Source: a virus. From it: 10,492 nt of DNA. The notes below the pieces were generated by a model. The model saw nothing but the letters and a program-made list of their open reading frames with translations, did not search any database and was not told where the DNA came from. Where the stretch lies: IMG/VR virus record IMGVR_UViG_3300020029_000002, positions 1 through 10,492 of that record; one strand, given 5' to 3'. The position numbers were made by a program, and so were the translations under genes. Positions within the stretch are counted from its first letter, which is position 1, and each line of letters starts with the position of its first letter. This document shows, piece by piece, positions 1 through 10,492 of the stretch.

Positions 1-84
1 ACCATAGGGGACTATCTTCATTTCGGCCTTGCCATTCTTGGTAAAACCGACTTGAAAACCCTTAAGGGGGTGAAAACATGACAA
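1..84 (-). CDS. VP4: VP4/Rep N-terminal fragment (28 codons) cut by the window edge, redundant with 10372-10455
   Basis: TTG start at 84-82 preceded by GGAGGT. The sequence is identical to the first 84 nt of both full rep genes. It is present only because of the terminal redundancy. Confidence 0.6.
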   Translation of the reverse strand, partial: MSCFHPLKGFQVGFTKNGKAEMKIVPYG

Positions 85-121
85 CTAACTACCTCCAATC
101 GCTACACTCTTAGAGCCGCAA
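1..121. repeat. Terminal direct repeat (left copy), identical to 10372-10492, implying a circular or concatemeric record
   Basis: Comparing 1-121 with 10372-10492 base by base shows no differences. The same sequence also occurs at 5112-5232. Confidence 0.95.
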
Positions 122-153
122 GCTTTTCCGGACTCGGGGCTTGGGTGGTGTCA

Positions 154-190
154 GTGGGAACCAATATATCAAGATAGTATTGGTTCCCAC
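154..190. repeat. 37-nt inverted repeat in the VP2-rep intergenic region (perfect 13-bp arms, 11-nt spacer); candidate cis element such as an origin or recombination site
   Basis: GTGGGAACCAATA (154-166) and TATTGGTTCCCAC (178-190) are exact reverse complements. The spacer TATCAAGATAG is itself partly palindromic (TATC/GATA). No T-tract follows on either strand. The element is identical in unit B. Confidence 0.5.
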
Positions 191-221
191 ACCCTCCACC
201 TGACAGCCTCAGTCGTCAGCC

Positions 222-1202
222 TCAATGACGGCCAGTGCCACCACGAACGGCACCCTTGGCAGAATTCTTACCACCAGTGAAAAAATCACCAATATTTGCT
301 AACCAACCAGAAAGGCCACGATCAGACTGACTACCGGTAAACAAATCACCAAGAGCGCCGGCAGCTTCCCAAAAATTTTCTGGGTAAGCAGACTTAATAT
401 CAAACTGTTGGTCAAATCCAGCTTTTTGTAAATCTTTATTCACCTCGGCATTAAAGGCGGCAATCTCCTTTTGCGTCATAGACTGGATATCATAACCGTA
501 CTTTTGCGCAGCGGCATGAATAGAAGCAGCCACCTTCTGAGCAGCAGCAGACTGATCCGAAGCATACTTGGTACCAGCCAAATGAGCATCCGCGGTGTAC
601 TTCTGAGCCATAGCCTGGATATTAGCAGTATTAAGCTGAGTCTGAGCTTGGAGCTCGGAGGTATACTTGGACATAGCCGTATATTTATCCGCAATGGCCT
701 GATTAGACTGAGCAGAAACACGAGTCGATTCTAGGGAAAGAAGGGAAGAAAGCATAGAACCAAGAAGACCAGAGATAGCGGAATTAGCGCTAGTATCAAC
801 ATTACCCATAGCACCACTCGGAGCGCCCGAAGATGCCGTAGCGCCGGAAGTGACAGCAGCACCACTGCCGCCAGTAACACTAAGAACGGGATTAAGACCA
901 GCCGCAATTAAATCACGAACCTCTCGTTGATGGGCAGTAGAGGACATCCTCTCTTGCCAATCTCTATTTTTTTGGGCCTCTTGACTGTTGTACCGACGCA
1001 TGGTTTCGTACTGCGCTTCCTGCCACTTCCGGAGTTGTTCTGCCTGTTGAGCGCTGGCGGCAGTATTGCTGCCCGCAATACCTTGAAGGGCGCCAGTTAT
1101 AGATCCGGTAGTATTAAGTCGGTATTTATCAAGAGACCCAGGTCTTACAATAGCACCAGGAGAGGCAGTAGTCAAGGCCGACTTAGCCGAATTCATAGCC
1201 AT
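222..1202 (-). CDS. VP2: VP2 minor capsid / DNA pilot protein, unit A (326 aa)
   Basis: ATG at 1202 with GAGGTG 5 nt upstream; TGA at 224-222. It carries the central motif NRDWQERMSSTAHQREVRDLIAAGLNPVL typical of gokushovirus VP2, has an Ala/Gln/Ser-rich composition, and sits directly downstream of VP1. Confidence 0.85.
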   Translation of the reverse strand: MAMNSAKSALTTASPGAIVRPGSLDKYRLNTTGSITGALQGIAGSNTAASAQQAEQLRKWQEAQYETMRRYNSQEAQKNRDWQERMSSTAHQREVRDLIAAGLNPVLSVTGGSGAAVTSGATASSGAPSGAMGNVDTSANSAISGLLGSMLSSLLSLESTRVSAQSNQAIADKYTAMSKYTSELQAQTQLNTANIQAMAQKYTADAHLAGTKYASDQSAAAQKVAASIHAAAQKYGYDIQSMTQKEIAAFNAEVNKDLQKAGFDQQFDIKSAYPENFWEAAGALGDLFTGSQSDRGLSGWLANIGDFFTGGKNSAKGAVRGGTGRH

Positions 1203-1206
1203 AATC

Positions 1207-1341
1207 TCACCTCTTAGTGATGGTCGATAAGGCCAGGGATACTATACATAGGCATAGGCCGAGTAGCCTTACACTGAACGTAGAGGTCGGCAAACATTTG
1301 ATTAGACACAGAACTTGTAACAGCAAGTACGCGATCAACAT
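1207..1341 (-). CDS. Hypothetical overprinted ORF (44 aa, hydrophobic) in an alternative frame of the VP1 3' end, unit A; speculative
   Basis: ATG at 1341-1339 lies 8 nt downstream of GGGAGGA (1356-1350). The product is MLIAYLLLQVLCLIKCLPTSTFSVRLLGLCLCIVSLALSTITKR. The frame is also open, with the same SD and ATG, in unit B. Leu-rich sequence is common in alternative frames here, so confidence is low. Confidence 0.2.
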   Translation of the reverse strand: MLIAYLLLQVLCLIKCLPTSTFSVRLLGLCLCIVSLALSTITKR

Positions 1342-2902
1342 TAGTTTTATCCTCCCGAATCCAAGCATCAGAAAGCTTAGGGAGCTGGGTATACTCGTCG
1401 GCAAGATGCCAGACATCCAAAGAGGCCGGAGCCTTAGAACGCATCTCACCGGCAACACGGGACGGCTTGTAACGGTAATCGGCCCAGGCTTCCTGATAAC
1501 CAAAAACCTCATCATCCTGGGCGGTGCCCTGAGCGTAAATCTCCTTGTTAAGAATAGGCTGCTCACCAATATTGGCAAAGACCGGGAAATAGTAGTCCAG
1601 GCGGTCACGACGAGACCAGAAACGTTCAAGGCCCTGCTGATAGGTATGGTCATAGCGAGCAACCATAACGCCGATCACAAAGCCATGCTCAACAAAGGAT
1701 TTAATAAAGTCGCCGTGGACATCAGTAGTGACACTAAAGGCAGCCGTATCGCCAAGAGGAGTACCATCAGTCTGAGTAGCGGAGTTTTGAACGACCTGAT
1801 TAATATTAACGGGTATACGATTGCCGCCAAGATACTCAGGACGCTGGAGGCGAGCATCGGGAGAAGTAACGCCAAAATGAGACTTAAGGATTTCAATATA
1901 CCGAGTACCTCCTCTAGCGTCTTTCTCATAAAGTTTCTGAACCTGAAAGGCCATGCGCAACTGGTTGATAGTGGCCGCCGTCACAGAACCAGACTGAAGA
2001 GCCCACAGGTTGTCAAAGTACAACGTGCCATCACGAGAAGAACCGGAGGAAAAACGCACACCGGAAGAGATAGAAGTCAAATCAGCACTACTAGACGTAC
2101 CAAAATTCCAAGTTTGAATAACGGAGGAATAATCCACACTACCCGAATCTGCACCAGTTAACCAAGCAGACATAGGAGCCTTAAACTGAGAATGATCGAC
2201 ACGATCAGAAAGAGAAACAACGGGAAGGTTGCCACCCTGGCCGACAGGAATGGTTACATCAGGGCCTTTCTGCGGAGCGGGCAAAGCGGAAGTGAAGTAG
2301 TCATGGAACTTGGCGGCCTTGAAGGGCATACCGCCTTTGACAACATCGGTGATATAGTTGGTGCCATTGGAACCTGCAAGGGTAGCGTCATCCACGGGAA
2401 TATTGAGCGGGTCGGAAAGATTTTCATCACGAAACCACTCGTTCATAATGAGTGCATACGCCCTAAAGGGCAGCGCGTTAACAGAAAGATTGGCGACACC
2501 AGTAGGGATGCCCATGTAATCGGCAATCGAGCCAATAGACCAGCCGCCGGAAGGGGCAGACACCTGGGGGACGGAATACTCGGTGGTGGGAATCCAAGCG
2601 GACTGTGTATTCTCACCCATAAGCTCACGCCAATGCTGCCATACGATACGGTTGGGCACAAAATAAAAATAGGTGTCCAAATAAAGATTATCCATCATAG
2701 GAGTGAGCAGAGTTTGCAGGCGGGCAACCATAGAGGTCTTCAACTGAAAAGTATCGCCGGGAAGAACCTCATCCACATAGAAGGGGATAACGTCTCCAAC
2801 GTTGAAACTGAGTTTAACACTATGGTCACGCCGAAAAGTGCTACGAGCAATATCAAGGTTAGTAGGATTAAGAGCAAATCTTGTATTTTCATTACGAGAC
2901 AA
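1214..2902 (-). CDS. VP1: VP1 major capsid protein, unit A (562 aa)
   Basis: TTG start at 2902-2900 lies 7 nt after GGAGG (2914-2910). The N-terminus FALNPTNLDIARSTFRRDHSVKLSFNVGDVIPFYVDEVLPGDTF and the ~560 aa size match the microvirus F-like/VP1 capsid family. Confidence 0.95.
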   Translation of the reverse strand: MSRNENTRFALNPTNLDIARSTFRRDHSVKLSFNVGDVIPFYVDEVLPGDTFQLKTSMVARLQTLLTPMMDNLYLDTYFYFVPNRIVWQHWRELMGENTQSAWIPTTEYSVPQVSAPSGGWSIGSIADYMGIPTGVANLSVNALPFRAYALIMNEWFRDENLSDPLNIPVDDATLAGSNGTNYITDVVKGGMPFKAAKFHDYFTSALPAPQKGPDVTIPVGQGGNLPVVSLSDRVDHSQFKAPMSAWLTGADSGSVDYSSVIQTWNFGTSSSADLTSISSGVRFSSGSSRDGTLYFDNLWALQSGSVTAATINQLRMAFQVQKLYEKDARGGTRYIEILKSHFGVTSPDARLQRPEYLGGNRIPVNINQVVQNSATQTDGTPLGDTAAFSVTTDVHGDFIKSFVEHGFVIGVMVARYDHTYQQGLERFWSRRDRLDYYFPVFANIGEQPILNKEIYAQGTAQDDEVFGYQEAWADYRYKPSRVAGEMRSKAPASLDVWHLADEYTQLPKLSDAWIREDKTNVDRVLAVTSSVSNQMFADLYVQCKATRPMPMYSIPGLIDHH

Positions 2903-2937
2903 TTTAATACCTCCAGTCTGTAACGGTTGTTCAAAAG

Positions 2938-2960
2938 GAGGGGCCCACAGAGGGCCCCTC
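2938..2960 (-). terminator. GC-rich stem-loop (9-bp stem GAGGGGCCC/GGGCCCCTC, 5-nt loop) followed on the coding strand by CTTTTG; possible leaky intrinsic terminator or attenuator between VP3 and VP1
   Basis: The arms are exact complements at 2938-2946 and 2952-2960. The T-tract on the minus strand is only 4 nt. The stem is conserved in unit B with a different loop. Confidence 0.35.
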
Positions 2961-2974
2961 GTTCTCTGTTGTTC

Positions 2975-2995
2975 ACACGGCCAGGGCGGCCGTGT
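2975..2995. repeat. Second GC-rich stem-loop in the VP3-VP1 spacer (8-bp stem ACACGGCC/GGCCGTGT, 5-nt loop)
   Basis: Exact inverted repeat at 2975-2982 and 2988-2995, identical in unit B (8091-8111). Its function is unknown. Confidence 0.5.
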
Positions 2996-3046
2996 ATGCC
3001 TTGACCAGAGCCTCAGCGACTCAAGCCAATGTCAGGAATATGAAAT

Positions 3047-3559
3047 TTAACCAGCGGGTGAGGCTGGCGCGGGGTCTGTCTCACCTCCTTTCGGGCCCTG
3101 TGAGGCCGCTGGCGGCTCACCAGCGGGATTTTGGGAGGCGGGTGGTGTAACCATACCCATAGCCTCTAACCAGCTCTCAGAGCCTGCCTGAGCAAGCCAG
3201 GCATGGAAAGATTGGCCGAACTTCTCGCGAGTTTCGAGGGGCAGGCTCATAAACGTCTGCTCGGCCTCTATCATGTGATTGAGCAACCCAGCATAGGTCT
3301 GAGGCATCTGGGAGAAATCACCAAACATACCTTGCACCTTTTGCAGGGCGGCAGTATCACCAGCGTTAAACCTGTCCATGATTTTATGGAGATCAACAGA
3401 ATCTTTGTGACTCTGGATAAAGGCATAGAGGTCCTCTTTACCGCTCTCCTTGAGGGTCATAACGCCGAAGCGGTCGAACTCGGGGGAATAGAGAATCTTT
3501 TCGCCGGAGCCGGGCTCAGAGCAAAAATGCTCCTGATCACGATGCCAAGTCTGGAACAT
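3047..3559 (-). CDS. VP3: VP3 internal scaffolding protein, unit A (170 aa)
   Basis: ATG at 3559 lies 7 nt after GGAGG and shares one base with the VP5 stop (TGATG). Motifs LYSPEFD, LYAFIQSHKDSVD, GDFSQMPQTYAGLLN and FMSLPLETREKF resemble gokushovirus VP3. The C-terminal tail is Pro/Ala-rich. Confidence 0.8.
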   Translation of the reverse strand: MFQTWHRDQEHFCSEPGSGEKILYSPEFDRFGVMTLKESGKEDLYAFIQSHKDSVDLHKIMDRFNAGDTAALQKVQGMFGDFSQMPQTYAGLLNHMIEAEQTFMSLPLETREKFGQSFHAWLAQAGSESWLEAMGMVTPPASQNPAGEPPAASQGPKGGETDPAPASPAG

Positions 3560-3828
3560 CAGACATCCTCCTTCTGCTGCATAGAGCGAAGAACCTCCGC
3601 GCCGTCGGAAATGAGCTCGTGGAGCTGGGCCGGAATGAGAACGCCTTTGTCGGAATCAAACTCACCAATCCGGAAAAGCTGGAAATCAGAAGCGTGGGTA
3701 AAGAGCACGCCTTTGGATTCCATAATGGCGTTAGCAAAATTGCGAGCGGCGATATAGTCGTTCTGCTCAGTGTTGAGACCGAAGAAACCGGAACGCAGGT
3801 CACGAATGGCGTAAACGTTAAGCATCAT
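3559..3828 (-). CDS. VP5: VP5-like conserved gokushovirus nonstructural protein, unit A (89 aa from the SD-supported ATG)
   Basis: The ORF track opens at TTG 3861, but GGAGG lies inside that extension, 9 nt upstream of the ATG ATG at 3828. The product MMLNVYAIRD...FQLFRIGEFDSDKGVL resembles the small conserved gokushovirus protein encoded between VP4 and VP3. Confidence 0.7.
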   Translation of the reverse strand: MMLNVYAIRDLRSGFFGLNTEQNDYIAARNFANAIMESKGVLFTHASDFQLFRIGEFDSDKGVLIPAQLHELISDGAEVLRSMQQKEDV

Positions 3829-4003
3829 TTTTATCATCCTCCAAAAAACCAGAAATTTCAATCAAACGGATTTGAAGCTCCAAGGCCAGGAACTCATAAA
3901 AATCGAGCTCCATGTTGAGGGAACGCCAAACTTTGGCGGCCAGCTCGTAACAGTCGGCATCGAGATTCAGCCGGACACAGACGATAGCACGTTCGTCATT
4001 CAC
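3818..4003 (-). CDS. Small acidic hypothetical protein, unit A (61 aa)
   Basis: GTG start at 4003 lies 8 nt after GGAGGT and overlaps the upstream stop (GTGA). The 3' end overlaps the VP5 start by 11 nt. Compared with unit B, most differences over the shared ~50 codons are synonymous (about 9 synonymous and 3 replacement codon changes by eye). Confidence 0.55.
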   Translation of the reverse strand: MNDERAIVCVRLNLDADCYELAAKVWRSLNMELDFYEFLALELQIRLIEISGFLEDDKNDA

Positions 4004-4113
4004 ATCCTGATACCTCCGCGATAGATTTTAGGGTTCACGTTGATACGCTTGGAATTGACGGCGGTGTGGCGAAAAACCTGCCTATCCTGAGAGCGCTTCA
4101 TTTTTCGAGCCAT
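4000..4113 (-). CDS. Small highly basic protein (37 aa), a J/VP8-like DNA-binding or packaging protein, unit A
   Basis: Too short for the ORF track. ATG at 4113-4111 lies 2 nt after the rep stop and 8 nt after GGGAG. The product is MARKMKRSQDRQVFRHTAVNSKRINVNPKIYRGGIRM. It is Arg/Lys-rich with the C-terminal RGGIR(M/L) ending seen in gokushovirus small basic proteins. Confidence 0.7.
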   Translation of the reverse strand: MARKMKRSQDRQVFRHTAVNSKRINVNPKIYRGGIRM

Positions 4114-4115
4114 GA

Positions 4116-5195
4116 TTACAACTCCCTTCTCAAATTTTTTATACGGTTATGGAGCACGCGCTCCTGGGTCTCGAGGATTTCTTCGTAGGTCATGGTGGAC
4201 TGGGCCAGCTTGGCCTTCTTGCCTTCCTCGGCAAAGTGCTTGCGCTTGGCCTTAATCTCAGCCATAAGCTCCGGTTGTTCCAGGTCAAACAGCTTATCGA
4301 AATACTTGGGAGGGCGAATCTTGCGACCGCCATCAGGAGTAGAAATAGAGATTGTGTCATACTCCATGCACTCGGGATGGTCTTCGTACCACCGGCGGCC
4401 AATACCAGGGCGGCGAGACATGTCGACATACTCGGGCTGGATGTTAAACGTCTGGTAGACATCAGCTTCTGGGCCACAAGCCTTTTTCATAACGTACCGG
4501 GCAACGTAAGCACAGGTTTCCCAGTTAACCTGACCAACCAGGACATAGCCGATAGGCTTCCGGATGCAAGGGGTGTCATACTCCCCTTTCTGTTCTACCA
4601 CACTCCAGGCCTTTTGTAAAGCCTCAGAATAGTAATATCGATATCCAACGTCGCCGCGCTGGATATCTTGAACAGGAACAAGGTCATGCAAGTGGAGACC
4701 AAAAACTATTGCATGGTAGTGAGGGCGGAAGGTGGTAGAGCCATACTCACCGCACATGAAATACCGAATATGGTCATCCGGGAAGGCTTTCCGAAGGCGC
4801 TTCCAGAAAAGCTGCATATGACGCTTCTCCAAACTAAGAGACTGCATCGCCTCTCCGGTCTCCGGATCAGCATACCAATGACGAGGGACATGCTCTTCAT
4901 CATAAGTCAAAGTCAGGAAGTAAGCGGAATCGTGATATTCGAGTTCCATCATACAGCGGTTAGCCCATTCACGAGAGCGGGCTATGCGGCAGCCTTCACA
5001 CTTGCCGCAAGGAATTTCAACCCAGTCAAGCCAAGTCTTTTCCGCATAGGCAGAAATCTCAGGAACATCGGACGTACAGATGCGACCTTTTCGCAATTCT
5101 AGGTGATGAACACCATAGGGGACTATCTTCATTTCGGCCTTGCCATTCTTGGTAAAACCGACTTGAAAACCCTTAAGGGGGTGAAAACATGACAA
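4116..5195 (-). CDS. VP4: VP4 replication initiation protein (HUH rolling-circle endonuclease), unit A (359 aa)
   Basis: TTG start at 5195 lies 7 nt after GGAGG. RCR motifs are present: FLTLTY (I), RPHYHAIVFG (II, HUH) and YVARYVMKK (III, catalytic Tyr). The N-terminal MSCFHP is typical of microvirus Rep. Confidence 0.95.
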   Translation of the reverse strand: MSCFHPLKGFQVGFTKNGKAEMKIVPYGVHHLELRKGRICTSDVPEISAYAEKTWLDWVEIPCGKCEGCRIARSREWANRCMMELEYHDSAYFLTLTYDEEHVPRHWYADPETGEAMQSLSLEKRHMQLFWKRLRKAFPDDHIRYFMCGEYGSTTFRPHYHAIVFGLHLHDLVPVQDIQRGDVGYRYYYSEALQKAWSVVEQKGEYDTPCIRKPIGYVLVGQVNWETCAYVARYVMKKACGPEADVYQTFNIQPEYVDMSRRPGIGRRWYEDHPECMEYDTISISTPDGGRKIRPPKYFDKLFDLEQPELMAEIKAKRKHFAEEGKKAKLAQSTMTYEEILETQERVLHNRIKNLRREL

Positions 5196-5301
5196 CTAAC
5201 TACCTCCAATCGCTACACTCTTAGAGCCGCAAGCTTTTCCGGACTCGGGGCTTGGGTGGTGTCAGTGGGAACCAATATATCAAGATAGTATTGGTTCCCA
5301 C
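5104..5301. repeat. 198-nt block exactly identical to 10364-10492 plus 122-190 (the junction block of both units)
   Basis: Read by eye with no mismatches. It covers rep codons 1-30, the rep SD and leader, and the whole palindrome. The flanks diverge immediately on both sides. Confidence 0.9.
5265..5301. repeat. 37-nt inverted repeat, unit B copy (identical to 154-190)
   Basis: The arms and spacer are the same as in unit A. The last base of the right arm (5301) is also the last base of the 198-nt identity block. Confidence 0.5.
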
Positions 5302-5327
5302 GACCCTCCAATTTTCAGCCTCAGACG

Positions 5328-6353
5328 TTAACGTTTTTTGCTGGCAGCCTTACCAGACCAAGTATCACCAACAGCACCGGCAATCATCTTAGCATAATCA
5401 AAAATATTATCACCCCAAGGGAGGCCAAGCTGATCAAGAGCTTCGCGACCAGACGCAAGTTCAGGACCAAAAGCCTGCCAAGCATTAGATGGAAAACTTT
5501 CCCTTATATCAAAATCGTGTTTAAAACCAGCTTCTTGCAAATCTTTATTCACAGAAGCGTTAAAAGCAGCAATCTCCTTTTGCGTCATAGACTGGATATC
5601 ATAACCGTACTTTTGCGCAGCGGCATGAATAGAAGCAGCCACCTTCTGAGCAGCAGCAGACTGATCAGAAGCATACTTGGTACCAGCCAAATGAGCATCC
5701 GCGGTGTACTTCTGAGCCATAGCCTGGATGTTAGCAGTATTAAGTTGGGTCTGAGCTTGCAGACCAGCAATATCCTTGGAAGTCTTAGAGGAAAGCTCGG
5801 AAGTATATTTACTCATAGCCGTATACTTATCCGCAATAGCCTGATTAGATTGAGCAGATACACGAGTAGCCTCTAAGGAAAGAAAGGAAGAAAGCAGAGT
5901 ACCAAGAAGACCAGAGATAGCGGAATTAGCGCTAGTATCAACATTACCCATAGCACCACTCGGAGCGCTAGAAGATGCCGAAGCGCCGGAAGTGACAGCA
6001 GCACCGCTGCCGCCAGTAACACTAAGAACGGGATTAAGACCAGCCGCAATTAAATCACGTACCTCTCTCTGATGGGCGGTAGAGCTCATACGCTCCTGCC
6101 AATCACGATTTTTTTGGGCTTCCTCAGAATTGTATTTTCTTGCAATCTGGGATTGCTGCTCCTGCCAGGCCCGCAGCTCCTCCGCCTGTTTGGCGGAGGC
6201 TGCGGAATTCTGGCCGGCGATACCTTGGAGAGCACCAACATAAGAGCCGAACTTATTAGCAGCAGAAGAAGGGGGGGTAGACTGCTGCTTCGCGGAAAGT
6301 TGCTGCTTCGCCTGGGTATATTTAGAGCCAAAAGCCCATTCGCCGAGCGTCAT
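5328..6353 (-). CDS. VP2: VP2 minor capsid / DNA pilot protein, unit B (341 aa)
   Basis: ATG at 6353 lies 9 nt after GGAGG; TAA at 5330-5328. The central region is near-identical to unit A VP2. The N-terminal ~35 aa and C-terminal ~60 aa are unrelated, and there is an 11-aa insertion (SSKTSKDIAGL). Confidence 0.85.
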   Translation of the reverse strand: MTLGEWAFGSKYTQAKQQLSAKQQSTPPSSAANKFGSYVGALQGIAGQNSAASAKQAEELRAWQEQQSQIARKYNSEEAQKNRDWQERMSSTAHQREVRDLIAAGLNPVLSVTGGSGAAVTSGASASSSAPSGAMGNVDTSANSAISGLLGTLLSSFLSLEATRVSAQSNQAIADKYTAMSKYTSELSSKTSKDIAGLQAQTQLNTANIQAMAQKYTADAHLAGTKYASDQSAAAQKVAASIHAAAQKYGYDIQSMTQKEIAAFNASVNKDLQEAGFKHDFDIRESFPSNAWQAFGPELASGREALDQLGLPWGDNIFDYAKMIAGAVGDTWSGKAASKKR

Positions 6354-6357
6354 TATA

Positions 6358-6495
6358 TCATACCTCCTTAGTGGTGGTCAATAAGACCAGGGATAGAATA
6401 CACAGGCATAGGCCGAGTAGCCTTACACTGGATGTAGAGGTCGGCAAACATTTGGTTAGACACAGAACTTGTAACAGCAAGTACGCGATCAACAT
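6358..6495 (-). CDS. Hypothetical overprinted ORF (45 aa, hydrophobic), unit B counterpart of 1207-1341; speculative
   Basis: The GGGAGGA SD and ATG (6495-6493) are the same as in unit A. The product is MLIAYLLLQVLCLTKCLPTSTSSVRLLGLCLCILSLVLLTTTKEV. Confidence 0.2.
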   Translation of the reverse strand: MLIAYLLLQVLCLTKCLPTSTSSVRLLGLCLCILSLVLLTTTKEV

Positions 6496-8020
6496 TAGTT
6501 TTATCCTCCCGAATCCAAGCATCAGAAAGCTTAGGGAGCTGGGTATACTCGTCGGCAAGATGCCAGACATCCAAAGAGGCCGGAGCCTTAGAGCGCATTT
6601 CACCAGCAACACGAGACGGCTTGTAACGGTAGTCGGCCCAGGCTTCTTGGTAGCCAAAAACTTCATTGTCCTGGGCAGTGCCCTGGGCGTAAATCTCCTT
6701 ATTCAGGATAGGCTGCTCACCAATATTGGCGAAAACCGGGAAATAGTAGTCCAAACGGTCACGACGGGACCAAAAACGCTCAAGTCCCTGCTGGTAAGTA
6801 TGGTCATAACGGGCAACCATAATGCCGATCACAAAACCATGCTCCACAAAAGACTTAATAAAATCGCCATGCACATCAGTTGTGACAGAGAAAGCAGCAG
6901 TATCACCAAGAGGAGTACCTTCGGCTTGAGTAGAAGAACTCTGAACGACCTGGTTAATATTGACAGGGATACGATTGCCGCCAAGATACTCAGGGCGCTG
7001 AAGACGAGCGTCAGGACTGGTAACACCGAAGTGAGACTTAAGAATTTCAATGTAACGAGTACCTCCTCTTGCATCCTTTTCATAAAGCTTTTGCACCTGA
7101 AAAGCCATGCGGAGCTGATTGATAGTAGCAGAGGAAACAGAACCGTCATTGATGGCCCAAAGATTAGTAGGAACAAAGGACGAGACATTACCAGGAAGAG
7201 TACTTACATGAGCATTAAGAGCACCAGGTTCAGGAGAAGTACTTTCATTAACGCAAACCACATTATAAGGCATTTCATCAAAAGTCCTAATTTTAAGAGG
7301 AAAAGAAGACAAACCAGAACTTTCGCTAAGAGTTCGAACAGGATAATTCGCACCACCAGACACAGGGATGGTCACATCAGGGCCTTTCTGCGGAGCAGGC
7401 AGCGCGGAAGTGAAGTAGTCGTGGAACTTGGCGGCCTTAAAGGGCATGCCGCCTTTAACAACATCGGTGATATAATTGGTGCCATTGGAACCTGCAAGGG
7501 TAGCATCATCCACAGGGATATTGAGCGGATCGGAAAGGTTTTCGTCACGAAACCACTCGTTCATAATAAGGGCGTAGGCACGGAAGGGGAGGGCGTTAAC
7601 AGAGAGGTTAGCAACACCAGTAGGGATGCCCATATAGTCGGCAATGGAACCAATAGACCAGCCACCAGAGGGCGCAGTTACCTGAGGGACAGAGTACTCA
7701 GTCTTGGGAATCCAAGCGGACTGTGTATTCTCACCCATCAGCTCACGCCAATGCTGCCAGACAATACGGTTAGGCACGAAGTAAAAATAAGTGTCCAGGT
7801 AAAGATTGTCCATCATGGGAGTGAGCAGCGTTTGGAGGCGGGCCACCATAGAAGTCTTCAACTGGAAAGTGTCTCCAGGTAAAACTTCATCGACATAGAA
7901 GGGGATAACGTCTCCGACGTTGAAACTGAGTTTAACGCTATGGTCACGCCGAAAAGTACTACGAGCAATGTCAAGGTTAGTAGGATTAAGAGCAAATCTT
8001 GTATTTTCATTACGAGACAA
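6368..8020 (-). CDS. VP1: VP1 major capsid protein, unit B (550 aa from the conserved TTG)
   Basis: The ORF track extends to GTG 8092. The TTG at 8020-8018 behind GGAGGT, homologous to the unit A start, is the supported start. The protein is nearly identical to unit A except for residues ~221-296. Confidence 0.93.
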   Translation of the reverse strand: MSRNENTRFALNPTNLDIARSTFRRDHSVKLSFNVGDVIPFYVDEVLPGDTFQLKTSMVARLQTLLTPMMDNLYLDTYFYFVPNRIVWQHWRELMGENTQSAWIPKTEYSVPQVTAPSGGWSIGSIADYMGIPTGVANLSVNALPFRAYALIMNEWFRDENLSDPLNIPVDDATLAGSNGTNYITDVVKGGMPFKAAKFHDYFTSALPAPQKGPDVTIPVSGGANYPVRTLSESSGLSSFPLKIRTFDEMPYNVVCVNESTSPEPGALNAHVSTLPGNVSSFVPTNLWAINDGSVSSATINQLRMAFQVQKLYEKDARGGTRYIEILKSHFGVTSPDARLQRPEYLGGNRIPVNINQVVQSSSTQAEGTPLGDTAAFSVTTDVHGDFIKSFVEHGFVIGIMVARYDHTYQQGLERFWSRRDRLDYYFPVFANIGEQPILNKEIYAQGTAQDNEVFGYQEAWADYRYKPSRVAGEMRSKAPASLDVWHLADEYTQLPKLSDAWIREDKTNVDRVLAVTSSVSNQMFADLYIQCKATRPMPVYSIPGLIDHH

Positions 8021-8055
8021 GTTAATACCTCCAGTCTGTAACGGTTGTTCAAAAG

Positions 8056-8076
8056 GAGGGGCCCATGGGGCCCCTC
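8056..8076 (-). terminator. GC-rich stem-loop, unit B (same 9-bp stem, 3-nt loop) followed by CTTTTG on the coding strand; possible leaky terminator
   Basis: GAGGGGCCC (8056-8064) and GGGCCCCTC (8068-8076). The loop is ATG here and ACAGA in unit A. Confidence 0.35.
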
Positions 8077-8090
8077 GCTCTCTGTTGTTC

Positions 8091-8111
8091 ACACGGCCAG
8101 GGCGGCCGTGT
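8091..8111. repeat. Second GC-rich stem-loop, unit B (ACACGGCC/GGCCGTGT)
   Basis: Identical to 2975-2995. Confidence 0.5.
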
Positions 8112-8154
8112 AGGCTGCTTTAATCAGATTCAGCCAATGTCAGGAATATGAAAT

Positions 8155-8676
8155 TTAACCAGCGGGTGAGGCTGGGGCGGGGGTAGATACATCACCTCCT
8201 TCACTGGAATGGCCCTGGGAGGCCGTAGGAGGCTCACCAGCAGGTTTTTCAGTGGTGGGGGGTGTAACCATACCCATAGACTCTAACCAGCTCTCAGAGC
8301 CTGCTTGAGCGAGCCAAGCATGAAAGGATTGGCCGAACTTCTCTCGGGTCTCAAGGGGTAAGCTCATAAACGTCTGCTCGGCCTCTATCATGTGATTGAG
8401 CAGCCCGGCATAGGTCTGGGGCATCTGGCTGAAATCACCAAACATGCCTTGCACCTTTTGCAGAACGGCAGTATCACCAGCATTGAACCTGTCCATAATT
8501 TTATGGAGGTCAACGGAATCTTTGTGGCTCTGGATGAAGGCATAGAGGTCTTCTTTGCCGCTCTCCTTGAGGGTCATAACGCCGAAGCGGTCGAACTCGG
8601 GGGAATAGAGAATCTTTTCGCCGGAGCCGGGCTCAGAGCAAAAATGCTCCTGATCGCGGTGCCAAGTCTGGAACAT
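8155..8676 (-). CDS. VP3: VP3 internal scaffolding protein, unit B (173 aa)
   Basis: It has the same start context as unit A. The body is near-identical, and the Pro/Ala-rich C-terminal tail is diverged and 3 aa longer. Confidence 0.8.
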   Translation of the reverse strand: MFQTWHRDQEHFCSEPGSGEKILYSPEFDRFGVMTLKESGKEDLYAFIQSHKDSVDLHKIMDRFNAGDTAVLQKVQGMFGDFSQMPQTYAGLLNHMIEAEQTFMSLPLETREKFGQSFHAWLAQAGSESWLESMGMVTPPTTEKPAGEPPTASQGHSSEGGDVSTPAPASPAG

Positions 8677-8945
8677 CAGACATCCTCCTTCTGCTGCATA
8701 GAGCGAAGAACCTCCGCGCCGTCGGAAATGAGCTCGTGGAGCTGGGCCGGAATGAGAACGCCTTTGTCAGAATCGAACTCGCCAATACGGAAAAGCTGAA
8801 AATCGGAAGCATGGGTAAAAAGCACGCCTTTGGATTCCATAATGGCGTTAGCAAAATTGCGAGCGGCGATATAGTCGTTCTGCTCAGTGTTGAGACCGAA
8901 GAAACCAGAACGCAGGTCACGAATGGCGTAAACGTTAAGCATCAT
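8676..8945 (-). CDS. VP5: VP5-like conserved nonstructural protein, unit B (89 aa)
   Basis: The protein is 100 percent identical to unit A, although I count 9 nucleotide substitutions, all synonymous. Confidence 0.7.
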   Translation of the reverse strand: MMLNVYAIRDLRSGFFGLNTEQNDYIAARNFANAIMESKGVLFTHASDFQLFRIGEFDSDKGVLIPAQLHELISDGAEVLRSMQQKEDV

Positions 8946-9007
8946 TTTTATCATCCTCCAAAAAACCAGAAATTTCAATCAAACGGATTTGAAGCTCCAA
9001 GGCCATC

Positions 9008-9098
9008 AACTGGTAAAAATAAACTAGTAAAAATCGAGGACACAAACTGGTAAAAATAAACTAGTAAAAATCGAGGCCAGAAACTAGTAAAAGTCGAG
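9008..9098. repeat. AT-rich tandem repeat: two 37-nt periods (32 nt exact, 9008-9039 = 9045-9076) plus a partial third copy; present only in unit B
   Basis: The sub-motif AACT(G/A)GTAAAA(A/G)T occurs five times, starting at 9008, 9022, 9045, 9059 and 9082. A related AACTCATAAAAAT occurs at 9151 and at 3891 in unit A. Confidence 0.85.
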
Positions 9099-9263
9099 CT
9101 CCGTATAACCAGAAAGTTCAATTAAGCGGATTTGCAACTCCAGGGCAAGGAACTCATAAAAATCAAGCTCCATATCGAGAGAGCGCCAAACTTTGGCGGC
9201 CAGCTCGTAACAGTCGGCATCGAGATTCAACCGGACACAGACGGTAGCACGTTCGTCATTCAC
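9084..9263 (-). CDS. Small acidic hypothetical protein, unit B (59 aa, C-terminus remodelled by the repeat insertion)
   Basis: One residue below the shortest ORF in the track. It has the same GTG start and GGAGG as unit A. The product is MNDERATVCVRLNLDADCYELAAKVWRSLDMELDFYEFLALELQIRLIELSGYTELDFY, and the TAG stop (9086-9084) lies inside the first repeat copy. Confidence 0.5.
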   Translation of the reverse strand: MNDERATVCVRLNLDADCYELAAKVWRSLDMELDFYEFLALELQIRLIELSGYTELDFY

Positions 9264-9373
9264 ATCCTGATGCCTCCGCGATAGATTTTGGGATTCACAT
9301 TGATTCGCTTGGAATTGACAGCGGTGTGGCGGAAGACTTGCCTATCCTGGGAACGCTTCATACGTCGAGCCAT
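9260..9373 (-). CDS. Small highly basic J/VP8-like protein, unit B (37 aa)
   Basis: The product MARRMKRSQDRQVFRHTAVNSKRINVNPKIYRGGIRM has one replacement (K4R) against unit A plus several synonymous changes. Confidence 0.7.
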   Translation of the reverse strand: MARRMKRSQDRQVFRHTAVNSKRINVNPKIYRGGIRM

Positions 9374-9375
9374 AA

Positions 9376-10455
9376 TTACAACTCCCTTCTCAAATTTTTT
9401 ATACGATTATGGAGCACGCGCTCCTGGGTCTCGAGGATTTCTTCGTAGGTCATAGTGGACTGGGCCAGCTTGGCCTTCTTGCCTTCCTCGGCAAAGTGCT
9501 TGCGCTTGGCCTTAATCTCAGCCATAAGCTCCGGTTGTTCCAGGTCAAACAGCTTATCGAAATACTTAGGGGGACGAATCTTACGGCCACCATCTGGGGT
9601 GGAGATAGAGATAGTATCATACTCCATGCACTCGGGATGGTCTTCGTACCACCGGCGGCCAATACCAGGGCGGCGAGACATGTCGACATACTCGGGCTGG
9701 ATGTTAAACGTCTGGTAGGCATCGGCCTCGGGGCCAGAGGCTTTCTTGAGGACGTACCGGGCGACGTAAGCGCAGGTTTCCCAGTTAACTTGACCAACCA
9801 AAACATAGCCAATAGGCTTCCGGACGCAAGGGGTGTCATACGCCCCTTTCTGTTCTACCACAGACCAAGCCCGTTGTAAAGACTCCGAGTAAAAATACTG
9901 ATATCCGACATCGCCACGCCGGATATCCTGCACAGGCATCAAGTCATGCAAGTGGAGTCCAAAAACTATTGCATGGTAATGAGGCCGGAAGGTGGTGGAG
10001 CCATACTCACCGCACATAAAATACCGAATATGGTCATCCGGGAAGGCTTTCCGAAGACGCTTCCAGAAAAGCTGCATGTGACGCTTCTCCAAACTAAGTG
10101 ACTGCATCGCCTCTCCGGTCTCCGGATCAGCATACCAATGGCGGGGTACATGTTCTTCATCATAGGTCAAGGTCAAGAAGTAGGCGGAATCGTGATATTC
10201 GAGTTCCATCATACAGCGGTTAGCCCAATCACGAGAGCGGGCTATACGGCAGCCTTCACACTTGCCACAGGGGATTTCAACCCAATCAAGCCAGGTCTTT
10301 TCAGCGTAGGCGGAAATCTCGGGGACATCGGACGTACAAATGCGACCCTTGCGCAGCTCCAAATGATGAACACCATAGGGGACTATCTTCATTTCGGCCT
10401 TGCCATTCTTGGTAAAACCGACTTGAAAACCCTTAAGGGGGTGAAAACATGACAA
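9376..10455 (-). CDS. VP4: VP4 replication initiation protein (HUH Rep), unit B (359 aa)
   Basis: It has the same TTG start, SD and motifs I-III as unit A. Twelve of 359 residues differ from unit A, while many more nucleotide differences are synonymous. Confidence 0.95.
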   Translation of the reverse strand: MSCFHPLKGFQVGFTKNGKAEMKIVPYGVHHLELRKGRICTSDVPEISAYAEKTWLDWVEIPCGKCEGCRIARSRDWANRCMMELEYHDSAYFLTLTYDEEHVPRHWYADPETGEAMQSLSLEKRHMQLFWKRLRKAFPDDHIRYFMCGEYGSTTFRPHYHAIVFGLHLHDLMPVQDIRRGDVGYQYFYSESLQRAWSVVEQKGAYDTPCVRKPIGYVLVGQVNWETCAYVARYVLKKASGPEADAYQTFNIQPEYVDMSRRPGIGRRWYEDHPECMEYDTISISTPDGGRKIRPPKYFDKLFDLEQPELMAEIKAKRKHFAEEGKKAKLAQSTMTYEEILETQERVLHNRIKNLRREL

Positions 10456-10492
10456 CTAACTACCTCCAATCGCTACACTCTTAGAGCCGCAA
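10372..10492. repeat. Terminal direct repeat (right copy), identical to 1-121
   Basis: Exact match to the first 121 nt of the window. Confidence 0.95.

What the first reader, a model, noticed from the sequence alone, without database searches (positions are those of the whole stretch)
1..10492. Two diverged gokushovirus genomes joined head-to-tail in one apparently circular 10,371-nt molecule
Seen in the sequence: positions 1-121 equal 10372-10492 exactly. The full gene set (VP4, basic protein, acidic ORF, VP5, VP3, VP1, VP2) occurs twice, with periods of 5111 and 5260 nt. The copies are clearly different genomes. There are 26 substitutions in 240 nt of rep (4861-5100 vs 10121-10360), the VP1 loop and VP2 termini are unalignable, and unit B has a 143-nt insertion. 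Established knowledge: microvirus T=1 capsids package monomers of roughly 4.4-6.5 kb. Trivial concatemer artefacts of a circular genome give identical copies, not diverged ones. Inference, option (a): this is a genuine heterodimer. It could be a cointegrate from a single crossover between co-infecting replicative forms inside the identical block, failed termination or template switching at the origin, or a tandem array as known for Xer/dif-integrating ssDNA phages such as CTXphi and the enterobacterial gokushovirus prophages. Inference, option (b): this is a figure-eight de Bruijn graph artefact that threads two co-occurring strains through their shared 198-nt exact repeat. Option (b) is a serious alternative.
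Basis: partly seen in the sequence, partly recalled or inferred. Interest (0 to 1): 0.8.

Follow-up and report, generated by a model that had tools for sequence, protein, structure and literature searches.

The report
Two microvirus genomes in one contig
A 10.4-kb "circular" contig holds two complete but different copies of a small gut phage genome joined head to tail; it is most likely two co-occurring strains threaded together by the assembler, not a double-length virus.

Summary
Positions 1-121 equal 10372-10492, and the 10,371-nt circle holds two complete gokushovirus gene sets of 5,111 and 5,260 nt that are 85% identical.

Besides the exact 198-nt block there is an exact 137-nt block inside VP1. 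Both are longer than the 121-nt terminal overlap, which looks like an assembler k-mer. The graph therefore has two knots and allows four solutions. Two of them are pairs of ordinary monomers.

All 79 public relatives I retrieved carry one genome copy. Fifteen are circular monomers of 5.05-5.38 kb and 17 are complete single-copy prophages. Each unit resembles natural monomers along its whole length. The exact 198-nt allele occurs in natural monomers next to three different VP2 3' ends. One relative from IMG/VR is an evident chimera of two strains.

My best reading is an assembly artefact (about 0.68). A genuine recombinational dimer of replicative forms remains possible (about 0.17). The Xer/dif tandem-array route is not supported.

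A more interesting side result is that the clade is a temperate phage of Flavonifractor plautii. It integrates at a 20-nt palindrome inside its own rep gene.

The parts
1..121 (.). Terminal direct repeat, copy 1 (equals 10372-10492). This overlap closes the circle.
   Evidence: The match is exact and 121 is the longest prefix that equals a suffix. Another contig of the clade, L002, also has a DTR of exactly 121. Other assemblies of relatives give 55, 77, 99 or 141, which are common assembler k values.
10372..10492 (.). Terminal direct repeat, copy 2.
5104..5301 (-). R1, the exact 198-nt block shared by both units. The other copy is 10364-10371 plus 1-190. On the coding strand it runs from the hairpin through the intergenic region and ribosome-binding site to rep codons 1-31.
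   Evidence: Exact match. The block has two allele types in the clade. The same exact allele occurs in natural monomers L061, L062, L064 and L077.
10364..10492 (-). Second copy of R1. It continues at 1-190 across the contig origin, which lies 8 nt inside R1.
1302..1438 (-). R2, the exact 137-nt block in the VP1 3' part, unit A copy. It is the second repeat longer than 121 nt.
   Evidence: In L063 the block is exact with a B-type flank on one side and an A-type flank on the other.
6456..6592 (-). R2, unit B copy.
154..190 (-). Conserved 13-bp-stem hairpin (GTGGGAACCAATA / CTATCTTGATA / TATTGGTTCCCAC on the coding strand). It forms one end of R1 and is a candidate replication origin or module boundary.
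   Evidence: DNA fold of -13 kcal/mol, z = -5.7. It is exact in 19 of 23 relatives that were found independently of it, and two relatives carry a compensatory stem change.
5265..5301 (-). The same hairpin, second copy.
4116..5195 (-). rep/VP4 of unit A (359 aa, TTG start after GGAGG). Motifs: FLTLTY 93-98, HUH 159-165, YVARYV 230-235.
   Evidence: PF23343 and phrog_942. Motif positions. The exact protein is on 19 public contigs; the 10 shown are 2.1-5.4 kb, each with one genome copy or part of one.
9376..10455 (-). rep/VP4 of unit B (359 aa, 12 aa differences from A).
   Evidence: No exact public match.
4568..4587 (-). attP core of unit A inside rep codons 203-210: AGGGGAGTATGACACCCCTT.
   Evidence: Prophage junctions in relatives fall here. 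The pattern of attP, attL, attR and attB cores is fully consistent.
9828..9847 (-). att core of unit B: AGGGGCGTATGACACCCCTT. This is the attL-type hybrid although phage DNA flanks it on both sides.
   Evidence: It is unique among about 33 rep-intact genomes.
4000..4113 (-). 37-aa basic ORF, unit A. The unit B copy is 9260-9373.
   Evidence: Translations. The ORF is called in relatives.
3818..4003 (-). 61-aa ORF, unit A. The unit B copy is 59 aa at 9084-9263.
   Evidence: No family hit.
3559..3861 (-). VP5, unit A. The unit B copy is 8676-8978 and the proteins are 100% identical.
   Evidence: PF20577. Identity.
3047..3559 (-). VP3 scaffold, unit A (170 aa). The unit B copy is 8155-8676 (173 aa).
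   Evidence: PF09675. The exact proteins are on 16 and 4 public contigs.
1214..2902 (-). VP1 major capsid, unit A (562 aa).
   Evidence: PF02305, E = 1e-168.
6368..8020 (-). VP1 major capsid, unit B (550 aa from the TTG at 8020; the ORF is open to 8092).
222..1202 (-). VP2 pilot protein, unit A (326 aa).
   Evidence: phrog_5158 and pilot-protein PHROGs. The only exact record is the 10,492-nt JGI contig itself.
5328..6353 (-). VP2 pilot protein, unit B (341 aa).
9005..9147 (-). 143-nt insertion specific to unit B. It includes a 37-nt tandem pair at 9000-9073.
   Evidence: It is 100% identical in prophages L013 and L038, so it is a natural allele.

Best explanation
The contig is an assembly product. 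The sample held at least two co-occurring strains of one gut gokushovirus clade. Each strain is an ordinary genome of about 5.1-5.3 kb, either a free monomer circle or an excised or integrated prophage.

The strains share two exact stretches longer than the assembler's k-mer of 121: R1 (198 nt, running from the intergenic hairpin to rep codon 31) and R2 (137 nt, in VP1). In a de Bruijn graph each stretch collapses into one node with two entries and two exits. The graph has two Eulerian single-circle solutions and two two-monomer solutions. The assembler output one of the single circles.

R1 is identical in both strains probably because unit B recently acquired A's hairpin-proximal 198 nt by recombination. 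That step is inferred. The threading error itself is also inferred, because no reads are available.
For: 1. The terminal overlap is 121 nt, and L002 of the same clade also has a DTR of exactly 121. Other assemblies of relatives give DTRs of 55, 77, 99 and 141, which I recognise as common assembler k values. The circular closure is therefore graph-derived.
2. The only exact A/B matches of at least 121 nt are R1 (198) and R2 (137). The next longest is 113. This is the minimal graph that allows a two-genome cycle.
3. None of the 79 relatives with phage genes has two copies. Fifteen are DTR circles of 5,049-5,378 nt net and 17 are complete attL-attR prophages of 5,070-5,306 nt. The closest GenBank records are 5,057-5,083 nt.
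4. Both units have every ORF intact, so neither depends on the other.
5. Each unit resembles natural single genomes over its whole length. A resembles L077 (a circle, same contig seen in 4 samples) and L078 (a prophage). B resembles L025 and L007/L030/L037.
6. The exact R1 allele occurs in natural monomers next to three different VP2 3' ends: L061/62/64, L077, and with one substitution L016/L060. Two strains sharing it is therefore ordinary.
7. L026 from IMG/VR is an evident chimera of two strains of this clade, with an inverted 555-nt piece.
8. Curators of microvirus MAGs report concatenations of two or more genomes. The largest accepted microvirus genome is 8.3 kb (PMC9239249). CheckV flags concatenated genomes in IMG/VR (PMC8116208).
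Against: 1. As I understand assemblers, a pure unitig assembler cannot output a loop that passes twice through repeats longer than k. Some read or pair information or a heuristic therefore chose this path, and it may have been right.
2. With k = 121 the reads were longer than 121 nt. Reads of 250 nt would span both repeats.
3. The leftA-R1-rightB junction of the contig is a natural combination, seen in L016 and L060.
4. The clade recombines heavily. L063 is an alternating mosaic of the A and B haplotypes with only 55 other differences. Co-infection, and therefore recombination intermediates such as dimers, must occur.
5. The contig origin is 8 nt inside R1, not at the branch k-mer expected for a simple two-strain graph. 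I cannot explain this.
Confidence: 0.68

Rival explanations
1. The contig is a genuine heterodimeric double-stranded replicative form. Two co-infecting genomes were fused head to tail by one homologous crossover in a shared identical stretch (R1, R2 or another). Such a circle could not be packaged. Rolling-circle replication from one origin to the next would release monomers A and B.
For: The units are head to tail with all genes intact. Mosaicism shows frequent co-infection and recombination between exactly these haplotypes. The junction leftA-R1-rightB is a natural combination. The assembler needed some evidence to thread both repeats. From memory, circular dimers and figure-8 forms of phiX174 RF DNA are classical observations.
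Against: No dimer occurs among 79 relatives. To be assembled as the only path, a dimer would have to dominate over its own monomeric products. The graph is equally satisfied by two monomers. The sample type and coverage are unknown.
Confidence: 0.17
2. The contig is an in-vitro chimera. Rolling-circle or multiple-displacement amplification of ssDNA circles switched template between strains inside an identical stretch. This would create physically real heterodimer molecules in the library but not in nature.
For: From general knowledge, viromes with ssDNA phages are often MDA-amplified, and MDA makes concatemers and template-switch chimeras. The junctions lie in exact shared stretches.
Against: Nothing in the sequence shows that amplification was used. 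Chimeras are individually rare and would not normally outweigh the cis junctions. This is not testable here.
Confidence: 0.07
3. The contig is an excised tandem double lysogen, or a cointegrate made by site-specific att x att recombination. This is the CTXphi or enterogokushovirus-like reading.
For: The clade is temperate and both units carry the att core. Both would target the same attB, so a double lysogen would be tandem.
Against: The window has no host DNA and no dif-like motif. None of 17 complete prophages is tandem. An att x att product would carry reps that are hybrid at codon 203-210. Instead rep-A is an allele combination found unchanged on 19 public contigs, none longer than 5.4 kb among the 10 shown. 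Identical tandem copies would collapse in short-read assemblies, so tandem arrays in general are not excluded.
Confidence: 0.04
4. The units themselves are mis-phased. The true genomes are (R1+S3+R2+S2) and (R1+S1+R2+S4), or more than two strains contributed, so 'A' and 'B' as drawn never existed. This is a sub-case of the artefact reading.
For: R2 is a second knot. L063 carries exact R2 with a B-type flank before it and an A-type flank after it, and it alternates A and B haplotype blocks. The contig origin is not at a two-strain branch point.
Against: L077 and L078 resemble unit A across both knots. L007/L030/L037 carry B-type flanks on both sides of R2.
Confidence: 0.04

Closest known systems
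Concatenated microvirus genomes in metagenome-assembled data sets (Kirchberger, Martinez & Ochman 2022, PMC9239249; CheckV concatemer flag, PMC8116208)
   Same: One contig holds two complete microvirus genomes head to tail, is apparently circular, and is about twice the family's genome size.
   Different: Reported cases are 'often identical' copies. Here the copies are 85% identical, which needs two strains plus shared repeats longer than k rather than simple over-extension of one circle.
Multimeric (circular dimer, figure-8) replicative forms of phiX174 and plasmid dimers or cointegrates (classical literature, cited from memory)
   Same: Two unit genomes are fused head to tail by one crossover in homologous DNA. 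The product is not packageable and is resolved to monomers.
   Different: Those were shown physically by electron microscopy, gels and genetics. Here there is only a short-read graph path, and a minor intermediate would not be expected to assemble as the sole path.
CTXphi/RS1 tandem arrays and XerCD/dif-integrating enterogokushoviruses (PMC7062461)
   Same: An ssDNA phage without an integrase of its own is found integrated in relatives. Tandem arrays would give head-to-tail heterologous units.
   Different: There is no dif-like motif. The att site is a 20-nt GC-rich palindrome inside rep, not a 28-bp dif in non-coding DNA. The host is a Clostridia species. No tandem arrays were seen.
Gut Microviridae sp. 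genomes MG945467 (children feces, 5083 nt), MG945361 and MG945820 (pig feces)
   Same: They have the same gene order. MG945467 and MG945361 are 88-89% identical over 88-92% of unit A; MG945820 is 88% identical over 72%.
   Different: They are single monomers, and none is closer than 89%.

Membership tests
Gokushovirus-type microvirus genome (each unit) | F-type major capsid protein VP1 | tested here: met
   PF02305 with E = 1e-168 and 8e-170; phrog_514.
Gokushovirus-type microvirus genome (each unit) | HUH replication initiator VP4 with HUH and Y-x-x-x-Y motifs | tested here: met
   PF23343 and phrog_942. HYHAIVF at 159-165 and YVARYV at 230-235.
Gokushovirus-type microvirus genome (each unit) | Internal scaffold VP3 (Chlamy_scaf), VP5 and VP2 pilot protein; no external scaffold or spike genes | tested here: met
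   PF09675, PF20577 and pilot-protein PHROGs. No other family hits among the ORFs tested.
Gokushovirus-type microvirus genome (each unit) | Genome of about 4.3-6.5 kb | tested here: met
   The units are 5111 and 5260 nt. The whole contig, at 10,371 nt, does not meet this. The largest curated microvirus is 8.3 kb (PMC9239249).
Strain-threading / concatenation assembly artefact | The terminal overlap equals an assembler k-mer length | tested here: inconclusive
   The DTR is 121, odd, and the same as L002. Relatives show DTRs at typical k values. The assembler and its k are not known.
Strain-threading / concatenation assembly artefact | Junctions lie in exact repeats longer than k that both units share | tested here: met
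   R1 is 198 nt and R2 is 137 nt. No other exact match reaches 121 nt.
Strain-threading / concatenation assembly artefact | Each unit is a complete, autonomous genome whose type exists alone elsewhere | tested here: met
   All ORFs are intact. A-like L077/L078 and B-like L025/L007/L030 exist alone. All 79 relatives are single copy.
Strain-threading / concatenation assembly artefact | Reads or pairs support the cis (monomer) junctions rather than the trans ones | not testable with these tools
   No reads are available. The contig's own sample is absent from the searchable collections.
Xer/dif-integrating ssDNA phage tandem array (CTXphi, enterogokushovirus) | A 28-bp dif-like motif with XerC and XerD arms | tested here: not met
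   The best matches to E. coli and B. subtilis dif have 10 and 12 mismatches of 28, no better than shuffled sequence.
Xer/dif-integrating ssDNA phage tandem array (CTXphi, enterogokushovirus) | Host DNA flanking the array | tested here: not met
   The window is a closed circle of phage DNA only. Relatives do have host flanks.
Xer/dif-integrating ssDNA phage tandem array (CTXphi, enterogokushovirus) | Tandem copies at the integration site | tested here: not met
   None of 17 complete prophages is tandem. Identical tandems would collapse in short-read assemblies, so this is weak evidence.
Recombinational circular dimer of replicative forms | Head-to-tail units joined within homologous sequence | tested here: met
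Recombinational circular dimer of replicative forms | Physical existence of a double-length circle | not testable with these tools
   This needs reads, long reads, or a gel and Southern blot.

The most novel reading that the evidence does not exclude
The contig may record a real heterodimeric episome of two temperate Flavonifractor gokushoviruses. This would be a recombination or replication intermediate with two hairpin origins and two att sites. It would be the vehicle for the modular exchange seen across the clade. If integrated through one att site, it would place an intact rep between two origins and allow CTXphi-like virion production without excision.
Probability: 0.17. Interest if true: 0.55.

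Novelty: not a real feature. Interest (0 to 1): 0.3.

Why it matters
The heterodimer itself matters mainly as a curation warning. Double-length 'circular' microvirus contigs made of diverged copies can pass as complete genomes, inflate genome-size ranges and create false linkage between alleles.

If the molecule were real, it would be direct metagenomic evidence of the recombination intermediates behind microvirus mosaicism.

The side result has more biological weight. A widespread human-gut gokushovirus clade is temperate in a Gram-positive-type Clostridia host, Flavonifractor plautii. It integrates at a short non-dif palindrome that lies inside its own rep gene, between the HUH and tyrosine motifs. 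Lysogeny therefore physically splits the replication gene.

Tried and rejected
1. Looked for the same strains elsewhere to phase the junctions.
- Exact-protein look-ups for VP2-A, VP2-B, rep-B, VP1-A and VP1-B found nothing.
- 40-nt VP1-loop patterns of A and B found nothing in IMG/VR.
- The only record of VP2-A is the 10,492-nt JGI contig itself.

2. Tested whether R1 is identical simply because it is conserved in the clade. Rejected: its centre is 60-72% identical on average and comes in two allele types.

3. Tried to use relatives to decide cis versus trans junctions. This was uninformative. leftA-R1-rightA-like (L077, L063, L065, L078) and leftA-R1-rightB-like (L016, L060) both occur naturally, and leftB is never next to a type-1 block.

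4. Made a histogram of exact-run end points to look for recombination hotspots. It showed no clear signal.

5. Checked longer contigs of relatives as possible dimers (L011, L013, L021, L023, L027, L030, L033, L038, L080). All are one prophage plus host DNA.

6. Tested for dif-likeness. Rejected.

7. Considered the hairpin as an intrinsic terminator. Rejected because no T-run follows it on the coding strand.

Full report
OBSERVATION

The window's first 121 bases equal its last 121 bases exactly, and no longer prefix equals a suffix. The implied circle is 10,371 nt and splits into unit A (1-5111) and unit B (5112-10371).

A global alignment of the units gives 4315 matches, 738 mismatches and 265 gap columns, which is 85.4% identity over aligned bases. 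Stretches of 96-100% identity alternate with stretches of 40-55% at the VP1 loop and at both ends of VP2. Unit B has a 143-nt insertion at about 9005.

All genes are on the minus strand, in this order in both units:
- rep/VP4 (PF23343)
- a 37-aa basic ORF
- a 61/59-aa ORF
- VP5 (PF20577)
- VP3 (PF09675)
- VP1 (PF02305, E about 1e-169)
- VP2 (pilot-protein PHROGs)

Protein identity between A and B is rep 96.7%, VP5 100%, VP3 91.3%, VP1 86.1% and VP2 67.3%.

The exact matches between the units are 198 nt (R1: 5104-5301 = 10364-10371 plus 1-190), 137 nt (R2: 1302-1438 = 6456-6592, in VP1), then 113, 109 and 102 nt and shorter. Only R1 and R2 exceed 121 nt.

The 121-nt overlap is very probably the assembler's final k. 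Another contig of the same clade, L002, has a DTR of exactly 121. Other assemblies of relatives have DTRs of 55, 77, 99 and 141, which I recognise as common k values.

In a k = 121 graph, R1 and R2 each collapse to one node with two entries and two exits. Call the four unique arcs S1 (191-1301), S2 (1439-5103), S3 (5302-6455) and S4 (6593-10363). The graph then has four solutions:
- the contig's circle, S1-S2-S3-S4;
- a second single circle, S1-S4-S3-S2;
- the monomer pair (S1,S2) + (S3,S4);
- the monomer pair (S1,S4) + (S3,S2).

A wrong choice at either knot therefore turns two monomers into an apparent heterodimer.

THE CLADE

A 44-nt pattern from the hairpin at the end of R1 retrieved 26 IMG/VR contigs. 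The 37-nt hairpin itself retrieved 14 metagenome contigs and one GTDB genome contig. Exact-protein look-ups for VP3-A, VP3-B, rep-A and VP2-A relatives added more. An att-core pattern added 11 further loci.

Of 83 loci, 79 carry phage genes, and none carries two copies (and the gene tables).
- Fifteen are DTR circles of 5,049-5,378 nt net.
- Seventeen are complete prophages of 5,070-5,306 nt between attL and attR. Some are the same sequence held in two collections.
- Contigs of 8-12 kb (L011, L013, L021, L023, L027, L030, L033, L038, L080) are one prophage plus host genes, not dimers.
- The closest GenBank records are monomers of 5,057-5,083 nt from child and pig faeces, at 88-89% identity.

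The contig itself is a JGI record. VP2-A is 100% identical to a protein seen on a single contig of 10,492 nt. Its sample is not otherwise reachable.

IS R1 IDENTICAL BECAUSE IT IS CONSERVED?

No. Across relatives the hairpin and the first rep codons are conserved, but the central ~100 nt of R1 average only 60-72% identity. That region comes in two allele types. Type 1 is 93-99.5% identical to the window (13 loci) and type 2 is about 70-73% identical (about 26 loci). Both copies in the window are type 1 and identical to each other.

This exact 198-nt allele does circulate in natural single genomes. It is exact in L061, L062, L064 and L077, and has one substitution in L016, L059, L060 and L065. 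It sits next to three different VP2 3' ends: A-like, B-like and a third type. The hairpin end of R1 is therefore a module boundary in the clade, and two co-occurring strains sharing the allele is unremarkable.

One oddity remains. In all 16 relatives with R1 (at most 3 substitutions), the rep-side flank is A-type. In all 13 relatives with a B-like flank, the block is type 2. The leftB|R1 junction at 10363|10364 is thus unique to this contig. Either unit B is a very recent recombinant that took A's hairpin-proximal 198 nt, or that junction is an assembly join. A template switch about 200 nt after initiation at the hairpin would produce exactly such a tract, if the hairpin is the origin.

PHASING FROM RELATIVES

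rep-A is found unchanged on 19 public contigs; the 10 retrieved are 2.1-5.4 kb, each with one genome copy or part of one.
- L077 (a circle, same contig recorded in four samples) and L078 (a prophage) resemble unit A through VP2, R2, the A-type VP1 loop, rep and R1.
- L025 and L007/L030/L037 resemble unit B.
- L016 and L060 join rep-A and R1 to a B-like VP2 3' end.
- L063 is an alternating mosaic of the A and B haplotypes. It has 294 A-sites, 472 B-sites, 17 sites matching neither and 38 private differences. Its exact R2 is flanked by B-type sequence on one side and A-type on the other.

The population is a recombining swarm in which every junction type occurs. Relatives therefore cannot phase this contig. 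They do show that both unit types exist as ordinary single genomes.

L026 from IMG/VR is an obvious two-strain chimera, with an inverted 555-nt fragment of a second strain. This shows that such assemblies do mis-join strains of this clade.

VERDICT ON THE MOLECULE

The sequence cannot distinguish a physical heterodimer from a threaded graph. Several points favour an artefact (about 0.68):
- the graph-derived closure;
- junction repeats longer than k;
- two autonomous units;
- 79 of 79 single-copy relatives;
- a demonstrated chimera in the same clade;
- published notes that microvirus MAG sets contain concatenations, with the largest accepted genome at 8.3 kb (PMC9239249; PMC8116208).

Three points argue against the artefact:
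- The assembler needed some evidence or heuristic to pass twice through repeats longer than k.
- One of the contig's junctions is a natural combination.
- Heavy mosaicism implies co-infection, so recombinational RF dimers are physically plausible (about 0.17). From memory, these are classical for phiX174.

An amplification chimera cannot be assessed (about 0.07).

The Xer/dif tandem-array idea is disfavoured (about 0.04):
- There is no dif-like motif.
- There is no host DNA in the window.
- No tandem prophage was found.
- rep-A is not hybrid at the att site.

If the dimer were real, rolling-circle synthesis from one origin to the next would release ordinary monomers. It would be a transient intermediate, not a new genome type.

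SIDE RESULT: A TEMPERATE GOKUSHOVIRUS WITH ATT INSIDE REP

In relatives the phage-host junctions fall at window 4568-4587 (unit A) and 9828-9847 (unit B), which is rep codons 203-210. The core is AGGGG-x-GTATGAC-y-CCCCTT. The two variable positions sort as follows:

| Site | x, y | Where seen |
|---|---|---|
| attP | A, A | about 33 rep-intact genomes |
| attL | C, A | 20 left junctions |
| attR | A, G | about 27 right junctions |
| attB | C, G | three empty host sites (L072, L073, L076) |

This is conservative site-specific exchange within GTATGAC.

The site lies between the HUH motif (159-165) and the YVARYV tyrosines (230-235). A single prophage therefore has a split rep gene.

attB forms a good hairpin (-9.7 kcal/mol, z = -3.8). 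It lies a few tens of nucleotides upstream of the start of a 1,195-aa S-layer-homology protein gene. That protein and a neighbouring ABC ATPase are exact matches to Flavonifractor plautii proteins WP_162614112.1 and ANU40339.1. Host flanks are 60-63% G+C against 49.5% for the phage.

The site is not dif-like. No paper in the searchable library links Flavonifractor with microvirus prophages. A 2022 survey names Erysipelatoclostridium and Mammaliicoccus as the first Gram-positive hosts. The recombinase is unknown. It could be a host tyrosine recombinase or, speculatively, the phage HUH Rep acting on an origin-like stem-loop.

Unit B's core reads C, A although phage DNA flanks it on both sides. 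This is unique among rep-intact genomes and I cannot explain it.

THE HAIRPIN

The 37-nt hairpin at 154-190 and 5265-5301 folds at -13 kcal/mol with z = -5.7. It is exact in 19 of 23 relatives that were found independently of it. Two relatives carry a compensatory A>G / T>C change in the stem. Its loop and stem junction reads CTTGATAT on the coding strand. From memory, this resembles the phiX174 origin nick context. That is a lead, not a test.

Noticed in passing
window 4568-4587 and 9828-9847 (minus strand); L004-L045, L066-L076, L080: The clade is temperate. Prophage junctions fall inside rep codons 203-210 at the palindrome AGGGG-x-GTATGAC-y-CCCCTT. The cores are attP = A,A, attL = C,A, attR = A,G, and three empty host sites have attB = C,G. 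Integration separates the HUH motif from the catalytic tyrosines of Rep. The site is not dif-like.
   Followed up: yes
L021:5200-11547, L080:488-4075, L023:1-4435, L072, L073, L076: The host is Flavonifractor plautii. The flanking SLH protein (WP_162614112.1) and ABC ATPase (ANU40339.1) match exactly. attB lies a few tens of nucleotides upstream of the SLH gene start. I found no paper linking Flavonifractor and microvirus prophages. PMC10197239 lists a 6-kb predicted prophage in strain YL31 at 0.460-0.466 Mb, which I did not check.
   Followed up: partly
window 9828-9847: Unit B's att core is the attL-type hybrid (C on the left arm, giving Rep E207A) although phage DNA lies on both sides. All other ~33 rep-intact genomes have A there. 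It could be a mutation or a footprint of imprecise excision. Unexplained.
   Followed up: partly
window 154-190 and 5265-5301: The 13-bp-stem hairpin that bounds R1 is exact in 19 of 23 independently found relatives. L069 and L074 show a compensatory stem change. On the coding strand the loop contains CTTGATAT, which from memory resembles the phiX174 origin nick context. No T-run follows it, so it is not a typical terminator.
   Followed up: partly
window 5151-5250 (and 48-147): The rep 5' end and the upstream intergenic region exist as two discrete allele types in the clade (about 95% versus about 70% identity to the window). In relatives they are linked to different rep flank types.
   Followed up: partly
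L063 (Logan ERR14060896, 4297 nt): This contig from another sample is an alternating mosaic of the window's A and B haplotypes: 294 A-sites, 472 B-sites, only 17 matching neither and 38 private. It switches at R2 and at least five other places. It is either a natural recombinant of the same two lineages or another mis-phased assembly.
   Followed up: partly
L026 (IMGVR_UViG_3300020047_001834): This public viral contig is a chimera. A 555-nt piece of one strain (VP2 3' end, type-1 block and rep N-terminus) is joined in inverted orientation to a near-complete genome of another strain that carries a type-2 block.
   Followed up: partly
window 1 / 10372: The contig origin lies 8 nt inside R1 rather than at the branch k-mer (10364) expected for a two-strain k = 121 graph. 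This hints at a third variant in the sample or at post-processing.
   Followed up: no
window 9000-9147: Unit B's 143-nt insertion contains a 37-nt tandem pair (AGGCCATCAACTGGTAAAAATAAACTAGTAAAAATCG and a 92% copy). The insertion is 100% identical in prophages L013 and L038. Its function is unknown.
   Followed up: no
window 1217-2161, 2192-2923 and 6371-7882 (+ strand): Long open reading frames of 314, 243 and 503 aa run antisense to VP1 in both units. This is probably a compositional by-product and was not examined.
   Followed up: no

Follow-up and report, generated by a model that had tools for sequence, protein, structure and literature searches.

Why do two major capsid proteins encoded on one viral contig agree almost residue for residue, except for one segment in which they can hardly be aligned? 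The question is raised by the window, i.e., the whole stretch of 10,492 nucleotides analyzed here (positions 1 to 10,492 of IMG/VR record IMGVR_UViG_3300020029_000002), which consists of two complete gokushovirus units placed head to tail plus a terminal repeat. Its layout is as follows.

1-5111: unit A.
5112-10371: unit B.
10364-10371 plus 1-190 (read as a circle): one copy of R1, an exact repeat of 198 nt between A and B.
5104-5301: second copy of R1, at the A/B junction, covering the 5' end of VP4 and the region upstream.
1-121, the same as 10372-10492: terminal repeat of 121 nt, inside R1.
1302-1438, the same as 6456-6592: R2, an exact repeat of 137 nt within the 3' part of VP1.

The two units are 85.4% identical in DNA over the aligned columns of their whole length. 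Each 5-kb unit encodes VP1 to VP5 and small ORFs only; besides the capsid protein, the gokushovirus set of VP2 (pilot), VP3 (internal scaffold), VP4 (Rep) and VP5 is present, and the Pfam domains Chlamy_scaf, Phage_ORF5 and REP_ORF2-G2P were matched in both units. No spike or external scaffold genes were found in the window, and further long sense-strand ORFs are absent from it. R2 offers an assembler a second possible point at which to switch strains. Neither an exact VP1 A product nor a second copy of the contig is on record. The features of VP1 needed for the comparison are listed below.

1214-2902, minus strand: VP1 major capsid protein of unit A, 562 aa from a TTG start, with matches to Phage_F, 8DES and 9CGM.
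6368-8020, minus strand: VP1 major capsid protein of unit B, 550 aa from the TTG at 8020.
2012-2242, minus strand: EF4 protrusion loop of type A, the unalignable core (aa 221-297 of VP1 A).
7166-7360, minus strand: EF4 protrusion loop of type B, the unalignable core (aa 221-285 of VP1 B).
1976-2011, minus strand: descending stem and base of the loop in unit A (aa 298-309), comprising the conserved anchor NLWA and then LQSGSVTA, a semi-variable stretch of eight residues.

The open frame of VP1 B reaches further upstream, to a GTG at 8092. In the preliminary description, the divergent segments had been placed at 1979-2242 (aa 221-308 of VP1 A) and 7133-7360 (aa 221-296 of VP1 B, counted from the TTG at 8020) with a difference of 12 aa in length, and both the coordinates and the divergence hold, since only 21 of the 89 columns that align aa 221-309 of A with aa 221-297 of B are identical and 12 are gaps. 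Outside aa 221-309, 463 of 473 residues are the same in the protein alignment, with two differences in aa 1-220 and eight in aa 310-562. Chance cannot account for so strong a contrast between loop and flanks. At the DNA level, the flanks are 88.9% identical on the N-terminal side and 86.7% on the C-terminal side, with pS of 0.45-0.46, dS of about 0.7 and dN of 0.009-0.037. Hence, the near-identity of the flanks that had been described is true of the protein and not of the DNA (87-89%), and a loop replaced in an otherwise identical backbone does not fit flanks at this dS; A and B are two diverged strains rather than one backbone with a fresh swap. The divergence between the two loops lies near, and slightly above, the near-neutral expectation at a dS of about 0.7. 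Near-neutral evolution of the loop over such a distance nearly explains it, and very ancient alleles are therefore not strictly required.

The position of the segment within the capsid protein can be read from relatives of known structure. Phage_F (PF02305) covers residues 18-558 of VP1 A in Pfam (E 1.2e-168), and homology over the full length links VP1 A to the capsid proteins of phiEC6098 (8DES, E 1e-152) and SpV4 (9CGM, E ~3e-137). In SpV4, the EF4 loop spans aa 218-306, including an unmodelled protrusion at aa 230-291, and helix alphaB spans aa 300-321 (PMC11281519), while 88 aa of the protrusion of phiEC6098 are unbuilt (8DES). VP1 A aa 222-321 aligns to SpV4 aa 225-310; aa 221-297 corresponds approximately to SpV4 aa 224-287, inside the EF4 loop, and NLWA (aa 298-301) aligns to SpV4 aa 288-291. 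The match to the 8DES profile splits at VP1 A 221/300 and leaves 8DES 218-314 unaligned. By these alignments, the variable block occupies the EF4 loop position just before helix alphaB, which supports the original proposal that it is the VP1 insertion loop building the threefold protrusion. As in SpV4 (9CGM), phiEC6098 (8DES) and the Chlamydia phages, it lies between the conserved PAPQKG motif and the alphaB helix (ATINQLRMAFQ), and it resembles the EF4 loops of those phages in length (65-90 aa) and in its partly conserved stems around an unalignable head. By likeness to SpV4, phiEC6098 and Ebor, the loop may trimerise into the protrusion on the threefold axis and bind the host. AlphaFold2 prediction of VP1 A from a shallow alignment of 32 close relatives (at least 85% identity) gave a pLDDT of 26 and a pTM of 0.15, too low for the model to be used. 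No Pfam domain was found within loop A or loop B.

To date, at least six discrete loop types have been found on cores that are 95-99% identical in protein, in a comparison set of about 30 related genomes and 120 protein clusters with small samples of 3 to 13 genomes per loop type. The 120 protein clusters fall into six loop clusters with bimodal loop identities (25-45% and 50-100%), and the loop exists as discrete allele classes, not as a continuum. Types A to F were all seen in IMG/VR genomes (L001-L027 of the set); nearest to loop B are L017, L020 and L027 (70-72% loop identity) together with the prophage L119. Peptide scans of IMG/VR for loops A and B returned genomes of the same clade only, and neither loop was met on a distant core.

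The clade is temperate, with a short att core, and the proteins flanking its prophages are exact Flavonifractor plautii proteins. For instance, the right flanks of L114 (type A) and L119 (type B) agree at 98.7% over 2.9 kb, and those of L004 (A) and L116 (C) at 98.9% over 3 kb; a flank is also common to L016 (D) and L022 (E). Phages of types A and B are found as single prophages at the same locus of F. plautii. Since phages of different types form lysogens in one host species, host range at the species level is not set by the loop; the occurrence of different alleles in one species and at one site argues that the loop tracks strain-level variation of the host surface or some other frequency-dependent pressure. 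The A and B loops may differ in receptor or antigenic specificity. F. plautii also offers a concrete, culturable host for loop-swap work.

We favour, with a probability of about 0.75, the reading that the segment is the EF4 loop, that it forms a recombining multi-allelic locus in the gokushoviruses of F. plautii, and that the contig is a join of two strains. Three copies of the loop would build each threefold 'mushroom' protrusion, a probable host-attachment structure, and A and B, about 85% identical in DNA, would be two strains of a temperate population in this host that recombines freely. The loop exists there as at least six discrete, mutually unalignable allelic types, with the jelly-roll core on both sides under very strong purifying selection. 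Homologous recombination in the conserved flanks would carry loop types between backgrounds, and because it does the moving, the loop would act as a cassette without dedicated machinery. Within a type, the loop head evolves near neutrally with local excesses of amino-acid changes. The loop may bind the host, and selection could come from variation of host surface receptors or from other frequency-dependent pressure.

As for the contig itself, an assembler most likely joined two co-occurring strains through the 198-nt identical stretch. The contig ends and the internal junction fall in R1, the longest exact repeat between A and B, and, as in reported concatenated microvirus MAGs, there are two head-to-tail units and a terminal repeat. 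The reported concatenations are 'often identical' copies, whereas the units here are 85% identical and are joined via the exact repeat. Alternatively, the contig might be a real heterodimer: a cointegrate replicative form could have arisen through a single crossover in R1, or a tandem double prophage could have left the host chromosome as one circle. The pilot protein genes bear on this possibility.

222-1202, minus strand: VP2 pilot protein of unit A; its N-terminus is of type N1, its C-terminus of the rare type 'g', and it lacks an internal insert.
5328-6353, minus strand: VP2 pilot protein of unit B, with N-terminal type N2, the insert SSKTSKDIAG and C-terminal type 'a'.

The two VP2 proteins are 68% identical overall, with variable modules at the N-terminus, internally and at the C-terminus. 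Loop A goes with N1 and loop B with N2 in the window, the same linkage as is seen in the population, which would suit a real heterodimer. A single reciprocal crossover in R1 would yield exactly the order R1-a-R1-b, tandem integration is conceivable in a temperate clade with a short att core, and a distant relative (L090) is an exact tandem dimer in a 36-kb bacterial MAG contig. Nevertheless, the terminal repeat is contained in the sole long exact repeat between A and B, as it would be after a figure-of-eight walk through an assembly graph. At 10.4 kb, the contig is larger than every microvirus genome in a survey of 4,077, in which the maximum was 8.3 kb and concatenated genomes were reported from MAG data sets. 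Phages like A and like B are found elsewhere as monomers or single prophages, and none of ten prophage contigs holds a tandem hetero-prophage, all being single. By inference, co-expression of two VP1 proteins whose cores are identical would also give mixed capsids with threefold knobs made of mutually unalignable loops. A heterodimer is hence unlikely, and the earlier suggestion of one replicon with two capsid specificities is doubtful. A shade less likely still is the stronger claim that the circle of 10,371 nt is a genuine heterodimer of A and B, caught as a physical intermediate in the shuffling of VP1 loops and VP2 modules in F. plautii; if true, it would be a single replicon encoding two surface specificities. 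Two-unit microvirus contigs that appear "circular" can be cross-strain joins and call for caution.

The preferred reading, a recombining loop locus, depends on how the loop and its flanks are associated among relatives. An Fst-like measure of differentiation by loop type peaks in the loop at 0.65-0.76. Towards the C-terminus it reaches about 0 over 25-50 codons and stays there from residue 334 on; towards the N-terminus the decay is slower, with values of 0.17-0.31 for residues 125-199 and of 0.2-0.3 for residues 150-199. Differentiation by type is restricted to the loop and fades on either side of it. The distances in the N- and C-terminal flanks are correlated with a rho of only 0.21, and nearest neighbours are often of another loop type. 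The same allele also occurs on diverged backgrounds, and the same host and site are used by phages with different alleles. For instance, the loops of L014 and L015 have a divergence of 0.000 with adjoining flanks 10.5% and 12.4% apart, and for type D, pS is 0.012 in the loop vs. 0.24 in the flanks. A four-gamete/PHI-like test gave p=0.002 in both flanks; synonymous sites are half saturated (pS 0.3-0.45), so that four-gamete incompatibility is raised by recurrent mutation. Along A or B, the best relative changes with each 250-nt window, often at 98-100% identity, and comparison of the nearest relatives across R1 and the att core revealed pervasive mosaicism; since most relatives are metagenome-assembled contigs, strain chimeras could mimic part of this mosaic and of the linkage decay.

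Taken to its extreme, the latter point would make the cassette shuffling largely an artefact of strain-chimeric assemblies, with true haplotypes that are clonal. The window itself is probably a cross-strain join, the many exact runs of at least 100 nt common to different strains are switch points for an assembler, and stretches of A and B that match their relatives at 100% alternate with others at about 90%. The same loop types, however, turn up again where data set and assembler are independent (IMG/VR, ENA MEGAHIT and SPAdes, Logan), also in prophages within long host contigs, different types sit at one host locus, and the identical loops of L014 and L015 come from different data sets. We rate a general artefact as improbable.

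Still less probable is a purely clonal history, in which the loop diverged in place under diversifying selection together with its own backbone and without exchange. At a flank dS of about 0.7, near-neutral evolution alone could render a loop almost unalignable, with no import needed, and no external donor was found. Flank distances also remain weakly, though significantly, associated with loop type (p=0.0005 and p=0.006). Yet differentiation is lost only tens of codons from the loop, identical or near-identical loops lie on flanks 10-15% diverged, and the closest flank neighbour of VP1 A, at 4.3% divergence, bears a B loop. Loop identities that are bimodal and not graded do not fit such a history either. 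The high dN/dS within loop types, which would favour it, was found alongside these signs of exchange: within-type dN/dS is 0.57-0.79 in the loop vs. 0.02-0.05 in the flanks, and sub-windows of the loop head reach pN/pS of 0.9-1.8 with stems at about 0.2. Of the two processes proposed at the outset, modular exchange or diversifying selection, both are supported, the former by linkage decay and by shared loops on diverged flanks, the latter by the elevated ratios within types.

A dedicated device, whether a diversity-generating retroelement or a site-specific invertible (shufflon) cassette, has only the localised hypervariability in its favour and can be dismissed for these units: neither a reverse transcriptase nor a recombinase is encoded in the 5-kb units, the loop has no template-repeat copy to pair with a variable repeat, inverted repeats of at least 30 nt are absent, the loop is flanked by chance-level repeats of 10-12 nt only, and variable sites fall on all bases without adenine bias (A 15, C 14, G 14, T 11).

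That the protrusion loop of gokushovirus VP1 is hypervariable is textbook knowledge, and the finding itself is therefore ordinary; its added value lies at the population level, in a multi-allelic, recombining "serotype" locus within one abundant human-gut phage species. Unlike the cross-genus comparisons of EF4 loops, the variation described here is that of a single species-level population, whose cores are 95-99% identical in protein, and unlike in known EF4 systems, it takes the form of discrete alleles decoupled from their flanks by recombination. The host, F. plautii, is a Gram-positive-type relative of Clostridium and not Spiroplasma, Chlamydia or E. coli. Exchange of tail-fibre tips and the variable regions of parvovirus capsids offer a parallel, in that a divergent surface module on a conserved scaffold is swapped by homologous recombination and kept polymorphic; the present loop differs in being part of the one jelly-roll capsid protein that an ssDNA phage of 5 kb possesses, and the likeness is one of analogy only. 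Kirchberger and colleagues reportedly described, in PNAS in 2021, a hypervariable region in the DNA pilot protein VP2 of temperate microviruses, for which a role in superinfection exclusion is said to have been proposed. Both are short hypervariable modules in otherwise conserved genomes of temperate microviruses, but the VP1 loop is in another protein, is external and has a different proposed role. In the microvirus Ebor ('Tainavirinae'), trimeric protrusions on the threefold axes are built by the same VP1 loop, and cryo-ET revealed that they make contact with the surface of the host prior to opening of the penton. An attachment role may be extended to the present clade by analogy only, as Ebor belongs to a different subfamily, infects the Gram-negative Rhodobacter and uses LPS.

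In a set of 5.8 billion proteins, searches with the loops by themselves gave essentially nothing, the word prefilter having let one candidate through. In addition, loop A was searched against 1.8 billion representative proteins, where the sole match from the clade was one fragment of the same clade, with no distant donor. Marginal matches to Big_2 and PKD repeat proteins (E 1e-4 and 6e-4) were also obtained, a hint that loop A may be Ig-like in nature.

The window consists of two gokushovirus genomes joined head-to-tail, followed by a 121-nt terminal repeat (1-121 = 10372-10492). The genes of both units are all carried on the minus strand, with Pfam matches to Phage_F, Chlamy_scaf, Phage_ORF5 and REP_ORF2-G2P. 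The layout is as follows:

1-5111, unit A
5112-10371, unit B
222-1202 (A) and 5328-6353 (B), minus strand, VP2
1214-2902 (A) and 6368-8020 (B), minus strand, VP1
3047-3559 (A) and 8155-8676 (B), minus strand, VP3
3559-3861 (A) and 8676-8978 (B), minus strand, VP5
4116-5195 (A) and 9376-10455 (B), minus strand, VP4
4568-4588 and 9828-9848, minus strand, att core AAGGGG(A/C)GTATGAC(A/G)CCCCTT(GCA), inside VP4

The units are 85.4% identical in DNA (whole units, aligned columns), and protein identity is 100% for VP5, 96.7% for VP4, 91% for VP3, 86% for VP1 and 68% for VP2. An insertion of ~135 nt in unit B (9005-9140), absent from unit A (position ~3887), bears a tandem repeat of two 37-nt copies (9000-9073; AGG.CA.CAACTGGTAAAAATAAACTAGTAAAAATCG) and is also found at 99-100% identity in the related genomes L002 and L016 (relatives carry L numbers; L001-L027 are from IMG/VR). 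Antisense open frames opposite VP1 (1217-2161, plus strand, 314 aa; 6371-7882, plus strand, 503 aa) are unequal in length between the units and probably just reflect codon usage.

The preliminary description had reported a replaced VP1 segment at 1979-2242 in unit A and 7133-7360 in unit B, and both its coordinates and its divergence were confirmed by the VP1 alignment. In this block (A aa 221-309 vs B aa 221-297) 21/89 columns match, with 12 aa fewer in B; the wholly unalignable part covers 2012-2242 (A) and 7166-7360 (B), with a conserved NLWA motif at its end. The flanks on either side, described as nearly identical, are so as protein, differing at 2 residues over aa 1-220 and at 8 over aa 310-562, but not as DNA (88.9% and 86.7% identical; pS 0.45-0.46, dS ~0.7, dN 0.009-0.037). 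This divergence indicates that A and B are well-diverged strains rather than a single backbone with a recent swap. Purifying selection on the capsid core of both is very strong (dN/dS 0.01-0.05), and a near-neutral stretch at dS ~0.7 would by itself be nearly unalignable.

Along its entire length, VP1 of unit A matched two solved gokushovirus capsid proteins (phiEC6098, 8DES, E 1e-152; SpV4, 9CGM, E 3e-137), with residues 222-321 aligned to SpV4 225-310 and NLWA (298-301) to SpV4 288-291. In SpV4, the EF4 loop (aa 218-306) builds the threefold 'mushroom' protrusion, with stems at aa 220-239 and 287-300, a mobile unmodelled part at aa 230-291 and, at the base, helix alphaB (aa 300-321) surrounding the threefold axis; in phiEC6098, 88 residues of the protrusion were unbuilt (PMC11281519). 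The match of the clade profile to 8DES was split into two segments (13-221 and 300-554), leaving 8DES 218-314 unaligned. Both alignments place the variable block in the protrusion, as previously proposed, which by homology identifies the block with the EF4 loop, already known to be hypervariable. Partial conservation at the two ends (G.N.PV..L and NLWA) marks the stems. A trimeric knob would likewise be expected in the present virus. Equivalent protrusions of phage Ebor touch the host surface, and by analogy the loop may play a role in attachment. An AlphaFold2 model of VP1 A, built from close-relative alignment rows only, was of unusable quality (pLDDT 26). Pfam identified no domain in loop A. 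Marginal matches of the loop, with E 1e-4 and 6e-4, fall on the repeats of a pair of large bacterial proteins that contain Big_2-like and PKD-like domains; its TWNFGTSSS (within 2012-2242) is similar to the PKD motif WxFGDG. A second, small variable patch of VP1 (1766-1786 and 6920-6940; A aa 373-379), NSATQTD in A and SSSTQAE in B, lies outside EF4, presumably in another surface loop.

IMG/VR contributes ~27 related genomes whose cores share 95-99% protein identity, and thousands more relatives are present in the protein database. Their loops fall into discrete types, A (including unit A), B (including unit B), C, D, E and F. Likewise, 120 protein clusters resolved into six loop clusters, with bimodal pairwise loop identity (25-45% between types, 50-100% within). 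Between-type identity inside the clade (0.27-0.44) is not above that to loops on ~75%-identical cores, and neither loop A nor loop B was ever found on a distant core in IMG/VR peptide scans and protein database searches. One protein cluster, P0024 (VP1 92% identical to that of unit A; 366 members; 1.9-kb contig), carries the label 'major capsid protein [Staphylococcus aureus]', which probably reflects contaminated S. aureus assemblies and no true host link.

How far the flanks diverge in DNA depends little on loop type: 0.083 within and 0.099 between types for the N-terminal flank, 0.090 and 0.103 for the C-terminal flank, vs 0.167 and 0.551 for the loop. Distance matrices of the two flanks correlate with a rho of only 0.21, and nearest flank neighbours are often of another loop type; the nearest N-terminal flank to that of unit A belongs to a type B genome (L017, 4.3% divergence). 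An Fst-like measure by loop type was 0.2-0.3 at residues 150-199, 0.65-0.76 at 225-308, 0.27 at 309-333 and ~0 from 334 on. L014 and L015 have identical loops (divergence 0.000) between adjoining 210-nt flanks diverging by 10.5% and 12.4%; for L014 and L024 the values are 2.6%, 13.8% and 15.2%, and in type D loop pS is 0.012 vs 0.24 and 0.115 in the flanks. A four-gamete/PHI-like test gave p=0.002 in each flank, and successive 250-nt windows of either unit each have a different best relative, often at 98-100% identity. Neither repeats nor recombinase signals were found around the loop, and the variation is not adenine-specific, indicating that ordinary homologous recombination, acting in the conserved sequence on either side, accounts for the exchange. 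Tracts of 250-500 nt were 100% identical to differing IMG/VR contigs (for instance 1001-1250, L012; 4001-4250, L007; 7612-8111, L027; 9362-9611, L016), which points to pervasive recombination or else chimeric assemblies.

Within types, dN/dS is 0.57-0.79 in the loop vs 0.02-0.05 in the flanks, and in 12-codon windows pN/pS rises to 0.9-1.8 in the loop head vs ~0.2 in the stems. The closest relative of VP1 A (L083, 97% identity) differs at 15 residues, 11 of them in aa 248-288. Modular exchange and diversifying selection, earlier offered as alternatives, thus both operate: recombination shuffles old, discrete loop alleles, and the loop head keeps diversifying. VP2 has variable modules of its own: both termini vary (N-terminal types N1/N2/N3, C-terminal types a/b/g), and an insert of 10 aa, SSKTSKDIAG, can be present internally. 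N2 with the insert accompanies loop B in 6/7 genomes, though the intervening VP1 region is almost without linkage; C-terminal types are freely shuffled, and the 'g' of unit A is rare.

Several relatives are prophages inside bacterial contigs, and three flanking proteins (host flanks of L081, L004 and L114, with L116 and L119) exactly match Flavonifractor plautii or Flavonifractor proteins, which identifies F. plautii as the host of this abundant gut clade. The loops of units A and B represent a pair of alleles at one recombining, multi-allelic locus carried by F. plautii phages. Between L114 (type A, near unit A) and L119 (type B, loop almost identical to that of unit B), right-flank identity is 98.7% across 2.9 kb; between L004 (A) and L116 (C) it is 98.9% across 3 kb, and L016 (D) and L022 (E) likewise have a flank in common. 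Different types in the same host flank indicate that loop type does not set species-level host range; strain-level surface variation, or another pressure that depends on frequency, probably drives loop diversity. Isolates of Oscillibacter sp. PC13 and Muriventricola aceti carry more distantly related prophages.

The prophage state splits VP4, with ~aa 204-359 at the left end and aa 1 to ~210 at the right (L004, L012, L016, L022, L081, L104, L105, L113, L114, L116, L118-L120); no description of such integration was found in the literature searched. The att core (6-bp inverted arms, 9-nt loop; hairpin stability not unusual, z -1.4) also occurs at the host site, directly upstream of an SLH-domain gene. 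It does not resemble dif, and no integrase gene is present in the phage. The prophage adjoins this S-layer-type gene, with Wzy/glycosyltransferase genes on the other side in some strains.

The suggestion that one replicon carries two capsid specificities fared less well, as the two-unit contig is probably an assembly artefact (probability roughly 0.8-0.85). The terminal repeat lies inside a 198-nt exact A/B stretch (5104-5301; 10364-10371 plus 1-190), a layout expected when two strains occur together and the assembler walks their figure-of-eight graph. One homologous crossover would give an identical layout in a real A+B heterodimer, but this is improbable: at 10.4 kb the contig is longer than any of the 4,077 curated microvirus genomes of one survey (maximum 8.3 kb), whose authors noted that concatenations occur in MAG sets; A-like and B-like genomes occur as monomers and single prophages; and no tandem hetero-prophage was seen in the prophage contigs examined. 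Moreover, two VP1s with identical cores would be expected to co-assemble, mixing unalignable loops in each threefold knob. Against a background of ~88% identity, A and B have nine exact runs in common, 97-198 nt long; besides the 198-nt stretch, one of 137 nt falls in VP1. In L090, a Clostridia MAG contig of 36 kb, a distant microvirus (VP1 53% identity) occupies ~6250-16700 as a tandem dimer whose copies are 100% identical (period 5173 nt), and the sequence to either side of it is unique.

Follow-up and report, generated by a model that had tools for sequence, protein, structure and literature searches.

The window (the whole 10,492-nt stretch of DNA analysed here) holds two distinct gokushovirus genomes joined head to tail in one circle, and the 198-nt blocks at the two junctions are identical. 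Each block contains a hairpin that is probably the viral-strand origin, a candidate identified from its sequence features. Distance correlations among relatives, rather than formal RDP or GARD tests, support the concentration of natural recombination breakpoints at this hairpin, which is probably a point where these small gut phages swap genome segments. The double-length circle itself is probably an assembly artefact, two strains having been stitched together by the assembler. The complete account, in which two co-occurring genomes share an origin hairpin and a recently exchanged cassette within the block, meet at a boundary at the hairpin and appear as a dimer by artefact, is the one that we favor, with somewhat better than even confidence.

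Positions 1-121 of the window repeat positions 10372-10492, and closure over this 121-nt terminal overlap yields a 10,371-nt circle. The two genomes, units A and B, account for 5,111 + 5,260 nt of it, are 85% identical, and carry the complete gene set VP4-VP5-VP3-VP1-VP2 twice on the minus strand. A search for a monomer near-identical to either unit gave none: identity to the closest complete relatives does not exceed 88-91%, and to unit B it reaches 95% in one fragment of 3.5 kb. Pattern scans for the long rep leader in IMG/VR and in JGI metagenome contigs did not recover the window itself. The window Rep matches PHROG 942, a replication initiation protein. No Rfam family matched across the whole window, and exact-protein look-ups returned no record for the VP2 of unit A or that of unit B. 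The positions of the features are collected in Table 1.

Table 1. Location of the genes, cassettes, repeats and hairpins in the window.
Feature	Positions	Strand	Remarks
Rep (VP4) gene, unit A	4116..5195	-	359 aa; HUH motif HYHAIVF 4701-4721; tyrosine motif YVARYV 4491-4508
Attachment-site core AGGGGAGTATGACACCCCTT	4568..4587	-	Inside unit A rep, aa 203-210; relatives are integrated in bacterial chromosomes there
Rep (VP4) TTG start (5195) and codons 1-30	5104..5195	-	Codons 1 to ~20 lie in the population-linked leader cassette
Allele-specific rep leader, "long" allele	5196..5254	-	Contains a 30-nt stretch missing from the "short" allele; SD GGAGG 5203-5207
Decamer TGACACCACC	5255..5264; second copy 144-153	-	Directly 3' of the hairpin
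37-nt hairpin	5265..5301	-	13-bp stem, 11-nt loop: GTGGGAACCAATA ctatcttgata TATTGGTTCCCAC; predicted Rep nick G5281/A5280, minus strand
Hairpin, second copy	154..190	-	Loop 167-177
Exact block, copy 1 (junction J1)	5104..5301	-	On the viral (minus) strand, follows the unit B VP2 end and runs into unit A rep
Initial 129 nt of exact block copy 2 (junction J2)	10364..10492	-	Continues at 122-190
Exact block, copy 2, block positions 9-198	1..190	-	Bases 1-121 are the terminal overlap with 10372-10492
Upstream cassette, allele U1	5302..5590	-	VP2 C-terminal end of unit B and 26-nt spacer; tightly linked haplotype block in relatives
Upstream cassette, allele U2	191..480	-	C-terminal end of unit A VP2; differs from U1 at ~50% of positions
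137-nt exact repeat, the second one above 121 nt	1302..1438 = 6456-6592	-	3' part of VP1; a graph with k = 121 would have another shared node here
Rep (VP4) gene, unit B	9376..10455	-	Differs from unit A rep at 91 nt and 12 aa

The sequence-only reading had described positions 5104-5301 as identical to 10364-10492 plus 122-190, and we found this identity to be exact over all 198 nt. Because 1-121 repeats 10372-10492, the second copy is one contiguous stretch that runs over the circle closure. The contents announced for the block are also present, namely, the hairpin, a 69-nt leader with its Shine-Dalgarno sequence, and the rep start followed by 30 codons. The 240 nt to the left of the block are indeed strongly divergent between the units, but 28 substitutions (11.7%) were counted there instead of 26; E76D is the sole protein change among them, as had been reported. 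On the right, the first difference does fall at 5302 versus 191, but it consists of a 1-nt indel followed by 8 shared bases, ACCCTCCA, beyond which the divergence reaches about 30-50%.

The presentation of this block as unique in its degree of identity was overstated. Near-identical and divergent tracts alternate along the whole genome pair, and the block is the longest exact repeat in the window but not the sole long one. Only one other repeat exceeds 121 nt, and the next ones measure 113, 109, 102 and 98 nt; besides the block, rep itself contains two mismatch-free runs, of 102 and 113 nt. By simple arithmetic, a 198-nt run would have a probability of ~1e-11 if the divergence were uniform at 14.6%, but the actual divergence is strongly mosaic. 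We compared run lengths in 257 independent same-clade genome pairs with 80-90% identity. Exact runs of at least 198 nt were present in 16% of these pairs and runs of at least 121 nt in 45%. Runs of at least 198 nt spanning the hairpin were found in only 0.8% of the 257 pairs, and exact runs of at least 121 nt through the hairpin in only 5% of comparable genome pairs.

Linkage on the two sides of the hairpin was assessed in 36 independent relatives. The distance matrices of the upstream and downstream segments gave a correlation of r = 0.04 (Mantel p = 0.18), versus r values of 0.71-0.91 within the flanks (0.91 between the leader and rep nt 1-92 and 0.71 within the VP2 end), the internal linkage of each of the two segments being tight (r = 0.87-1.0). 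Along the genome, the left/right distance correlation fell from 0.9 to 0.01 at 5308-5268. Upstream and leader alleles were seen in all four combinations, integrated prophages included. The segments that flank the hairpin thus assort independently, and hairpin-anchored recombination is therefore supported at the population level. Other near-zero minima of the correlation occur at about 3787/8904, 2777/7895 and 2437/7555, so the hairpin is one strong boundary and not the sole one. The proposal of a recombination tract anchored at a cis element is partly supported by the contrast between the correlation across the hairpin and those of 0.71-0.91 in its flanks, the identity of the block going beyond what constraint alone would give. 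Of the parts of the block, only the hairpin is near-invariant among relatives.

Downstream of the hairpin, the leader and rep nt 1 to ~65 are linked in relatives. When the sequences of the window itself were left out, the values for linkage with the leader were 0.95-1.0 at +20 to +120, 0.82 at +140 and 0.07 at +160. A second population-level boundary is located near window positions 5135-5140, and the left edge of the block lies ~30 nt beyond it. The long-type block occurs in nine relatives, whereas most others have the short allele, which is 73% identical. Long and short leader alleles come with different Rep N-termini, at residues 2, 11, 12 and 14. Both units of the window share one allele of this cassette, which combines the leader and the 5' end of rep.

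Purifying selection might by itself account for the zero divergence, if the whole block were a constrained cis-regulatory or overlapping-function element and recombination played no part. Near-invariance in all relatives, as expected in that case, is seen for the hairpin and for the initial 7 nt of the adjoining decamer. However, the other ~150 nt vary freely: mean pairwise distances among relatives are 0.30 for the leader and 0.14 for rep nt 1-92, compared with 0.012 for the hairpin, and the two leader alleles differ by a 30-nt indel. Even the relatives that carry the same, long-type allele differ from the window block at 1-13 positions. Constraint without recombination is thus already contradicted for ~150 of the 198 nt, and we regard it as extremely improbable.

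In the mechanism that we propose, the leader and approximately the first 20 rep codons, a cassette of roughly 100-130 nt, would be identical in both genomes as a result of a recent exchange. The VP2-end cassette 5' of the hairpin and the leader/rep-start cassette 3' of it would assort freely. The true point of exchange would be inside the invariant hairpin, plausibly at the nick, with the first variable base just outside; this would be why the block ends "exactly at the palindrome". The exchange may proceed by rolling-circle release of hybrids between two origins or by copy-choice at the origin. The near-invariance of the hairpin may reflect a requirement for its recognition by the Rep protein.

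The loop of the hairpin, CTATCTTGATA, carries the phiX174 nick-site sequence CTTG^ATA. The 37-nt hairpin and the adjacent 10 nt are nearly invariant in ~36 relatives. The decamer begins with TGACACC, a 7-nt stretch that is invariant across all relatives, and a few of them have a T at position 8 or 10. Among 29 aligned relatives, the hairpin is unchanged save for a compensatory A-T to G-C pair in the stem (L005, L031, L086 and L087) and for loop variants that keep TCTTGATA. A relative whose rep is 51% identical (L032) has a wholly different 16-bp stem around ttCTTG|ATAT. Folding of the 246-nt region as DNA gave a z score of -4.1.

Hairpins with CTTG[AT]T in the loop were found on the coding strand of 30 of 44 distant gokushoviruses, versus 2 of 44 for the other strand. 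Permuted-motif controls yielded a median of 0 genomes and at most 3, leaving out TACTTG, which overlaps the real motif. The 35 hairpins thus collected represent 26 distinct inner stems, and in 33 of them the motif is placed 2-5 nt before the 3' arm. Chp2 and SpV4 also carry a hairpin with this loop. By arithmetic on the coordinates, the distance from the hairpin to a downstream rep is 7-860 nt in 20 of 23 distant genomes; the Chp2 hairpin is 358 nt upstream of ORF4. No description of the hairpin was found in the searchable literature, a scope that excludes older subscription papers.

As in origin hairpins, the stem is kept by compensatory change, the loop motif is on the viral strand, and a rep gene with HUH and tyrosine motifs is nearby. 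In phiX174 the nick falls after CAACTTG, and the motif in the hairpin loop is the annotated phiX174 nick context; we thus predict that Rep nicks the hairpin. The likeness to the phiX174 viral-strand origin (CAACTTG^ATATTAATAAC) comprises the core CTTG^ATA(T) on the viral strand and a cognate Rep with an HUH motif and a YVA[KR]YV double-tyrosine motif. The phiX174 origin differs in that it is inside gene A and has no hairpin loop, whereas here the loop is intergenic, on a 13-bp stem that ends 69 nt upstream of rep. When 30-nt and 47-nt phiX174 origin queries were aligned locally to both strands of the window, the highest score was 27; shuffled queries gave scores in the same range, and the top match was not the hairpin. 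Because the overall similarity to the 30-nt origin is not significant, the link with phiX174 rests on the short nick motif and on comparative conservation.

The hairpin might instead serve as a complementary-strand origin, by allowing primosome or primase entry on single-stranded DNA, or it might be a terminator or a signal for packaging. In phiX174, the primosome assembles at a hairpin. Hairpins conserved upstream of Rep in other small microviruses have tentatively been given a complementary-strand role (PMC9865509). The reekeekee- and roodoodooviruses resemble the present case in that a hairpin with a conserved loop and compensatory substitutions in its stem lies between genes, immediately ahead of Rep. 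Theirs is tentatively linked to synthesis of the complementary strand, and the report on them mentions no nick-site motif (PMC9865509), whereas the loop described here matches the phiX174 nick site. That this motif is the site of nicking by the phiX174 A protein, and that it is specific for the viral strand in the distant genomes, argues against these other roles, which seem unlikely to us. An intrinsic (rho-independent) terminator was considered and rejected: the stem is followed by TGACACCACC, with no T-run, and a terminator and promoter scan of 4900-5600 returned nothing at the hairpin or in the leader.

A viral-strand origin at this position would have well-described counterparts. The virion-strand origin hairpin of geminiviruses and circoviruses, with its loop nonanucleotide, is a recombination hot-spot and belongs to a "replication specificity module" (PMC3187698). 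The analogy drawn earlier with the origin hairpins of other HUH-Rep ssDNA viruses holds: in both cases, the hairpin that adjoins rep has covarying stems and a loop motif that is conserved, a natural recombination boundary falls at the hairpin, and a small module made of origin-proximal sequence and the Rep N-terminus moves as a unit (PMC3187698). The gokushoviruses differ by their bacterial host, their Rep family and their loop motif, by nicking and specificity that are predicted only, and by other, equally sharp boundaries in the genome. The pattern in which an origin hairpin is a recombination hot-spot or replication module, established for eukaryotic ssDNA viruses, would thus extend to bacterial microviruses. 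For phage biology, the useful result is a hairpin with a phiX174-type nick sequence, whose conservation extends across Gokushovirinae to Chp2 and SpV4 and which, in these phages, separates cassettes that assort independently. It provides a precise, testable prediction for a gokushovirus origin so far uncharacterised.

The double length of the circle probably arose in the assembly process. The k value of the assembler, inferred from the terminal overlap, is 121, and a relative from IMG sample 3300020041 (L012) also has a terminal overlap of 121 nt. The 198-nt exact repeat present at both junctions is longer than this apparent k; the two genomes would therefore form a figure-of-eight in the assembly graph, output as one double-length circle. 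The window resembles repeat-mediated chimeric circular contigs by its one-k-mer terminal overlap, by the presence at both junctions of an exact repeat that exceeds k, and by units that are each a full-length genome with monomeric relatives. It differs from them in that the shared node coincides with a functional element. The 25 complete relatives measure 5.06-5.38 kb and are monomers or single prophages, and the exact VP3 of unit A is found on 16 contigs, all of at most 5.3 kb. Twenty-five of the 26 hairpin-bearing IMG/VR contigs have one copy of the hairpin, and the remaining one, a chimera, has two inverted copies. No head-to-tail dimer was present in any of these three sets (0/26 hairpin-bearing contigs, 0/25 complete relatives, 0/16 contigs with the unit A VP3). 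The idea that a crossover in the block made or maintains the dimer is thus not supported, and the assembler node, which the sequence-only reading had offered as an alternative, fits the 121-nt overlap and the 198-nt repeat better.

Some observations fit less readily with an artefact. The contig ends at block positions 9 and 129, where a k = 121 graph has no edge boundary. Because a strict unitig assembler would stop at a node common to two genomes, read pairs may have supported the path through the block. The location of that node is somewhat non-random, given the 5% of comparable pairs that share such a run through the hairpin.

The 10.4-kb circle could thus be a genuine heterodimer, either a double-length replicative form or a cointegrate of co-infecting or co-resident phages. 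Either a crossover within the identical block or a failure to terminate at the origin would have produced it, and rolling-circle replication from one of its two origins to the other would resolve it into monomers. The position of the shared block at the probable origin, where so few pairs share at least 121 nt, is consistent with this possibility, and origin hot-spots in other ssDNA viruses have been explained by replicational release from concatemers (PMC3187698). Phages of this clade are temperate, hence two of them can reside in one cell, and in one contig that is ambiguous as a tandem array (L094), attL is followed by a full genome and an intact core, after which a second copy begins. Junction J1, composed of the U1 flank, the block and rep A, is collinear with an independent circular monomer (L001, 93-99% identity), and this arrangement therefore exists in nature. 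In tandem CTXphi prophages, rolling-circle replication from one origin to the next produces hybrid genomes with breakpoints at the origin; in the present case, by contrast, we found no two different prophages arranged in tandem. The lack of head-to-tail dimers in the three sets argues against a heterodimer. Moreover, known Microviridae genomes measure 4.3-6.3 kb (PMC9865509), hence a 10.4-kb strand could not be the genome that is packaged, and an assembly is not normally dominated by an intermediate that is rare in the cell. For a dimer to be made at the origin, the identity need not extend for another 151 nt past the hairpin, whereas a graph node needs a repeat longer than k. We consider a genuine heterodimer to be unlikely. 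It is quite unlikely that the circle represents, more specifically, an intermediate of modular exchange in a temperate gokushovirus, with identical origins and hybrid monomers released from origin to origin; if true, such an intermediate would account for the population-wide free assortment of the cassettes on either side of the hairpin.

It may also be that the identity was partly manufactured, slight differences between the strains within the block having been collapsed into one node that was traversed twice. Assemblers are known to collapse low-frequency variants. However, such a collapse would have to be local, because elsewhere the contig keeps the two strains apart and resolves mismatch-free runs of 98-113 nt on both units. 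In addition, 121-mers must tie each specific flank to 120 nt of the block, which leaves little room for hidden variants. We find this explanation very unlikely.

The fusion of two strains by the assembler, which we regard as probable, makes the window a warning case for genome catalogues, as a "complete and circular" contig that is probably two strains joined at a repeat longer than k. Checks for duplicate k-mers would miss it because the units are only 85% identical. IMG/VR contigs of 8-11.5 kb, considered as possible dimers, turned out to be single prophages with bacterial flanks. An attachment site at the palindrome, of the XerCD/dif type or other, was also rejected: the junctions of integrated relatives fall instead at the 20-nt core inside rep, the unit B copy of which, at 9828-9847, reads AGGGGC...

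Bases 1-121 of the window are identical to its last 121 bases, so the contig is circular with 10,371 nt and the second copy of the block forms a single contiguous 198-nt segment. Its minus strand encodes two full sets of gokushovirus genes, each arranged rep/VP4-VP5-VP3-VP1-VP2. Cutting it at the exact block defined units A (5,111 nt) and B (5,260 nt), which are 85% identical overall and strongly mosaic, with 0-2 mismatches in some 100-nt bins and about 50 in others. The nearest relative of each unit switches every few hundred bases. Between rep and VP5, unit B carries an intergenic insertion of 143 nt that unit A lacks (window 9005-9184), including 2.3 tandem copies of a 37-nt unit at 9008-9092. 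As this insertion is also found in the relatives L027 and L036 at 99-100% identity, it is a real allele.

The identity of 5104-5301 with 10364-10492 plus 122-190, reported in the sequence-only reading, was confirmed over all 198 nt without a mismatch, and the palindrome, the leader with its Shine-Dalgarno sequence (SD) and rep codons 1-30 were all located in the block. Its description of the flanks needed correction. The 240 nt to the left of the block carry 28 substitutions rather than 26, with E76D indeed the sole protein change; on the right, the first difference does fall at 5302/191, but it is a 1-nt indel, with strong divergence beyond.

Positions of the features of the block, the upstream alleles and the integration core
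Feature	Window position	Strand	Remark
Hairpin, 37 nt	5301-5265	minus	First element of the block on the viral strand
rep leader, 69 nt	5207-5203 (SD GGAGG)	minus	Second element of the block
rep TTG start	5195	minus	Followed by 30 rep codons within the block
Upstream allele U1	5302 (junction J1)		
Upstream allele U2	191 (junction J2)		
Integration core, unit A	4568-4587	minus	
Integration core, unit B	9828-9847	minus	

No exact repeat between the units is longer than the block, the next being runs of 137, 113, 109, 102 and 98 nt; rep holds two more mismatch-free runs of over 100 nt. Arithmetic from the mismatch counts gives a 198-nt run a probability of ~1e-11 if divergence is uniform. We assembled and aligned 25 complete relatives, both free circles and integrated prophages, and compared run lengths in 257 independent genome pairs of 80-90% identity. 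The longest exact run had a median of 112 nt, and it reached at least 121 nt in 45% of the pairs and at least 198 nt in 16%. Exact runs through the hairpin attained these lengths in 5% and only 0.8% of the pairs, respectively. Thus, the length of the block is ordinary for this population but its position is not. Relatives with the long type of leader, as in the window, differ from the block at 1-13 positions, indicating that about 150 of its 198 nt are not kept constant by selection. The identity of the units over those ~150 nt reflects recent common descent of the segment.

We aligned the junction region of 29 relatives. The hairpin was invariant except for one stem pair and loop variants retaining TCTTGATA; a compensatory A-T to G-C stem pair was present in L005, L031, L086 and L087. 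The first 7 of the 10 bases after the hairpin were also invariant. Upstream of it lie discrete, very different alleles, U1 and U2, and downstream two leader alleles, long as in the window or short, without 30 nt. The Rep N-terminus is tied to the leader allele, reading xSCFHPLKGFQVGFTK with the long and xACFHPLKGFRIGTTK with the short one. Both upstream alleles were found with both leader alleles (four combinations), including in prophages embedded in bacterial DNA, and the contigs derive from different assemblers, indicating that the pattern is no by-product of a single assembly.

In a genome-wide scan, pairwise-distance matrices were computed for the 200 columns on either side of every position and correlated with each other. 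Correlations were mostly low (0.1-0.6), consistent with pervasive mosaicism. They dropped from 0.9 within the cassette at the end of VP2 to 0.01-0.03 at 5308-5268, with three further near-zero minima elsewhere in the genome. A segment test on 38 junction sequences (36 relatives and the window's two junctions) gave r = 0.71 between two upstream VP2 C-terminal segments, r = 0.04 (Mantel p = 0.18) between the upstream 200 nt and the leader across the hairpin, r = 0.91 between the leader and rep nt 1-92, and r = 0.27 between rep nt 1-92 and 93-330. A fine scan of the cassette edges in 40-nt windows, leaving out the window's own sequences, located the upstream cassette between about -290 and -20 from the hairpin and the start of the downstream one directly after it. 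Linkage to the leader was still 0.82 in the 40-nt window that starts at +140 (position 5161) but 0.07 in the one at +160 (position 5141), and the block extends ~30 nt past this boundary on its left, to 5104. The proposal of a recombination tract anchored at the hairpin is thus supported at the population level, by the value across the hairpin and by the four allele combinations. The linkage of leader and Rep N-terminus resembles the 'replication specificity module' of geminiviruses and circoviruses, in which the Rep N-terminus and origin-proximal sequence lie between hot-spots.

Two observations concern the alleles themselves. In short-leader relatives (e.g. L008, L022), ATA is aligned to the TTG/ATG rep start (window 5190-5200) with no canonical in-frame start just upstream, suggesting that rep starts at an unusual codon or at another site. 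The C-terminal ~90 aa of VP2 form a hypervariable cassette with discrete alleles (window 5320-5590 and 210-480), a mean pairwise distance of 0.3-0.43 and internal linkage of r = 0.87-0.99; this end of the pilot protein may be linked to host range.

The hairpin has a 13-bp stem and an 11-nt loop, CTATCTTGATA on the viral strand, and the region folds far more stably than shuffled sequence (z = -4.1). It has no T-run after the stem and was not picked up by a terminator scan. In the phiX174 record, the viral-strand synthesis origin is the A following CAACTTG; the nick motif is the same as in the gokushovirus loop, but the phiX174 origin lies within a gene and outside a hairpin loop, and its overall alignment to the window was not significant. 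Support for a putative origin is carried by comparative evidence rather than by that alignment. A hairpin with CTTG[AT]T in its loop was found on the coding strand of 30 of 44 gokushoviruses (rep 31-38% identical), versus 2 of 44 on the other strand. Permuted-motif controls gave a median of 0 genomes and a maximum of 3, leaving aside TACTTG, which overlaps the real motif. The 35 CTTG[AT]T hairpins have 26 different inner stems; in 33 of these hairpins, 2-5 nt separate the motif from the 3' arm. In L032 (51% rep identity), the stem around ttCTTG|ATAT is unrelated and 16 bp long. The isolates Chp2 and SpV4 also have the hairpin, which in Chp2 is the genome's longest, 358 nt ahead of the rep ORF. 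The conserved loop motif, covarying stems and recombination hot-spot match virion-strand origin hairpins of geminiviruses and circoviruses, and Rep has both an HUH motif (HYHAIVF) and YVARYV. The hairpin is probably the viral-strand origin, with a predicted nick at CTTG^ATA, although it may instead have a role in complementary-strand priming (PMC9865509). The literature that could be searched contained no account of this gokushovirus hairpin; as a lead, the element carried by the block is worthwhile and testable.

The dimer is rather likely to be an assembly artefact. A genuine dimer appears improbable: all 25 complete relatives measure 5.06-5.38 kb, Microviridae genomes span 4.3-6.3 kb (PMC9865509), none of the 16 contigs with the exact VP3 of unit A exceeds 5.3 kb, and related contigs of greater length each consist of one prophage between host flanks. 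Among IMG/VR contigs with this hairpin, 25 of 26 have one copy and the remaining one has two inverted copies. The 121-nt terminal overlap recurs in L012, from a related IMG sample series, pointing to a k=121 graph in which the 198-nt repeat is unresolvable. In favor of a real dimer, a shared node falls at the origin more often than by chance, J1 is collinear with the independent monomer L001, and concatemer release is the accepted explanation of origin hot-spots in other single-stranded DNA viruses (PMC3187698). The remaining probability goes to partial collapse or other assembly effects. The suggestion that the block is the crossover making or maintaining the dimer is not supported, given the monomeric relatives, the 121-nt overlap and the 198-nt repeat. 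As first put forward, the finding is largely unremarkable, a mosaic population with an assembly node. A second exact repeat of 137 nt in the 3' part of VP1 (1302-1438 = 6456-6592) also exceeds the apparent k and represents a second node, so that unit phasing is not guaranteed and A and B may be mis-phased between it and the block. The contig with inverted hairpins (L009, the same as L082; IMGVR_UViG_3300020047_001834, 4971 nt) has the short leader at the copy on the rep-coding strand and the long one in an inverted end segment of ~550 nt, 97% identical to window 4906-5458. The inverted copies mark it as a chimera of a strain mixture, from the same sample series as the 121-nt overlap.

The clade is temperate, with many relatives integrated in bacterial DNA. 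Genes for an SLH S-layer protein, a MacB/FtsX ABC transporter and HlyD lie in their flanks, and one such contig belongs to a Clostridiales MAG. Comparison of L013-L016, L019, L021, L022, L027-L031, L083, L084, L095 and L106 identified a 20-nt integration core in mid-rep (aa 203-210), AGGGG[A/C]GTATGAC[A/G]CCCCTT. The variable positions are C..A in attL, A..G in attR and A..A in free genomes, placing the crossover within the central GTATGAC. Integration interrupts rep between the HUH motif (aa 159) and the catalytic tyrosines (aa 230), and the prophage carries the gene in two parts. The core bears no resemblance to a dif site; published gokushovirus att sites have dif motifs, mostly in non-coding sequence or at the N-terminus of VP4 (PMC7062461).

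The core of unit B reads AGGGGC, the host/attL-type left arm, yet phage sequence precedes it; the change gives Rep E205A. AGGGGA was present in 16 of 16 non-integrated relatives checked, and the unit B core may date from a recent stay in the integrated state. In L094 (1-5210), an attL junction is followed by a full genome, an intact free-type core and 65 nt of a second rep C-terminal part, reflecting a tandem prophage or else a cycle in the assembly graph that mixes integrated and free forms. L032 (L107) is a prophage with an intact rep in the genome of cultured Oscillibacter sp. PC13 (NZ_FOXE01000003.1). Its borders are formed by an AT-rich palindromic repeat, TTGAACAAAAT...ATTTTGTTCAA, which lies between hairpin and rep, indicating that the att position differs between clades.
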